Part shown: one piece after another, positions 1 through 64,000 of the stretch
How positions within the stretch are numbered: the first letter of the stretch is position 1
How the letters are laid out: each line of letters begins with the position of its first letter
Assembly (NCBI GenBank): GCA_022072205.1
Contig: JAJVID010000137.1
Location: 12,331-76,330 of the forward strand
Source: Acidobacteriota bacterium
GTDB taxonomy: Bacteria; Acidobacteriota; Blastocatellia; RBC074
Length of the DNA stretch: 64,000 nucleotides
Direction of reading: 5' to 3'
The notes under the pieces: model-generated
What the model was told of the DNA's origin: nothing
The model's database searches: none
The model's input: only the letters and a program-made list of their open reading frames with translations
Translations under genes and position numbers: made by a program

Positions 1-33
1 GGGCGCGGCAATTATACATCCTGGATTCCGGTT

Positions 34-75
34 AGACGCAAAAGCTGAACGAAATCTTTCGCGCCTTTTGCGTCT
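34..75. repeat. Perfect 11-bp inverted repeat (agacgcaaaag / cttttgcgtct, 20-nt loop), hairpin of unknown role upstream of xthA
   Basis: Arms at 34..44 and 65..75 are exact reverse complements. No clean U-tract follows. Confidence 0.3.
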
Positions 76-209
76 CAAAACCTTTTCACATTCGGTTTTA
101 CGAAGCGGATTTTATTGGTTAAAGTTTGGGCCGCGCAAAAATGGGCGCGGCGCGTTAATGCGCAGTTTCGACCGACGACAATTTTTCGACTCAATAACGA
201 TCACCACCT

Positions 210-980
210 ATGAAAATCGCCACCTGGAACGTCAATTCGATAACGGTTCGATTGCCGCAGGCTCTGGACTGGATCGAAGCCAATCGCCCTGATGCGCTCT
301 GTCTGCAGGAAACGAAATGCGTTGACGAGAAATTCCCTTTCGACGCGTTTCGTGAAATCGGTTATTCGGCGGAAGTCTTCGGACAGCGCACCTACAACGG
401 CGTCGCGATTCTTTCGCTCTCGCCTGCGACCGGCGCGCAACGCGGAATGCCGGACGACGACGCTGACGCGCAAAAACGGCTGATCGCCGCGACAGTCAAC
501 GGCGTCAAGATCGTCAACGTTTACATCCCGAATGGCGGCGAAGTGGGATCGGACAAATATCAGTTCAAGCTGGAATGGTTGAGCCGGCTGCGCAAATTCC
601 TCGATCAGAGTTGCGACGCGCGGCGACCGCTCGTGCTGTGCGGCGATTTCAACGTCGCGCCCGAAGACCGGGACGTTCACGATCCGGACTTGTGGGCCGG
701 GAAAATCCTGTGCAGCGAGCCGGAGCGCGCAGCGTTGCAGAACGTCCGCGAGTGGGGATTGATTGACGTCTTCCGAAAGCATCACGAAGAGAGCGGGCTT
801 TTTTCGTGGTGGGATTACCGCGCGGGCGCGTTCCCGCGCAATCACGGATTGAGGATTGATCATCTGTGGGCGACCGCGCCGCTGGCCGAAAAATGCGCCG
901 ACGCGTGGATTGATAAAACACCGCGCGCGCTGCCGAAACCTTCGGATCACGTTCCCGTAATGGCCGAGTTCGTGATCTGA
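210..980 (+). CDS. xthA: Exodeoxyribonuclease III / AP endonuclease (EEP fold)
   Basis: 256-aa [13 protein letters not shown]...ALCLQETK N-terminus, [11 protein letters not shown] and C-terminal SDHVPV are typical ExoIII-family motifs. Confidence 0.9.
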
Positions 981-1003
981 TGTTAGCCTGAAGAGGGGAA
1001 GAG

Positions 1004-1222
1004 ATGATGGAGATCGAATGTATGTGCGAGAAATTCGAGCGGCTGGAAGGCGTGGCGGTTCAGGATTACATCGCGCGATTTCTTGAAGAGACCGGCGCGG
1101 ACGAAGAAACGGGCAAGACCTATTACGCCTGTAGAATCTGCGGCGCGCCGTGGACGCGTGAGATGGATGAAAGCCGTCGCAAACCTTTCCTGGTGCGGAT
1201 GGAAACAGAGTTCAATGTTTAA
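1004..1222 (+). CDS. Small hypothetical protein with Cys pairs (CMC ... CRIC), possible zinc ribbon
   Basis: 72-aa ORF in an otherwise empty gap, same strand as neighbours. No family recognised. Confidence 0.4.
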   Translation: MMEIECMCEKFERLEGVAVQDYIARFLEETGADEETGKTYYACRICGAPWTREMDESRRKPFLVRMETEFNV

Positions 1223-1240
1223 TTCCTGAGGTAAAAATCA

Positions 1241-1438
1241 ATGGCCCTGCAAACGAGGCAAAATCCCGAAACCGGCGCGCTGGAAGTTCTGGTGGACGAC
1301 AAGTGGACTCCGTTTGAAGATTATCGCAAGCGGCAGATTGACGACGCCTACCAGAGTTCGATCAAGTTCCTGCGCGACCGGCTCGGCGAAGATGAAGCCA
1401 GAGAGTTGGAACGGCAATCAACCAAAACCGATAACTGA
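1241..1438 (+). CDS. Small acidic hypothetical protein
   Basis: 65-aa ORF starting 19 nt after the previous ORF. No family recognised. Confidence 0.35.
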   Translation: MALQTRQNPETGALEVLVDDKWTPFEDYRKRQIDDAYQSSIKFLRDRLGEDEARELERQSTKTDN

Positions 1439-1445
1439 TCCCCTT

Positions 1446-3470
1446 ATGAAAAACCCATTTCGATTGGCTCGATTAACGCTACCGGCGTTGCCACTCCTGC
1501 TTGCGCTCGCGCCGTGCGGTTATTTCGCGCAGGAAATTCCCAAAGCCGATCTCCGGCTGACTGAAATCCGCCACCTCGATCTGACCTACGATTTCGCCGG
1601 TTATCGCAGCCGGGAAGAATGGCTTGATCGCGCGGCCCGATTGAAGAAACAGATATTGGTCAGCGCCGGGTTGTGGCCGACTCCGGCGAAAGCGCCGATC
1701 AAAGCCACGATCTTCGGCAAGGTTGATCGCGGCGACCACACCGTCGAAAAGGTCTACTTCGAGAGCTATCCGGGTTTTTACGTCACGGGCAATCTTTACC
1801 GCCCGAAAAACGCGCAAGGCAAACTGCCCGCCGTACTCTGCACACACGGGCATTGGACGTATGGCAGGCTTGAAAATCAGCAATTGAATTCCGTGCCTGC
1901 GCGCGCGGCGAGTTTCGCGCGGCAGGGTTACGTCGCGTTCACTTACGACATGGTCGGCTACAACGACAGCGCCGCCATCAGCCATCGTTTCGCCGCCGGC
2001 CACCGCGAAAACATTGTTGACCGCGAATCTCTGTGGAGCGTCAACCTGCTAGGATTGCAGTTGTGGAACAGCATCCGTTCGATTGATTTCCTGCTCACGC
2101 TGCCCGAAGTTGACGCCGAGCGCATCGCCATCACTGGCGAATCGGGCGGCGGCACTCAGACATTCCTGCTGATGGCGGTTGACGACCGCATCAAGCTGGC
2201 TTCGCCTGTGAACATGGTGTCGTTCCTGATGCAGGGCGGCAGCGTTTGCGAGAACGCGCCGAATCTGCGCATTGACACGAACAACGTCGAGATCGCGTCC
2301 CTGATGGCCCCGCGTCCGATGATGATGGTTTCGGCCACTGGCGATTGGACGAAGAACACGATGACTTCGGAATACCCGGCGGTTCGCGGCATCTACAAAT
2401 TATTCGACGCCGAAGACAAACTCACGGCCATTCAAATAGACGCTCCGCACAATTACAACCAGCCGAGCCGCGAAGCTGTCTACGGCTGGTTCGCTCACTG
2501 GTTTCTGGGCCGGGCCGAAACGACTCCGATCAAAGAGCGCGGCGGCGCGGTCGCGCCGATCAGCGACCTGCTGGTTTTTTTCGGACGGCAGAGGCCGGAG
2601 GGCGAACTCAATGAAGCTCAACTGACTGAAAGCCTGATCGAGGCGAGAAAGAAACAACTGGACGAAGCGCAGCCGCGTGACGAGGCGAGCCTTGAAAGTT
2701 TCCGCGAGCGATTCGGCGAGGCGTTCAGATATTCGCTGATGGCCGAGTTCCCCGCTGCGAAAGACGTCATCGCGGGCGAATCGCAAACAACCAAACTCAT
2801 CGGAGCGCCGAAAGAAGACCTGGTTCTCTCGCGCCGGGGCAAATCAGACAGAGTGCCCGTCACTTTGTACAAACCCGTCATCAAACGTGGCGATTCATTC
2901 GCGCTGCTGGTTGCTTCGGATGACGCTTCGGCGGAAACAAACAACCTGATCGAATCTTTGACCAGAGCCGGGCACGGCGTGCTGCTCGTTCACTGTTTTC
3001 CCGGTGGCCGAAAGATTCCCGACAAAATCAATTTCTTCACCACCTACAACCGGACTGACGCGGCCAACCGGGCGCAGGACATTTTGACTGCGATAGCTTA
3101 TTTGAAAGGCCGGAATCCGGGCGCGCGGTTGAGCGTTGTCGGCCTGGGTCAGGCTGGATTGTGGGCGCTGCTGGCCAGAGGGATCGCGCCAGCGATTGAC
3201 AGGATGGTCGTTGACGCCGCTGAATTCGATTCGTCGAGCGACGAAGCTTTCGTAAAAAGCCTTGGCATTCCCGGCATCCGGCGCGCGGGCGATTTCACGA
3301 CGGCGGTCGCGATTGCGCCGCTCACGCCGCTGCTGATTCATAACGCCGGAAACAAATTCAACGCCGAAAAGATCGAAGCCGTTTACAGGGCTTTCGGAAA
3401 AGCCGGGAGTTTCAAGTCACAACCGGCGAAGCTCAACAACTCCGAACTGGCCGCCTGGCTGTCTAAATAA
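1446..3470 (+). CDS. Secreted two-domain alpha/beta hydrolase (acetyl-xylan-esterase/Abhydrolase_7-like catalytic domain + pseudo-hydrolase domain)
   Basis: ORF 1314..3470 trimmed to ATG 1446, giving a signal-like leader MKNPFRLARLTLPALPLLLALAPC. N-half has the GESGGG nucleophile elbow, SATGDW and APHNYN. The C-half elbow reads GLGQAG, with no Ser. Confidence 0.75.
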   Translation: MKNPFRLARLTLPALPLLLALAPCGYFAQEIPKADLRLTEIRHLDLTYDFAGYRSREEWLDRAARLKKQILVSAGLWPTPAKAPIKATIFGKVDRGDHTVEKVYFESYPGFYVTGNLYRPKNAQGKLPAVLCTHGHWTYGRLENQQLNSVPARAASFARQGYVAFTYDMVGYNDSAAISHRFAAGHRENIVDRESLWSVNLLGLQLWNSIRSIDFLLTLPEVDAERIAITGESGGGTQTFLLMAVDDRIKLASPVNMVSFLMQGGSVCENAPNLRIDTNNVEIASLMAPRPMMMVSATGDWTKNTMTSEYPAVRGIYKLFDAEDKLTAIQIDAPHNYNQPSREAVYGWFAHWFLGRAETTPIKERGGAVAPISDLLVFFGRQRPEGELNEAQLTESLIEARKKQLDEAQPRDEASLESFRERFGEAFRYSLMAEFPAAKDVIAGESQTTKLIGAPKEDLVLSRRGKSDRVPVTLYKPVIKRGDSFALLVASDDASAETNNLIESLTRAGHGVLLVHCFPGGRKIPDKINFFTTYNRTDAANRAQDILTAIAYLKGRNPGARLSVVGLGQAGLWALLARGIAPAIDRMVVDAAEFDSSSDEAFVKSLGIPGIRRAGDFTTAVAIAPLTPLLIHNAGNKFNAEKIEAVYRAFGKAGSFKSQPAKLNNSELAAWLSK

Positions 3471-3491
3471 CAATCACTCAAAAGGAACAAA

Positions 3492-3764
3492 ATGCCTCAA
3501 AACCAAAACCAGAATCTGAACGCCAATTCGCAAACCCTGGTGATTGACACTGAAGAGTTCGCCTTTGAAACCGTCGAGCAACACAACGGCATCGCCACTG
3601 TGGTGAAATTCAAACTCGACAATCCCGATGTCAGGCTCGGCGACGTGCTGTTGATTCTTTCAGGCGCCGACATTCAGTTTCACGGCTTCATCGGCGGGAT
3701 CGAAGACGGCTACGCCATAGCCGCCGACCGCAACGGTTCGACGCTATCGGCGGTGGTTCACTGA
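3492..3764 (+). CDS. Hypothetical protein (N-terminal Q/N-rich)
   Basis: 90-aa ORF with aaaggaacaaaATG upstream. No family recognised. Confidence 0.35.
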   Translation: MPQNQNQNLNANSQTLVIDTEEFAFETVEQHNGIATVVKFKLDNPDVRLGDVLLILSGADIQFHGFIGGIEDGYAIAADRNGSTLSAVVH

Positions 3765-3771
3765 ACACGGA

Positions 3772-4014
3772 TCAACGCGCCATTCCGGCTCCGAAAAATC
3801 CGACCGCCACCGCGAGCAACATGCCCGCTATCCAGACAAAAACCGCTCTGCGATCTATTTTTGCGAAGTTGATTCTGGCCGGAGCCGCATATCCGCGCCA
3901 CCCGCAGGAGGGGCAGCGATAAGGTCTCAATGGGCTGACGTACTTGAGGAACGACTCCCGGAAATTACGCGAGCGCGAGCGGTGCGCATACTCTCCGCAA
4001 CTGGGGCATACCAT
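3772..4014 (-). CDS. Small zinc-ribbon membrane protein
   Basis: 80 aa. Two CxxC pairs (CPSC ... CPSC) followed by one hydrophobic helix (VFVWIAGMLLAVAVGFFGAG). Last gene of the minus-strand PSD1/DUF1501 block. Confidence 0.45.
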   Translation of the reverse strand: MVCPSCGEYAHRSRSRNFRESFLKYVSPLRPYRCPSCGWRGYAAPARINFAKIDRRAVFVWIAGMLLAVAVGFFGAGMAR

Positions 4015-4058
4015 AGTTGTTCTCCAGTGAAGAACTCCTGTGGGGGATAATTCCGGAG

Positions 4059-5504
4059 TTACACAATTTGTTCGATGACTCTTCCGCCAAAATCGGTCAG
4101 CCGTTCGTTCCGACCGTTGTGCAGATAGGTCAGTTTCATCTGATCCAGTCCGAGTAAATGCAGAATCGTCGCGTGAAAATCGCGGGGATGATAACGTTCA
4201 CCGACGGTTTTGAATCCGATCTCATCCGTTTGGCCGACAGCCTGGCCGCCTTTGACGCCGCCGCCAGCCATCCACATCGTGAACGCGGTCGGATTGTGAT
4301 CGCGGCCTTTGCCGTTTTCTGAAACCGGCGTGCGCCCGAATTCGGTCGCCCAGACGACCAGCGTTGAATCGAGCAATCCGCGCCCTTTCAAATCCTTCAA
4401 CAAACCGGCGATGGGTTTATCGGTCCACCGGCACATCTTTTCGTGGTTCGTGACCATGTCGTCGTGCGCGTCCCATTGCACAGCCACAGGGCCGCCGCCG
4501 GAAAAAAGTTGAACGAACCGCACGCCGCGTTCGACCAGACGCCGCGCCAGCAAACATCGCCCGCCGAATTCCGAAGTCTGCGGATCGTCGAGGCCATAAA
4601 GATTCTTCGTCTCTTTGCTCTCCCTGCTCATGTCCACAGCTTCTGGCGCGTGCTGTTGCATTCTGAATGCAAGTTCGTATGAAGAGATGCGCGCGGCAAG
4701 CTCCGTATCATCCTCTTTCATTGACGCCTCGTTCATGCGCCGCATGAAATCGAGCATCCGCCGTTGTTGATCTCCGCCGATCTCTTTCTGCGAAGCCAGG
4801 TGCAGGATCGGCGTCGCCCCGCTTCGCAAGACCGTCCCCTGATAAACCGTCGGCAGGAAGCTGGCGCCCCACATCGGCGATCCGCCTTCGGGCAGACCTT
4901 CAGGCTGCGTCATCACGCAGTAAGCCGGCAGATTCTCGCTCACGCTTCCAAGTCCGTAAGTCACCCAACTGCCCAGGCTCGGATGCGACGGCAGCACGCG
5001 ACCGCACATCATCTGGTACATCGCTGGCGCGTGAACGAAGCTTTCGGTGTAGCACGAACGGATGAACGCGATGTCGTCAACGCACGCGGCAAGATGCGGA
5101 AACAGGTCGGAGACTTCGATGCCCGATTGACCGTACTTTTTGAACTTCCACGCGCTGCCCATCAACGGCGTGCCGGCTTTGACGAACTGGCTTTTGACTT
5201 CGCCGAAGCTGGACGGCATCTGCTGCCCGTGAAGTTTATCGAGCGTAGGCTTCGGATCGAACGTCTCAATGTGACTCGGCCCGCCGACCATGTACAAAAA
5301 GATCACGGCTTTGGCCTTCGGCGCGAAATGCGGCTGTTTGGGCGCGAGCGGGTTAAGCAGCTTTCGCTCCTGCGCGCCCTCTGACGCTTTCGCGTCGCGC
5401 GCCAGCAAATATGAAAGCGCAAGCGAGCCGAAACCGTTGGCCGCGTGGGACAGAAAACGCCTGCGCGATGTAGCGAATGGGAAGTGATTATCGGGTGAAT
5501 TCAT
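4059..5504 (-). CDS. DUF1501 domain protein (sulfatase/alkaline-phosphatase-like, Tat-exported)
   Basis: 481 aa. Twin-arginine leader [19 protein letters not shown]. The body resembles the DUF1501 family, which normally partners PSD1/DUF1553 genes. Confidence 0.85.
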
Positions 5505-5520
5505 ATTGCCCTTCGCCGTG

Positions 5521-6441
5521 TTACGGACGATGCTTTTCCAACCAGATGGTCAGATCGCCCACAGACTTGAATTCGAGCAGCGCCTCGCTCAATTGATCAA
5601 GTTCCGGCAAGGAGAGAGCCGGCAGCGCCGCAAGCGCCTCGGCTGGAATTACGCCGAAGCGATGAGTGAGTTGCCGCTTGATAATCGCAAGCCGCCCTAG
5701 CTGCTCGCCAAGCTGCTCGCCTATCTGAATACCGCGCTGCTCGCCAAGCTGCTCGCCTATCTGAATACCGCGCTGCTCGCCAAGCTGCTCGCCTTCTTTC
5801 AAAATCTCACGATAGATAACCGATTGCATCATAATTTCCCTCCGAAAAAGGCGGCGCACCAGGTTTCTATCAAACCGCAGTCCCGCCAGAATTCCCGCCG
5901 CCGCTGTCAGATCGCTGCGTTGGCTCTCATCCGCTATTTTACTCACTTTCTCAGCCACTTCCATCAGCAGTCGCTCAGGCTGTTCGGCGCGGGCCAGGAC
6001 GGCCAACGGCCATAGCCCTTCGTGCGCCAGCAGCGGCTCCGGGTCTTGCTCCCACATCCTGATCACGCGATAGCGATGCCGGGTGTCGCCGACGTGAAAC
6101 TCCTCGGGGATATGCGCTCCGGTTTCAGCCAAGACGATGACTGCCTGGCGGACAAGCTTGCGCTCGCGCCGATACACGCGCACGAAATAATCGAGCATCC
6201 GCAAATCAAGCGGCGGCTCGCTGTCGCTTGGGTCCGTCTCGAATTCGATGTGCAGAATCTCTTCTTCTGTCTCGATCAGATAGACTGAATCGGCGCGAAT
6301 CGGCTGCAATGAAAGCTCCGTCTTCAGCAACCGCACGCGGGCCACCGGCCTGCCGAGCAACCACGTGGCGAGAGCCGCCGGGTAATGCTCGGCCAGATAC
6401 TTCAATAAATTGTCATACTCGTGCGATTGCGCCATCCTCAT
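5521..6441 (-). CDS. Rpn/YhgA-like PD-(D/E)XK nuclease family protein with DUF4351-like C-terminus
   Basis: Motifs [23 protein letters not shown] ... [11 protein letters not shown] match the D..(hiEFQ)..R..Y pattern of this family. The start was chosen at the ATG overlapping the upstream TGA (ATGA); ATG 6435 is an alternative. Confidence 0.7.
5701..5793. repeat. Perfect 36-bp tandem repeat, about 2.6 copies, inside the Rpn-like CDS
   Basis: ctgctcgccaagctgctcgcctatctgaataccgcg occurs at 5701..5736 and 5737..5772, then 21 nt of a third copy. It encodes ([12 protein letters not shown])n on the minus strand. Confidence 0.9.
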
Positions 6442-9074
6442 CTCACGTAAACGAACTCGTTCAAATTCATCGTCGCCAGGCACAGATCAACCCAGGCCGC
6501 CGCAACCGCTTCATCAACACTCTTCGGCAAATCTTTCGGCTTCGACACAGCTTCGCCGCGCGCGGCTCGGTCACGAATGATCGCGGCCTGGCCTTTCAAA
6601 AAATCCTGCGTCAATCGCAATTCCTCTGGCTGCGGTTTGCGGGCAAGCGCGAGTTCGTAGAGCCGCACGATCATCGCGCGCTCATCGCCGCCCGCTTCTT
6701 TGAACAATCGTTCGGCGAGCGCCTGACTCTGCCGCAGCATGAATTCGCTGTTCATCAGCGTCAGCGATTGCAGCGCATGGACGCTGACCAATCGCGCTCC
6801 GCACGCGCTCATCAAATCAGGCGCGTCGAACGCCACCAGCATCGGCAGCCGCACGTTGCGCTTGTGAATCAGATAAAGGCTGCGGCGCGCGTGTTGGCGC
6901 GGGTCGGGGTGCGCGGGCCACAAATTGTCCGGCTCGTGTTCGGTGAAAATCATGTCGTAGACTTCGGGTTCCAATGGAACTTTGATCGAAGGCCCTCCCA
7001 ACTGCTCGTTCAACTGGCCGTTGACCGCGAGCACGGCGTCTCGGATCGCCTCGGCGTCCAGCCGCTGCCGGTTCATTCGCCACAACAATTTATTGTCGGG
7101 ATCAATCTTCGCTTTCGCATCGTCAACCGTTGACGATTGCTGATAAGCGTTCGACGAGACCATCAGCTCGTGCATCCGTTTCAGGCTCCAGCCTCGCTCG
7201 ACAAATTCCGCGGCGAGCCAATCGAGCAATTCTGGATGCGTGGGTTGCTGCCCGTTGCGCCCGAAATCGTTCGGCGTGGCGACGATGCCGCGCCCAAAGT
7301 GGTAATGCCACAGGCGGTTCACCATCACGCGCGCGGTCAGCGGGTTGTCCGGCTGCGCGAGCCAGCGAGCAAGCGCCAGCCTGCGCCCGGACGATTTGAA
7401 TTCGCCGCTCTGAACCGGCTCAATCTCCAACTTCAACGGCGCGTCCTTCGGCAGCGCCACGCTCAGAAATCGCGGGAGGACTTCATCGCCGAGGCGATGC
7501 GGATCGCCGCCTCTCAGAACATGCATCGGCGGAATCGGGCTGAGCGTGTCGGCTACGGCCAGAGCTTTCGGCAAAGGATCGGGGGCATACAATTCGATGT
7601 TGTGCATCTGCCGGCGCAGCGCGGCGCGCTTCTCGCGGTCTTCGCGCGAGAGCGATGCGACCAGTTCGTCCCACTTGATCTCCAGCATCCGTCGCGCGTC
7701 TTTAGCCAGGCGCTTCTCTTCATCGTTGCGCAGCCTGTCTTCTTTGGCCAGAGCGTTGGCGTATTGCGGCTCCAACTTCGCGCGCTTCGCCTCGGTCAAT
7801 TTCTCGTTGTACGGTTTTTCAATCGCCGCGATCTGATCGAGGAACGGCTTGAGTTTCGCTTTGTACGCTTTAGCCGCCGTCTCGTAAGCCTGCTCCTGCT
7901 CTTTTGTCGGACGTTTGTAGTCGTAATTGTCCGACGCGGCGAAAAACGCTTGCAGGCGATAGAAGTCGGCCTGTGGGATCGGATCGAACTTGTGATCGTG
8001 GCAACGCGCGCAGCCGACGGTCAAACCCATAATCCCGTTGCCCACGCCGAACATCACTTCGGTCAGCCACTCCTGCCGGTTGACGGCCAAATCCTGATTG
8101 CCCGCGACCACGTGTTGCGGTCCCACTCGCAAAAAGCCTGTCGCTACGCGCATCTCGAAGCTGTTCGGGTCTAGTTCGTCGCCCGCGATCTGTTCAACAA
8201 TGAACCGGTCGTAAGGCTTGTCGTCGTTGAGCGATTTGACGACGTAATCTCGATAGCGCCACGCCTGCTCGCGTTCGGCGTCAAGCTCGAAGCCGTTCGT
8301 CTCGCCGAAGCGCACGACATCCAGCCAATGTTGCGCCCAACGCTCGCCGTATCGCGGGCTGGCCAGCAACCGCTTCACGACTTTTTCGTAAGCCTGCGGC
8401 GATTTGTCGGCGATGAAAGAGTTGATCTCTTCAGGCGCCGGCGGCAGCCCGGTCAAATCGAACGTCACGCGGCGAATCAGCGCGCGTTTGTCGGCGCGCG
8501 GCGATGGCGCGAGACCTTTCTCTTCGAGCCTCGCCAGAACGAATGCGTCAATCGGCGTGCGAACCCACGATTGATTTTTGACCGCTGGAATTGGCGGACG
8601 CGCGGGTTTGCGGAACGCCCAGTAGCCGCGCTGCTCGTCGCTGATCGGCTTCAGAGGGGCCAGCGTCGCAGCCGCCTGCGTCAGCTTCAGATCGCTCGGC
8701 CAGACCGCGCCTTTGTCTATCCACTGCTTCAAAATTTCGATCTGATAATCTGAAAGCTCTTCGCCCATCGGCATTCGCGGTTTCTCTTCGCCGGCGATGA
8801 AGCGATAAAGCAGGCTCTCTTCGGCATCGCCGGGGTTGATGGCCGGGCCGCGCGATCCGCCTTTCAACAAACCTTCGCGCGTTCGCGCGTCCAGGCCCGA
8901 CTCTTTGTCCTTGCCGTGACACACGACGCAGCGCGTCTGCAAAATGGAAACGGCCTGCTGGGCAAGCTGTCCATGGCCTTGTTCAATCGAATCCGCCGCG
9001 CGAGAAGAGCGCACGGCCAAAACAGCCAGGCCGGCGAAAATGATGATGAGTTTGATCAGCCGATTTCGTCTCAT
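6438..9074 (-). CDS. PSD1 / planctomycete cytochrome c domain protein with DUF1549 and DUF1553 regions
   Basis: 878 aa. Signal peptide, CVVCHG heme-c motif near the N-terminus, and [13 protein letters not shown] typical of DUF1549/DUF1553 proteins. Confidence 0.85.
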
Positions 9075-9258
9075 TGCGGTAACGGGCGTCTTTTCAAGTT
9101 GACCTTGAAACTATGAATCGGTCTTCGCGTATTGTGGAAAGTTCGGGATTTACGGGTTGATTGCGTGCGAATGCTAGTTTGGATTTTGGGATAGATCAAG
9201 CAAATCAGGCGCCAGCTCCAGAGCTTTTGCAAAGTCGGTTGTGGCCTCGCTTATAAAC

Positions 9259-9370
9259 TAAAACCTATTACCGAACGCCTACAACCTATTAACCTTTCCT
9301 CCGAAGCGTCATCTGATTGAGCCATCGAAGAAAAAATTTATAGGTTGTAGGTTGTGGGTCTTGGGTTTTA
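9259..9370. repeat. Inverted arrays of heptanucleotide units (TAAAACC TATTACC GAACGCC TACAACC ... GGTTGTA GGTTGTG GGTCTTG GGTTTTA)
   Basis: Four 7-nt units per arm. The outermost and innermost units are exact reverse complements. The element starts 36 nt downstream of the ABC transporter stop codon. Confidence 0.6.
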
Positions 9371-9405
9371 GCCCCTCCCTGACGGCTTTGCAGAAGCCCA
9401 GGGCG

Positions 9406-11244
9406 TCAGCTCGCGGCCAGTTCTTCTTCCAGCAACTGCCGCTCGTACAGATCGGCGTAGGCTCCGCCGATCCGCATCAACTCTTCGTGCGAGCCTTGTT
9501 CGACAATCCGGCCATGATCGAGCACGCAGATCAGGTCGGCGTCTTTGACCGTCGAGATTCTGTGCGCGACGATCAACGTCGTGCGCGAGCGCATCACACC
9601 GCGCAGCCGCGAAAGAATTTTCTCTTCGGTGTAAGTGTCAACCGCCGAAAGCGAATCGTCGAGGATCATGATCTTCGGCTCGCGGATGATGGCGCGCGCA
9701 ATCGCCGCTCGCTGCTTCTGCCCGCCCGACAGCGTGATGCCGCGCTCGCCCAAAATGGTCTGATACTTGTGCTGGAACTCGTTCACGTCATCGGCCAACC
9801 CGGCGACATCGGCGGCCTGTTCGATCTTTTTCTCAAGGTCGCTGCGCCCGTTGTGAATTCCAAAAGCGATGTTTTCGGCCAGCGTCTCGCTGAACAGGAA
9901 TGTTTCCTGCGGCACGTAGCCGATGTTTTCGCGCAACGGCTTGAGCGGGATTTCCCGGATCGGCTTGTCGTCAATCAAAACCATTCCCGGTTCGGCGTCG
10001 AGCAATCGCGGAATCAAATTCATCAGCGTTGACTTGCCGGCGCCGGTGCGCCCGATGAACGCCACGGTCTGCCCTGGTTCGATCACCAGATTGATGTCCC
10101 GCAAAATCGGCGGCGATTCGGGCGCATAGCGGAACGTCAGATCACGGAATTCGATTTTCCCTCTCAACTCTCCCGCGCCCACACTCTCCCACTCTCCCGC
10201 TCTCAACTTCGCCGCGTCCGCAATCGCCGGCTCGATCCGCATGATCTCGCTCATTCGTTTCAGGCTCGCCGTTCCGCGCTGCACAAGGTTGGTCACGAAG
10301 CCCATGGCGATCAGCGGCCAGATCAGTTGCTCAAGGTAAAGATTGAAAGCCGTGAATTCGCCAATGGTCATGCGCCCGCGAGCGGTTTCATATCCGCCGA
10401 TCAGCAGGATCGCAGCGAATCCAAGCCCGATGAAAAACTGCATCAGCGGGCGAAAAACCGCCGACAGCTTCACCAGGTTCAGGTTGCGATCAACGTATTG
10501 CTGGTTGAGCCGCGCGAACTCTTTTTTCTCGGCCTCTTCCTGGGCGAACGCTCGGACGACGCGCACGCCGGTCAGGTTCTCCTGCGCGCGCGCGGTGATT
10601 TCGGAGAAGAACTCCTGGATCTTTTCAAACCGGACGTGAATCTGATGGCCGAAATATTTCACGGTCAGCGTCACCAGCGGCATCGTCAGCAACATGATCA
10701 AAGTCAGCTTGACGCTGATTTGAAACATCAACGGCAGGATGATCAGCACGCGGAAGAGCGTCTGTTCGCTGTACATGATCGCAGGGCCGACGATCTGCCG
10801 AACCGCGCTCAGATCGTTTGTCGCGCGCGCCATCAAATCGCCCGTGCGGCGCTGCTGAAAAAACTGGAGCGGGAGTTTTTGCAGGTGGCCGTAAAAATCC
10901 TGCCGCAAATCGTATTCGATGTAACGCGACATGTTGATCAACGTGCGCCGTTGCAGGAAGAGAAAGACGCCGCTGAGGATTTGCGCGCCGACTATCAACG
11001 CGACGAACTTCATCAGCCCGCCGCCAGTCGCGCCGGATGAAGTAAGGTAATCAATCGCCGCTCCCGTGTAACGCGGCGTGAAGACGCCGAGCGTGACCGA
11101 GACCAACACGAAGAATGTGCCCGCGACCAGCCGCCACCGGTATTTTTTCAGATAGAAGATGAGCCATGCGCGCCCCGACGCGAAGTCGGATGCAGGCTCC
11201 GAAGTGGTTGCGTATGCGGACGCGGATTTGTTTTGATCGCTCAA
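9406..11244 (-). CDS. ABC transporter, fused permease/ATPase (MsbA-like exporter)
   Basis: 612 aa. N-terminal multi-TM domain, Walker [10 protein letters not shown], signature LSGGQKQR, Walker B IMILDD. Confidence 0.9.
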
Positions 11245-11254
11245 GACCTGACCT

Positions 11255-11641
11255 CTAATATGACCTTAATGACCTCGCCACCAACCCGATTCCCCCTGCC
11301 AACAGGCCGAGCATGATCAAAGTATTTGTCAGACTGGTCGGGTTGAAGTAGATGTTCAGATTAGCGATGATGCCGGCAATAATGACGACCACGCCGCCGA
11401 AGGTCAGTATCCAGCCGAACGCCGAACGCCCGTCAAAAAACAGCAGCCCGATGCCGATCAGCAACGGGATCAGCGACAGCCCAAACGCGTTGTGGCCCCA
11501 CAGTTGCCAATATCCGCTCATTACAGTCACGTTGCTCAGGAACAGATAGCCTCCGGCGATGACCATTCCGAGACCGGAAACGAACTGGCCGAGGCCGCCG
11601 GGCGTGCCTCCCGCTCCGCGAATTTTGTCTTTCTCTTCCAT
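11255..11641 (-). CDS. Small integral membrane protein (3-4 TM helices)
   Basis: 128 aa, strongly hydrophobic, 10 nt upstream of the ABC gene on the same strand. Confidence 0.5.
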
Positions 11642-11751
11642 AAACTTCTCGGCGTTGTTTTTATTCGGTTGAAAGCTTTAACTATGTCCAAGCGCAGTGC
11701 GCATTCTACTTTGCGCGGAATGACCATCTCAAGAAGGAATCGTTTTGACCG

Positions 11752-12360
11752 ATGAGCGACATACAGTGTTTGAGCCGACACTTCGATCAACTGGCTGATG
11801 AGGCCGCCGCCTGCGTCGTCTGCGAACGGATGCGCGAACGGAAAGCCGTGTTGAGCCGTCTGAACGGCGCGCTCGATCCGCGAGTGATGTTCATCGCCGA
11901 AGCTCCGGGACGCAACGGCGCAGACCGCACGCGAATCCCCTTTCACGGCGACACGTCCGGCAAAAACTTTGAATCGCTGCTCGCTTCGATCAAACTGACG
12001 CGCGACGAAATCTTCATCACCAACACTGTCCTTTGCAGCCCGCGCAAACCTTCCGGCGCGAACGACAAACCCAGCCGCGCCGAGATTCGCAATTGCTCCG
12101 GCTTCCTGCGACGCCAGATCGAATTGATCAACCCGCCGGTCATCGCCACGCTCGGAGCCGTCGCGCTCGACGCGCTGAAATTGATCGAGCCGCACGGGTT
12201 CCAGCTTCGGGAAGACGCCGCGAAGATTTTGCGCTGGAACGGGCGATTGCTCGTGCCGCTCTATCACCCCAGCCCTCAGGTCGTCATCACCGCGCGAACG
12301 CTGGATCAGCAGAAGCGCGATTTCCGTTCGCTGCTGAAAGCGATGCGCGCCCAGGGCTGA
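11752..12360 (+). CDS. Uracil-DNA glycosylase superfamily protein (family 4/5-like)
   Basis: 202 aa. FIAEAPG motif, HPSPQ motif and conserved Cys positions. Confidence 0.7.
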
Positions 12361-12480
12361 AACTTTCGCCACAAAAATTTCTTTTCAACGTTTAACCAAC
12401 CATCCGAGTAGTTCAATTCGAGCGCGCAGGAAATCTAAAGCGCTGCCCAAGAAACCGACCAGGAGAATCAGGCCGAAGGA

Positions 12481-13095
12481 ATGGAAATCGCGCTGATGGC
12501 TGAAAAAATCGAGGGCTGCGACGAAGCGGTTGCGGAGCCGGATAGTCTAATCATTCGCGCCAAAGCCGGCGATACGACGGCCTTCGATCAGATCATCAGC
12601 GGCCATCAGCGGCGGGTCATCTCGCTGGCGTGGCGAATGCTGGGCAATCGTGAAGACGCGCGCGACGCGGCGCAGGAGACGTTCCTGCGAGTTTACAGAT
12701 ACCTCGACAGGTTCGACCCGGCGCAGGATTTCAATGGCTGGCTTTACCGCATCGCCGTCAACGTCTGCCGCGATCTGGCGCGCAAGCGCCGAGGCAATCA
12801 CTTTTCGCTCGAAGCCGAAGTCGCATCGGGCGCCATCGCGGAACCTGTCAGCCCGCACAACACGGAGTCGGCGGCGCTGCTGGCTCAGGAGCAGGCGATT
12901 CTGATGCGCGCGCTCGCCACATTGTCCGAAAAAGAGCGAGCCGCAATCGTGCTGCGCGATCTGGAAGGATTACCGACCGAAGAGGTGGCCAGGATTTTAG
13001 GATCGAGCCAGACCACCGTCAGGTCGCAGATCAGCGCGGCGCGCGTGAAGATCAAGGCGTTCAGAGACCGGTTTCTGAAACAAGGGAGAAAGTAG
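12481..13095 (+). CDS. ECF-type RNA polymerase sigma-70 factor
   Basis: 204 aa. Region 2 ([33 protein letters not shown]) and region 4 ([32 protein letters not shown]). Confidence 0.85.
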
Positions 13096-13118
13096 TTTTG
13101 AGAAGCGAGGCCCCAATT

Positions 13119-13967
13119 ATGCGATGCGAGCAGGCTGAAAAATTGATTCCGCTTTTCGCAGGCGACGATCTGCCGGCGCGAGAAGCCGAGGCGTTGAACA
13201 GACATCTTGAATCCTGCGCGGATTGCCGCCATCTCGCCTCGGAATTTGAAGAGAGCCGCGACTGGCTGTATAGCTTCGCCACGCCGCAACTCGACGAAGC
13301 GATGTTGGGCGGTCTGCGCGATTCGGTGTTGAAAGAGATCGGGCAGGAAGAAACGCGACCGGGATCGCTCGAAAGGATTTTGCCGCGAGGCCTTGATCAT
13401 CGTTTCGGCCACCGGAAGAGACAATGGCGTAGGGGCGGGTTTTCCCCGCCCACGCCCGTAGTTGAGGAACCTGGGCGGGGAAAACCCGCCTCTACGTTGC
13501 GCCTGATAAGTAGCCGAAACAATGATCAAGGCCTACCACGATGGAACCCGCGATCCGCTTTCGCCGCGTCGCTGGCGTTGCTGCTGCTGATCGCCGCGTT
13601 CGGCCTGCTGCTCCTTCGCCAGCAGCCGCCACAGACGCCCAACCACGATCAAGCCGTGATGAAGAAAGGCGCAGGCAATGAAATCGGATCGCAGCCCGGC
13701 GCTACGCGGGACGAACCGGACTCAAAGATTGTAAACAGAAAACCAGAGCGGCGAGGATTCACGCGCAAACCGAGAAGACCTGAATTAAACCATTCGCCGC
13801 AACCTGAAGCGCAAACGATAGAGTGGCCCGATCCGGCAAAGACCGATCTGGCCGCTAACCGGGAGATGACGCGGATCGAATTCCAGACCGCCGATCCGAA
13901 CATCCGCATCATCTGGCTGACGCCGAAGGATTCAAGTTCGACCAGACCCAACACCAACATTCGATAA
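13119..13967 (+). CDS. Anti-sigma factor (zf-HC2 type, single TM)
   Basis: N-terminal H-x3-C-x2-C motif (HLESCADC), a TM helix AFAASLALLLLIAAFGLLLL, and position immediately downstream of the ECF sigma gene. Start ATG 13119; TTG 13098 is an alternative. Confidence 0.7.
   Translation: MRCEQAEKLIPLFAGDDLPAREAEALNRHLESCADCRHLASEFEESRDWLYSFATPQLDEAMLGGLRDSVLKEIGQEETRPGSLERILPRGLDHRFGHRKRQWRRGGFSPPTPVVEEPGRGKPASTLRLISSRNNDQGLPRWNPRSAFAASLALLLLIAAFGLLLLRQQPPQTPNHDQAVMKKGAGNEIGSQPGATRDEPDSKIVNRKPERRGFTRKPRRPELNHSPQPEAQTIEWPDPAKTDLAANREMTRIEFQTADPNIRIIWLTPKDSSSTRPNTNIR
13388..13534. repeat. 147-bp nested imperfect palindrome (MITE/REP-like) lying in-frame inside the anti-sigma CDS
   Basis: Outer 22-bp arms 13388..13409 / 13513..13534 have 1 mismatch. 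Inner 22-bp arms 13431..13452 / 13472..13493 have 1 mismatch, and each inner arm is itself a GGCGGG-loop-CCCGCC mini hairpin. Confidence 0.8.
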
Positions 13968-13981
13968 GTCGGAGGCAAACA

Positions 13982-14830
13982 ATGAAACTCAGATCAATCG
14001 CAATTTTTATTTCCCTGTTGCTGGTTTGCGCGGCGGTATCATCCGCACTCGCGCAATCAGCCAGCGAGCAGAAGCAGGAGGAAAAGAAAGAAGAGAGGGG
14101 GCCGGAAACCGATCCCAAACGTTTTTCGGTAAAACTGTTCGAGATCAAATATCGCGACCCGATAAGTTTGAATAATGCGGTTACGGCTTTGGGCAGCGGG
14201 GCGAAAGGATCAATGATGGCGCCGAATCCCAATCTTCGCACGCTGACGGTCAGAGATTTTCCTGAAAACATCGCGGCAATCGAAGAAGCGCTGAAGCGAC
14301 TGGATGTGCCTGAGAAACCCAATCCTCCAGTTAGCCTCGAATTCCAGCTTCATCTGATCGCCGCGTCAATGACGCCATCAGAAAAAGCCACGCTGCCGAA
14401 AAATCTGGAGCCTGTTGTGGAGCAGCTCAAGTCAACGTTGAAGTTCACCAACTACCGCTATGTCAACTCGGCATTGAATCGAGTCAGCGCAGGCGGAAAA
14501 ATCGAATCGAGCGGCGTCACCGGTTCCCTTTTCCCAACGCCCGCTGGTATTTCCAACACCACTGATAATCCATCGTTCTATCAGTACAGCCTATCAAAGG
14601 TAGTGCCAACCCAGGATGCGTCAGGCAAGGAAATCATCCTGATAGATTTATTCAAGTTCGGCGTCGGGGTACCGATCAAAATCAGCCCTAGCGGAGTTCA
14701 ATATAGAGACATCGGCATCATAACCCCGCTCAGCCTGCGCGAAGGAGAGTTGGCTGTCGTGGGAACCGCCAACATTAGCACGTCGGACGAGGCGATCATC
14801 GTAGTGATCTCGGTCAAAAAAGCGAAATAG
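13982..14830 (+). CDS. Secreted protein with a secretin-N/NolW-like segment
   Basis: 282 aa. Signal peptide. FEIKYRDPISLNNAVTAL...LRTLTVRDFPENIAAIEEALKRLD resembles the secretin N-domain pattern. The functional call is weak. Confidence 0.4.
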   Translation: MKLRSIAIFISLLLVCAAVSSALAQSASEQKQEEKKEERGPETDPKRFSVKLFEIKYRDPISLNNAVTALGSGAKGSMMAPNPNLRTLTVRDFPENIAAIEEALKRLDVPEKPNPPVSLEFQLHLIAASMTPSEKATLPKNLEPVVEQLKSTLKFTNYRYVNSALNRVSAGGKIESSGVTGSLFPTPAGISNTTDNPSFYQYSLSKVVPTQDASGKEIILIDLFKFGVGVPIKISPSGVQYRDIGIITPLSLREGELAVVGTANISTSDEAIIVVISVKKAK

Positions 14831-14885
14831 CGCTGACGCATTACGCCCGGTTTCGATCTACCTCGACCCATACCAAACACACGGA

Positions 14886-14919
14886 GGGGCGGACACTGCA
14901 TCCGCCCCATTTCTCTTTT
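14886..14919 (+). terminator. Rho-independent terminator candidate
   Basis: ggggcgga-cactgca-tccgcccc (8-bp GC stem) followed by atttctctttt, 56 nt after the stop of 13982..14830. Confidence 0.6.
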
Positions 14920-15002
14920 CACAGCCTTTTCACATTCGGGCCATTGCGGTATAACAGCCGCGCAATCATCCAATTTTTCAATCCCGAAGAAGAGGCCGAA
15001 AG

Positions 15003-17387
15003 ATGAAATTCACGATTGCAAGCTGCGCCCCGCTGCTGCTCTGCGTCTCCCTGGCCGCATTCGCGCAAAACTCGAATCAGGCGCCGCCCGCGAATCAACC
15101 GCCGCCGATTCCGCTCTGGCCTGATGGCGCGCCGGGCGCGAAAGGTTCAGCGCCCGAAGACATCCCAAGCGTTCAGCTTTATCAGCCTCGCGCCGACAAA
15201 GCCTCCAGCGCGGCAATCATCGTCTGCCCCGGCGGAAGCTATCGCGGGCTGGCGCCGCACGAAGGTCACGATGTGGCCGTGTGGCTCAACAGCATCGGCG
15301 TCACCGCTGTCGTTTTGAAATACCGGCTGGGACCGAAATACCAGCATCCGGCGATGATGCAGGATGCGTTGCGCGCGATTCGCTACACGCGATCAAAAGC
15401 AGCCGAATGGAAGATTGATCCGAGCCGGGTGGGGATTATGGGCTTTTCAGCCGGAGGCCATCTGGCTTCGACCGCCGCCACGCATTTCGACACCGGCAAT
15501 CTGAACGCCAGAGACCCGATTGACAGGTTGAGCAGCCGCCCCGATGTGGCGATTCTCTGCTATCCGGTGATCACGATGACCGATCCATTCGCGCACAAAG
15601 GCTCGCGGCTGAACCTGCTGGGCGAAAATCCGTCGCAGTTGTTAATTGATCTGATGTCGAACGAGAAGCAGGTGACCGAATGGACTCCGCCGACCTTTCT
15701 CTTTCACACCGCCGACGACGCGGGCGTGCCGGTCGAAAACAGCATGATGTTCGCCTCGGCGTTGCGCCAGAAGAAAGTCCCGCATGAGTTGCACGTTTAC
15801 GAACACGGACGGCACGGCGTCGGTCTCGCCCGGAACGAACCGGCGCTCAGCACGTGGCCGAAGCTGCTCGAAAACTGGTTGCGCGCGCGACGCTTCGTGA
15901 CTCAGCCGCCGCGCGTCTCGGAAGCCGCGCCCGTCAAAGGCCGCAACCCGGAGATCGTCAAACTAATTGACGAGTTGCGAGTCGCGCCGCCCGAATTCGC
16001 AGCCGACTCGATGATCAAGCTTTCAGCCCACCCGGAGATTGATAACGCGTGGAAGGTGGAGATTCTCGAAGAGGCGTTCAGAATCGCCTTTCAGGCGCAG
16101 CATCCGTACAGGATGAAATACCTCGGCAAATTTCACGTTGACACTCGAACCGGGTACAAGAGCATGGCCTTCGATCTGAAGATGGACAGGCTGTCGCTGC
16201 AACTGTCCGCGATCAGAAATCTGATCGGACTCAACCCGGCAAAAGCCCGCTCGCTGTGGGGCGAGATGCTGAAGCCGAAGCTTGCGCCGCTCAGATGCGA
16301 AGACACGCTGGTTTACGACATTTCCGATTATTACGAAACGATGGCGGCGATGGCGCAGAAAGCGTTCACGCCCGAAGAGGTAAAGGCCGGAGAGCCGATT
16401 CGATTCGTTGATTCCCACATCGTCAACATCGCTTCTCCGACTGAAATCATCCCAGCCGCCATCGCAATCAAAGAGATCAAACCTACGCCGCAACAGCTTA
16501 ACGCGCTGGTCGAGACTTACAGCCGCGCGCTCGAAAACGTCGCGAAGGATGACCGCGCGCTCTGGTTCAATTCTGACAATCTCTCGCTGGCCGCGCTGGC
16601 GCTGGCCGGGGAATGCCTGCGGCGCGGAGTTCCCGCCGACTTCCTGCTCGTTCGTTTTCGCGATTATCTGGCCGGGCAACTGAGCGCGCCGCGTTGCGCC
16701 GACAATCTGGTCAGCGGCGGCAAGCCTGTCGGGACGCCGAAATTCGTCTCTGACTTGAACACGGCCCTGACCATCTTCGAGTACATTCCGAAGCTGACAG
16801 GCGACGAGTTCAGGCCGCGAAGGATTGGCGGCCAGGCGGTGTTTTACCCTTACTGGGAAACGCCGCGAGCGAAAAGCCTCTTTCAGAAAATAAAAGCCCT
16901 GCGCTTCGGCCCGGCGGAAAGGCAGTCAGCCAATACGAGGTCGAACAAACCTCCCTCCACGTTGCCGATTGAAGTCAGGCGATCTACCGAGTGGCAGTAC
17001 CAACTGAGCGATTTTCTGCGCGAGATGGCCGAGTGGAAACCGGAGCACGAAAAGTCGGAGGCCGACTACTTCCATCAAAAATGCAATCTGTTCAACGGGC
17101 TGATCGAACTGTCACCGAACAACACCATGCGATTGAAGATGATCGCCGATTATTTGATCTTCCTGGAGCGGAATCGTTTCGCGCGCGAAAGCTTCATCGA
17201 ATGGTTCCATCACGTCTCCGACCTGCTGCGCCGCGTCCGCGTGATGGGTAAAGAGGAGCGGGAGTTGGTGCTCGACTCGCTGCGAGATTCAAACGATCAT
17301 GCGCTTCAGCTTTGCGTGAAGCTGATGCCCTGGATCGAGGCTGCGACACAGGCAGCGTCACAGGCTGCATCACAGGCTGCGCAGTAA
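15003..17387 (+). CDS. Secreted esterase/lipase (alpha/beta hydrolase, GFSAGGH elbow) fused to a roughly 480-aa helical domain of unknown function
   Basis: 794 aa. Signal peptide. N-terminal about 300 aa carry the oxyanion-like [16 protein letters not shown], and a late HGRHG. The rest has no recognised family. The C-terminus ends [12 protein letters not shown]. Confidence 0.7.
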
Positions 17388-17485
17388 AAACCCGCCGATT
17401 CGTTGTTCTCTCCAAACGCCTCGCGTAAAATCGCCGCCAGCGCAGGCAATCAAAGCGTCAACTGAAATCCACACAAGGAGAATCT

Positions 17486-18361
17486 ATGCAGGAAGAAATG
17501 ATGAGCCTTTTTCCGTCCGCGCCCGAAGTCACGCGGCGGACTTTCGTGGTGACTTCGCTGACCGCCGGATTCGCAATGGCCGTGCAGCCTATCCAGGCGC
17601 AGACGATGATCACGACCGACACCAACGGCCTGACCGCAAGCGAAGTGAAAATCCCGGTGAAAGACGGCGAGATTCCCGCTTACCGCGCGATGCCGGCGAA
17701 AGGTAAAAACTTCCCCGTCGCGCTGGTCGTGCAGGAGATTTTTGGCGTCCACGAACACATCAAGGACATCTGTCGCCGGTTCGCGAAGGCCGGCTACCTG
17801 GCCATCGCGCCGGAGATGTATGCGCGGCAGGGCGATGTTTCAAAGCTGACCAGCATCAACGACATCATGCCGATCGTGAGCAAGGTTCCTGACGCTCAGG
17901 TGATGTCCGATCTCGACGCCGCGGTCGCCTGGGCGAAGAAGAACAACGGCAATACGTCGAAGCTCGGCATCACCGGCTTCTGCTGGGGCGGGCGCATCGT
18001 GTGGCTTTACGCGGCGCACAACCCGAATCTGAAAGCCGGCGTCGCGTGGTATGGCCGACTTGCGCCGCCGCCGCCTGAGCGCGCAAACCCTCTGCAACCC
18101 AAACACCCGCTCGAAATCGTGAAGGACTTGAAAGCCCCGGTGCTCGGCCTGTACGGAGGCGCGGACACCGGCATCCCGAACAACACAGTCGAGCAGATGC
18201 AGAAGGCGTTGAAAGAAGCCAACAAGCCTTCGGAGATCAAGCTCTATCCCGACACGCCGCACGGCTTCCACGCCGACTATCGTCCGAGCTATCGCAAGGA
18301 GCAGGCTCAGGACGGCTGGAATCTGCTGCTGGCGTGGTTTAAGAAACACGGCGCCGCATAA
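17486..18361 (+). CDS. Dienelactone hydrolase family protein (Tat-exported)
   Basis: 291 aa. RRTFVV twin-arginine leader. [20 protein letters not shown] nucleophile region, and late PHGF. Confidence 0.85.
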
Positions 18362-18364
18362 CCG

Positions 18365-18482
18365 AATTTGAATTTTGGATTTTGGATTTTGGATTTTGGA
18401 TTGCAAATTGGCTTACCGATTCACAATACAGAATCCAGAATCCAGAATCTAAAATCCAAAATCCAAAATCCAAAATCCAAAA
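18365..18482. repeat. Inverted arrays of heptanucleotide tandem repeats: (TTTTGGA)x4 ... (TCCAGAA)x2 TCTAAAA (TCCAAAA)x4
   Basis: The left array core is 18373..18400 and the right array is 18434..18482. The element starts 4 nt after the DLH stop and ends at the base before the PPK2 ATG. Confidence 0.9.
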
Positions 18483-19310
18483 ATGCCTTACGCTTACAAA
18501 ATCACAGGAACACACCCGATCAAGCTGAAAGACTTCGATCCCGGCGACGACGCGGGACTCAAACGTGAAGATGCGGCTGAGAAGCTTGCAAAGTTGTGCG
18601 ACGAGCTTACTCGCTTACAGGAGTTGCTTTACGCCGCCAGCGATCATTCCGTGCTGATCGTGCTGCAAGGCCGCGACACCAGCGGCAAAGACGGCACGAT
18701 CAAAACCGTGATGGGGCCGCTCAATTCTCTCAGTTGCAATGTGGCGTCGTTCAAGGTTCCGACCGAGAAAGAACGCGCGCACGACTTTCTCTGGCGCGTT
18801 CACCAGCACGCGCCGGCCGAAGGCGAGATCACCATCTTCAACCGCTCACATTACGAAGACGTGCTGGTCGTGCGCGTCCACGAACTCGCGCCCGAAAAAG
18901 TCTGGCGCGCGCGCTACGATCACATCAACGCGTTCGAGAAGTTGCTGGCCGATAACGACACCGTCGTGTTGAAATTCTACCTGCACATCAGCAAGGAAGA
19001 GCAGGAGGAGCGGTTGCTGGAACGCGAGCAGGATCGGACGAAATACTGGAAGCTTTCAGTCGGCGATTGGAAAGAACGCGAATACTGGAACGCCTACACG
19101 CGGGCTTACGAAGACGCGATCAACAAATGCAGCGCGCCGCACGCCCCCTGGTTCATTGTTCCTGCGAATAAAAAATGGTTCCGCAATCTGGCCGTCGCCG
19201 AAGCGATTGTCGCCGCGCTCAAGCCTTTCGAGAAGCAGTGGCTGAAGGATCTGGATATAGTCGGACAGCGCGAGAAGGCGTTGATCGAGGAGTACAGAAA
19301 ATCGAAGTAG
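18483..19310 (+). CDS. ppk2: Polyphosphate kinase 2 family protein
   Basis: 275 aa. [12 protein letters not shown]-loop-like motif and overall PPK2 pattern ([15 protein letters not shown]). Confidence 0.85.
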
Positions 19311-19324
19311 TTTAAGCTGGCGCC

Positions 19325-19876
19325 ATGCGAACCTTCATCGCCATCGAAATTCCTTCCGAAATCAAATCCGCGCTCGCGGCGTTGCAGACCGAGTTGCGTC
19401 GCGCCGGCGCCGATGTCAGTTGGACGAAACCCGAAAGCATCCACCTGACGCTGAAATTCCTCGGCGAAGTTGATGAGGGGCGGATCAACGAGATTGAAAA
19501 AGCCTGTGTTGATACCGCGTCCGAATTTCAGCCGTTCACGCTCAAACTCAACGACACGGGCGTTTTTCCGAATTCGCGCCAGCCGCGCGTTCTCTGGGCG
19601 GGGTTGTCGGGCGAAGTCGAAAAGTCTGTCGAGATGCAAAAGCGGCTCGATGAAAAGCTCGCGCCGTTTGGGTTCGCGCGCGACGAGAAAGAATTCCGCC
19701 CGCACCTGACAATCGGGCGGGTGAAATCGAACCGGAAAACCCGCGAGTTGATCGCGCTTGCTGACTCATACCGGCTCCCTCCGCTGTCTTTCAACGTGAA
19801 CGAGTTTGTCTTGATGAAAAGCGAACTCCATCCGGCGGGCGCGCGATATACCTGCCTCGCAAAAGCTCATCTGTGA
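19325..19876 (+). CDS. thpR: RNA 2',3'-cyclic phosphodiesterase (2H phosphoesterase)
   Basis: 183 aa. Two H-x-T-x motifs (HLTLKF and HLTIGR). Confidence 0.85.
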   Translation: MRTFIAIEIPSEIKSALAALQTELRRAGADVSWTKPESIHLTLKFLGEVDEGRINEIEKACVDTASEFQPFTLKLNDTGVFPNSRQPRVLWAGLSGEVEKSVEMQKRLDEKLAPFGFARDEKEFRPHLTIGRVKSNRKTRELIALADSYRLPPLSFNVNEFVLMKSELHPAGARYTCLAKAHL

Positions 19877-19920
19877 AAACGAGCGGCGCCAATCACATTT
19901 TTAGCGTTACCATCGTTCCA

Positions 19921-22974
<3,054 letters not shown>

Positions 22975-23033
22975 TTCTATTACCTCCAGTGTCGCAAGCG
23001 AATGGCGCTTGATCCCAGCAAATCAGTTATAAA

Positions 23034-24842
23034 TCAGTGAACAGCGCAATGCAGGCACGGATCGAAGCTGCGGATCGTCCGCAGGATGTCAATGCCCATG
23101 AACTCTTCCGGCTTCGCGCTCTCTTCGAGCAGCGGAGTATTCATTACCGCGCTTTCGCAGGGGCCAGGAACACCGAACGGATCGCGCGGCGAAGCCGTCC
23201 AGGTTGACGCCGACAGAATTTGATAATCGGCGACGCTGCCGTATTCGATGGCGACGTGGTGAGTCATCGCGCCTCGAACTCCTTCCCAGAAACCGACGCC
23301 GGCGGCCTCGACGGGCGAGCGAAAAGGTTTGGACATCTTCTTCTCGCCTTTGTGCAGGTACTCGAACGCCTTCAGCATAAAAGTGAACGCCATCAGGCTG
23401 CTGTAGGCGATCTGATAAGCTCGCGCCCGATTTCTTTCCAGAGCGTTCGGTTTTTCGGGAATCCGCCAGCGCAACCGCTGCGCCGGCAATTCCAGCTTGG
23501 GCAATTCCATCTCCAACCCATTCCCCGTCGCGTGGATGAATTCGCTCTTCAGCTTGCCGGCCAGAGCCGAAACCCACATTCGCGCCAACGGCCCGGTCTC
23601 CATCGGCTCGCAATCCCAGCGCGGCGATGTTCCCCACGAATACCTTTCTTTCCAGTTCCGCTCCGACGGGTCGGGAATCGTCTTTTTATTCCAGGGATGA
23701 AACGGCGAGAGCGGCGAACCGTGCGGGTCGCTTTTCAGGCGGCTGCCCTCCCACTGTTTGTAAAACGAATGCGGGATGAACTCTTCGATCCCGATGTTGA
23801 GTTCGGTCAGCCGCGTCGTGCGCAATTCGCCGTTGACCACCGCGCCCGGCGTCGAAAGCCGCCGCTCGCCCCAACTGTTGCAATTCTGGTAAGAGCCATC
23901 GTAAGACTCAGCGTCGTCCCACATTCCCATGCTGAGCAGATTCGCAGGCAGTTCGCCGACTTTGCGGTAGAGGGGGTTGGCGTCGTAAAAGAACTCGACC
24001 AGATCGTCCCAGATCAGCGCGACTTTCTTCGAATATTCGACCAGCAAATGGATGCGGCCCAGCACGCGATTGAACGTTTCGCGCTCCGGCACAATTCCGA
24101 TTCCGCCTGGAAACATTGTGGACGGGTGCGGGTACTTGCCGAAGATAGCGGTGGCGATTTCGCGCGCCGCTCGCGTCACGTGCATCGCTTCCAGATAAAG
24201 ATCGCCGGCCATCGGGTTCATCGCAGCCATGATCTGAGCGATGGAGCCGAAGCCGTGCGCGCCAGCGTTCGGCGCCGACGCGACCAGCGCCTTCTCCCAC
24301 AGCGACGGAGCCGTCTTCCTGATAGTCACTTCGGAGTAATCAGGCCCGGCATGCAAAAACAGATGTTGCGGGTGATCGAAAAGGCTTTCGGCGCTCGCGC
24401 CCAGATTTCGCGCAATGATCGCCAGCGGAGGCGGCGCCACGTTGTAGGCCATCTCCAACGCCAGCGCGGAAGCGATCGTGTTCGCGCCGCTGCAAAGTCC
24501 GCAAACGCGGCTCGCAATCTGAACCGTGTCCGACGGCTCGCGGTCTTTCAGGATCAATTCATATCCGCGAAAGAGCGCGGCGCCCGTGCGCGCATCGAGC
24601 GCCTTGCGCTGCTCGAAATCAATCACGGTATGAAAGGCGAGCGCCCCGGAAACGCGAGTGACGGGGTCAATGTCGAAACTGCGAAGATATGAGCGTTCCG
24701 CCAATCCCGCGATTACGCGCTGCACGTCTGGTTCGGCCACTCCGACGCCGCCGCGCATGGCGAACGGGTACGACTGGCCATCGCCTCGCAGTGTGGCCTG
24801 CCCGCTCGCGTCAAATTCTATGGGGAGGTTCTTGAAATACAT
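23034..24842 (-). CDS. Divergent [NiFe]-hydrogenase large-subunit homologue, Cys-complete copy (HL-B)
   Basis: 602 aa. PVTRVSGA (in place of RIEGH), RVCGLCSGAN (CxxC kept, His replaced by Asn), GKYPHPSTMFPGGIG, and a C-terminus ending RSFDPCLHCAVH-stop with no extension. Confidence 0.8.
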   Translation of the reverse strand: MYFKNLPIEFDASGQATLRGDGQSYPFAMRGGVGVAEPDVQRVIAGLAERSYLRSFDIDPVTRVSGALAFHTVIDFEQRKALDARTGAALFRGYELILKDREPSDTVQIASRVCGLCSGANTIASALALEMAYNVAPPPLAIIARNLGASAESLFDHPQHLFLHAGPDYSEVTIRKTAPSLWEKALVASAPNAGAHGFGSIAQIMAAMNPMAGDLYLEAMHVTRAAREIATAIFGKYPHPSTMFPGGIGIVPERETFNRVLGRIHLLVEYSKKVALIWDDLVEFFYDANPLYRKVGELPANLLSMGMWDDAESYDGSYQNCNSWGERRLSTPGAVVNGELRTTRLTELNIGIEEFIPHSFYKQWEGSRLKSDPHGSPLSPFHPWNKKTIPDPSERNWKERYSWGTSPRWDCEPMETGPLARMWVSALAGKLKSEFIHATGNGLEMELPKLELPAQRLRWRIPEKPNALERNRARAYQIAYSSLMAFTFMLKAFEYLHKGEKKMSKPFRSPVEAAGVGFWEGVRGAMTHHVAIEYGSVADYQILSASTWTASPRDPFGVPGPCESAVMNTPLLEESAKPEEFMGIDILRTIRSFDPCLHCAVH

Positions 24843-24854
24843 TCACTGTCCTGG

Positions 24855-24914
24855 GAGCGCACGCTTCCAGCGCGCAACTCTGTGAGCGCACGCATCCAGC
24901 GTGCGCTCACAGAG
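24855..24914 (-). other. Intercistronic RNA structure: perfect 15-bp stem/7-nt loop hairpin plus a second copy of its 3' arm
   Basis: The hairpin has arms 24878..24892 and 24900..24914. On the mRNA, CUGGAUGCGUGCGCUCACAG is followed by the near-repeat CUGGAAGCGUGCGCUCCCAG, so the 5' arm GAGCGCACGC could pair with either copy. Confidence 0.7.
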
Positions 24915-24918
24915 ATCA

Positions 24919-26733
24919 TCAAGGATCGAAGCTGCGCGCCACGCGCAAAAGATCAACTCCGATGAAATCTTCCGCCCGCGCGCATTCTTCCAGCAGCGGA
25001 GTGTTCATCATCGCCGCTTCGTATATTCCCGGAAGACCGATGGCGTCGCGCGGCGATCCCATCCACTCGGACGGCGTGATGACCTGATAATTGCCGATCA
25101 CGCGATTTTTGATCGCCAGATGATGCGTCGTCATTCCGCGCCCCGATTCCCAGAATCCCACGCTGATCTTCCTGTCCGGATGTAAAAACCTGACGGACAT
25201 CGTCACCTCGCCCTGGCGAATGCAATCGAACGCTTTCAACAAATCGGCGTAGGCGACCATCACCGCGTAAGCCACCTGATAAGCCCTGGCCCGATTGCGT
25301 TCCAGCGCGTTCGGCCTTTCGGGGATTGACCACTGCAACGTAGTCGCGGGCCGTTGTCCCTTCGGCAAAAAAATTTCCAACCCTCTTTGCGACGACCTGC
25401 GCGATGACTTGATGAACTCGCAATTCTGCGCGCCGCCCGCTGCGTTGATCCACAAACGAGCCAGCGGCCCTGTCTCCATCGCTTCACGATCCCAGCGCGG
25501 CGCAGTGTTCCACGAATATCGTTCTTTCCAGTCGCGCGGCGTTGGAAAAGGAGCGGTTTCTTTGTTCCAGGGATGCCAGGGTGAAACCGGCCCGCTCAAC
25601 GGATCGGCTGGAACCTGTCCGCCTTCCCATTGCCCGTAATATGAATGATCAACAAATTCTTCGATGCCGATGTTGATGTCGGAGAGCCGGTCGGTTCGTA
25701 TCTCGCCGTTGATGATCACGCCCGGCGCCGACATCCGGCGCATCCCCCACTCGTTGCAGTTGGCGTAACTGGCGTCGTAACCTTCAGGATCGTCCCACAG
25801 CCCGACGCTGATCAGATTGCCCGGCAATTCACCCACGCGGCGATAACGAGGCTCGGCGTCGTAAAAGAAATCAACCAGATCGTCCCAGATGACCGCCAGC
25901 TTTTTGGAGTAATCCAGCAGCGCGTTGACGCGGCCCAGAACCTGATTGAATACCTCGCGGTTGGCTTCAATCCCGATCCCGCCAGGGACGATCGTCGCCG
26001 GATGCGGATGTTTGCCGAACATCAGCGTCGCCATCTCGCGGCCCAGCCGCGCCATCTGCAAAGCTTCAAGGTAAAGATGCCCGCTGATCGGGTTCATCCC
26101 GCGCATGATGTCGGCGACGGTTTCAAGCCCGTGCGCGTTGACGCCTGCGGCTGGCGTCTTCTGCGCCTTGCCCCAGAACGAGAGATTGGTGCGGCTGACT
26201 GCGCCTTCCGAATAATCAGGCCCCGCGAGCAGGAACAGATGATTGACGCATTCGCTGATCACTTCGCCGCAGGAACCCAGATTTCTTGCCAGCACAGCCA
26301 GCGGCGGCGGCGTCACGCCGGCGGCCATCTCCAGGGCCATCGCCGAAGCGATTGCGTGCGCGCCGCTCGAAGAACCGCAAACGCGGCTCGAAATGTGAAT
26401 CGCGTCCGACGGTTCATGGCCGTTCAGGGTCATCTCGCAGGCGCCCGATTGTCCGGCGAATTGTCCGCATTCGACGTGCGCGTCGAGCGCCCGCCGTTGA
26501 TCGAAATCAATCACTGTGCGCAGCGCGAAACGTCCACCGGTTCGCGTCACCGGCCCAATCTCGAAAGGCCTGACGTTTGGGTTGCTGGAAAGCTTTTCCA
26601 GCGTGCGCTCGCGGTTGAGCGCGCGTTGAATGCGGGGGTCGGGTGTGTAGTCGAAAGGGTCGCTGGCCTCTTCATCGCGCAAATGGGCGCGGCCATAAAC
26701 GTCGAATTTTATCGGAAGATTCTTGAAGACCAT
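24919..26733 (-). CDS. Degenerate [NiFe]-hydrogenase large-subunit homologue (HL-A); ends in TGA TGA exactly at the C-terminal Cys/Sec ligand position
   Basis: 604 aa, clearly paralogous to HL-B. L1 box reads [10 protein letters not shown] (second Cys lost, His kept). RIEGH position reads RTGGR. The C-terminus is ...RSFDP followed by TGA TGA. Confidence 0.75.
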
Positions 26734-26790
26734 TCAGGCCCCTACCGCTACCGCAGGCAGGCAAAAATCTGCGGCGGATTCAGTCGGCGA

Positions 26791-26827
26791 TATTTCATAT
26801 TTCACATGCGCTATTTCATATGAAATA
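26791..26827. promoter_or_regulatory. AT-rich repeat/palindrome in the gap between the small and large subunit genes
   Basis: TATTTCATA at 26791..26799, and a perfect 16-bp palindrome TATTTCATATGAAATA at 26812..26827, inside a 135-bp gap in otherwise GC-rich DNA. Confidence 0.4.
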
Positions 26828-26868
26828 TGATCACGCCTCGGAATTGTTGCCTGCGCGCTTATTGACGA

Positions 26869-27732
26869 TCAAAACGCCGGGTCCGGACGAGCCAGAGCCA
26901 GATAACTATCCGCGAAGTCGCGTTCGGTGCAGCCGATGCAGCTTCCGCCGACGCGGGCGCATCCGCCGAAGTTTCTCAACCACCCGGTCACGGGAACCGG
27001 GCACTTGACGGTCGGGCGGTTCGACAGATCGAACCCGACCGCAGGCGGATATTCAACGCGTGGTGGCAACGGATACGTTTCGTGGTTGTAAAGCCAGCGA
27101 GGACGGCGTTCCTCATCCAAATCAAGGGGCACCAATTGAGCCAGATGGAGGAAGACGTATATGAGCGTCTCAATAAAACCTTCGCCAGTTGGAGCGCATC
27201 CCGGCACATTGACTACAGGCAATCCGCTGGAACTGAAACCGCCGCGACTTCTGAAATCGCGGCCCAGATAATCTTCCAGCCCTTTCGCGCCTGTCGGATT
27301 GCCGTCCGCCGCGGGAATGCCTCCCCAGCTTGCGCAACTTCCAATCGCTATCACAGCCTCAGCCTGCGGAGCCAGCCGGTTCACCCAATCGGCGACAGTG
27401 ACCGGACGGCCATCAGCGGAGGTTCCCAGCCTGGAGAAACTCCCTTGTCCAGCCCGCGATTCATCAGCGATGGCGCCTTCGAGCACGAGCACAAAAGGCG
27501 AGAGCCTTCCATCCGCAGCCTGCTCCAGATTCGCCAGGAAAGCGTCGCCGCTCTCCGTCGCCAGATCAGGATGAACGAGGATGACGCGCGGCACGTCGGG
27601 CACATTGCCCAAAATCAGGTCTTCGATGCCGGGTTCGGACGAACCCAACATCGCCATCGTGCAGCCGTCACAGCCTGCGCCGCTCAGCCAGATCAGATAC
27701 ACCGCTTCGAGCGAGGACACTTCGCTCTGCAT
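26869..27732 (-). CDS. [NiFe]-hydrogenase small-subunit homologue, no Tat leader, 8 Cys only
   Basis: 287 aa. [23 protein letters not shown] and VPGCAP give the proximal-cluster pattern. A C-terminal C-x13-C-x6-C-x2-C (…[11 protein letters not shown]) is present. There is no RRxF leader and no H-x2-C / C-x5-C distal-cluster pattern. aagaggag RBS. Confidence 0.8.
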
Positions 27733-27873
27733 GCAACTCTCCTCTTAACTAAACTGCTCACCCAAATTTGAATGATCTGCAACAGCGATCAGCTAACGAA
27801 ATCGAAATTGATCCTAAATTGATCTGTGGCTATAAAATCCCGCTACAAAGGTGGGCGGATTATAAACGGATGA

Positions 27874-27891
27874 TTTGTTGCGCGCAACAAA
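27874..27891. promoter_or_regulatory. Perfect 18-bp palindrome TTTGTTGCGCGCAACAAA upstream of the hydrogenase-like operon
   Basis: Located 142 bp upstream of the small-subunit ATG in a 340-bp non-coding region. Candidate operator for a dimeric regulator. Confidence 0.4.
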
Positions 27892-27993
27892 CGCGAGCGA
27901 TCGCTCCGAGGATTTTGTCCTCCCGCTTAGGGCAATTAAGTTGAACGCCACCTTCTGCGGCTCTGCGGCATAGATACCGCCCCAAAGTTTCGT

Positions 27994-28010
27994 GGTTTGA
28001 TTTAGGCAGG
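27994..28010. repeat. Fragment related to the arm of the 40004..40238 element
   Basis: ggtttgatttaggcagg matches ggtttgattttaggcagg (40037..40054) apart from one T fewer in the T-run. It is flanked by an imperfect inverted repeat ctcccgctta / taagcggaga. Confidence 0.45.
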
Positions 28011-28073
28011 ACTTGGAGAGTTAAGCGGAGAAGAAAGCTGTCGCTTCTACCGTTTCATCGTTACGCTCGCGGG

Positions 28074-28988
28074 CTAAGTCCTCACTTTGATCCCTAAAAT
28101 CTTCGCGAACGTCTCGCCGTAAATTTTTCGGCGACTCGCTTCCGGCACATCGCAGGCATCGAGCATCGCTTCATAACGCGCAAGGCATGAGTCCAGATTC
28201 TCCGGTTCTTCGTCTGTGCCGAAGACGAGTTTCTCGAAGGCGTAGACCGCGTCCGGCGAACTGTGCGCCGTCGGGCCTTCCCACCAGAGATACTCTTTGA
28301 AGATTGCCGGATTCTTCCGCTTCTTGATGAGCGACGAACCGGTCAGGTCGAAATAAATGTTCTTCTCCCAGCGCGCGACCTCGGCGGCTTCGTCATACCA
28401 GGGATTGCCCAGGTGCGCTCCCTGAATCACGAGCTTCGGAAATGATCGCGCGATGGTGTGCAGAAAGGAAGGACGCATTCGCGCCATCGAAGACGGCTCC
28501 GGCTCGTCGCTCTCTCCTGAGACGATGCCGGTGTGAAAGAGCGCGACGAGTTTGAGCGCTTGCAGCTTTTCGTAGATCGGGAAATAACCGAAATCATCCC
28601 AATTGTATTTCGGCGTGTGCATCTTGACGCCTTTGAATCCGGCGTCGGCGAACTTTTGAATCTCGCTGATTACTTCGGGATTGTCTACGCTGACGTGGCC
28701 GTATGGGATGACGACGTCAGGGCGCTGCGCGGCGGCCTTTTTCACAACCTCGAATCCTGAGATCGGAGTCAGCACACAGGCCATCGCATTGCGCGAACTG
28801 TAAACTTTTACCAGCCGCTCGATATAATCCGGCGCCGCGCTGTAATGCTGATGAGTGTCAATAATGAAGCGTCGAGCCGGTGGTTTCGACTGCGGAGTTT
28901 GCGCGAAGGCGCGTGTCAATGCGCATCCCGTGGCTCCCGCCAATGCGCCCCTGATGAAATCACGGCGTGAATGAATCGTGTGCGCCAT
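28074..28988 (-). CDS. Amidohydrolase-2-type TIM-barrel metal hydrolase (Tat-exported)
   Basis: ORF trimmed to ATG 28988, giving the twin-arginine leader [29 protein letters not shown] metal motif; HTGI and late GTDE. Confidence 0.7.
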
Positions 28989-29025
28989 AAAATTTGTCTC
29001 CTGGTCACGCCCTTCGGCTTTCGAT

Positions 29026-31275
29026 CTAATTCTCCAACCTCGCCGCCGCCAATGCGCTCGCGGGCACGTTGTGCCTCTTCGCATACTCCCGAATGACAGC
29101 GGCCAGATTCTCCATCCACTTTTCGAGTCCGACACTTTCTTCCGGCGCGATCATGTAGCTCAGATCCGGACGGCGGTCAGCCCAGTGATCCTTCGTGTCA
29201 TCCAACACGTGATAAAACTTCCGCCCGTTGACTTCCCTGCCTTTTGCAAAACGGCTTTTCTCCCAGACGGTCTTCAGTGATCGGAACGTCTCGATTCGTT
29301 CTTTGACGACGCCTCGCGCTCGATCGTAAGCGCCGACCAGATGTCCGATGGCTTCCTGGTGGCGGTTTTTCGCGGATTCCATCCGCGCGGTATTCAACTC
29401 ATCCTCGATCTTTTTCATTCCGAGGATCAGGCGATTGTGATGACCCGTCAGTTCGGCGAGCGAAAGCAATACTTCCAGGTTGTAGCGGTTGCGATCCGCC
29501 TTCAAAAAATTCTGGTGAATCCGGTGCAGGAGCAGATCGTTCTCAAGCGCCATTCGGCCGGCTTCTTCAACGCGCGCCGCATAACGTCCGACATAGACGG
29601 GAACGAAATCCAGGCCAGGCATGGACGGCAGAGCGGGAGCGGGCAGCGTCTCGTCGAACCGAACGACGCCGATCCCCTTGCCGTACGAGTTGCCATAACC
29701 CGGCCCGCGCACTTTCGAGACGACGCGATCCCACGACTTTTCAAAGAAGCGGGCCTGCGTTTGCAGCCCGCGATAAACTTCCGTCATCTCCGCCACGTTC
29801 GGGCCGTAGTAAATCTTCATAAACTCGGCCACAGTTTGTTCGACGGGCGGCGTACCCGGTGTCCAGCCGTATTCGGCGACGGTCGCCCACCCCAGCCAGA
29901 ACGTTTCGTTGTGTAAGCCCGAATCGCCCCAGGCCGCGCCGAACGTCCCGATGGGCTTGCCCTTCCAGGCTTTGCTGCCGAACGAAATGGCGTCGGCGGC
30001 AGAGCGCAAACGCCCGACGGACGGCCCGGAATCGCCCCCCGTATTCAAACTGCTGGGCAGATGATTCGGAAACAGATATTCTGCGCCTTGCATTGAGACG
30101 TAGGCCAGTTGCCGCATCCCCAATTCGTTTTCGGTTTTCAGATATTCCTCGTCGCCGATGATGCCATCAATCACGTCGGGCGGAATCATTTTCACGTGTT
30201 CGGGCAGCAGTGGATATTCGGCCCACACCAGAATCCGCCGTCCCCGACTCGCGGCAAAATCGCGCGCGCGCCGCACGAATTCCACCCATTTCAAGCTGCG
30301 ATTTTGTTCGTTGTAGGGTTGGCTGCATTTGCCGCAGATGCCCGCGTAATATACCTCATCGGTTGAGACATACAGGTAATCCACGCCCTTCGTCGCTTTG
30401 ATAACATCGTCATACATCTGAAAAATCAGCTTGTAACTCTCTTCATCGCACATGCACATCTGATAATTGTTGCCGTCAGAGCGTAGATGCGCGAATTGCG
30501 GATGCTTGAGCACATAGGCGGTATGCGCGGGCGCTTGAATATTGGGCACAACCTGAATAAACCGCTCCAGACCGTAATTGACTATCTCCTGTAACTCGGC
30601 GGTGGTGAATGCGCCCGGAGCGCCGATGACGGGATTAGTCGGATACTCGAACTTGTCTTCGAGTTCAAACGCGATCATGTTTATTTTGAAGCGCGCCGAC
30701 CAATCCAGATACCGCTTGAGCGTTTCAATGCGATCCTGATGATGCTTCGTGTCCCAATGCAAAAAGCGCAGTTGCAACCTGGGCCGGTCTTCGATTGAAG
30801 CGATGGGCAAAAGCAGCTTGCCGCGCGGGCCTGCCTTGAGCAGTTGCAGCAGCGTCTGCACGCCATAAAACAGGCCCTGCTCGGTGTTGCCGGTGATCTC
30901 GATTGAACCTGGCGCGATTTTCAATCGGTAGCCCTGCTTGTCAAGCTCCGGGTCGTCGCCGGCCTGGATCGCGCCTTCCGCCACCGAAAGCCGGATCACA
31001 TTTTTCGCCTGCCCTGCGGCAGGCCGTATTTCGATCAGGTGAAACTCCCGCAGATCGCTGAGCAGCGAACGAACCACAATGTGGTCTTTGGCCAGTTTCC
31101 CCGCATCGTAAACCCACGAGTCGTCAAATCCGATCTCGCCGCTTTGCAGTTCGACTTTCTGCGGTGTGGGGATCACCGAGTAACCGCGCAGAAACAATTC
31201 GGTCGGCGACTGGGCAAGGGCAGGCGCAATAGTGAACAGGAACAAACTGAACAGACAGGCGGCGCGAGTTTTCAT
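29026..31275 (-). CDS. GH20-like glycoside hydrolase (beta-N-acetylhexosaminidase-like)
   Basis: 749 aa. Signal peptide. N-terminal GH20b-like pattern (IPTPQKV...GYRL...[12 protein letters not shown]), then a TIM-barrel region with YVSTDEVYY at the position of the GH20 GGDE catalytic pair. Confidence 0.55.
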
Positions 31276-31345
31276 TGAGTAATTTCAACCTCACGTAAGT
31301 GAACTACTGATTTTCGGAGAATAACGAGACTCGAGGATCAAAAGC

Positions 31346-31383
31346 GCCGTCCCCTGCCAATTACGGCTTTGGCAAGGGACGGC
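31346..31383 (-). terminator. Rho-independent terminator candidate for the TonB receptor gene
   Basis: 13-bp stem (gccgtcccctgcc / ggcaagggacggc, 1 mismatch). On the minus strand it is followed by gcttttga, 24 nt after the stop. Confidence 0.55.
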
Positions 31384-31406
31384 AGATGAGAGGCGGCTCG
31401 CTATCG

Positions 31407-34400
31407 CTACCACTCGACGCGCAGCGAGAGTTGAATCGTGCGCGGATCGTTGGATTGCACGCCCAGGTTTTGCAAACCCGTGGTCGCATTTGGCGCCACA
31501 TCCACCGGATGATTGAAGGCATTGAAGAAATCAGCCGTGAAACGGATGTTCCCCTGTTCGCGGAACCGGAAGTTTTTGAACAGTGAAATATCCGCGTTCC
31601 AGAAACCCGGCCCGATAATGTTGGCGCGAGGGCTGTAGTTGTACAGATCTCCAATCGGCACGTTGCGCACTGTGCCATTCGCCAGCGTCACCGGAATCTG
31701 GTTATTGAAGTTCGGGCCAAGCGGACGCGCCACGCGCTGCCCGCGATCCAGCGGAACCAAGGCCGCCAAATTGCCGCCCGTCACGCTGGTGGCCGAAGCC
31801 GGGTTGAAATCGCCGCGGAACCACAAACGTTGCCGCAGACCGAAGATGTTCATTTCGGGGCGTTGATCCGCGTCAATCGTAATGTCACCGAATTGATAAA
31901 GCCCCGCTGCGGCGCTCATCCGCAAGCCGCTGCGCCAATCGCCGATGGCTGCGACCTGCCAGCCGCCAATGATCTGATTGGCGAAGCCGGAAACATCGCC
32001 GCCGAATTTCTTGCCACGTCCGAACGGCAGATCAACGATGGCGTTGTAACGGATGCGATGCATCGGAACCGCCGTGGAGCGAAAATAGACCAACCGCAGT
32101 CGCTCCTCGTAGCTCAGATTGGGCGCGCCGAACAACTGAATGTTTTCCGGCACCTCTCCGCCAAGCCCGCCTGAATTGATGTTCGACCCGCCCGAAGAGA
32201 ACCCATTCGCATCGGTGGTCGTCAGCGAACTGGTAAAGGTATAGAACCACTGGAACGCCAACCCCTGGGAGAATCGTCGTTCTAGTTCAACCTGTCCCGA
32301 GTGCGTATTGGAATACCCGGAGCGGTTCATGGCGCCATTGAAATTCCAATCGGGATTGGCCCGCAGCAAATCGCGATTCGAGGGCTGTGCCTGTTTGGTG
32401 CGCGAGACGTAGGTGTACTCGCCTTCGCGGGGGTTGACCGAGACGCGCTGTTCGAGGTCGCGCCCGTGTTCGCCGATGTAACTCACCCGCAGCGCTGTCT
32501 GGAACGGCAACTCGCGTTCCAGCGAGACGTGCCACGATTGCGCTCGCCCGTCTTTCCAATTCCGCCCATCCCAGGCCCGCATGACCGCCGCGCTGGGTGA
32601 GATCGGAACGATGCCCTCCGTGTCAACCTTGATGACGCCGATGAAATCCGACGCCACAGGCTTCGCAATCAGCGGGTAATTGAGAGTGGCGTTCTTGTCA
32701 ACAGCGCGATTCACGAAGCGCAGGTTCAAGGGCGGATTGGTGCGCGCCCCCTGCAGCAATTGCGCCAGTTGCATGGTCCAGAAATACTCGCCATAGCTGC
32801 CGCGCAGAACCATCTTATTACCGAGCCGGTAGGCTACGCCGATTCGCGGCCCGAAATTATTACTATCCGGCCGGAATAGGTTCTCAGGATAATTAGCGGC
32901 ATTGGCTGTCGTATAGGTCATTCCGCGCGCGCTCCACGACGCCAGCACCGAGGGCGGAATGCCCCGCAAATCCTGAATGCGATGATTGCCCGGCGTCAGC
33001 ACTTCAAATTTGCCGACAAAGGAATCGAGGTCAGTAGTCACCAGCCGATTGAACTTCTCACGGTACGGCGTCCAATTATCCCAGCGCAAGCCGAGCGTCA
33101 GCGTCAGGCGCTGCGTGGCTTTCCAGCGGTCGGTGAAATAAAATCCTTTCTCCGACTGACGGAAATAGAAGTAACCTCGATTGTATTGATTGGAAAGGTA
33201 TGTCGGTAAACCTAACAACAGCGATGCGAATCCGCTGCCGGTATAAGGCACGGCAGCATCGTCGGTCGGCGAATAAAGCGCCGTCCAGTCGCCTGAGATA
33301 TCGTGCGAGCCCTGAGCTTGCTGTAACTCGCGAACGTTGTTCCATTCGCGACGATATTTGCCGCCGAAGTTAATGGTATGTGTCCCCTTATTCCAGGTGA
33401 CGTTGTCCTCCAGCACGCCGCCCGTTAACCCCTGATCGTTGCGGTTGTCCGAGTCCCAGCCGAACCAGTCGTCATAAATCGTAGGCCAGCCGGTGACCCC
33501 GAACGGGTTGGGTAATCCCAGCCGCTTCGGCCAGTCCTCGAAATCAGCCAGCGTTCCCGAACTGTTATACGTGCGATGCGCGCCGATCAGTAGTTCATTA
33601 ACCAGCGTGGGAGAAAACGTATGCGTTTGCGTGATGGACAGGTTGTTGACATTGACGTCCTGTCGCCCGGTTCCCAACCCCGCTTCAGTGTTGATCGGAT
33701 TGCCATAGACGCCGCCTTCCGTCGCCGCTTTGCGCGTGGATCGCGTCCAGCGCGCCGACAGCGTGTCATTTTCCGAGAAATGATGATCGGCGCGCACCGT
33801 GATCTTGTTGTCATCGAATTTGCGGGGATAGAATTTGACGAAATTGTCGGCCAGATATGGATTGAGATTGTTGAGTGGCGTCGCCGTGAGCGATTGCATC
33901 ACTTTGGCAAAAGGCGAAATCCGGTTCGCCGGAATCTGATTGTTGGGGAAAGGCTGGCGCACGCCGTTGGCGTCGGTGGTCAGCGGATCGTAGATGATCG
34001 TCTTAATTCCGTTCTCGTCCACGCGATTGCTCAAATCGCCCGCCCACATCGCCGCCGTCGGGGTTTGTCTGTAATCGGTGATGCGGGACTCACGGCTGCG
34101 CAGGCCTTCATACGCGGCGAACCAGAAAGTTTTATTGCGCCCATCGTGGCCGAGAGGGCCGAAGACCGATTTGGGTAGCCAGAGCGGACCGCCCGCCGAG
34201 ATCCCGAATTCGTTGCGGATGAGTTGGGGCGGTTTTGTCCCCACGGCTGTCTCGCGCCGCCGCGCCTGCAGCCCGGCGGAGTTGTTGCGGTGGGTCTCGA
34301 AGGCCGAGCCGTGAAATTGATTCGTGCCGCTGCGGGTGGCAAGAATCACCGTTGCCGGACGCGAATAGCGCGCATCTGACCCCACGGTTTCGACGCGGAA

Positions 34401-35045
34401 TTCCTGCACGGTATCGAGTCCCGGTTGCACGCGCGCGATGCCCCCGCCGAAGCGATCAACCAACGAAACACCGTCTATCGTAATTTCCAACGACCCGACT
34501 TTCAGCCCGTTGACCCGCGCATTGCCGCCGCCTTCAATGCCGGGAGTGAGATCGAACAGGGTGCTGATGTTGCGCCCATTGAGCGGCAGTTGCCGAATGC
34601 GCTGATAGTCCTTGATGTCGGCCACTTCGGAGCTTTCGGTTTGCACGAGCGGCGCGGCGTCCGTCACCGTGATCGTTTCCTGCGCCGAACCGATTACCAA
34701 CACGGCATCCAGCGTAGCCTGTTCCCCCACTTGCACGGATAGCTTGCTCTCCCACTTCTTGAATCCCGGGGCCTCGATCACCAGCACATAATCCCCAATC
34801 GGAACCGAGCTGAAATAGTAACCGCCATACTCATTCGTACTCGCTTTGCGCGTGATACTGGTGGCGGTGTGAGTGAGATTGACGATTGCGTTGCGGATCA
34901 CCGCATTGTTCGCGTCGCGCGCCGTGCCCGTCACCGTGCCCAAACCTGTTTGAGCGAAAGCGGATGGAGCCAACAGCAAAAGAACGGCGGCAAATAAATA
35001 GACGGCGTGGAACCGCCTGATTCCTATGAGCTTTAGACCCTTCAT
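31407..35045 (-). CDS. TonB-dependent outer-membrane receptor with N-terminal carboxypeptidase-regulatory-like domain
   Basis: ORF trimmed to ATG 35045 (ggagg RBS; MKGLKLIGIRRFHAVYLFAAVLLLLAPSAFAQ signal). GTVTGTARD...GDYVLVIEAPGFKK CarbopepD_reg-like domain, plug region, long beta-barrel ending ...LSLRVEW. Confidence 0.85.
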   Translation of the reverse strand: MKGLKLIGIRRFHAVYLFAAVLLLLAPSAFAQTGLGTVTGTARDANNAVIRNAIVNLTHTATSITRKASTNEYGGYYFSSVPIGDYVLVIEAPGFKKWESKLSVQVGEQATLDAVLVIGSAQETITVTDAAPLVQTESSEVADIKDYQRIRQLPLNGRNISTLFDLTPGIEGGGNARVNGLKVGSLEITIDGVSLVDRFGGGIARVQPGLDTVQEFRVETVGSDARYSRPATVILATRSGTNQFHGSAFETHRNNSAGLQARRRETAVGTKPPQLIRNEFGISAGGPLWLPKSVFGPLGHDGRNKTFWFAAYEGLRSRESRITDYRQTPTAAMWAGDLSNRVDENGIKTIIYDPLTTDANGVRQPFPNNQIPANRISPFAKVMQSLTATPLNNLNPYLADNFVKFYPRKFDDNKITVRADHHFSENDTLSARWTRSTRKAATEGGVYGNPINTEAGLGTGRQDVNVNNLSITQTHTFSPTLVNELLIGAHRTYNSSGTLADFEDWPKRLGLPNPFGVTGWPTIYDDWFGWDSDNRNDQGLTGGVLEDNVTWNKGTHTINFGGKYRREWNNVRELQQAQGSHDISGDWTALYSPTDDAAVPYTGSGFASLLLGLPTYLSNQYNRGYFYFRQSEKGFYFTDRWKATQRLTLTLGLRWDNWTPYREKFNRLVTTDLDSFVGKFEVLTPGNHRIQDLRGIPPSVLASWSARGMTYTTANAANYPENLFRPDSNNFGPRIGVAYRLGNKMVLRGSYGEYFWTMQLAQLLQGARTNPPLNLRFVNRAVDKNATLNYPLIAKPVASDFIGVIKVDTEGIVPISPSAAVMRAWDGRNWKDGRAQSWHVSLERELPFQTALRVSYIGEHGRDLEQRVSVNPREGEYTYVSRTKQAQPSNRDLLRANPDWNFNGAMNRSGYSNTHSGQVELERRFSQGLAFQWFYTFTSSLTTTDANGFSSGGSNINSGGLGGEVPENIQLFGAPNLSYEERLRLVYFRSTAVPMHRIRYNAIVDLPFGRGKKFGGDVSGFANQIIGGWQVAAIGDWRSGLRMSAAAGLYQFGDITIDADQRPEMNIFGLRQRLWFRGDFNPASATSVTGGNLAALVPLDRGQRVARPLGPNFNNQIPVTLANGTVRNVPIGDLYNYSPRANIIGPGFWNADISLFKNFRFREQGNIRFTADFFNAFNHPVDVAPNATTGLQNLGVQSNDPRTIQLSLRVEW

Positions 35046-35157
35046 TGCATACCTCCATTGGAGAGTGTGGAATTGCGCCTTCCCAGGAAGCGCGCGCATG
35101 CTTGCGCTTTCTGGCGAGGCGCAACTCCGAATGTTTTTTGAATGCCCCTGTCCGCAG

Positions 35158-36390
35158 TTACCAGCCGAGACTCGGCGCCGAAAAAGCGCGCGCCAGAACC
35201 AGCGCAATCGCCCCGGCCAGACTCGGATTGTCCCCCAGGGTGGAGGGAGTGATTGTGACGTGACTTGAAAAAAAGCGTGAGACCTGGGCGGCCAGCACGC
35301 GACGGATTTCGGGATAAATGATTTCCCAGGCTTTGGTAATCGCGCCGCCGAGCACGATCACGCCCGGATTGATCGAGTAGATGATCGGGATCAACCCGCG
35401 CCCCAGATAATTTGCCGTTTGCCGCAACGCCTCGATCGCTCGCGGATTGCCAGCGGCGGCGCGCGTTATCAATTCCTCAATCGTGACTGCGCCTTCCGCT
35501 TCATCCGGACGGCCTTCGGCGCGGCATAATTCACGATAACGCGAGATGGTTGCCTGATCGGACGCCAGGACTTCCAGGCATCCGCGCGCGCCGCAACTGC
35601 ACGGCGGCCCTGATTGATCCAGCGAGATGTGGCCGAACTCACCCGCGCCATTCATCGAGCCGTGATAAAGCTGGCCCTGAATCATGATCCCAGCGCCCAC
35701 GCCGTCAGTGATTTCCAGAAAAACCAGATCCTGAGGCTGCCGCGAGGCGTGCGCGCCCAGCCAGATTTCCGCCAACGCCGCCAGCCGCGAACCGTTGTCG
35801 AAATAGAGCGGCATATCCAGATTCAGCGCGTTTCGCAAAATCGAACCGACCAGCACGTCGTCGCCCCAGCCCAGGCTGTCAGCCGCCAGCATGCGTCCTT
35901 CCTTCGTATCCACCAGACCGATGAGGCTGACGCCTATTCCGTTGACGCGATCTTTTGGCAGGTCGGTTTGCAGTAGCTTCTTGACGCTGCGGGCGACCGC
36001 TTCCAGCGTTTGTTGCGGATCGGAAGTGTTTTCGACGCTTAGTCGGCGCAGTATCCGCCCCGAAAAATCGCTCGCCGCGACCGTGTGCCTTCTCGGACTG
36101 AGATCAACGCCAATCGCGTATGCCTTCTCAGGATTCAAATGCAGAAAGCGTTTTTTGCGCCCGCCTTGCGGCGAGGCTGAACCGAGGCCGTCTTCGTAAA
36201 CGAACTCGTTTTCCAGCAACCGGGTCACGATCTTCGATACCGTCGAACCTTCCAGCCCCGTGTGCTCGGCAATATCAATGCGCGAAATCGGCTGGCGCTC
36301 GCGCACCTGGTTAAGCACCAGAATCTCGTTCATATCGCGCAATGTCTGGTGCGTAGCCCGCCCCGCTTTATGCAGATTGATCTTTTTCAT
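35158..36390 (-). CDS. ROK-family transcriptional regulator (NagC/XylR-like)
   Basis: N-terminal wHTH (ILVLNQVRERQPISRIDIAEHTGLEGSTVSKIV), ROK body, and Zn motif CSCGARGCLE. Start ATG 36390 is preferred over TTG 36432. Confidence 0.8.
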   Translation of the reverse strand: MKKINLHKAGRATHQTLRDMNEILVLNQVRERQPISRIDIAEHTGLEGSTVSKIVTRLLENEFVYEDGLGSASPQGGRKKRFLHLNPEKAYAIGVDLSPRRHTVAASDFSGRILRRLSVENTSDPQQTLEAVARSVKKLLQTDLPKDRVNGIGVSLIGLVDTKEGRMLAADSLGWGDDVLVGSILRNALNLDMPLYFDNGSRLAALAEIWLGAHASRQPQDLVFLEITDGVGAGIMIQGQLYHGSMNGAGEFGHISLDQSGPPCSCGARGCLEVLASDQATISRYRELCRAEGRPDEAEGAVTIEELITRAAAGNPRAIEALRQTANYLGRGLIPIIYSINPGVIVLGGAITKAWEIIYPEIRRVLAAQVSRFFSSHVTITPSTLGDNPSLAGAIALVLARAFSAPSLGW

Positions 36391-36448
36391 CCTTAATCTT
36401 TCGGCAATCAATCTTTCTTTCGGTTCCAGCAAAGCTAATTTTTTGGTT

Positions 36449-36462
36449 GGTTAGTTGATGTC
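36449..36462. promoter_or_regulatory. Left arm of a 13-bp perfect inverted repeat bracketing the ROK/M20 divergent control region
   Basis: gttagttgatgtc (36450..36462) is the exact reverse complement of gacatcaactaac (36589..36601). Confidence 0.45.
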
Positions 36463-36548
36463 GCGCGGACTGTAACCCAGCGCGCAAAAATCTGTCAAGC
36501 ACAATATGAGAATTTTACTAAGCCGGTATCAAATTGATTTTATTATCT

Positions 36549-36576
36549 TTGACATTTATAGCGCGTTGTCTATAAT
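36549..36576 (+). promoter_or_regulatory. Near-consensus sigma-70-type promoter for the M20 peptidase operon
   Basis: TTGACA (36549..36554), 16-nt spacer, TATAAT (36571..36576). The ATG is at 36630. Confidence 0.5.
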
Positions 36577-36588
36577 TGCTTCCAGTCA

Positions 36589-36601
36589 GACATCAACTAA
36601 C
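36589..36601. promoter_or_regulatory. Right arm of the 13-bp inverted repeat (candidate ROK operator half)
   Basis: gacatcaactaac lies 12 nt downstream of the putative -10 box. Confidence 0.45.
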
Positions 36602-36629
36602 GCTTAATCAAACAGAAAGGTTAACTTTA

Positions 36630-37946
36630 ATGAGCACCGGGGAGTTCATCCAGCGTGGGACGTCGGAAGATCGCGTGTCGAAAACCACTGGCGCATTGCG
36701 CGAGCGTCTGGTGAAGACGCTCACGGAACTTGTCCAGATCCCATCGGAAAACACGCCGCCGACCGGCAGCGAGTTGGGTTGCCAGCAATATGTTCACGAA
36801 CGGCTGAGCGGCCTGGGATTGAAGTCCGAGATGTACGACATCAGGGATGTGCCGGGATTGACTGAACACACCGCGTTCCGGCACGAACGCGATTACGCCG
36901 GCCGGCCCAACGTCGCCGCGCTCTGGCAAGGAAGTGGGGGCGGCAGATCGCTACTGCTTTCAGGCCACATAGACACCGTGCCGCGCGGCTCCGCCCGTTG
37001 GAGCCGCGACCCTTTCGGAGCGGCCATCGAGGGCAACCGTCTTTACGGACTTGGCTCGAACGATATGAAAGGCGGGATCGCGGCGATGCTCGTGGCCGTT
37101 GAGGCTCTCAAAGAAGCCGGTGTGAAACTGCGCGGCGATCTGCTGGTCGAGACCATCGTTGATGAAGAGTTCGGCGGCGTCAACGGCACGCTTGCCGGGC
37201 GCTTGCGCGGCCATAACGCCGATGCGGCCATCATTACCGAACCGAGCCAGCAGATGATTTGCCCCGCCCAGACGGGCGGGCGCACCGCGCACATCACTTT
37301 GCATGCCGAAAACGCCGGGATTCTAGGCGCCGGCCCGCCGCCACCGGCGGTCGCTGACCAGATTCAGTATCTTCTAGGCCAAATCAAGAGCTTTGCCAGA
37401 CAACGAAAAGAAAAGGCGCCTGTTCACAACCTCTATGCCGGCGGCTATGATCCTGTTCCCGTCTGGGTCACTAAAATTCACAGCGGCGGATGGGGAATGA
37501 ACGAGCCGATCACGCTGCCCACAATCTGCCGCATAGAGCTTTACTGGCAAAGCATGCCGGGCGAAGAGCTTGAAGCGATAGACCGTGAGTTCTTCGCTTG
37601 GTTCGAGCAATCAATCGCGGCGCGAGCCGACCTGTTCACGATCAAGCCAGAGATCAACTTTCCGATTGAATTCCTGCCCGGCTCGGCGATTGATCCACGG
37701 CAGGCGGTTGTTACGGAGCTTTCTGAAACTTTCCAGCAAGTCACGGGCGCTGAGCCGTTGGTGCGCGGCATCGGCGGGCCATGCGATATGTTCGTTTTCC
37801 ATCGGCACTTCGGCTCGCCCGCGCTGCTGTTCGGTCCGCGCGGCGGCAATACGCACAACCCGGACGAATGGGTTGATCTTGATTCGGCGCAGGCGACGAT
37901 GGAAACGCTGGCCGAGTTTATCTGTCGCTGGTGCGAAACGGAATGA
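36630..37946 (+). CDS. M20-family metallohydrolase (ArgE/DapE-like deacylase)
   Basis: ORF trimmed to ATG 36630. SGHIDTVP and GLGSNDMKGG motifs, with a dimerisation-domain-sized insert. Confidence 0.8.
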   Translation: MSTGEFIQRGTSEDRVSKTTGALRERLVKTLTELVQIPSENTPPTGSELGCQQYVHERLSGLGLKSEMYDIRDVPGLTEHTAFRHERDYAGRPNVAALWQGSGGGRSLLLSGHIDTVPRGSARWSRDPFGAAIEGNRLYGLGSNDMKGGIAAMLVAVEALKEAGVKLRGDLLVETIVDEEFGGVNGTLAGRLRGHNADAAIITEPSQQMICPAQTGGRTAHITLHAENAGILGAGPPPPAVADQIQYLLGQIKSFARQRKEKAPVHNLYAGGYDPVPVWVTKIHSGGWGMNEPITLPTICRIELYWQSMPGEELEAIDREFFAWFEQSIAARADLFTIKPEINFPIEFLPGSAIDPRQAVVTELSETFQQVTGAEPLVRGIGGPCDMFVFHRHFGSPALLFGPRGGNTHNPDEWVDLDSAQATMETLAEFICRWCETE

Positions 37947-37967
37947 GTTAGTTCATGGAGAATCAAT

Positions 37968-40001
37968 ATGCTTCTGACCAGACGAGAACTGATTCGGCAA
38001 ACCGCCGCCGTCGCGGCTTCAGCTTTTTGTCCGGCGCATCACTTTGGCGGCGCTCTGTCAATTCCACCGCCTGTTCCCCAAAACCTTCCCGGAGACCGGA
38101 GCATTCGCCAATACCTCGCCGCTCGCGCCGCTGAACTCGAACGCGAGTTTCTGCCGGGGATCAACCGGGCCGAGGATTTCGAGAAGATTCGCCCGGCGCT
38201 GCGCGAAGACCTCTTCGATATGATCGGGCTGAAGCCGATGCCCGAACGAACCCCGCTCAACGCGACGGTCACCGGCAAAGTCGAACGGCCCGGATACACA
38301 ATCGAGAAGCTTCATTTTCAAAGCCTGCCTGGTTTATATGTCACGGCCAATCTCTATCTTCCTGGTGGGGAGGCCCGCCCCGCCAACGGACGCTATCCAA
38401 CGATCCTTTATCAGGTCGGGCATTCCAGCCAGCACCCCCGCGACGGCAATAAGGCCGCGCCCTATTGCCTGCAACAAGGAATCTGGTTCGCCACGCACGG
38501 TTACGCGGCGCTGGTGATGGACACGATTGAGCTGAGCGAGATCGCGGGACTGCATCGCGGGTTGCTCCGTGGAGGGCGTTGGTGGTGGCATTCGACGGGC
38601 TACACGCCGGCCGGCGTCGAGACCTGGAACGCGATGCGCGCGATTGATTATCTCGTTTCGCGGCCTGAGGTGGACGCCGACCGGATCGGAGCCACAGGCA
38701 TTTCGGGCGGCGGGATCGGGACGTTCTGGATCGCGGCGGCGGATGACCGGGTGAAAGCCGCCGCGTCGGTGAGCGGGATGGGCGATCTGACTTTTTACGC
38801 AGGCGAAGACGGCATCAGCCGCCATTGTGACTGCTTCTTCCTTTACAACCGCGCGCGCTGGAACTGGACAACGATCTGTTCACTGGTCTGCCCGCGACCG
38901 TTGCTGTTCGTCAATTCGGACAACGACGTTTACTTTCCGATGCCCGGCAACGAGCGAGTGAGCGCCAGGCTCGAAAGGATCTATTCGCTGTTTGGCGCGA
39001 GCGATCAGGTTGACTCGGTGATCAGCGTGGGCGGGCACGCTTACCGCACGGACATCCGCCGCGCCGTCTACGAATTTTTCAATCGCCATCTGAAAGGCGA
39101 TGCGCGGCGCGTGGTTGATCCCGACGCTGGAACTAACGCCGACGGCTCGCCCGCGCTCGAACGCAAACTGCTCCGCGTCTTTCCCGAAGACACCGACTTT
39201 CCGAAGAATCACATCAACGCGAAGATTGATGAGCTGTTCGTCACGCTGGCAAAACCCGCGGCGCCTGCGGCGGGAAGGTTCGAGGTGTGGCGGCGGGATT
39301 TGCTGGATCGTCTGCGCCAGGCGGCGTTTGCGGCCTGGCCCGTGACGGCGCCTGCGGCATACGCGCCCACTTTGGGCGCCGAACCGAGATCGGAGACAGA
39401 AACCACCGAAGACGGGATAGAGGTTTACTGGCGCTGGGCGCCGGGCAAAGATTCGGAGAGCGCGCCCTGGCTGATCGTGCTCAACCCCGATGAAGATTTG
39501 GCGAAGCTGCCGGAATGGGCGCGCGGCGTTGTCGGAGGCGGTTCCGCGTTGTTGCTCAGTCCGCGAGGCGCGGGGCCTGGCGGTTGGACGCGAGGCAAGT
39601 TTCCGAATGCGATTGAACGTTCGATGGCGTTGCTGGGCGGCACGGTTGATGGCGGGCGCGTCTGGGACGTGATGACTGTCGCCGGTCGTCGCGCTGGCGT
39701 TCGCTGGCGCGCCGCCGGTCATGGCCACGCGGGGATTCTGGCCGCATACGCGGCGCTGTATCAACCGGCCATTGAATCGGTAGTCGCGGTTGATCCACCC
39801 GCTTCGCATCGTCCCGGAACGGCAGGCGAAGAGTATGGCCCGGCGCTGCTGAATGTTCTTCGTGTGATGGATATTCCCGAAGCTCTCGGATGCCTTGCGC
39901 CTCGCCGGCTCACGCTCGTCGGCGCGAACGACTCCGCTTTTGATCGAACCTCAGCGATCTATCGTTTGGCGGGGACCGCTGATCGTTTTGAAAGAAGATA
40001 A
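37968..40001 (+). CDS. Tat-exported two-domain alpha/beta hydrolase (catalytic + pseudo-hydrolase domain)
   Basis: 677 aa. MLLTRRELIRQTAAVAASAF leader. GYTIEKLHFQSLPGLYVTANLYLP, GISGGG elbow, NSDNDVYF, GGHAYR. The C-half elbow reads GHGHAG. Confidence 0.7.
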   Translation: MLLTRRELIRQTAAVAASAFCPAHHFGGALSIPPPVPQNLPGDRSIRQYLAARAAELEREFLPGINRAEDFEKIRPALREDLFDMIGLKPMPERTPLNATVTGKVERPGYTIEKLHFQSLPGLYVTANLYLPGGEARPANGRYPTILYQVGHSSQHPRDGNKAAPYCLQQGIWFATHGYAALVMDTIELSEIAGLHRGLLRGGRWWWHSTGYTPAGVETWNAMRAIDYLVSRPEVDADRIGATGISGGGIGTFWIAAADDRVKAAASVSGMGDLTFYAGEDGISRHCDCFFLYNRARWNWTTICSLVCPRPLLFVNSDNDVYFPMPGNERVSARLERIYSLFGASDQVDSVISVGGHAYRTDIRRAVYEFFNRHLKGDARRVVDPDAGTNADGSPALERKLLRVFPEDTDFPKNHINAKIDELFVTLAKPAAPAAGRFEVWRRDLLDRLRQAAFAAWPVTAPAAYAPTLGAEPRSETETTEDGIEVYWRWAPGKDSESAPWLIVLNPDEDLAKLPEWARGVVGGGSALLLSPRGAGPGGWTRGKFPNAIERSMALLGGTVDGGRVWDVMTVAGRRAGVRWRAAGHGHAGILAAYAALYQPAIESVVAVDPPASHRPGTAGEEYGPALLNVLRVMDIPEALGCLAPRRLTLVGANDSAFDRTSAIYRLAGTADRFERR

Positions 40002-40003
40002 AG

Positions 40004-40238
40004 GTAACTGCTCAGCCCTCTTCGTCCCAGCGGGACGGTTTGATTTTAGGCAGGTCGTTTACGGCCTGCATGCAAAGGCAAACGATTTTCACGTCGCGTA
40101 GCGACGGTTGAGACCAGCATCACAATTGATTCAATCGTCGCTATGCGACGAAATATATTCTCTGGCGTCTCAAGCAGGCCGTAAACGACCTGCCTAAAAT
40201 CAAACCGTCGCTACGCGACGAAGAGGCTAAGCAGTTAC
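40004..40238. repeat. 235-bp MITE-like element with about 65-bp terminal inverted repeats and GTAACTGCTCAG termini
   Basis: The left arm 40004..40069 and the reverse complement of 40174..40238 are near-identical, with the inner 35 nt perfect. It contains four CGTCGC-NNN-GCGACG mini hairpins (40023, 40092, 40136, 40206). It starts 3 nt after a stop codon. Confidence 0.8.
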
Positions 40239-40280
40239 AAGAAGAGTTTCATTTTTTAACTGCTGAAGTCAGGAGACGAA

Positions 40281-43200
40281 ATGATTCTTTCTGCTCAAGC
40301 GTGGCGGCTGTTCCTACTCAGCCTTTTCATCAATGCGCTGGCGACCGGCGTCTTCTGCGCCGAGCTTGAAGTCTTCGCCTCTTTTGAGAATCAGGCGGAA
40401 GTCGACGCAGTTCGTGGCTCTGACGGTGTAAAGATCAACGCTTCAACACGCTTCCCTGCCTGGGACGGGAATTCTCTGGAGGTGATCTTTCCGGCGAGCG
40501 GCGGAAGGATCGAGACGGCAAAGATTCCCAACGACTGGCGGCGGCATGAATCGCTGTTGATCTACGTCTGGAGCCTTCAACCGGCGGAATTGAAGCTCAG
40601 GCTGCGCGACGCGCGCGGCGGATCGTTCGATCATACGTTTGCGCTGCGAACCGGCGTCAATCATTTACAGCTTCGCCTTTCTCGCGCGAGCGCCCTAGCG
40701 CTTGGAGAGATGCGCGCGCTCTCGCTCGAAACCAGCCGGGGCGGGACGTTCTATTTCGATTATTTCGCGCTCGACCGGTTCCATCCCGTCCTCGAAGAGC
40801 GCGGGAGATGGGATATTGATTATTCGATGGCGGTGGAAACGCCTCACCTTCAGTGGGCCAGACCATTCGCCGGAGGACGCATCAAGGTCTGGGCGCTCGC
40901 CGAGGTCGCGGATGGACGCGGCGTCGTTGAACTGGCCCAGCGGATGGAGATGGATTTCAAGGCGACCTCCATCGGCCGCCGGCCTGGTCTCAACAAATGG
41001 GGCTTCGGCGATTTTTACGAACAGCGGGCCAGCGGCGGAGAAGACTGGAAGCACGCATACAGCCTTGCGCACAGCTACATCGCGGACGATCTGCTCAATG
41101 GCCCGGAATACGATGTCATCCTGTGGCCGGGTATCCACCCCTGGGAAAGTTATCCGGTCGAAATTCGCGACGAGATTCGCAGGCGCGTCGAACGCGGCGC
41201 GGGCCTGGTGCTTTTTTATCCGAATGGCGGCGAGTTGAGAGATCTATCGCCGCTTCGCCCAAAGCAACCGCCGGGTTCCGAAGCCGACCGCAGCGAGTGG
41301 AAACGAACGTCCGATCATTACATCACGCGCGGCGTCCCGCTCGAGGCTTTCCCCTGGGGGCAAATACGCGTCGCCGGATTTGAAGCGGCGGGCGACGTGT
41401 TGCTGAAGACGGCGCAGGGCGCGCCAGTCCTGGCCGTAAGCAAGCTCGGTCGAGGGCGAGTCGTAGCTTTTGGCTATCACGAGCGCGGAATGATCCCTGA
41501 CATCGAAAATGTTTTTGAGACCGGATTGCGCTACGCCTATCACGAATACCTCTGGTCGCTGGTTTCGCGCGCCGTCATCTGGGCCGCAAACCGCGAACCT
41601 CAAGCCGCAATCCGCGATCTGCAACTGTCCGCCAACAGCCTGCGCGTCACGCTCGACCGCGCGCCCGAAGGGGCCGAAGTCGGCGTCATCCTTCGCTCTC
41701 GCTTCGACGAGGCCGAAGCGACGGAACGATTGCCGGTCAACCAACAGACCGCGACGCTGACATTTCCCAAGCCCCTTTCCGGCGGGCGCCATTTCGCCGA
41801 AGCGTACTTGATCGAGAAAGGGCGCGGGATTGATTGGGCGATGCGAACGTTTGAAGTCCCCGCGCAGACCGCGATCCGCGACCTCGCGCTCGAAAGCGAC
41901 CGCGTCAAACTCGGCGCGACGGTCAATGCGCGCGTGCGGTTGCAAGCCGCAGGAGATTGCGCGATCACCGCGCGGCTCTACGACAACTACGACCGCCTGC
42001 TCGATGAGCGTCATTACCCGGTGAAAGCGCAGGGCGAAGTGGAACAGGCGATCAGCCTCACTTCGACGGGCGCGTTGACGCGTCTGGCCCGAGTGGATTG
42101 CGAGGTGTCGAGCAATGGCGTGCGCGCGGATCGCCGCATCCAGGAAGTCTTCATCCTGCAACCGCGCCAATGGGACGATTACGATATCGTGATGTACCTC
42201 TTCGGCCCCAGCCCGATCCCCGGCGTCTGGCCCGCGATTGACGCGCAGTTGAGAAGGTTGAACGTCACCACGCTTTCTTCGTACACGCTGCAACACAGCA
42301 AGCACGCCAATTACAACGTTCAGGCGCAAACTCGCATCAGCGGCCAGGAATCACCCGACGGCGCGAAACGCGCGTATTACAGCGCGATGAAGAAAAAGTA
42401 TTTTGAAACGCACGACAAAAAAGGGCTGGTGCGCGAATATTGCCTGAACGATCCGGCCTATCGCGACCTGATCCGCAACGAGCTTAAAAAACTGACTGCG
42501 CCCTGGGTTCCCTTCTCGCCGCTTTCCTATTACGTCTTCGAGGAGCCGTCGTTGACCTGCTACGAAGACGACCTCGACCTCTGCTTCTCAACGCATTGCA
42601 TGACAGCGATGCGCAAATGGCTCAAGGAGGAATACGGAACGCTCGCCGCGCTGAATAATCAATGGAGCGCGAGCTTCAGGAATTGGGACGACGTGACGCC
42701 GGACGACACTTACGAAGCGCAGGCGCGCGGCAATTATTCGTCGTGGGCAGATCATCGCACTTTCATGGAGAAGACCTACGCCGAATGTGTCGAGTTTGCG
42801 CTGGACGAATTGAAAAAGATTGACCCGCAGGCGATCTTACTCAATTCCGGCACGCAGGTTTCAGGCGCGCATAACGCCGCCGATTACAGCCGCCTGAATC
42901 AATTCACCCGGCATCTCAACGCCTACAGCGGCGGCAACCAACTCGATTTTCATCGCGCTTTCAATCCGGAGTTGAAGATTTCCGGTGGGGCGGGTTACGG
43001 CGTTCTTGGCAAGGATGTCTTCTACAACTTCTACAGCAATCTTTTCAAAGGCTCGAACGGAGGGGCCTATGTTTTCTGGCAATACTCGACGCTCGACGCT
43101 GACCTGACAATGAGCCAGAGCGGAAAGGATATGGAGCAGGGCTTTCGTGAACTGCGTGGCGAAGGAATCGGCAAGCTTGTGGGGCTGGCCGCGCCCGACA

Positions 43201-44396
43201 ATCACGGCGTCGCCATCCATTATTCATACCCTTCGATTCACGGCGCCTGGATCGTTGACGGAAAGATCGAAGAAAAGGTCGTCTATGATCCATCCAGCGT
43301 GACGATGCGGCGCTTCAACGCCAATCGCGACGGCTGGGTGAAGTCGCTGCGCGACGCCGGACTGCAATTCGATTTCATCGCTTACAGCGACATCGAGAAA
43401 GGCGGCCTTATCTCAAAAGGCTATCGAACATTCATCCTTCCGATGAGCGTGGCGTTGAGCGATGAAGAAGTAAAAGCCATCCGCGATTTCGTCAGCCAGG
43501 GGGGAACCGTGATCGCCGATGCGCTGCCGGGGATCATGGACAAACACTGCGCGTTCCGCACAGCGCGCGCGCTCGCGGATGTCTTCGGCGTCGAGCCGTC
43601 CCAATCGAACCGCGAAGCTGTCATTGCGATGAACGGAGAGCCGGGTTTGAAACTCGCGGGAGCGGCGCCGCTGCTCAATGAGGAAGGCCGTCCCGCGCTG
43701 CTTGAACACCGGTTCGGCAAGGGACGCGCCTATCTGCTCAATTTCTTTTTGGATCGTTACCCTGAGGACAGGGTCGAAAAGCGGAATGCGCCGACGCTGG
43801 AAAAAGTGAAACGCGTTCTGGCGGCGGCTGAGATCTATCCCAAAGTGACGCTCAGCTCCGCTTCAGGCAAACCGATAAGCGATTGCGACAGTTTTCTCTT
43901 CAAGAACGGAACAACCCAACTGCTGGGTTTGCTGCCGGGAAAAGATGGATCGGCCACGAACAATGTTCTCATAAAGTTCAACAAGGGCGGGGCGTTGTAC
44001 GACGTGCGTCAAAAACGGTATCTCGGCTCCGGCGCCACATTTGAAACTGAGATCGAGGCGTCGGTTCCGCGACTCTTCGCGCTGCTCGAAGGGCGGATTG
44101 CGGGAGTCGAGATTCAATCGCCCGCTGCCGCGCAACGCGGTGAAGAAGTAACCATCAACTTCCGCGTCCATGAAGCGAATCGGGGAGTAAATAATCTGCG
44201 CTCGGTCGCCAAAGTGGTAGTGACTGACGCCGCAGGCCGCGAAGTGAAAATTTACGGCGGCAACCGGGACATCGTGAACGGAGCCGGAAACATTCGCTTC
44301 AGAACCGCGCTCAACGACCCGGCGGGTCTCTGGCGAGTCTCGGTCACCGAAGTCATCAGCGGTGAACGGGCGCAAGCTGAGATCCGGGTTCAATAA
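40281..44396 (+). CDS. Large secreted protein with GH42-like (beta-galactosidase family) core and trimerisation-like domain
   Basis: 1371 aa. Signal peptide. CFSTHCMTAMRKWLKEEYGTLAALNNQWSASFRNW resembles the GH42 Cys-cluster/LN..W region. FILPMSVALSDEEVKAIRDFVSQGGTVIAD resembles the GH42M domain. The functional call is tentative. Confidence 0.5.
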   Translation: MILSAQAWRLFLLSLFINALATGVFCAELEVFASFENQAEVDAVRGSDGVKINASTRFPAWDGNSLEVIFPASGGRIETAKIPNDWRRHESLLIYVWSLQPAELKLRLRDARGGSFDHTFALRTGVNHLQLRLSRASALALGEMRALSLETSRGGTFYFDYFALDRFHPVLEERGRWDIDYSMAVETPHLQWARPFAGGRIKVWALAEVADGRGVVELAQRMEMDFKATSIGRRPGLNKWGFGDFYEQRASGGEDWKHAYSLAHSYIADDLLNGPEYDVILWPGIHPWESYPVEIRDEIRRRVERGAGLVLFYPNGGELRDLSPLRPKQPPGSEADRSEWKRTSDHYITRGVPLEAFPWGQIRVAGFEAAGDVLLKTAQGAPVLAVSKLGRGRVVAFGYHERGMIPDIENVFETGLRYAYHEYLWSLVSRAVIWAANREPQAAIRDLQLSANSLRVTLDRAPEGAEVGVILRSRFDEAEATERLPVNQQTATLTFPKPLSGGRHFAEAYLIEKGRGIDWAMRTFEVPAQTAIRDLALESDRVKLGATVNARVRLQAAGDCAITARLYDNYDRLLDERHYPVKAQGEVEQAISLTSTGALTRLARVDCEVSSNGVRADRRIQEVFILQPRQWDDYDIVMYLFGPSPIPGVWPAIDAQLRRLNVTTLSSYTLQHSKHANYNVQAQTRISGQESPDGAKRAYYSAMKKKYFETHDKKGLVREYCLNDPAYRDLIRNELKKLTAPWVPFSPLSYYVFEEPSLTCYEDDLDLCFSTHCMTAMRKWLKEEYGTLAALNNQWSASFRNWDDVTPDDTYEAQARGNYSSWADHRTFMEKTYAECVEFALDELKKIDPQAILLNSGTQVSGAHNAADYSRLNQFTRHLNAYSGGNQLDFHRAFNPELKISGGAGYGVLGKDVFYNFYSNLFKGSNGGAYVFWQYSTLDADLTMSQSGKDMEQGFRELRGEGIGKLVGLAAPDNHGVAIHYSYPSIHGAWIVDGKIEEKVVYDPSSVTMRRFNANRDGWVKSLRDAGLQFDFIAYSDIEKGGLISKGYRTFILPMSVALSDEEVKAIRDFVSQGGTVIADALPGIMDKHCAFRTARALADVFGVEPSQSNREAVIAMNGEPGLKLAGAAPLLNEEGRPALLEHRFGKGRAYLLNFFLDRYPEDRVEKRNAPTLEKVKRVLAAAEIYPKVTLSSASGKPISDCDSFLFKNGTTQLLGLLPGKDGSATNNVLIKFNKGGALYDVRQKRYLGSGATFETEIEASVPRLFALLEGRIAGVEIQSPAAAQRGEEVTINFRVHEANRGVNNLRSVAKVVVTDAAGREVKIYGGNRDIVNGAGNIRFRTALNDPAGLWRVSVTEVISGERAQAEIRVQ

Positions 44397-44448
44397 AACA
44401 ACCCGCGAAGTGATTCACAGCGCCGCATAGTGGCGAAGAAATACCCCA

Positions 44449-47400
44449 ATGGCGTTCTTCAATCTCATTCTTTACTTCAGTCTGCTGGCCGCGCCGATGT
44501 GGCAGGCCGCGAATCAAGCGTCCACAGTGCGATTCACACGAGGCATGCTGGAAGCGCCGACGTACACCTTTGGACGCTCGGAAGCCGTCGCGCCTCTTTT
44601 TAAATCGGCTGAAAGTCGCGGGCTTTATCCGTACGCGGCGCTTGATCGCGATTCGCTCAGCCGCCAACCGATCCCCGTCAAATACGAGTCGCTGACGCTG
44701 GAGAATGAATATCTGCGCGTCGTTTTGCTGCCGGAACTCGGCGGCCGCATCTGGTCGGCGCGAGACAAGATCGCCAACCGGGAAATTTTCTATACCACCA
44801 GCGTCATCAAGCCGACGGTCTACAACCAGCGCGAAGGCTGGCCCGCAGGAAACCTGGAAGTTTACGGCCCTTACGATGCCCACATGCTGACATGGCCCGG
44901 CGAGCCGTGGGCGTGGGCGTTCAGGCCGCATGAAGATGGCAGCGCCTCGATCACGCTTTCACACATTGATCATTTCTTCCGCAACAAAGTTTCGATGACC
45001 GTCACGCTGCGTCCTGGCCGCTCGTTCGTCGAACTTTCCGTACGATTGAGCAACAACAACGCGATGGCGAACCGGTATCTTTTGTGGACAAATGCAGGCG
45101 TCGCCGCGACTGAAGGCACACGCTTCGTCTATCCGATGACCAGAACGATCGCGCACGTCAGCTCCGACATCGGAACGTGGCCCATGTCCGGGGGCGTAGA
45201 CCTGAGCTGGTACAAAAACAATCCGAATATGCTGGGCGTGTTCGGCCTCGATCTGTACGACAATTTCATTGCCGCTTACGACCACAAATCCGATCACGGC
45301 GTGATCTGTTACACAAACCGTCAAATCGCGCGCGGCGTCAAAACCTGGACCTGGGGAACCGGCGATGCGGCAAGACGACAGATGGAGCATTACACCGATT
45401 CCGACGGCCCTTATCTGGAAGTGCAGAGCGGCAGATTCGTCTGGGACGGCAATTACGAATTCATCGAACCGGGAAGGATTGACGGCTGGACTGAATACTG
45501 GTACGGCGCGAGCGGGCTGGCCAACGAAGCCGGAGGGTTGATGACGGCTACCCGCGACGTCGCGCTTGGTTTTGAGATTACGGGGAAAGACCGTCGCGCG
45601 GCCCGGCTTGCGATCATGGCGACCGGGCGATTTCCCAACGCCACGCTCAGATTGAAAGCGGGCGATGACACAATCTGGACTTCGCAGCAAAATCTCTCGC
45701 CGGAAAATGTCTTCCGCCGGCAAATCGAGATAAAACCGGAAAACGCCGGACAGACGCTGACGCTTGAAATTCTTGCGGCCAACGGCGACTTGCTTGGGAA
45801 ATACGTTCAGCGCCCCGGCGGCAGTCATCCCGACGCGGTCTTTGCGTCCGATTCGATTCCGCGCCGCTTCGGAGCGGTTGAAGGATTGACCGCCGAAGAG
45901 TCGTTTCAAAAAGGGCTGGCGCACGAAAAGTTCGGCGAGATGGAAGAAGCTCGTCAGGCTTATGAAGCCGCGCTCGGCAAAGACCGCCTCTTCACGCAAC
46001 CGCATCTTCGCCTGGGAGCGATTGCGCTCGAACGTCTGCAATACGAATCAGCGATCAACCATTTCACGAAAGCGCTGGAACGCGATCCGGGTAACGGCGA
46101 AGCTCATTATTACCTGGCCGTCGCTTATTTTGAGTTGGGGAAGAACGAAGAATCGCAACGCCACTACTTCCGCCTGCTGCCCGCTCACGCCAAATACGAT
46201 CAGCGCGATTACGGGCTGGGGCTGCTGGCTTTGCGCGATGGCGATCTGCCTGAAGCCGCAAAATGGCTGGCGCAGGCGGCTGCGGCCTCGCCCACGCAGT
46301 CATCAATCAGGCAGGCATACGCCTATGCGCTGCGCAAACTGACGCGCAACGAGGAAGCCCGGAAAGAGATCGAAGCGATCCTCAAACTCGATCCGACAAA
46401 CGCCTTCGCGTTCGCCGAATCGTTCGCTCTCGACAATCCGCGATCCGCAATCCGCAATTCGCAATTGGACAATGCCTGCGCCCGTCACGAGCAAGGCTAT
46501 CTTGAACTGGCGACCGAATATATGAAGCTGTCGGCCTGGCAGGAAGCCGGAAGGATTCTTGATCGAGGGATCGCCGCGGCGACCAGCGCCGGGAAAACGC
46601 CCTACCCGATGCTCTATTACTACAGGGCTTTCGTCGCGGATCGGCTCAATGATTCGGCTGCTGTCCGGGATGCGGTTGCCGCCGCCCGCAGGCAACGACT
46701 TGATCTGGACATCTTCCCTTTCCGCCGCGAATCCATTCAGGTCTTAAATCGAATCCTCGCCATCGAACCGAAAGACGCCAACGCCGCATGTTTGCTGGGT
46801 GATCTTCTATATTACCGCGCGCGCCGTGATGAAGCGCAAACCGTCTGGCGCAAAGCAATCGAATCCGACCCGCATCACTTCCCCGCCCTCAGGGATTTGG
46901 GAATGTCCATGCTCGAAGAGGGGCCTGGAGCCGGACGCGCGGAAGAAGCTTTAAGCCTGTTGACGCGCGCGATGGCCGAGCGCCCGGATCATTTGCCGAC
47001 CACGCTGCTGGTAGCGAAACTGCAAGTGCGCGCCGGCGCTCTTGACGCCGCAAGGAAATCGCTCGAACAATCGCTTCGGAAACATCCAGGTAATGATCGC
47101 CTGCTTGAGCGGCTGGCGACCATCGAAACCCTGAACGAGAATCACGAACGCGCGCTTCAACTGCTGACAAATCATGTCTTCGAGCCGAGACACCAGTCAT
47201 ATTCGCTGCTCCAGCTTTATCAGGCTACCCGAATGATGATCGCGCTGAAGCGGTACCGGGCAGGCGCCGGTGCCGCCGCGATTGATCAAGTTCGGGCTGC
47301 GCAGACTCCGCCGGCCAGCCTGGGCGTGGATGATTTCGCGGCGTTGCAAAGCGCCCGCCTGCTTGTCTTCGAAGCGTTGTTGCAACAGGCGGCGGGTCAT

Positions 47401-47751
47401 CAGGAAGCGGCGAATCAATCCTGGGCTTCAGCCGCTGGAACCACGCACAAAGAGATTGACGAAGAAGGGTTGTTCCGGGCCGTCGCGCTGCTTCGAGAAG
47501 GAAAGAAAGAGAAGGCGGAAGCGTGGCTGAAAAATTTCACGACGGCCAACGAACGCGATCAGAGCGGAGATCGCGGCGCGGCGCGCGCCAAAAGCTTTTA
47601 TCTCGCTGGCGTCTACGCCGCATTTCAAGGCGAGCCTGAGCAGGCGCGCGAAAGCTTCCGCAAATGCCTGGAAATTGATCGGTCGCACCTATGGGCGCGG
47701 CAGGCGCTGGCGTGGCTTGAAGCGGGCTTGTTGAAACACCTGACGCAATGA
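44449..47751 (+). CDS. DUF5107-like domain protein with long C-terminal TPR array
   Basis: 1100 aa. Signal peptide. LTLENEYLRVVLLPELGGRIWSARDK matches my memory of DUF5107. The C-terminal half has repeated TPR-like A/Y/L patterns. Confidence 0.6.
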   Translation: MAFFNLILYFSLLAAPMWQAANQASTVRFTRGMLEAPTYTFGRSEAVAPLFKSAESRGLYPYAALDRDSLSRQPIPVKYESLTLENEYLRVVLLPELGGRIWSARDKIANREIFYTTSVIKPTVYNQREGWPAGNLEVYGPYDAHMLTWPGEPWAWAFRPHEDGSASITLSHIDHFFRNKVSMTVTLRPGRSFVELSVRLSNNNAMANRYLLWTNAGVAATEGTRFVYPMTRTIAHVSSDIGTWPMSGGVDLSWYKNNPNMLGVFGLDLYDNFIAAYDHKSDHGVICYTNRQIARGVKTWTWGTGDAARRQMEHYTDSDGPYLEVQSGRFVWDGNYEFIEPGRIDGWTEYWYGASGLANEAGGLMTATRDVALGFEITGKDRRAARLAIMATGRFPNATLRLKAGDDTIWTSQQNLSPENVFRRQIEIKPENAGQTLTLEILAANGDLLGKYVQRPGGSHPDAVFASDSIPRRFGAVEGLTAEESFQKGLAHEKFGEMEEARQAYEAALGKDRLFTQPHLRLGAIALERLQYESAINHFTKALERDPGNGEAHYYLAVAYFELGKNEESQRHYFRLLPAHAKYDQRDYGLGLLALRDGDLPEAAKWLAQAAAASPTQSSIRQAYAYALRKLTRNEEARKEIEAILKLDPTNAFAFAESFALDNPRSAIRNSQLDNACARHEQGYLELATEYMKLSAWQEAGRILDRGIAAATSAGKTPYPMLYYYRAFVADRLNDSAAVRDAVAAARRQRLDLDIFPFRRESIQVLNRILAIEPKDANAACLLGDLLYYRARRDEAQTVWRKAIESDPHHFPALRDLGMSMLEEGPGAGRAEEALSLLTRAMAERPDHLPTTLLVAKLQVRAGALDAARKSLEQSLRKHPGNDRLLERLATIETLNENHERALQLLTNHVFEPRHQSYSLLQLYQATRMMIALKRYRAGAGAAAIDQVRAAQTPPASLGVDDFAALQSARLLVFEALLQQAAGHQEAANQSWASAAGTTHKEIDEEGLFRAVALLREGKKEKAEAWLKNFTTANERDQSGDRGAARAKSFYLAGVYAAFQGEPEQARESFRKCLEIDRSHLWARQALAWLEAGLLKHLTQ

Positions 47752-47770
47752 TTCTGACGGAGAGAAAGAA

Positions 47771-50011
47771 ATGGAAAACCCCCTCAATACAATTCGGAGA
47801 AGTTGTTACCGTCGTCCAGCCCTTCTGTCCTTCAGCTTGGTGATAATGGTTTACGCCACCTGCAATTTGCTCGCTCAATCCTCAAGCATGCAGGAAGATA
47901 ATCTCAACGTGCTGGCCGGACGGGAGGAGTTTCGTTCGATCAGAAAGATGCTGCCCGACTCGCTCAGGGCAATCGCATTTAACCATCTGGCTGAACGTGA
48001 AAGCCGCGTCGCCGGTTTGAACACGCGCTCGGAGATCGAAACTCGACAACGCGCGATCCGTGAAACCATCCTGCGCGCCATCGGCGGATTGCCTGAACGC
48101 ACGCCCTTGAACCCCAAAAGCGCCGGAGTTCTGAAACGCGCGGGTTATCGGATCGAGAAAGTGATTTTTGAAAGCCAGCCCGCTTTTTTTATCACCGCCA
48201 ATCTTTATATCCCTGAGACGGGACGCGGGCCTTACCCCGGAATCCTGCTGCCGCTGGGACACGAAGAGGGCGGCAAGTCCAACCCGGATTGGCAACACCT
48301 CGCCATCACCTTCGCCAGAAATGGATTCGTCGTCCTGACCTGGGACCCGATGGGACAAGGCGAGCGCATTCAGCTTTACGATTCGGATTGGGGCGGATCA
48401 AAAGTCGGTCAAGCCACTACGGAACACACGGTCGCAGGCGCGCAATGCCTGCTGCTCGGTCACAGCTTCGCGCGCCATCGCATACACGACGGACTGCGCG
48501 CGCTTGACTATCTGGTCTCGCGGCCCGAAGTGGACGCGGCGCGCATCGGATGCACGGGAAATTCCGGCGGGGGAACGATGACGGCGTATTTGTCCGCGCT
48601 CGATGACCGCATCAAGGTCGCGGCCCCGTCGTGTTACATCACCTCGTGGAAGAGCCTGCTTGAAACCATCGGCCCGCAGGACGCCGAACAAAATCTGCCG
48701 CCGTTTCTCTCCGACGGGATGGATCAGGCGGATTTCGTTATTGCATTCGCTCCCAAACCTTATTTGATCGCCTCTGCGATTCAGGACTTCTTTCCGATCA
48801 AAGGAGCGCGCCAGACCTATAGCGAAGTGAAGCGGCTTTACGGCGTGATGGGCGCGGGCGACAAATTGAGCATGGTCGAAGTTGACGACAAGCATGGTTT
48901 TACTTTGCCGCGCCGGCTGGCCGCTTACCGATGGATGAACCGCTGGCTCAAGGGAAAGGATCAGGCGATTGACGAGTCGCAGGTTCAAATTGAAAGCGAG
49001 GCGGATTTGCGCTGCGCCGCTTCAGGCCAGGTCACAGTTTCGCTCGGCGGAGAGACGATCTTTTCCCTCAATCGCGCGGAAGCGGCGCGAGTCAAGCCGC
49101 GAGGCAAAGCGCCGTCCACTATTGATGAGCTGCGGAATTACCAGCAGGAGATTCGCAATCAGGCGCAGAAGCTGATCGCGTTTGAAAAACCAGCCGGGGA
49201 TCTGAAGCTAAGGAAGTTCGGCGAGATCAAACGCGCGGGCTATCGCATCGAGAAACTGACTTTCGAGAGCGCGCCCGGCATCGTCATCCCCGCTTTGATG
49301 TTCATCCCCGACGGCGCATCCGGCAAACGGCCTGCGGTGCTTTACCTGCACGAAAGAGGCAAAGCGGATGAAGCCGCACCGGGCGGCGAAATCGAAGGAC
49401 TCGTGCGCGCGGGCGCGGTAGCGCTGGCGATTGACTTGCGCGGGATGGGGGAGACGCGGGAAGAATTGGATCAATCGGATGCGTTCTCCAGATATTTTGG
49501 CGCGTTTGAAAGCGCGATGACGGCGATGCTAGTGGGCAGGACATTGATCGGGCTGAGAGCGCAGGACGTTGTGCGGGCGGTTGATCTGCTGGCCCAGCGC
49601 GATGATGTCGAGATGCGGAGCCTGTCAGCTTACGGGTTCGGCGGGGCCGCGCCGGTGTTGCTGCACGCGGCGGCGTTGGATGACCGGATCAGGAGTGTTG
49701 TTTTGAAAAACATGCTCGCGTCATACGAATCGGTCGTCACGGAGAAGATCAGTCAGCGGATTTTTGAGAGCGTTGTTCCCGGAGTCCTCGCCAAATACGA
49801 TCTGCCCGATCTGGCAGCCGCGCTGGCGCCGCGTCGCGTTACGATCATCAACCCGGTCAATCCGCGCGGACAGCGCCTGGATTTGTCTCAAGCCCGCTCG
49901 CGCTACGAGAACACGAAAGCCGCGTTTCAAATATCCGGAGCCGCGTCATCGTTTGTCATCACCGAACAAAAGCCGGGGCAAAGCCTGACCAGATTTTTTT
50001 ATGACCGTTAA
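47771..50011 (+). CDS. Two-domain alpha/beta hydrolase (catalytic + pseudo-hydrolase domain), paralogue of 55388..57607
   Basis: 746 aa. GYRIEKVIFESQPAFFITANLYIP, GNSGGGTMTAY elbow. The second half has GYRIEKLTFESAPGIVIPALMFIP but its elbow reads YGFGGAA. Confidence 0.75.
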   Translation: MENPLNTIRRSCYRRPALLSFSLVIMVYATCNLLAQSSSMQEDNLNVLAGREEFRSIRKMLPDSLRAIAFNHLAERESRVAGLNTRSEIETRQRAIRETILRAIGGLPERTPLNPKSAGVLKRAGYRIEKVIFESQPAFFITANLYIPETGRGPYPGILLPLGHEEGGKSNPDWQHLAITFARNGFVVLTWDPMGQGERIQLYDSDWGGSKVGQATTEHTVAGAQCLLLGHSFARHRIHDGLRALDYLVSRPEVDAARIGCTGNSGGGTMTAYLSALDDRIKVAAPSCYITSWKSLLETIGPQDAEQNLPPFLSDGMDQADFVIAFAPKPYLIASAIQDFFPIKGARQTYSEVKRLYGVMGAGDKLSMVEVDDKHGFTLPRRLAAYRWMNRWLKGKDQAIDESQVQIESEADLRCAASGQVTVSLGGETIFSLNRAEAARVKPRGKAPSTIDELRNYQQEIRNQAQKLIAFEKPAGDLKLRKFGEIKRAGYRIEKLTFESAPGIVIPALMFIPDGASGKRPAVLYLHERGKADEAAPGGEIEGLVRAGAVALAIDLRGMGETREELDQSDAFSRYFGAFESAMTAMLVGRTLIGLRAQDVVRAVDLLAQRDDVEMRSLSAYGFGGAAPVLLHAAALDDRIRSVVLKNMLASYESVVTEKISQRIFESVVPGVLAKYDLPDLAAALAPRRVTIINPVNPRGQRLDLSQARSRYENTKAAFQISGAASSFVITEQKPGQSLTRFFYDR

Positions 50012-51386
50012 TTCGACACAACAAGCGATCAGTTCGGCCACGAACGCCGCGTCAATGGCGGAGGGCGGCTTCAAGCGCGTCCTTTCGTTGTGGGATTTGG
50101 TCATCTTCGGTCTCGCGTTCATCGGGCCAACGGCGCCCTACTCGATGTACGGCATCGCCACCGTCAAATCGCACGGGCATCTGCCGCTTGTTTATGGCGT
50201 GGCGATGGTCGCCATGGGCTTCACAGCGCTGAGCTACGGACGAATGGCGACCGCGTTTCCCGAAGCTGGCTCGACCTACACGTATACGGCCAAAGCGTTG
50301 CGCCCGACCGTTGGCTTTTTCGCAGGCTGGGCGTTGATGCTGGATTACATTCTGATCCCGATGCTGAGCGTGATCTTCGTCGGGCTCACCGCCAACAAGG
50401 TCTGGCCGGAAGCGCCGTACTGGGTGTGGGCGTTGATTGCGGCTGCGGGAATCACCGCGATCAATCTGGGCGGAATCCGTGTCACATCGCGCGCCAACTA
50501 TTTGACCAACGCCATTATGGTGACGTCTCTGGTCTGGTTCATCGCGCTGGCGATCAGGGCGTTGCACGCGGGCGCCGGCGAAGGCGTTTTGTTTTCGACC
50601 AAACCATTTTTCAATCCACAGACATTCGCGTTTGGAGACATCGTCAACACAACCTCGCTCGCCGTTCTGTCTTTTATCGGCTTCGATGGAATCTCGACGC
50701 TGGCCGAAGACGCGAAAGACCCGCGACGCGACATCGCGCGCGCAACCGTGCTGGTGTGCCTGGTGGCAGGCGCGCTGTTTGTGATCGAGAGTTATCTTGC
50801 GCAGATGGTCTGGCCCGACTACACAACTTTTTCGCCAGTTGAAACCGCGTTTATGGACATCGGCAGGCTGGTCGGCGGCCCGGCGCTCTTCTTCTTCTTT
50901 TCGTTTGTATTGGTCGTGGCCGGGATCGCCAGCGCGATCACCGGTCAGGCCGGGGCCTCGCGGCTGCTGTGCGGACTGGGACGCGACCGGGTGTTGCCCT
51001 ACCGCATCTTCGGCTACGTGCATCCGCGATTGGGGACGCCCGTTTACAGCGTGCTGTTGATGGGCGGCGTCCATCTGGCCGGGGCTTTGATTTTGAAATA
51101 TACCGAGGCCGCCGAATTGGTAAATTTCGGCGCGTTCATCGGATTTATGCTGGTGAACCTGTGCGTCGTCCGGCATTACTGGCTGCGCCTGGGGCTACGA
51201 CAAGGCAGGCAGTCCGTAACCAATCTGCTCCTCCCGATTTCAGGCTTCGCCATCTGTTTTTATATCTGGCTTCATCTCTCGCCCTTCGCGCTGAAACTGG
51301 GCGCGATCTGGATGGCGCTCGGCTTTATTTACCTGTTGTTCCTGACGCGAGGATTCACGAGAAAAGCAGAGATGGGAAAGTGGTAA
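50001..51386 (+). CDS. APC-superfamily amino acid/polyamine permease
   Basis: 461 aa, about 12 TM helices. The N-terminal LSLWDLVIFGLAFIGPTAPY pattern resembles PuuP/PotE-like permeases. It overlaps the upstream gene by 11 nt. Confidence 0.85.
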   Translation: MTVNSTQQAISSATNAASMAEGGFKRVLSLWDLVIFGLAFIGPTAPYSMYGIATVKSHGHLPLVYGVAMVAMGFTALSYGRMATAFPEAGSTYTYTAKALRPTVGFFAGWALMLDYILIPMLSVIFVGLTANKVWPEAPYWVWALIAAAGITAINLGGIRVTSRANYLTNAIMVTSLVWFIALAIRALHAGAGEGVLFSTKPFFNPQTFAFGDIVNTTSLAVLSFIGFDGISTLAEDAKDPRRDIARATVLVCLVAGALFVIESYLAQMVWPDYTTFSPVETAFMDIGRLVGGPALFFFFSFVLVVAGIASAITGQAGASRLLCGLGRDRVLPYRIFGYVHPRLGTPVYSVLLMGGVHLAGALILKYTEAAELVNFGAFIGFMLVNLCVVRHYWLRLGLRQGRQSVTNLLLPISGFAICFYIWLHLSPFALKLGAIWMALGFIYLLFLTRGFTRKAEMGKW

Positions 51387-51437
51387 CGCCCTGCATTACG
51401 CGACACGCGGTAACTAAATCGAAACATTGGGACACCA

Positions 51438-51513
51438 GCCACAGAGATCACAGAGGACACAGAGGTGAAAGGCGAGTGTGCATTGTCTCTGTGCTCTCTG
51501 TGATCTCTGTGGC
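51438..51513 (+). terminator. Long hairpin (27-bp arms built from CACAGAG units) downstream of the permease gene
   Basis: gccacagagatcacagaggacacagag / ctctgtgctctctgtgatctctgtggc (2 mismatches, 22-nt loop), followed by taaaaacgttt. It begins 52 nt after the stop. Confidence 0.45.
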
Positions 51514-51560
51514 TAAAAACGTTTGTACCAATCTTGTATAGCCTGATTTAGGAGGAAATT

Positions 51561-52910
51561 ATGACAAGCGACAACAACACGCTCGACAGGCGTCAATTCC
51601 TGATCACGGGCGGCGCCGCGCTGGCGGCGGCGGCTCTGCCGGAGAGCGGGACGTTCCCGGCTGCGGCTCAATCCAAACGGCTCAGACTCGCTTTGACCGG
51701 GACGGGCGGGCGCGGTTCACAGACCTGGGGAGAAGAACTGGTCAAAAACTACAGCGATGTCGTCGAGTTCGCCGGCCTCTATGACATCAACAGCAAGCGC
51801 GCCGAGGCGGCGAAGAAATTGATGGGAACGAACGCGCCGGTCTTCAGAGACTTCGACCAGATGGTGAAAGAAAGCAGGCCGGACGCGGTGATCGTGACGA
51901 CCGTTGACGCCACGCACTCGCGCTACATCACGCGCGCGCTCGAACTGGGCTGCAACGTCATCACCGAAAAGCCTATGTGCACCGACGAAGAGCAATGCCA
52001 GACGATTCTGGACGCGGCCAAAGACGCGGAAAAACGCAACGGGAAGAAAGTGACCGTGACCTTCAACGCGCGCCATTCTCCCGAAGCGAAGAAGATCAAG
52101 GAACTGCTGATGCAGAAAGTCATCGGCGACATCATCTCCGTTGATTTCCACGAATACCTCGACACCAGTCACGGCGCCGATTACTACCGCCGCTGGCACC
52201 GGTACAGGGAGAACTCCGGAACGCTGCTGGTGCATAAAGCCTCGCATCATTTCGATCAGGCCAACTGGTGGCTCGATTCCGCGCCGGTCGAAGTCACGGC
52301 CTTCGGCGACCTGCGATTTTACGGACGGAACAATTCCTTCCGCAGCACGCATTGCCGCGCCTGCCCTTTCAAGCAGCAGTGCAAATTCTATTGGGATGTG
52401 ACGCGCAACCAGCGGTACGTGAAGCTGTATGTCGAGTGCGAATCCGAGGACGGATACCTGCGCGACGGCTGCGTGTGGAGCGAGAACATCAACATCTACG
52501 ACACGATGTCGGTGATGGTCAGATACGAAAACAAAGTTTTGCTGAATTACACGGCCAACACGTATGGGCCGCTGGAAGGCCAGTCGGTATCATTCAACGG
52601 AACCAAAGGGCGGCTCGATTATTTCGATTACACCGGCGGCGGACACACGCGCAATGAAATCAGGCTGACGCGCAGCTTCGGCAAATCGGAAGTGATCACC
52701 AATCTGGAAACCCAGCGCGAAGGCGGGCACGGCGGCGCGGACACTTCGATCCACGACCTGATATTCCGCCAGGCCTCCGCGCCCGACCCGTTGAACCTGC
52801 GCGCGGACGTGCGCGCCGGAGCGCTGTCGAGCCTGATCGGCATCGCGGCTTACCGGAGCATCGAGCGCGGCAATCAAGCGGTCAAAATTTCTCAACTGGT
52901 GAAACTCTAA
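51561..52910 (+). CDS. Tat-exported Gfo/Idh/MocA-family NAD(P)-dependent oxidoreductase
   Basis: 449 aa. RRQFLITGGAALAAAAL leader, Rossmann LALTGTGGRG, EKPM motif. ggagga RBS. Confidence 0.8.
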   Translation: MTSDNNTLDRRQFLITGGAALAAAALPESGTFPAAAQSKRLRLALTGTGGRGSQTWGEELVKNYSDVVEFAGLYDINSKRAEAAKKLMGTNAPVFRDFDQMVKESRPDAVIVTTVDATHSRYITRALELGCNVITEKPMCTDEEQCQTILDAAKDAEKRNGKKVTVTFNARHSPEAKKIKELLMQKVIGDIISVDFHEYLDTSHGADYYRRWHRYRENSGTLLVHKASHHFDQANWWLDSAPVEVTAFGDLRFYGRNNSFRSTHCRACPFKQQCKFYWDVTRNQRYVKLYVECESEDGYLRDGCVWSENINIYDTMSVMVRYENKVLLNYTANTYGPLEGQSVSFNGTKGRLDYFDYTGGGHTRNEIRLTRSFGKSEVITNLETQREGGHGGADTSIHDLIFRQASAPDPLNLRADVRAGALSSLIGIAAYRSIERGNQAVKISQLVKL

Positions 52911-52924
52911 AAGGAGAAAAAATC

Positions 52925-54274
52925 ATGACATCCATCAATCGCCGCAATTTCGTCAAACAGGCAAGCGCCAGCGCAACCGGGCTAATCGCCGCCGGCCAAT
53001 TGATCGGGAACGGCTTTGCGCGGGAAAGCCCCAACAACACAGTCAATGTAGCCGTCATGGGAATTCGCTCGCGCGGATCGGCCCTTTCCGAAGGCTTCGC
53101 CAAATTGCCCGATGTCAACGTCTCGGTATTGTGCGACATTGACGAGAATTTGCTGCCCAAAGCCGTAGCCGACGTTGAAAAGGCCTGCGGCAAACGCCCG
53201 AAAACCGAGACGGACATCCGCCGCGCGCTGGACAACAAGGACATAGACGCGGTCGTGATCGCCGCGCCGAACAACTGGCATGCGCTGGCGACGATCTGGG
53301 CCTGTCAGGCCGGGAAGGATGTTTACGTCGAGAAACCGGCGTCGTACGACATCTCCGAAGGCCGCCGCATGATCGAGGCCGCGCGGAAATACGATCGCAT
53401 GGTGCAAGTGGGAACGCAGAATCGCAGCCGCCCGCTGATCCAGGCGGCGGTTGATTATCTGCACGCGGGGAAACTCGGAAAGATTCATATGATCAAGTGT
53501 CTGGTCTTCCGCCCGCGTGAAAGCATCGGACACAAAGCGAACGGGCCGGTTCCCAAAGGCGTGAATTACGACCTCTGGCGCGGCCCTGCGCAAATGCGAC
53601 CGTTCAACGAAAACCGCTTCCATTACAACTGGCATTGGTTCTGGGACACCGGCAATGGAGAAACCGGTAACAACGGCCCTCATTACGCCGACATCGCGCG
53701 CTGGATTCTAAAAAAATACGAGCACCCGGTCAGAATTCAGAGTATGGGTTATCAGGACATCCACGATTCCGATCAGGAGACGCCAACCAGCCAGTTCTCG
53801 ATCATGGAATACAGCGACCACACCCGCGTCCAGATCGAGGTTCGCAACGGCTACACCAACGCCGAAGACGGCATGCGAATGGGCCTGCTGGTGTACGGCT
53901 CGGAAGGATGGATGCGCCTGGGCACGGATGACTGGGCCACTTACTTTGGCCGCAAAGAAGAGCCTGGCGCGAAGATGACGGAGGATGAAGCGAACGCCAA
54001 AGTTGATACGCTCAACCCTCGCGGCACGGGCGATGAACCGCATCTGGCCAATTTCGTTGACGCCGTTCGCTCTCGCAAACGCCAATCGCTGAAGGCCGAG
54101 ATTCTCGAAGGCCATCTGTCAACCAGCCTGTGTCATCTGGCCAACATCGCCTATCGAGCCAATCGCCAGGTCGTGTTCGATTCCAGGAGCGAAACTTTTC
54201 CGGGCGACGCTGAGGCCAACAAGTATTTGTCGAGAGCCTATCGTTCTCCCTTCGTCGTTCCAGCAAAGGTCTGA
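52925..54274 (+). CDS. Tat-exported Gfo/Idh/MocA-family NAD(P)-dependent oxidoreductase (second, divergent copy)
   Basis: 449 aa. NRRNFVKQASASATGLIAAG leader, VAVMGIRSRG, VYVEKPAS motif. Confidence 0.8.
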   Translation: MTSINRRNFVKQASASATGLIAAGQLIGNGFARESPNNTVNVAVMGIRSRGSALSEGFAKLPDVNVSVLCDIDENLLPKAVADVEKACGKRPKTETDIRRALDNKDIDAVVIAAPNNWHALATIWACQAGKDVYVEKPASYDISEGRRMIEAARKYDRMVQVGTQNRSRPLIQAAVDYLHAGKLGKIHMIKCLVFRPRESIGHKANGPVPKGVNYDLWRGPAQMRPFNENRFHYNWHWFWDTGNGETGNNGPHYADIARWILKKYEHPVRIQSMGYQDIHDSDQETPTSQFSIMEYSDHTRVQIEVRNGYTNAEDGMRMGLLVYGSEGWMRLGTDDWATYFGRKEEPGAKMTEDEANAKVDTLNPRGTGDEPHLANFVDAVRSRKRQSLKAEILEGHLSTSLCHLANIAYRANRQVVFDSRSETFPGDAEANKYLSRAYRSPFVVPAKV

Positions 54275-54285
54275 GGAGAAAACCG

Positions 54286-55296
54286 ATGAAAATCAAACAA
54301 TGGCAGGCGGGAAGATTACTTGGCCTGGCGGCGTTGTTGGCGTTGTTCGGCGGCTTCACCGAAACCATCAGCCAGCAACGCGCGGCTTCAAGCTCTGCGC
54401 GCTCTCGAATGCGGCGGGTATTACACCTGCCGCAAGAGGAAGCCGCGCCTAAAGTTGAAGTCCTGGGGAAAAGCTCTGGCCAGGACATCGCGCTCGAAGA
54501 CATTAAATTCCAGGCAGATCGGGACAACTGGGTTCCGGCTATCGTGGCCAAACCGCGCGCCGCCACTCAACCATTGCCCGCCATCATTTGCCTGCCCGGA
54601 ACGAACGGAACGCGGCAACATCTTGTTGATCCGATTCTGCAACTGAGCAAATTCCCTCGAACAGGTTGGGCGCGAGCGCTGGCCTCTCAGGGCTTTGTGA
54701 CGATTTCGCTCGACTATCGAGGCTCGCCCGCGCGCGCGCAGAACATTTATACCGAAGCCGTCAGAACGCAACTCGAAGGAGGCAGCTACATGGGTTTGCT
54801 GGTTCACGAAGTGATGCGCGCTGTGGATTACCTGCAAACCAGACCTGATGTTGATCGAACGCGGATCGGGATCACCGGCTTTTCTCTCGGCGGGGCGATG
54901 ACCTGGTACGCGGCTGCGGTTGATCCCCGGTTGAGTGTGATCGTCCCAGTGTGCGGCGGGGCGGGAACTTACGACGCGCTGACCAGGAACCAGAAAAAAA
55001 CCGGCTACCACTCTCAATACTTTTACCCGGCGGGATTTCTCAAACTGTTTCCGGGCGATCAACCCGAAGTCTTCGCCTCGATGGCTCCGCGAGCCGTGCT
55101 AATAGTGGGCCGCGATCAGGATCAGGGGATGCCGGTCGAAGGGCTGCGGAAGCTGGAGCAGGAAGTCAAAGCGGCTTATTCAAAACGCGGCGCTCCCGAC
55201 CGATTCGCAGTTCACATCACAGCAGGAGAACACACTTACACGGATGAGATGTTCGAGCAGGTCAAAGCCTGGTTCGGACGTTTCCTCAAACGTTGA
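54286..55296 (+). CDS. Secreted single-domain alpha/beta hydrolase (dienelactone-hydrolase/esterase-like)
   Basis: 336 aa. Signal peptide, GFSLGGAMTWY elbow, late GEHTY. Confidence 0.7.
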   Translation: MKIKQWQAGRLLGLAALLALFGGFTETISQQRAASSSARSRMRRVLHLPQEEAAPKVEVLGKSSGQDIALEDIKFQADRDNWVPAIVAKPRAATQPLPAIICLPGTNGTRQHLVDPILQLSKFPRTGWARALASQGFVTISLDYRGSPARAQNIYTEAVRTQLEGGSYMGLLVHEVMRAVDYLQTRPDVDRTRIGITGFSLGGAMTWYAAAVDPRLSVIVPVCGGAGTYDALTRNQKKTGYHSQYFYPAGFLKLFPGDQPEVFASMAPRAVLIVGRDQDQGMPVEGLRKLEQEVKAAYSKRGAPDRFAVHITAGEHTYTDEMFEQVKAWFGRFLKR

Positions 55297-55304
55297 TCGG
55301 TACT

Positions 55305-55356
55305 GCGACCGGCAGGGAGCGGCTTAATCGCGGAATCGCCGCTCCCTGCCGGTCGC
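55305..55356 (+). terminator. Perfect 19-bp GC-rich hairpin (terminator-like, no U-tract)
   Basis: gcgaccggcagggagcggc - 14-nt loop - gccgctccctgccggtcgc, 9 nt after the stop of 54286..55296. Confidence 0.4.
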
Positions 55357-55387
55357 GGCGCTGACCCGGAGTCTCAAGGCGGCGAGC

Positions 55388-57607
55388 ATGAGATTGCCTA
55401 TCCTATTTTTTGCGACCATCACATCGTGCTTGTTTTGCTTGTTGATCGGAGTGGCGACGGCGCAGCGAACGAGCAGCCTGAATTTCATCTCCGAACTCGA
55501 AGATTACCGAACGATCAGGAACATGCTGCCTGCCTACCTGAGCCGTCTGGTCGCGGAGCGGCTTGAGGAACGCGAGCGGGCGATAGCTCGCATCTCGACG
55601 CCGAACGAGGTCGCCGCGCGCCGAAGCGAGATACGCGAGCGGATACTCCAATCCATCGGCGGCCTTCCCGAACGAACGCCATTGAACGCTCGTGTGGTTG
55701 GGACGATTGAACGGGATGATTACCGCATCGAGAAAATCATCTTTGAAAGCCAGCCTCGCTTTTTCGTGACAGCCAACTTGTATGCGCCGAAGAAAGGACG
55801 TGGGCCGTATCCGGGAATTCTCGTTCCTCTTGGTCACGAGCCGGCGCCGAAGGCTTACCCGGACGCGCAACAACTGCTCGGCGCGCTGGCTGAAAAAGGT
55901 TTTGTCGCGCTGGCGTGGGATCCGATTGGGCAGGGCGAGCGCATTCAGATTTACGATCCCGATTGGGGAGAATCGAAGGTCGTTCGCTCACCAACCGAAC
56001 ATTCTGTCGTCGGCGTCCAGTGTACGGTGGTCGGCGACAACCTGGCGCGTTACGCGATCAACGACGGCCTTCGCGCGCTCGATTACCTGCTGACACGGCC
56101 GGAAGTTGATCCCGCGCGAATCGGTTGCACGGGCAATTCCGGCGGCGGCAATCTGACGGCTTATCTGGCCGCGCTCGATGATCGCATCACAGTGGCCGCG
56201 CCTTCCTGCTGGATTACTTCGTGGCAATGGCTGCTCAAAACCATCGGCCCGCAGGACTCCGAACAGACTTTATTTCCATTCATCGGCGAGGGCATTGATT
56301 ACGCCGACTTCATCTACGCTTCCGCGCCCAGGCCTTATCTCGTTCTGGCGGCCACGCGGGATTTCTTCTCGATCAACGGAACGCGCCAGACTTATGCGGA
56401 GGCGAAGCGCGTCTACGAACTGATCGGCGCGCCGGACAAGTTGGCGATGACCGAAGCGGATGACCATCACGCGTATTCCCTGCCGCGACGAATGGCCGCG
56501 TATCGCTGGTTCGGGCGATGGCTAAACGGAGTTGAAGATCAGGAGCCTGAACCGAAGATCGAATTTGCCACCGATGAAGAATTGCGCTGCACTGAGACGG
56601 GGCAAGTGACGACCTCGCTCAACAGCGAAACGGTCTTCTCCATGAATCAAAAACGCGCGGAGAGTCTTCGTTCGCCAAAACCCCTTCTGTCGAACAGGAA
56701 AGATTTCGCCGCGTTCCAAATGGAAATCCGGAAACGCGTGCGGCAATCGCTCAATGTCACAGCGCCGAAAGAAGCAGCGCCGGTGAAGCGATACGGCCAA
56801 ATCGCCAATCCCGGCTACCGCGTCGAAAAACTCGTCTACGAGAGCGAGTCGGGGATCGTCATCCCTTCCCTGCTCTTCATTCCCGACACAGCCGAAGCGC
56901 GGAAACCGGCCATCGTCTACGCGCACGGTCGCGGCAAAGCGGCGGGCTTGGCGGAGATTGAAGAACTGGTTCAGGCGGGTTTCGTCGCGCTCTCGATTGA
57001 CCTGAGAGGCGCGGGCGAAACGATGGTCATCGAATCGCAACAGAGCAACGACACGCGTCCGTATTTCGGAGATTTCGACAGCGCGATGACTGCGCTCCTG
57101 CTCGGCAAGCCGCTCGTTGGAATGCGCGCGCTGGACATAAGCCGGGGCGTTGATTTGCTCGCCGCGCGCGCGGATGTTGACGCCGACAGAATTTACGGCT
57201 TCGGCAAAGAAGGCGGAGCGGTTCCGATGCTCTACGCCGCGACGCTCGACGAACGCATCAGGAAAATCGCGCTGGAAGACATGCTGATTTCTTACCAGTC
57301 AATCATCACACGGCGGATTCATCGTCAGGCGCTTGAACACGTCGTCAACGGCGCGCTGAAGTTTTATGACTTCCCTGACCTGGCCGCTGCTTTCGCCCCG
57401 CGTTCCATCTGGATCGTGAATGGCGTTGACCCAATCGGGCGGCGGGTTGATCTGGCCGAGATGAAAAAGCAGTACGCCGCTTCGACAACCGCTTTCCGAT
57501 TGCTCGAAACCGAAGGCTCCATCCGCATCGCGGTCAGGAAAGATCAGGAGCGGATAACAACATTCTACCGGGACTGGCTCGGCCTGAATCGAGAGGAAAA
57601 ACAATGA
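55388..57607 (+). CDS. Two-domain alpha/beta hydrolase (catalytic + pseudo-hydrolase domain), paralogue of 47771..50011
   Basis: 739 aa. DYRIEKIIFESQPRFFVTANLYAP, GNSGGGNLTAY elbow. The second half has GYRVEKLVYESESGIVIPSLLFIP with elbow YGFGKEGGA. Confidence 0.75.
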   Translation: MRLPILFFATITSCLFCLLIGVATAQRTSSLNFISELEDYRTIRNMLPAYLSRLVAERLEERERAIARISTPNEVAARRSEIRERILQSIGGLPERTPLNARVVGTIERDDYRIEKIIFESQPRFFVTANLYAPKKGRGPYPGILVPLGHEPAPKAYPDAQQLLGALAEKGFVALAWDPIGQGERIQIYDPDWGESKVVRSPTEHSVVGVQCTVVGDNLARYAINDGLRALDYLLTRPEVDPARIGCTGNSGGGNLTAYLAALDDRITVAAPSCWITSWQWLLKTIGPQDSEQTLFPFIGEGIDYADFIYASAPRPYLVLAATRDFFSINGTRQTYAEAKRVYELIGAPDKLAMTEADDHHAYSLPRRMAAYRWFGRWLNGVEDQEPEPKIEFATDEELRCTETGQVTTSLNSETVFSMNQKRAESLRSPKPLLSNRKDFAAFQMEIRKRVRQSLNVTAPKEAAPVKRYGQIANPGYRVEKLVYESESGIVIPSLLFIPDTAEARKPAIVYAHGRGKAAGLAEIEELVQAGFVALSIDLRGAGETMVIESQQSNDTRPYFGDFDSAMTALLLGKPLVGMRALDISRGVDLLAARADVDADRIYGFGKEGGAVPMLYAATLDERIRKIALEDMLISYQSIITRRIHRQALEHVVNGALKFYDFPDLAAAFAPRSIWIVNGVDPIGRRVDLAEMKKQYAASTTAFRLLETEGSIRIAVRKDQERITTFYRDWLGLNREEKQ

Positions 57608-59379
57608 AGCGCAGCCGCATTACGATGTTCGGTCTCTTGTTCAGCCTTTTTCTCTGCTGCCCGCTCCGCGCTCAGACGAAAAGCGCGGAATTGCCGGGCC
57701 ATTATTTTCGCCTGCTGGAATCCGGAGCGGCGAAAGTCGAGAACCGTTTGAACGCTCAACCGAACGCCGATTTGAAGTCGCTGGAGACAGGTTCCGATTG
57801 GCGTCACTTCCCTTACGCTATTCTTGCGCCCGCGGTGTTGTACGCCAAACGTCATCCGCAGAATCATCGTTATGGCGATTCCAGGATGCGCGATCTCGCG
57901 ATCAGGATCGGCGATCTGCTGGCCGATGAACACGGGCGCAGCGCTTTCGAGCCTCGTGGCGACAGCGATTGGGACACTTACATGTGGATTGAAGCATGGC
58001 GGCTGCTCGAACGAGAGTTGGGGGAAGAACGCCGCGCGCGATGGCGGCGCGGCATCGAAGAAAATGTCGCTCTGCTCGTGTCTGACGCGGCTGAACGATA
58101 CGATTTCCCCTGGTACAACTCGCCCTACACGGGCACTTCGCCGAACCATTATTCGCTGTGGGCCGCGAATCTGCTGCTCGCCGGGCGATTTTTCGGGAAT
58201 AAGGAATGGGAGAATCTGGGCGCGAAAATTCTTCGCCGCTTCGCGACGACGGAACAAACGGAAGACGGATACTGGGGCGAACATAGCAGATCGGGGCCGA
58301 CCATTGGCTACAACCATCTCACGCTGAGCGCGGTGGCGCTCTATTGGGAATACACCAAAGACCCGGCGGCGCTGGCGGCGTTGCGCCGCGCCACGAACTT
58401 CCACAAAAACTTCACGTGGCCTGACGGCGCTCCGGTGGAAGCCGTCAACGACCGTAATCGCCATTGGGGCGTCAGCGCCTGGAGCCAGTTCGCTTTCTCG
58501 AATTTCCCGGACGGGCGTCGTTACGCTGAATTCCTGGCCGGTTTCTTCAAACCGGAGAAGATGACGATGGAATCCCTGGGGCGGCTTGCGCAGGACGCGC
58601 TCTACTTGCACGAAGGCCCCAAAGAGGCAATCCCGCAGGATCAGCCGCATTATGCGTATCGGATGAAAATCCCGGCAGGCATACGAAAAACCGCTCCGTG
58701 GGTCATCGCGCTTAGCGGCGTCATTGACACACAGGCGATCAACAGCCAGTTCTATCTTGATCGGCAAGCGCATCTGAGCGTCTTCCACGAAAAACTCGGT
58801 CTGATCATTTCGGGCGCCAACTCCAAACGCCAGCCGGAACTGGCGACGTTTTCCGAGAAACTGATGGGACAGATTGCGCATCTGCCGCTCAGCAGCCGCC
58901 TGCAAATGAGCGAGCGCCAAAATGGACAAGACCGGCTCTCACTCGCATTCAACACTTTCTTCAGCGACCTTTACATCCCGCGCCCGGCCAACAATGAAAT
59001 GTCGTTCCGATTCGTCATCAGTGGCAGAGGCACGCCTGCCGAAGAACCGCGATTGACTTTACAGTTGTGCTTAAAAGCCGGCGAGACGCTGGAAACCGGC
59101 GCAGGCCGCAAGTTCACGCTGGGCGCCGAACGAATTGAATTGCAGGCGGCTGACATCGGCGGCTGGATTCGTCATCACGGCTGGACAATGAAAGTTGATC
59201 CGGCGGCGCGATTGATCTGGCCCGTCTATCCACACAACCCTTACGCCAACGCGCCGGAAACGAACATCGAGTACGCGGTGGGAGCGCTCTCAATCCCGCT
59301 CCGTCTCAAGTCGCGGCCCGGCCATTACATTCGGGCCAACGAGCAGGAAATTTCTTTTACCCTCAGTGTTGACGAATGA
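57604..59379 (+). CDS. Secreted hypothetical protein (helical, possibly polysaccharide-lyase/heparinase-like toroid)
   Basis: 591 aa. Signal peptide. Its start overlaps the upstream stop (ATGA). The family call is only a weak impression from W/Y/H-rich helical repeats. Confidence 0.45.
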   Translation: MKRSRITMFGLLFSLFLCCPLRAQTKSAELPGHYFRLLESGAAKVENRLNAQPNADLKSLETGSDWRHFPYAILAPAVLYAKRHPQNHRYGDSRMRDLAIRIGDLLADEHGRSAFEPRGDSDWDTYMWIEAWRLLERELGEERRARWRRGIEENVALLVSDAAERYDFPWYNSPYTGTSPNHYSLWAANLLLAGRFFGNKEWENLGAKILRRFATTEQTEDGYWGEHSRSGPTIGYNHLTLSAVALYWEYTKDPAALAALRRATNFHKNFTWPDGAPVEAVNDRNRHWGVSAWSQFAFSNFPDGRRYAEFLAGFFKPEKMTMESLGRLAQDALYLHEGPKEAIPQDQPHYAYRMKIPAGIRKTAPWVIALSGVIDTQAINSQFYLDRQAHLSVFHEKLGLIISGANSKRQPELATFSEKLMGQIAHLPLSSRLQMSERQNGQDRLSLAFNTFFSDLYIPRPANNEMSFRFVISGRGTPAEEPRLTLQLCLKAGETLETGAGRKFTLGAERIELQAADIGGWIRHHGWTMKVDPAARLIWPVYPHNPYANAPETNIEYAVGALSIPLRLKSRPGHYIRANEQEISFTLSVDE

Positions 59380-59502
59380 AGGTTGATTACCCCGGCGCGC
59401 GATGCCCGATAAGCCGCCAGTTTGTCGCCGCTTCCGGGGAAGACCTGTTTACGAATCCCTCGACAAGCCGGCGGCTTGTCGGACATTTCTCGCAGGAGCG
59501 CT

Positions 59503-61389
59503 ATGTCATTCTGGAAAAGTATGATTTTTCGGTCGGGACATTTCATGCAGGTTCTCGCTCTACTGCCGCTGTTCTCGACGGCGACCCATCCATTCTCTCC
59601 CCAGGATCAGGCGGTTCAGTTGGAAGTTTCTTCCGAATATTCCCGCCCGGACCCTTTCGGCGCCATTGTCGAGGCAGACCTGGGCAAAAACGAAAAACGC
59701 GCGAATGATGGCGATTTGAATACCATTCAACTGCGAGCCGCGCGCAACGGCTATATCTCTTTTCACCTGACGGCTAAGCTCCCGCAAGACGGCCCGTATT
59801 CGCTCTCTGTCAATTTCCAGAAAGAATCCGGCATTCAAGTTGACCTGCTGAAAACATGGTTCCACCTTCGACGCGCAGACAAAAAATATTATCCCGACGC
59901 GCTTATCCCAATAACCAATCCCTATAAGGCGGCCATCCCCGATTCGGAAAACAGTATTCCCGGGCAGACCGCACAGGCTTTCTGGGTAGACGTGTGGATT
60001 CCGCGTGAAACAGCGCCAGGAGTGTACGAAGGCGACGCGACGCTTCAATCCGGGTCGAAACGCTCCTCACTGAAGATTCAGTTGCAGGTGTCGCAGGCCG
60101 TGATTCCTGAAGATGACGCGCTGATTGTGGATCACAACTCATACGGAACGTCCTGGCTGGCGCAGCTTTATCCAAAGTTGAGTCGGGCGCAGGGAGAAGC
60201 GTTCTTTCGCAGCGATGCGGTGTTCGGTTTGATCCATGCCTATCACCGTTTATTTTATGAGCATCGCGGAGCATTTCATCAACTCGGCTACGGGCACGCG
60301 GGCAAAGTAGGCCCCGAATTCGCGCCAGCCCTGACCGGAACGGGGCGTGAAAAACGCATTGCCAGTTGGGAGTTGTTTGATCGCCATTACGCGCCATTGC
60401 TCGACGGCAGCGCTTTCGCCCAAACCAGACGTGGCGCGCGGCCAATCCCTTTTGCGTATTTGCCGATCAATCCTGAATGGCCGGCGTCGTTCCTGGCCTG
60501 GGGCGAGCCGGGTTACGAGGCGGAATTCGTCAATGTGGTGAGCGAGATGGAGCGGCATTTTCGAGCGAAGGGCTGGACTCGCACTAAATTCGAAATGTTC
60601 TTCAACCACAAGAAACGATACAAAGGGTTTCATTGGGACGGCGATGAAACCAGATTCCCCAAAGACGACACGCCGTTTCTGGAATTCAACCGGCTGCTGA
60701 AAAAAGCCGTTCCAGCCGGTTCGCCCGTGCAGTTCGTTTATCGCCTGGATGCAAGCTGGCGGTTGGAAGATCAGTTTAAATCACTGGCCGGCGTGGTCAA
60801 TTTCTGGGTCTGTTCCTCGACCATCCTCAGTTGGTTGCCGGAGCAATTGAAATCGGTCAGGCAGCGTGGAGACATCGTGTGGACTTACTCCGGGCCGCCA
60901 GCGATCAACGAACCTTCTTCGGCTATTCTGGAAAACCCGCTCCGCGCCTGGATGTGGAACACCGATGGATACGTTCATTGGTTGACAGTCGGCCCCAGCG
61001 CCGATCCCTGGTTCAATTCAGAAGGCGAGGCGACCTGTCTCGCTTATCCGGGCGAGAGGTTTGGAATCGCCGGCCCGATACCGAGCATTCGGCTGAAGAT
61101 TCAACGCAATTTCCTGCAAGATATCAGCCTGCTGAAGGCGCTGGAGAAAACTCATTCGCCGGATTTTCTCCGCAGTGAAGTGAGCAAACGAGTCAATGGG
61201 ACCAAGCCCGGAGACTGGTGGAATCCGCGCCCGGCTCTGGCGAATCTGCCGCCTGAGGAATGGAACAATCCGGGTATCGAGCAGGCCGTAGCATCCAATC
61301 GCCATCATTATCAGGACTGGAACCCGCAATACTGGCAGGCAGTCCACCAATACATCCTCAAGCTTGCTGAAGGGAGCCAACCACAATGA
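59503..61389 (+). CDS. DUF4091/GH123-like protein (putative glycoside hydrolase)
   Basis: ORF trimmed to ATG 59503 with a signal-like leader. LRAARNGYISFHL ... YYPDALIP ... GQTAQAFWVDVWIPRETAPGVYEGDATL matches the N-terminal pattern I associate with DUF4091 proteins. Confidence 0.45.
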   Translation: MSFWKSMIFRSGHFMQVLALLPLFSTATHPFSPQDQAVQLEVSSEYSRPDPFGAIVEADLGKNEKRANDGDLNTIQLRAARNGYISFHLTAKLPQDGPYSLSVNFQKESGIQVDLLKTWFHLRRADKKYYPDALIPITNPYKAAIPDSENSIPGQTAQAFWVDVWIPRETAPGVYEGDATLQSGSKRSSLKIQLQVSQAVIPEDDALIVDHNSYGTSWLAQLYPKLSRAQGEAFFRSDAVFGLIHAYHRLFYEHRGAFHQLGYGHAGKVGPEFAPALTGTGREKRIASWELFDRHYAPLLDGSAFAQTRRGARPIPFAYLPINPEWPASFLAWGEPGYEAEFVNVVSEMERHFRAKGWTRTKFEMFFNHKKRYKGFHWDGDETRFPKDDTPFLEFNRLLKKAVPAGSPVQFVYRLDASWRLEDQFKSLAGVVNFWVCSSTILSWLPEQLKSVRQRGDIVWTYSGPPAINEPSSAILENPLRAWMWNTDGYVHWLTVGPSADPWFNSEGEATCLAYPGERFGIAGPIPSIRLKIQRNFLQDISLLKALEKTHSPDFLRSEVSKRVNGTKPGDWWNPRPALANLPPEEWNNPGIEQAVASNRHHYQDWNPQYWQAVHQYILKLAEGSQPQ

Positions 61390-61970
61390 TAAAGCGTTGT
61401 CTGTCGCTCGCGTTTGTCGCATTCAACCTTTCCACCATTGGCTACGCGCAAACGCAAACTCATAAATCCCTGGCGCTCGAGTTGGAGGAAGTGGCTCGCG
61501 TGGCGACGGTCATGGTTGACGGCGATGTCTGCCAGAGAATCATGACCGAAAGAGCGTTGAAGAAGTTGTTCGTCGTTGACCCCGAAGATCAATGGGCCGG
61601 GAGCGACAATTTCGATGTCAACGCCGAACCTTTCATCCAAACCAAAAAGACGCTGATGCGCCTGGCCAAACTCCGGCCTTACCCGATTGATTGCAATCTC
61701 TGGATGCTCTTCAAGGAGAATCCGCGAAAAATCCAGATTCTGATTCGGAATCAATATGAGATGAGCCGGTTCTGGACGTGGGGAGTGTTGTACCAGGACA
61801 TTCCGCCAGAGATGGCTGAAGTACTCGCTTCCGGCAAGCCGAAAACCGTCGTCGGGAAAAATGATCTCATCTCGGTTCTGACGCCCGTGTATAACAGCCT
61901 GGGAGAAATCGTCGGGCTGGTCGAAGTCGTCAGCCGGGCGCAAATGAACTGGCAGGAAAACGTCAAATAG
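61386..61970 (+). CDS. Secreted hypothetical protein
   Basis: 194 aa. Signal peptide MIKRCLSLAFVAFNLSTIGYAQ. ATGA overlap with the upstream gene. Confidence 0.45.
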   Translation: MIKRCLSLAFVAFNLSTIGYAQTQTHKSLALELEEVARVATVMVDGDVCQRIMTERALKKLFVVDPEDQWAGSDNFDVNAEPFIQTKKTLMRLAKLRPYPIDCNLWMLFKENPRKIQILIRNQYEMSRFWTWGVLYQDIPPEMAEVLASGKPKTVVGKNDLISVLTPVYNSLGEIVGLVEVVSRAQMNWQENVK

Positions 61971-61973
61971 TTT

Positions 61974-62090
61974 GTAACTGCTCAGGGAGGGAGCCGACGG
62001 AGCTTACGGAACAAACCGGAAAGAGATGAAAAATATTCCGTCTATTCCGTTTGTTCCGTAATTCTCCTGTCTGCCCCGCTGAGCAGTTTC
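61974..62090. repeat. 117-bp palindromic element with the same GTAACTGCTCAG terminus as 40004..40238
   Basis: gtaactgctcag at 61974..61985 and ctgagcagtttc at 62079..62090. Inner inverted repeat ttacggaacaaac / gtttgttccgtaa. It starts 4 nt after a stop codon. Confidence 0.7.
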
Positions 62091-62117
62091 AATAGCTTTT
62101 CATCTGAGGCGCACAAC

Positions 62118-63362
62118 ATGTCTATTTCACGAAGGCAATTTTGCGAATGGATGGCTGTCGGAAGCGGCGCGCTGGCGAATACGCCGCTTCAACCTGAGCT
62201 TTCGGGCGATTTGATGGCGGAACCGTCAAGCGCCGCCACAGGCTCGCATATCGGCAATCTTTATCCTTTCGTGCAGCGGCAGGCGGATCAATCGCCGCTG
62301 GAGCTATCGTTTCTGCGGCCGGAATTCACCAACTTGAAACGCTGGCAGCCGCGCGCGCGGGCGAAGGTTTTCGAGTTCCTGCTTTATGCGCCGCCGCGCG
62401 TCGCCCCGCAGCCGCAATTGATCAAGCGGACGGACAAAGGCGATTACATCGAAGAGTATCTGACGTTTCAGACAGCGCCTGATGTGCGCGTGCCCGCATA
62501 CGTTCTCACGCCGAAGCGCGCCAAGCTGCCCGCGCCCGGCGTCGTTGTGCTGCACAGCCACGATGGCCGCTACCTCTGGGGAAAAGAGAAGGTTGTCGAG
62601 AGCGAGCAGGAGCATCCCTGGCTCACTGAATTCAAAAAGTATCGTTATGGCGGCAAAGGCATCGCAGCGGAACTGGCGAGGCAGGGCTACGTGACCATCG
62701 CGATTGATATGTTTTATTGGGGCGAGCGGCGGATGATTCTGGACGATGATCCGGCGTCGTATCGTGATCGCCCGATCAGCATGACCGAGAAAGAGATTGA
62801 CGACTTCAACCGGCGCTCATCGCAGAATGAATCGCTGGTCGCGCGCAGCCTGCATACCGCCGGGATCAGTTGGCCCGGCGTGGTTTTGTGGGATGACATC
62901 AGAACCCTGGATTACCTGGCCTCGCGCCCCGAAGTGGATCGGAACCGCCTGGGTTGCGTGGGATTGTCAGTGGGCGGTTATCGCAGTTTTATGCTCGCGG
63001 CGCTTGACGAGCGGATCAAAGCGGCGGTGGCCGTAGGCTGGATGACTTCGTTTGCGGCGCAAATCAAACAGCACGTGACTTCGACCATCGGCTTTTCTTT
63101 TCACCTGCCGGGGCTGTATCGCTATCTGGATTTGCCTGATCTGGCGGCGCTCATTGCGCCGCGCTCCGCGCTGGTCATCAACGGATCGCAGGATCGGTTG
63201 TTCGCGCTCGACGGCGTGAAGGCGGCCTTTGACAAGATTGGGCGCTGTTACGCCAAAGCGGGCGCGCGCGAGCGACAACGTTGCAGTCTTTACGACGCGC
63301 CGCACGAGTTCAACCTGGCGATGCAGGATGAAGCCTGGGAGTGGTTCAGGCGTTGGGTCTAA
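62118..63362 (+). CDS. Alpha/beta hydrolase (Abhydrolase_7/acetyl-xylan-esterase-like), Tat-like leader
   Basis: 414 aa. SRRQFCEWMAVGSGALA leader, DYIEEYLTFQTAPDVRVPAYVLTP, GLSVGGYRSF elbow, late APHEF. Confidence 0.7.
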   Translation: MSISRRQFCEWMAVGSGALANTPLQPELSGDLMAEPSSAATGSHIGNLYPFVQRQADQSPLELSFLRPEFTNLKRWQPRARAKVFEFLLYAPPRVAPQPQLIKRTDKGDYIEEYLTFQTAPDVRVPAYVLTPKRAKLPAPGVVVLHSHDGRYLWGKEKVVESEQEHPWLTEFKKYRYGGKGIAAELARQGYVTIAIDMFYWGERRMILDDDPASYRDRPISMTEKEIDDFNRRSSQNESLVARSLHTAGISWPGVVLWDDIRTLDYLASRPEVDRNRLGCVGLSVGGYRSFMLAALDERIKAAVAVGWMTSFAAQIKQHVTSTIGFSFHLPGLYRYLDLPDLAALIAPRSALVINGSQDRLFALDGVKAAFDKIGRCYAKAGARERQRCSLYDAPHEFNLAMQDEAWEWFRRWV

Positions 63363-63410
63363 GCATTGCGGCGCTACTACCGCTCCGATCTTTCCTGATT
63401 ATCCAGACGA

Positions 63411-64000
63411 TTATTTGACGCTGATGCGGATGGTGTTGGCTGTTTGTCCGTCAACGGTGAGAATCAAGTCCACCTCGCCTCGGCCCGCGAGCGCGCGAGG
63501 AAGTTGAAGATTTATCTGGTCAAGCCCGGCGAATGAGCCTTGCGCCCCGGCGAAAAGCACTGGCGCATCAATCCCGCCGATTGTGGCGCTCACGGCGCTG
63601 AGCGAACTGCGGAAACGCCAGCCCGTGCCGTAAAGGATCAGGAAAACCTGGTCGGACGCCGCCCCCAGATCAATCGGGTTGGCGACGAATCTGCTTTGCG
63701 CCGCGTCCCACAACGATAGCGGTTCAGCGCTCTGAGCGCCGCCGGCCTTGATCCGCAAAGCCTGGCCGACGGCTGGGCCTTGCCCGCTGGAACTGGCGGT
63801 GAACAACCCCGGCGCGACGCGGGCAATCTGAATCGAGCCGCTGAAGACGCCGTCATTGCCGTTGGCGATTATCACGGTGGCCTGGCCGTCGGCGATTCCC
63901 TGCGGCATTTGATAATTGACCTGATTGGGCGAAATGAAAAACAGCGGCGCGCGGCGTTCAACGCCGGCGCTGTCTTTGACGGTCACGCTGGTGTTGGCCA
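63411..64000 (-). CDS. C-terminal part of a large secreted protein with TIGR03437-like (Solibacter-type) C-terminal domain; 5' end outside the window
   Basis: The frame stays open to the window edge. It contains APGLFTASSSGQGPA ... FAGAQGSFAGLDQINLQLP ... VDLILTVDGQTANTIRISVK. Confidence 0.6.
   Translation of the reverse strand, partial: ANTSVTVKDSAGVERRAPLFFISPNQVNYQMPQGIADGQATVIIANGNDGVFSGSIQIARVAPGLFTASSSGQGPAVGQALRIKAGGAQSAEPLSLWDAAQSRFVANPIDLGAASDQVFLILYGTGWRFRSSLSAVSATIGGIDAPVLFAGAQGSFAGLDQINLQLPRALAGRGEVDLILTVDGQTANTIRISVK

Follow-up and report, generated by a model that had tools for sequence, protein, structure and literature searches.

A hydrogenase-derived operon of Blastocatellia as a candidate signalling unit with one large-subunit paralogue that lacks the NiFe site

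Our results support a model in which four adjacent genes of a soil Acidobacteriota bacterium (Blastocatellia; RBC074) probably encode one cytoplasmic signal-transduction unit that derives from a group 1h/1l-type [NiFe]-hydrogenase, senses H2 in this organism and contains a non-catalytic large subunit, HL-A. The operon lies in a 64-kb stretch of contig JAJVID010000137.1 (assembly GCA_022072205.1), hereafter the window, where four minus-strand genes (27732-19921) encode a hydrogenase small subunit, HL-A, its paralogue HL-B and a hybrid histidine kinase (Table 1). This order recurs in acidobacterial loci with enough flanking sequence, and the kinase gene lies 3' of the large-subunit genes in 24 acidobacterial loci. 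HL-A is present in every locus, including those in which HL-B is Cys-less or missing; both large subunits are Cys-less and truncated in most related genomes, and HL-A occurs without HL-B at two loci. By inspection, none of the four proteins has a signal peptide or an obvious membrane segment, and no genes for cytochrome b, a Rieske protein, an endopeptidase or Hyp proteins were found in the window or within 10 kb at loci L057 and L058.

Table 1. Features of the operon, with positions numbered within the window.
Feature	Position	Strand	Basis
Hydrogenase small subunit, 287 aa	26869..27732	-	Pfam Oxidored_q6; 5AA5 HofK alignment
HL-A, large-subunit paralogue without NiFe site, 604 aa, ends ...SFDP	24919..26733	-	Translation, PF00374, alignments, model
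HL-A L1 remnant R117-VCGSSSGA-H126	26356..26385	-	Translation and alignment
HL-A C-terminus F-D-P, then TGA TGA	24916..24930	-	Sequence
Perfect hairpin of ~16 bp in the HL-A/HL-B spacer	24878..24914	-	Sequence, RNA fold
HL-B, four NiFe Cys, no C-terminal extension, 602 aa	23034..24842	-	Translation, PF00374, alignments
HL-B L1 motif R112-VC114GLC117SGA-N121, Asn at the His position	24480..24509	-	Translation, alignment
HL-B L2 motif D594-PC596LHC599AV-H602, stop directly after	23037..23063	-	Translation
Final gene: hybrid sensor histidine kinase of 1017 aa	19921..22974	-	Pfam
HoxJ-like input module at the kinase N-terminus (helix + PAS1, residues 21-176)	22447..22914	-	Alignment, hhalign

The Ni-Fe site of large subunits is built from an N-terminal motif, RxCGxCxxxH (L1), and a C-terminal motif, DPCxxCxxH (L2). 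HL-A has neither the two-Cys L1 motif of catalytic large subunits nor their two-Cys L2 motif (DPCxxCxxH/R). Its L1 remnant reads S116-R-V-C119-G-S-S122-S-G-A-H126, in which the first Cys and the His are retained and the second Cys has become Ser, and the protein ends at F602-D-P604, with the CxxCxxH part of L2 missing and the truncation point precisely at the expected first L2 Cys codon. A preliminary description of this DNA had given the same motif state for HL-A, and for HL-B the motifs RVCGLCSGAN and DPCLHCAVH with four Cys kept and the L1 His changed to Asn; both agree with the ORF translations, and alignment to 5AA5 together with an 87-sequence alignment shows that the motif positions had been rightly assigned. 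The similar peptides that it listed for the two paralogues, including PPPLAIIARNLG and GKYPHPSTMFPGGIGIV, are likewise present, and overall identity is 54% over the full length. All 84 truncated cluster representatives that were recovered, most of them HL-A-like and 58-99% identical to HL-A, stop at this same end position, nearly all with ...SFDP, and the second L1 Cys is missing in every aligned copy. C119 is retained only in the subclade of the window HL-A, and orthologues have C, S, N, R, Q, K, E or D at the first-Cys position. Because 84 independent cluster representatives share the truncation and the Cys loss, chance or sequencing error is excluded as the origin of the pattern; the loss of the NiFe site from HL-A is old and permanent.

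Several lines of evidence support HL-A as a folded, selectively maintained large-subunit paralogue, in keeping with the earlier view that it is a constrained protein. Both paralogues have the large-subunit fold and match Pfam PF00374 (1e-55 for HL-A, 3e-70 for HL-B), and the AlphaFold model of HL-A (pLDDT 87, pTM 0.90) superimposes on the group 1h large subunit of 5AA5 (5aa5_C) with TM scores of 0.87/0.94 and an rmsd of 1.7 Å. Its dN/dS values of 0.01-0.16 are similar to those of HL-B and the small subunit, and it keeps 105 of the 150 columns that are invariant in Cys-intact relatives. A K-x-P-H-P motif is invariant in all copies; by alignment offsets its His corresponds approximately to residue 229 of E. 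coli Hyd-1, a residue that faces the proximal cluster. The former active-site pocket holds conserved residues specific to HL-A, for example a run of Ser in L1 and a Glu. The preliminary description had proposed looking for intact motifs in HL-A orthologues; none has them, and therefore HL-A is not a strain-specific pseudogene.

The spacer between the two paralogues raises a further possibility. It is 76 nt long, with a second, shorter hairpin after the first and no U-tract, and its RNA fold has an energy of -48.9 kcal/mol (z -4.55); most orthologous spacers of at least 60 nt carry similarly strong hairpins of unrelated sequence. A TGA that takes the very place of the first L2 Cys and is followed by a stable hairpin bears a superficial likeness to a bacterial SECIS element, as if HL-A were a selenoprotein in which readthrough restored DPUxxCxxH, unless the gene were simply a decaying pseudogene. 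We give these two readings next to no credence. The two TGA codons stand in tandem, and the frame beyond them (stop-stop-S-L-stop-A-H-A-G...) contains no CxxCxxH; orthologues end in TAA, TGA or TAG, some with a spacer of just 2-7 nt before HL-B. As to decay, every representative recovered has an uninterrupted HL-A ORF, and dN/dS is low, as given above. Both readings are refuted by the variable stop codons and purifying selection.

HL-B presents a different picture. Both Cys are present in its L1 motif (R112-V-C114-G-L-C117-S-G-A-N121), with Asn for His, and the two-Cys L2 motif (D594-P-C596-L-H-C599-A-V-H602) is complete and directly followed by the stop codon, leaving HL-B as the only candidate metal binder in the window, as had been proposed. 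In 25 clusters of Cys-intact HL-B orthologues (62-100% identity), the four Cys are invariant and every protein ends at the L2 His, with no C-terminal extension; at the L1 His position, 14 clusters have Asn and 11 have His. About 24 HL-B clusters, at identities as low as 74%, keep the active-site Arg as well as all four Cys without exception, and dN/dS for WIN-L001 is 0.11. HoxC of Cupriavidus necator, which we read directly, has RVCGICSVSQ, with Gln at the L1 His position, and ends ...DPCMVCTVH-stop. Sensor hydrogenases carry Gln in place of an otherwise conserved His (PMC5665086), and the cleaved C-terminal peptide is missing only in sensory and Ech large subunits (PMC6769069). At the level of sequence, HL-B shows both of these hallmarks of H2 sensors, lacking an extension and carrying an amide in the place of the L1 His, and it has the appearance of a working large subunit of the sensor type. 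The His-to-Asn change is not the decay of a metal ligand. The proposal that the motifs of the two copies had decayed in a complementary manner does not hold, since Asn and His both occur in Cys-intact HL-B and HoxC has Gln; nor do the copies complement each other in most related genomes, where both are Cys-less, or at the two loci with HL-A alone.

The context that is decisive for a signalling unit, and that was missing from the first reading, is a two-cluster small subunit and a HoxJ-like histidine kinase. The small subunit is cytoplasmic, with no twin-arginine (Tat) signal, and has exactly 8 Cys, assigned to a proximal cluster (C21, C24, C133, C179) and a medial cluster (C244, C258, C265, C268). 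Aligned with its best solved relative, HofK of 5AA5 (9e-68), it has lost the distal-cluster ligands (HxxC, C and C) by deletion. All complete acidobacterial small subunits share these 8 Cys without exception, and those of the outgroup have 11-14. The kinase contains three PAS domains, GAF, HisKA, HATPase and a receiver (Pfam), and its input module is near-invariant across loci (89% mean column identity in alignment A2). In hhalign this module matched the N-terminus of HoxJ with P 96% and E 2e-9 over 156 columns, from a shallow profile (Neff 1.2); the controls were negative, with P 9% for another PAS-GAF kinase and no match for the kinase's own PAS2.

Among known systems, HoxBC-HoxJ of C. necator and HupUV-HupT share the order of small subunit, large subunit and kinase (pHG1), including the link to a HoxJ/HupT-type sensor histidine kinase. 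Group 2b also resembles the operon in being cytoplasmic without a Tat signal, in a large subunit that has the L2 His as its last residue and no extension to be cleaved (PMC6769069), in an amide for the L1 His, although it is Gln in HoxC and Asn in HL-B (PMC5665086), and in the helix-plus-PAS module at the N-terminus of HoxJ. However, the hydrogenase subunits of the operon are much closer to the group 1h structure 5AA5, which among solved structures is nearest to HL-A, HL-B and the small subunit alike; identity is 27% between HL-B and HoxC and 34% between the small subunit and HoxB, and both proteins of the operon fall outside the group 2b clade. HoxB (347 aa) has three clusters and a C-terminal tail of about 50 residues, whereas the small subunit of the operon (287 aa, 8 Cys) has two clusters and no tail. 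Unlike HoxJ, the operon kinase (1017 aa) is of the hybrid type and combines three PAS domains with GAF and a receiver, and unlike group 2b the operon includes an additional Cys-less large-subunit paralogue and adjoins neither hyp nor target hydrogenase genes.

By sequence and fold, the operon is nearest to group 1h (Hhy/AH, 5AA5) and 1l-like enzymes of aerobic soil bacteria, whose large subunits, like HL-A and HL-B, have about 600 aa. The nearest Cys-intact homologues in this comparison are 57-65% identical. The nearest Cys-intact outgroup reads SRACGVCGGVH ... DPCMPCTTH and occurs in Acidimicrobiia, Chloroflexota and Proteobacteria; its small- and large-subunit genes are sometimes about 1.7 kb apart, matching the description of group 1l (bioRxiv 10.1101/2020.08.06.239558). 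Judged by these similarities, the lineage of HL-B is group 1h/1l and not group 2b. In the group 1h/1l enzymes, the large subunit carries His at L1 and a C-terminal extension of 22-25 aa, the small subunit has three clusters and 365-411 aa, and no kinase is adjacent, whereas in the operon the distal cluster and the extension are gone, one or both large subunits lack NiFe ligands, and maturation and electron-transfer genes are absent from the window and from L057/L058.

This kinship to 5AA5, the complete ligand set of HL-B and the name in public records, 'nickel-dependent hydrogenase large subunit', would suit a catalytic group 1h/1l uptake hydrogenase of the atmospheric-H2 type that yields energy, with HL-A as an extra structural subunit and the kinase as a transcriptional regulator. 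The adjacency of the kinase would fit such ordinary regulation of a catalytic enzyme too, which counts against the reading as a signalling unit. We nevertheless regard an uptake enzyme as quite improbable. The distal cluster, which passes electrons to an acceptor, is deleted; the neighbourhood has no gene for an acceptor, membrane anchor or endopeptidase and no hyp genes; HL-B has no C-terminal extension, which both group 1h and outgroup large subunits have; and most relatives with the same operon can dispense with the NiFe site.

The single Cys left in HL-A brings to mind the scaffold proteins HoxV and HupK, large-subunit-like proteins with one conserved Cys that are encoded in hydrogenase clusters (pHG1 annotation). 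HL-A resembles them as a large-subunit relative in which most NiFe Cys are lost, and in the window it keeps exactly one of the four, C119, which might carry Fe(CN)2CO to HL-B during maturation. Such a role is very unlikely, as HoxV/HupK relies on its one conserved Cys, and orthologues of HL-A conserve none: partners of Cys-intact HL-B read SRFSG (P0012/P0118), SRASG (P0013/P0130), SRANG (P0019/P0135) and SRLQG (L017). HL-A also persists where HL-B is Cys-less or missing. HoxV/HupK proteins have about 380 aa, are barely alignable and are encoded among maturation genes, whereas HL-A is full length and related to HL-B throughout, its similarity to HoxV being a weak match of 67 residues.

The preliminary description had likened HL-A to NuoD, and the parallel is apt as an analogy, in that a NiFe site was lost independently while the FeS small subunit was kept. 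NuoD/Nqo4 of complex I and Ehr/Mbx-type proteins, descendants of group 4, retain the large-subunit fold without the four NiFe Cys and keep an FeS small-subunit partner; in HydDB, Nuo and Ehr are the [NiFe]-hydrogenase homologues known not to metabolise H2 (PMC5037454). In the operon, however, the loss was independent and in a group 1 lineage, with group 1 affinity in place of group 4 descent, and no antiporter-like membrane subunits or Nuo/Mrp-like neighbour genes were found around it. The operon would encode a soluble, kinase-linked complex and not a membrane-bound ion pump, shows no evidence of a quinone pocket, and carries the Cys-less copy beside a Cys-intact paralogue.

In the two-component signalling unit that we favour, we infer the H2 sensing, the composition of the complex and the contact with the kinase. 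The small subunit, HL-A and HL-B would assemble after the model of the double-dimer that group 1h and regulatory hydrogenases form, where HL-B would be the active half and HL-A the inactive half, an obligate non-catalytic subunit for structure and docking. In this organism, H2 would be split at the NiFe site of HL-B and the two FeS clusters reduced. Given that a distal cluster and an electron-accepting partner are both absent, the HoxJ-like input domain would read out the redox or conformational state and so alter autophosphorylation of the kinase and the phosphorelay. The family as a whole would be in the course of abandoning the NiFe site. In most relatives, the FeS small subunit, HL-A and kinase would sense something besides H2, because both large subunits are Cys-less; there the input may most simply be cellular redox state or O2, via the FeS clusters.

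The whole module, in this organism as well, might instead be an FeS-based redox or O2 sensor on a hydrogenase scaffold, the Cys of HL-B being a vestige that has not yet decayed. At most loci both large subunits are Cys-less, yet the 8-Cys small subunit and the kinase input are under strong purifying selection; HL-B is missing at two loci, and no hyp genes are nearby. One HL-B orthologue (P0096/L017) keeps all four Cys with Gln for the active-site Arg, so NiFe ligands can outlast compromised activity for a while, and those of the window HL-B could be persisting in the same way. We consider this unlikely for the present organism, however, given that the Cys and Arg are invariant in some two dozen HL-B clusters, a sign that the NiFe site is under selection in this subclade, that dN/dS for WIN-L001 is 0.11 and that the H-to-N change mirrors a sensor-specific substitution (Gln in HoxC) and not random decay. 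For H2 sensing by this organism, the signalling unit with an active HL-B remains our preferred reading.

For the family at large, we tentatively propose, at somewhat less than an even chance, that the operon represents a hydrogenase turned into a NiFe-free sensor. Its core would be the small subunit, Cys-less HL-A and the HoxJ-like kinase, with HL-B optional and disappearing, and in most Blastocatellia the complex would sense redox state, O2 or a ligand held by the former active-site pocket, not H2. If true, the NuoD-type loss of the NiFe site would have its first counterpart in a soluble, signalling complex, with an origin inside group 1. Our work also has an implication for surveys of hydrogen metabolism, in that the genes of this operon should not be counted as ordinary hydrogen-oxidising enzymes.

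Translation of the open reading frames bore out the motif states that the preliminary description had read for HL-A and HL-B, the tandem [NiFe]-hydrogenase large-subunit paralogues of the unit, and alignments to 5AA5 (a solved group 1h [NiFe]-hydrogenase) and across 87 sequences confirm that the motif positions had been assigned correctly. The N-terminal NiFe motif (L1, RxCGxCxxxH) survives in HL-A as the remnant S116-RVC119GSS122SGAH126, and the protein ends in F-D-P604 followed by TGA TGA. HL-B carries R112-VC114GLC117SGAN121 at L1 and D594-PC596LHC599AVH602 at the C-terminal motif (L2, DPCxxCxxH), with the stop codon directly after. Over their whole length HL-A and HL-B share 54% identity, and both match PF00374; HL-B is 100% identical to P0121, a protein from an "Acidobacteria bacterium" MAG.

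Features of the hydrogenase-derived unit and of the loci compared with it
Feature	Location	Strand	Description
HL-A	window 24919-26733	minus	604 aa; in tandem with HL-B
HL-B	window 23034-24842	minus	602 aa
Small subunit	window 26869-27732	minus	287 aa; upstream of HL-A
Hybrid histidine kinase	window 19921-22974	minus	1017 aa; downstream of HL-B; three PAS, GAF, HisKA, HATPase, receiver
Kinase input module	window 22405-22974	minus	residues 1-190
Spacer hairpin	window 24878-24914	minus	perfect, ~16 bp; in the 76-nt HL-A/HL-B spacer
LigT-type gene	window 19325-19876	plus	2'-5' RNA ligase/phosphoesterase
LigT-type gene	L057:10253-10810		
LigT-type gene	L058:15428-15985		
Amidohydrolase	window 28074-29135		
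Shorter PAS-GAF hybrid kinase	L001:3889-6234		~780 aa
Shorter PAS-GAF hybrid kinase	L002:4237-6585		~780 aa
Shorter PAS-GAF hybrid kinase	L058:4550-6862		~780 aa
HL-B orthologue P0096	L017:10092-11903		GFSESGQGIL at RG motif
Split HL-A	L025:6131-7928		ORFs 6131-7063 and 7089-7928
Outgroup-type large subunit	L049:403-2094		Solirubrobacterales MAG
Divergent member P0190	L055:87-2829		short metagenome contig

HL-A is an old paralogue that has been maintained. Searching with it yielded about 80 cluster representatives, 58-99% identical and mainly from Blastocatellia and other Acidobacteriota (84 truncated representatives in total over the HL-A and HL-B searches). All of them lack the second L1 Cys and all end at one position, nearly always in ...SFDP, with four F-G-P or F-A-P variants. 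The suggestion that HL-A is constrained as a folded protein also held up: pairwise Nei-Gojobori dN/dS was 0.01-0.16 for HL-A, compared with 0.01-0.10 for the Cys-less second copies of other loci, 0.11 for HL-B between the window and L001, and 0.02-0.12 for the small subunit, and an AlphaFold model of HL-A (pLDDT 87, pTM 0.90) superposed on the 5AA5 large subunit with an rmsd of 1.7 Å and TM scores of 0.87/0.94. HL-A retains, at 90% or more, 105 of the 150 columns that are invariant in Cys-intact relatives, and its losses cluster at L1, L2 and the PSTWMASPRD segment. We therefore see next to no prospect of HL-A being a pseudogene or a selenoprotein. The common end point of all orthologues and the low dN/dS rule out a strain-specific pseudogene, and selenocysteine read-through at the TGA is excluded because the stop consists of two TGA codons, no CxxCxxH follows in the downstream frame, and orthologues stop at TAA, TGA or TAG. 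The sole disrupted HL-A seen, split into two ORFs at L025, reflects either a frameshift or stop in that MAG or an assembly error.

The alignment of HL-A homologues revealed no alternative conserved set of metal ligands. Because the position of the first L1 Cys is occupied by C, S, N, R, Q, K, E or D in other homologues, C119 of HL-A reads as a relic. It is improbable that HL-A is a maturation scaffold of the kind represented by HoxV in C. necator (pHG1), as homologues do not conserve the key Cys and HL-A shows negligible similarity to HoxV. We propose instead that HL-A would be an obligate non-catalytic paralogue, and that it may take the place of the second large subunit in a complex of the double-dimer type.

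The gene order small subunit, HL-A, second large subunit, kinase recurs in 26 acidobacterial loci, as far as the contigs reach, with the second large subunit differing between them. All four Cys are present in the window, L001, L002, L017, L057, L058 and about 25 protein clusters; in most loci (L006-L016, L018-L025, L032) the second copy reads SRVSGQGSGAN and likewise ends in ...SFDP; and L003 and L004 have only the small subunit, HL-A and the kinase. The Cys-intact HL-B of the window is thus a minority state among acidobacterial loci. Decay of HL-A and HL-B had been described as complementary, a view that the comparison does not sustain, since the small subunit, the kinase and HL-A stay constant from locus to locus and it is the NiFe-capable copy that varies.

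The ancestry of the Cys-less second copy can be read in more than one way. It may be HL-A re-duplicated following the loss of HL-B, and neighbor-joining does group it with HL-A in 100/100 bootstraps; however, both Cys-less clades are long branches, four-point sums are near-tied outside the N-terminal 200 columns, and the copy has the HL-B-type signatures GKLKNEF, L1 Asn and second gene position. It is also possible that it is an HL-B in which the site was lost a second time, with a Cys codon becoming a stop at the same position, or an HL-B whose 3' end was taken from HL-A by gene conversion.

The Cys-intact HL-B looks like a large subunit of the sensor type. None of the four Cys varies within its clade; at the L1 His position 14 clusters have Asn and 11 have His, and every cluster ends at the L2 His. 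Regulatory hydrogenases characteristically have Gln in place of the otherwise conserved L1 His (PMC5665086), and the cleaved C-terminal peptide is absent only from sensory and Ech large subunits (PMC6769069). Like HL-B, the C. necator sensor large subunit HoxC, taken from pHG1, has no C-terminal extension and an amide residue in place of the L1 His, Gln in HoxC and Asn in HL-B (HoxC: RVCGICSVSQ; ...SFDPCMVCTVH-stop), although HL-B is just 27% identical to it and far closer to group 1h 5AA5 (2e-148). The nearest Cys-intact outgroup (57-65% identical; Acidimicrobiia, Chloroflexota and Proteobacteria) differs from HL-B in that it keeps the L1 His and carries an extension of 22-25 aa at the C-terminus, and from the window's unit in having small subunits of 365-411 aa with 11-14 Cys and no adjacent kinase. 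At some outgroup loci a gap of ~1.7 kb separates the subunit genes, which fits the published description of group 1l (bioRxiv 10.1101/2020.08.06.239558). The outgroup extension (L026-L048) ends in a conserved C-x-C (...TCACGxE or ...SCGCTLE), an unusual feature in a peptide whose normal fate is simply to be cleaved off. In the outgroup, and in Cys-intact HL-B with the exception of P0096, the RG motif always has its active-site Arg; the Cys-less copies vary at this residue. P0096 keeps the four NiFe Cys and the L1 His with this Arg changed to Gln, and may be an intermediate in which catalysis was compromised before ligand loss.

Decayed sites also occur further afield. The outgroup-type large subunit of L049 (SRACGVGGGAH ... 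SFNPSMSCATH) has lost two of the four Cys and has no C-terminal extension, as though part of its NiFe site had decayed independently of the acidobacterial clade. P0190, the divergent member at L055, is 48% identical to HL-A, and the locus encodes a 278-aa small subunit followed by a Cys-less large subunit ending in ...RSFDV; the NiFe-less form therefore reaches past the sampled Blastocatellia clade.

Aligned to HofK, the small subunit of 5AA5, the window's small subunit keeps the proximal ligands C21, C24, C133 and C179 (HofK has Asp at the second, where the window has Cys) and the medial ligands C244, C258, C265 and C268, and is missing the distal-cluster ligands HxxC, C and C. It has no twin-arginine signal. 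It is unlikely that the unit is a catalytic uptake enzyme with an extra subunit: a hydrogenase lacking a surface-exposed distal cluster and an acceptor partner is poorly suited to supplying the respiratory chain, and the 64-kb window contains no hyp genes, endopeptidase, cytochrome b or Rieske protein, the remaining genes being esterases, peptidases, glycoside hydrolases, a TonB-type receptor and the like. All complete acidobacterial small subunits share exactly the eight Cys listed above, even at loci in which both large subunits are Cys-less. In the main rival reading, to which we give somewhat more weight while still doubting it, the module would already have become an FeS/redox sensor and nothing else, and the HL-B site would be vestigial.

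The kinase input module averages 89% column identity across loci, compared with 55-85% for the large subunits there, and contains the invariant C99 and C113; such constraint suggests a cofactor-binding or tight docking surface. Its profile aligns with residues 8-164 of the N-terminus of HoxJ, the C. necator sensor kinase (probability 96%, E 2e-9), finds no match in the second PAS domain of the same kinase, and barely matches another PAS-GAF hybrid kinase from L001 (probability 9%), which ties the kinase specifically to the hydrogenase-coupled HoxJ type. A homologue search with the N-terminal 190 aa returned mainly same-clade fragments and no informative distant relatives. On balance we favor a cytoplasmic two-component sensor derived from a hydrogenase, a reading in which every step beyond sequence, synteny and selection is one that we infer. 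HL-B in this organism would probably still be able to bind NiFe and sense H2, and the two FeS clusters would report to the HoxJ-like input domain.

The spacer between HL-A and HL-B folds into a hairpin of -48.9 kcal/mol (z -4.55) without a U-tract. Most orthologous spacers of 60-100 nt (L002, L006, L007, L008, L011, L016, L018, L019, L020, L022) likewise form strong hairpins of unrelated sequence, often short tandem repeats opposite their own reverse complement, for example GGAAACTGG repeats or GACAACTGACGACTG; in four loci the spacer is 2-7 nt. The hairpin may tune the HL-A:HL-B ratio or mRNA stability. An origin from a dispersed REP-like element was rejected, the arm sequence being unique to this site within the window (with up to 2 mismatches allowed, 6 matches occur where 3.1 are expected). 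A promoter and terminator consensus scan of 19500-28300 gave nothing exceeding shuffle expectation, and an Rfam scan of the whole window gave no family at threshold. Another PAS-GAF hybrid histidine kinase, a shorter one, lies immediately upstream of the small-subunit gene in several loci, with a HAD/NAD_binding_4 'male sterility'-type reductase beyond it; the window has the amidohydrolase and a GH20 gene there. The LigT-type gene, convergent to or near the kinase 3' end in the window and two distant loci, may be a syntenic neighbor with no obvious link to the unit.

In HydDB, the only hydrogenase homologues that do not metabolize H2 are Nuo, Ehr, NARF and HmdII (PMC5037454). Our literature searches found no Cys-less group 1 large subunit, kinase-linked group 1h/1l enzyme or sensory hydrogenase from Acidobacteriota/Blastocatellia, and matches to curated NCBIfam models were all far below cut-off, so that no curated family covers these proteins. 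In a library of 1.84 billion representatives, Cys-less truncated large subunits form only three 50%-identity clusters (P0073, P0190, P0191), one compact lineage. Public records name the proteins "nickel-dependent hydrogenase large subunit" or "Hydrogenase-1 large chain", and classifiers that work by similarity would probably assign them to the atmospheric-H2 oxidizers of groups 1h/1l. Judged by their motifs, most are unable to bind NiFe, and so gene-based counts of trace-gas H2 oxidizers among Acidobacteriota would be inflated. Sensor-type traits, namely the missing C-terminal extension, the amide at the L1 His and the HoxJ-like kinase input domain, appear here outside group 2b, and this lineage is a natural experiment, independent of that group, on the features that turn a hydrogenase into a sensor. 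Finally, the states found among genomes (HL-B fully canonical, with His changed to Asn, or with Cys kept and the active-site Arg lost; both copies Cys-less; HL-A only) provide a rare stepwise series from complex metalloenzyme to pseudoenzyme, a question approachable until now only through the very old case of NuoD and complex I.

Follow-up and report, generated by a model that had tools for sequence, protein, structure and literature searches.

An ordinary stop codon beside a REP-like repeat doublet in a hydrogenase-like gene module of a Blastocatellia genome

In [NiFeSe] hydrogenases the selenocysteine (Sec) encoded by UGA occupies the first position after DP, in the motif DPUxxCxxH, and the bacterial SECIS element is a hairpin located just 3' of its UGA. 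The malE-malF stabiliser is a REP hairpin within an operon, and REPs close to a stop codon reportedly stall ribosomes, as attributed to Liang, Rudd and Deutscher. A summary for E. coli describes REP hairpins near stop codons as stalling ribosomes and lowering the protein yield of the upstream gene (bioRxiv 10.1101/2024.07.17.603846). For dispersed palindromes in general, the REP and BIME elements and the REPINs of E. coli and Pseudomonas serve as the comparison system (Bertels and Rainey, 2011; PMC3116915). The locus considered here touches on all of these, as the gene for a hydrogenase-like large subunit (HL-A) stops after DP at the first of three in-frame TGA codons, with a perfect hairpin next to them. 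An earlier note on this DNA offered two readings, i.e., a decayed tail whose Cys codons became stops, or an unusual recoding or coupling signal between HL-A and the following gene, HL-B. It is very probable that neither applies, that HL-A truly ends at its first TGA without Sec, and that the spacer consists of two tandem copies of a REP-like repeat (CCTGGGAGCGCACGC-loop-GCGTGCGCTCCCAGG), the third TGA being a private change in one of them. HL-A terminates at DP in all orthologues, the hairpin is a member of a repeat family, and it is absent from this spacer in the closest relative.

The genome is a metagenome-derived draft (221 contigs, 89% complete). Within the window, i.e., the whole stretch of 64,000 nucleotides that was analysed, the minus strand carries in order the genes for a small subunit, HL-A, HL-B and a histidine kinase (Table 1). 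HL-A belongs with the group-1h-like [NiFe]-hydrogenase large subunits, as a paralogue that has no C-terminal CxxCxxH. Only the first of the four Ni-Fe Cys ligands is kept; the second N-terminal Cys is also lost, CGSS standing in place of CGxC. HL-B has all four (RVCGLCSGAN ... DPCLHCAVH) and no C-terminal extension; its protein ends with ...RSFDPCLHCAVH and its gene with GAT CCG TGC CTG CAT TGC GCT GTT CAC TGA, so that the stretch TGC CTG CAT TGC GCT is read from the DNA as the earlier note had it. The best solved relative of both paralogues is the group 1h large subunit HofG/HhyL (PDB 5AA5), with E 9.5e-113 for HL-A and E 2e-148 for HL-B, and both alignments are nearly full length, extending to ...RSFDP. 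HL-A thus shows the overall similarity to 5AA5 but not the four Cys residues of a catalytic group 1h large subunit. The small subunit, compared with 5AA5, keeps the proximal-cluster Cys residues and the C-terminal C...C...CxxC set and is without the stretch bearing the Cys residues of the other cluster.

Table 1. Features of the HL-A/HL-B locus; positions are those of the window.
Feature	Position	Strand	Basis or remark
[NiFe]-hydrogenase small-subunit homologue	26869-27732	-	
HL-A coding sequence, 604 aa, stop TGA included	24919-26733	-	orthologue ends, dN/dS
First in-frame TGA, genuine HL-A stop	24919-24921	-	orthologues end at same residue
Second in-frame TGA, tandem stop, 1 nt before hairpin in spacer	24916-24918	-	
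Third in-frame TGA, within 5' arm of REP copy 1	24907-24909	-	private G>T relative to family consensus
REP-like repeat copy 1, full palindrome, 16-bp perfect arms (24899-24914 and 24878-24893), 5-nt loop	24878-24914	.	matches CTGGGAGCGCACGC-loop-GCGTGCGCTCCCAG copies in genome
REP-like repeat copy 2, complete 3' arm, shortened 5' arm	24851-24875	.	doublet architecture on contigs C11, C38, C122 and C214
AGGA, Shine-Dalgarno-like, 6 nt before HL-B ATG, overlapping the end of REP copy 2	24849-24852	-	read from sequence; function inferred
HL-B coding sequence, 602 aa	23034-24842	-	
PAS/GAF hybrid histidine kinase	19921-22974	-	

Whole-genome searches of relatives and of a collection of species genomes gave more than 20 loci with the module, all from uncultured Blastocatellia or Acidobacteriota. 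In 24 of 24 orthologous loci HL-A ends at ...FDP followed by a stop (in one case FAP), and this holds down to 65% identity. The stop codon is TGA in 12 loci, TAA in 11 and TAG in one, and a Cys codon in none. The distance from the stop to the next gene varies from 1 to 288 nt and the sequence in between is unrelated. Five orthologues have a spacer of 7 nt or less and no hairpin, namely the closest relative (85% amino acid identity), where the junction reads GAT CCT TAA AATCGGA ATG, and four others with 1-5 nt. Comparison of this HL-A with its orthologues gives dN/dS values of 0.12-0.23, which shows HL-A to be a functional gene under purifying selection. As the truncation is common to all orthologues and selection is purifying, the loss of the CxxCxxH tail is old and maintained. 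This sets the true C-terminus of HL-A at ...SFDP, which matters for the role of a Cys-ligand-free hydrogenase-like module beside a histidine kinase.

More than 20 Blastocatellia genomes have conserved the wider module, which comprises the small subunit, HL-A, HL-B and the hybrid histidine kinase (19921-27732; loci L029-L053). Both large-subunit paralogues terminate with ...RSFDP-stop in most of these genomes and have an N-terminal R[VI]SGQGSGAN, leaving no Ni-Fe Cys ligand. All four HL-B Cys residues are kept only in this genome and at loci L029 and L045, and at L031 and L032 HL-A stands alone before the kinase. Full-text literature searches gave no description of group-1h-like large subunits without Cys ligands beside a histidine kinase. 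The spacers after HL-A and HL-B at L034-L052 form strong hairpins with arms made of tandem 7-nt words (for example GGAAACT, GACAACT, CTGAGTG and CGGATTG) that differ between genomes. A different, 60-nt perfect palindrome follows directly on the HL-A stop in genome G002 (L012/L031). On either side of it stands a copy of a 12-13-nt piece from the gene end, stop included (TTYGATCCTTAAA), which looks like a target-site duplication left by a MITE-type insertion at the same position.

After ...RSFDP the HL-A frame reads TGA TGA TCT CTG TGA GCG CAC, the last codon being that for His. The three TGAs are present as first noticed, and so are the 29 further open codons past the HL-A stop, closed by a TGA that lies within the 5' end of HL-B. 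TGA is the stop codon of 60% of the ORFs of at least 150 aa in this genome, an adjacent second stop occurs in 309 of 8791 such ORFs (3.5%), and genome-wide 17 other long ORFs have a TGA followed by at least two TGAs within the next four codons. The TGA triplet is therefore no more than is expected by chance. The hairpin does exceed chance, being a member of a repeat family. The third TGA lies where the family consensus CTGGGAGC has become CTGTGAGC, with the opposite arm changed from CTCCCAG to CTCACAG (C>A). The resulting variant, GCGTGCGCTCACAG, has a single site in the genome, the HL-A/HL-B spacer. Apart from this change CTG TGA GCG CAC GC is identical to the repeat-arm consensus CTG GGA GCG CAC GC (13 of 14 positions). 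As the third TGA and the GCG and CAC that follow it belong to the repeat arm, the likeness to DPUxxCxxH or UxxUxH is a coincidence. The proposal that the second and third TGA are relics of two Cys codons must be given up, as the third TGA, GCG and CAC lie inside a REP arm (consensus CTG GGA GCG CAC).

The spacer between HL-A and HL-B is 76 nt long. The hairpin is real and perfect, but the gap between the first UGA and the stem is 4 nt (1 nt for the second UGA), and not the 6 nt first described. Its 16 perfect pairs and 5-nt loop UGGAU are equivalent to the 15 pairs with loop CUGGAUG given originally. The 111-nt region folds with -57.9 kcal/mol (z = -4.5 relative to shuffled sequences), and the stem-loop by itself with about -36 kcal/mol. 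A second copy of the 3' arm is indeed found (24865-24851, 15 nt, 93% complementary to the 5' arm); it belongs to REP copy 2, which repeats copy 1 in direct orientation with 88% identity and a spacing of 29 nt. The suggested alternative pairing is a property of the tandem doublet and is seen in other doublets as well. A scan of 24600-25100 gave no terminator-like or promoter sites and the stem is not followed by a U tract, the next sequence being UUGCGCGC, which rules out an intrinsic (Rho-independent) terminator. By eye, only TGA is found on both sides of the doublet, too short to count as a target-site duplication. A 10-nt stretch in the last HL-A codons (AGCTGCGCGC, 24930-24939) shows 90% complementarity to the stretch that links the copies (24870-24879); in the minimum free energy (MFE) fold the outer helix formed by AGCTGCGCGC and the linker encloses the stop codons and the first hairpin, which may be due to chance.

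The repeat has the consensus CCTGGGAGCGCACGC-(5-7 nt)-GCGTGCGCTCCCAGG, obtained from aligned copies. Its core GAGCGCACGC occurs 78 times in the genome compared to 27 expected, and arm matches with at most two mismatches number 227 compared to 80 for a reversed-pattern control. The genome contains 12 full hairpins of the family, and doublets like that of the spacer, 86-89% identical to it over 52-57 nt, lie between unrelated flanks on the four contigs named in Table 1. As judged from a crude ORF map, 52 of 135 core clusters fall in non-coding DNA, which makes up roughly 11% of the genome, an enrichment of about five-fold; multi-copy clusters are nearly all intergenic and often abut ORF ends, and tandem, convergent and divergent gaps hold repeats in background proportions. 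Among 185,579 species genomes the exact full palindromes were found in 22 stretches, all in Blastocatellia, Pyrinomonadaceae or Acidobacteriota MAGs. Eight of these 22 belong to the closest relative, which has none in its HL-A/HL-B spacer. The family is, like REP and BIME elements, a dispersed imperfect palindrome with extragenic preference, lineage specificity and presence or absence at orthologous sites. Among described repeat families none was found to have this sequence; the repeat represents a new sequence family within a known type of element, here in an ordinary intergenic position. Judging solely by its distribution the family is probably mobile. A cognate RAYT was not found for the spacer repeat among the genes examined in the genome, where Y1_Tnp genes lie on contigs C51, C35 and C42, and the one on C51 has no flanking inverted repeats of 12 nt or more. 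As no RAYT gene could be tied to the repeat, the family is called REP-like. It also departs from a REPIN-RAYT system in that the doublet is direct and not inverted.

Further observations concern the surroundings of the repeats. The Y1 (RAYT-like) transposase gene at C35:45044-45388 (L084) is flanked by a separate palindrome, CCCAAGCTCCGTAGGAGCGACAT, that is unrelated to the spacer repeat. Many copies of GCGTGCGCTCCCAGG in the sense orientation are followed, 5-25 nt after their end, by a Shine-Dalgarno sequence and ATG (for example G000 C42:12536, C53:5013, C214:2645 and C5:14502), and genome-wide the start of a long ORF lies within 45 nt of 49 of 119 arm matches. In some cases, as at HL-B, the end of the repeat (CCCAGGA/AGG) is itself the Shine-Dalgarno sequence.

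The use of Sec by this organism is real. The genome encodes selA (473 bits), the SelB winged-helix domain (71 bits), selD (362 bits, with its own in-frame TGA at the Cys/Sec position) and, on contig C129, tRNA-SeC(tca). The earlier note had named a missing Sec machinery as what would refute recoding; selA, selB, selD and tRNA-Sec are all present, recoding is not refuted in this way, and the matter must therefore be decided at the locus itself. The selD gene (G000 C16:65973-66902, L005) itself encodes a selenoprotein; its sequence is ...MVDCAG-UGA-AAKLSP, and two hairpins lie immediately 3' of the UGA. That at least one UGA of HL-A encodes Sec, the hairpin serving as SECIS and the extended protein bearing a DPU...H nickel-binding tail, could be argued from this machinery, from the first UGA at the [NiFeSe] Sec position with a hairpin after it, and from the loose fit of that hairpin to a generic bacterial SECIS (a stem-loop soon after the UGA with a G in the loop). 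An Rfam scan of 24700-25050 with E <= 10 returned noise and no SECIS match, but the genuine selD UGA region was equally unmatched, so that the scan speaks neither for nor against a SECIS. The decisive test is the comparison of orthologues, in which neither hairpin, UGA nor continuing frame is conserved. TAA or TAG is found in 12 of the 24 loci, as often as TGA, and a hairpin follows the stop in about 10 of 12 TAA/TAG cases as compared to about 8 of 12 TGA cases. The orthologues share no stem-loop at a set distance 3' of the UGA: five have no room for one, the closest relative's spacer being only 7 nt, and the others have non-homologous hairpins. UGAs at 0, +3 and +12 cannot all suit a fixed SelB-SECIS distance, and the third lies in the stem. 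The product of read-through, DP-U-U-S-L-U-A-H, would be wrongly spaced and devoid of Cys, and the extension would run into the HL-B start region. The N-terminal RxCGxCxxxH of a [NiFeSe] large subunit is altered in HL-A, and a four-ligand site could not form. Recoding of HL-A can therefore be given practically no credence, and a dedicated coupling signal is refuted along with it, the downstream sequence being unconserved and the hairpin being a dispersed repeat that is missing from the same site in the closest relative. The other suggestion, a decayed tail, was right only so far as HL-A stops after DP and is not recoded; the truncation is seen in every orthologue and is not a local decay. A recent loss in place, in which both TGC Cys codons turned into TGA and an old coding tail survives as a remnant downstream, has in its favour that TGA differs from TGC by one base and that TGA-x-x-TGA-x-CAC resembles the TGC-x-x-TGC-x-x-CAC of HL-B. 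Set against this, a hand alignment to HL-B fits at about 10 of 18 bases only, and the supposed remnant has the 13 of 14 identity to a genome-wide repeat arm described above. As every orthologue ends at DP, down to 65% identity, the loss of the tail long predates this genome, and a recent decay is very improbable.

Two further alternatives were weighed. A palindromic doublet could have been mis-assembled into the spacer of a metagenome-derived genome, as repeats are prone to mis-joins and the draft is in 221 contigs and 89% complete. Both flanks are however collinear with relatives, and the doublet carries private, mutually compensating changes that are unique in the genome and that a collapse or chimera would not create, which makes an assembly artefact hardly believable. 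It is also conceivable that the hairpin is under selection and sets the HL-A:HL-B ratio, through the stability of an mRNA segment or a slowed ribosome; the anatomy would be the same as for a neutral repeat insertion. The compensatory double change keeps the stem perfect and could mean function rather than neutrality, although palindrome symmetry can persist by templated repair without selection. Of the HL-A to HL-B spacers measured in relatives, 13 of 18 reach a length of 40 nt or more and 12 have strong hairpins of unrelated sequence, and stalling at stop-proximal REPs is reported for E. coli (summarised in bioRxiv 10.1101/2024.07.17.603846). The repeats that form hairpins in the relatives are unrelated, and many consist of arrays of 7-nt words. 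On the other hand the five relatives with spacers of 1-7 nt, including the closest, have no hairpin. The spacers between HL-B and the kinase are at least as structured (MFE of -20 or lower in 16 of 18), so that hairpins seem to be a general intergenic feature of these genomes, and the idea that they are specific to the HL-A stop was rejected. Selection on this hairpin is judged unlikely. The five relatives without a hairpin and the similar hairpins in neighbouring spacers argue for a largely neutral insertion. It is tempting to speculate that unrelated palindromic repeats have been recruited repeatedly into the HL-A/HL-B spacer across Blastocatellia lineages, where RNA structure would uncouple translation and set the ratio of the paralogues by slowing ribosomes at the stop and protecting the upstream mRNA, but such a general scheme is quite improbable.

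In the preferred account, that of an ordinary stop beside a REP-like doublet, the doublet fills a spacer that is only 7 nt long in the closest relative. Copy 1 forms the perfect 16-bp hairpin and copy 2 supplies the apparent extra 3' arm. The second TGA is a tandem stop bordering the inserted doublet, and the third is a private point change in one repeat arm, for which the other arm compensates. The stem-loop is very stable. Once transcribed, it probably acts like other REP hairpins within operons. By analogy with these it could block 3' exonucleases and so protect the upstream mRNA segment, and it might slow the ribosome at the HL-A stop, since it begins 1-4 nt after the stops. The doublet may also break the tight translational coupling of HL-A and HL-B found in relatives, in which case HL-B would start from the AGGA at the repeat end, 6 nt before its ATG.

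The locus calls for caution, as a UGA at the hydrogenase Sec position, a perfect hairpin and a full Sec machinery in the genome still amount to an ordinary stop beside a selfish repeat; comparison of orthologues settled the question of the UGA quickly. One more REP-like family is added to the repeat-rich Blastocatellia genomes. The wider module with a small subunit, one or two large-subunit paralogues and a histidine kinase is a more interesting object than the hairpin. Compared with group 1h hydrogenases (HofG/HhyL), in which maturation genes adjoin, the module adjoins a hybrid histidine kinase instead, and HL-A differs from the group 1h large subunit (5AA5) in missing three of the four Ni-Fe Cys ligands. 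With the SECIS of E. coli fdhF and the DPUxxCxxH of [NiFeSe] hydrogenases the locus shares a UGA right after DP, a hairpin downstream and Sec machinery in the genome. It is unlike them in that the UGA of HL-A is TAA or TAG in half of the orthologues, that downstream frame and hairpin are unconserved, that there are three UGAs with one inside the stem, and that HL-A lacks an N-terminal Cys ligand. The closest parallel to the malE-malF type of intra-operon REP is the stable stem-loop between co-transcribed genes, 1-4 nt after the upstream stop; any effect on HL-A and HL-B is drawn by analogy from malE-malF and stop-proximal REPs, the case here being known from sequence. As with REP, BIME and REPIN elements (PMC3116915), the repeat is a GC-rich imperfect palindrome of about 33 nt with tens of dispersed copies and intergenic enrichment, occurs as singlets and close doublets, and is lineage-specific and present or absent at orthologous sites, whereas the spacer doublet is a direct tandem pair and the pair of a REPIN is inverted.
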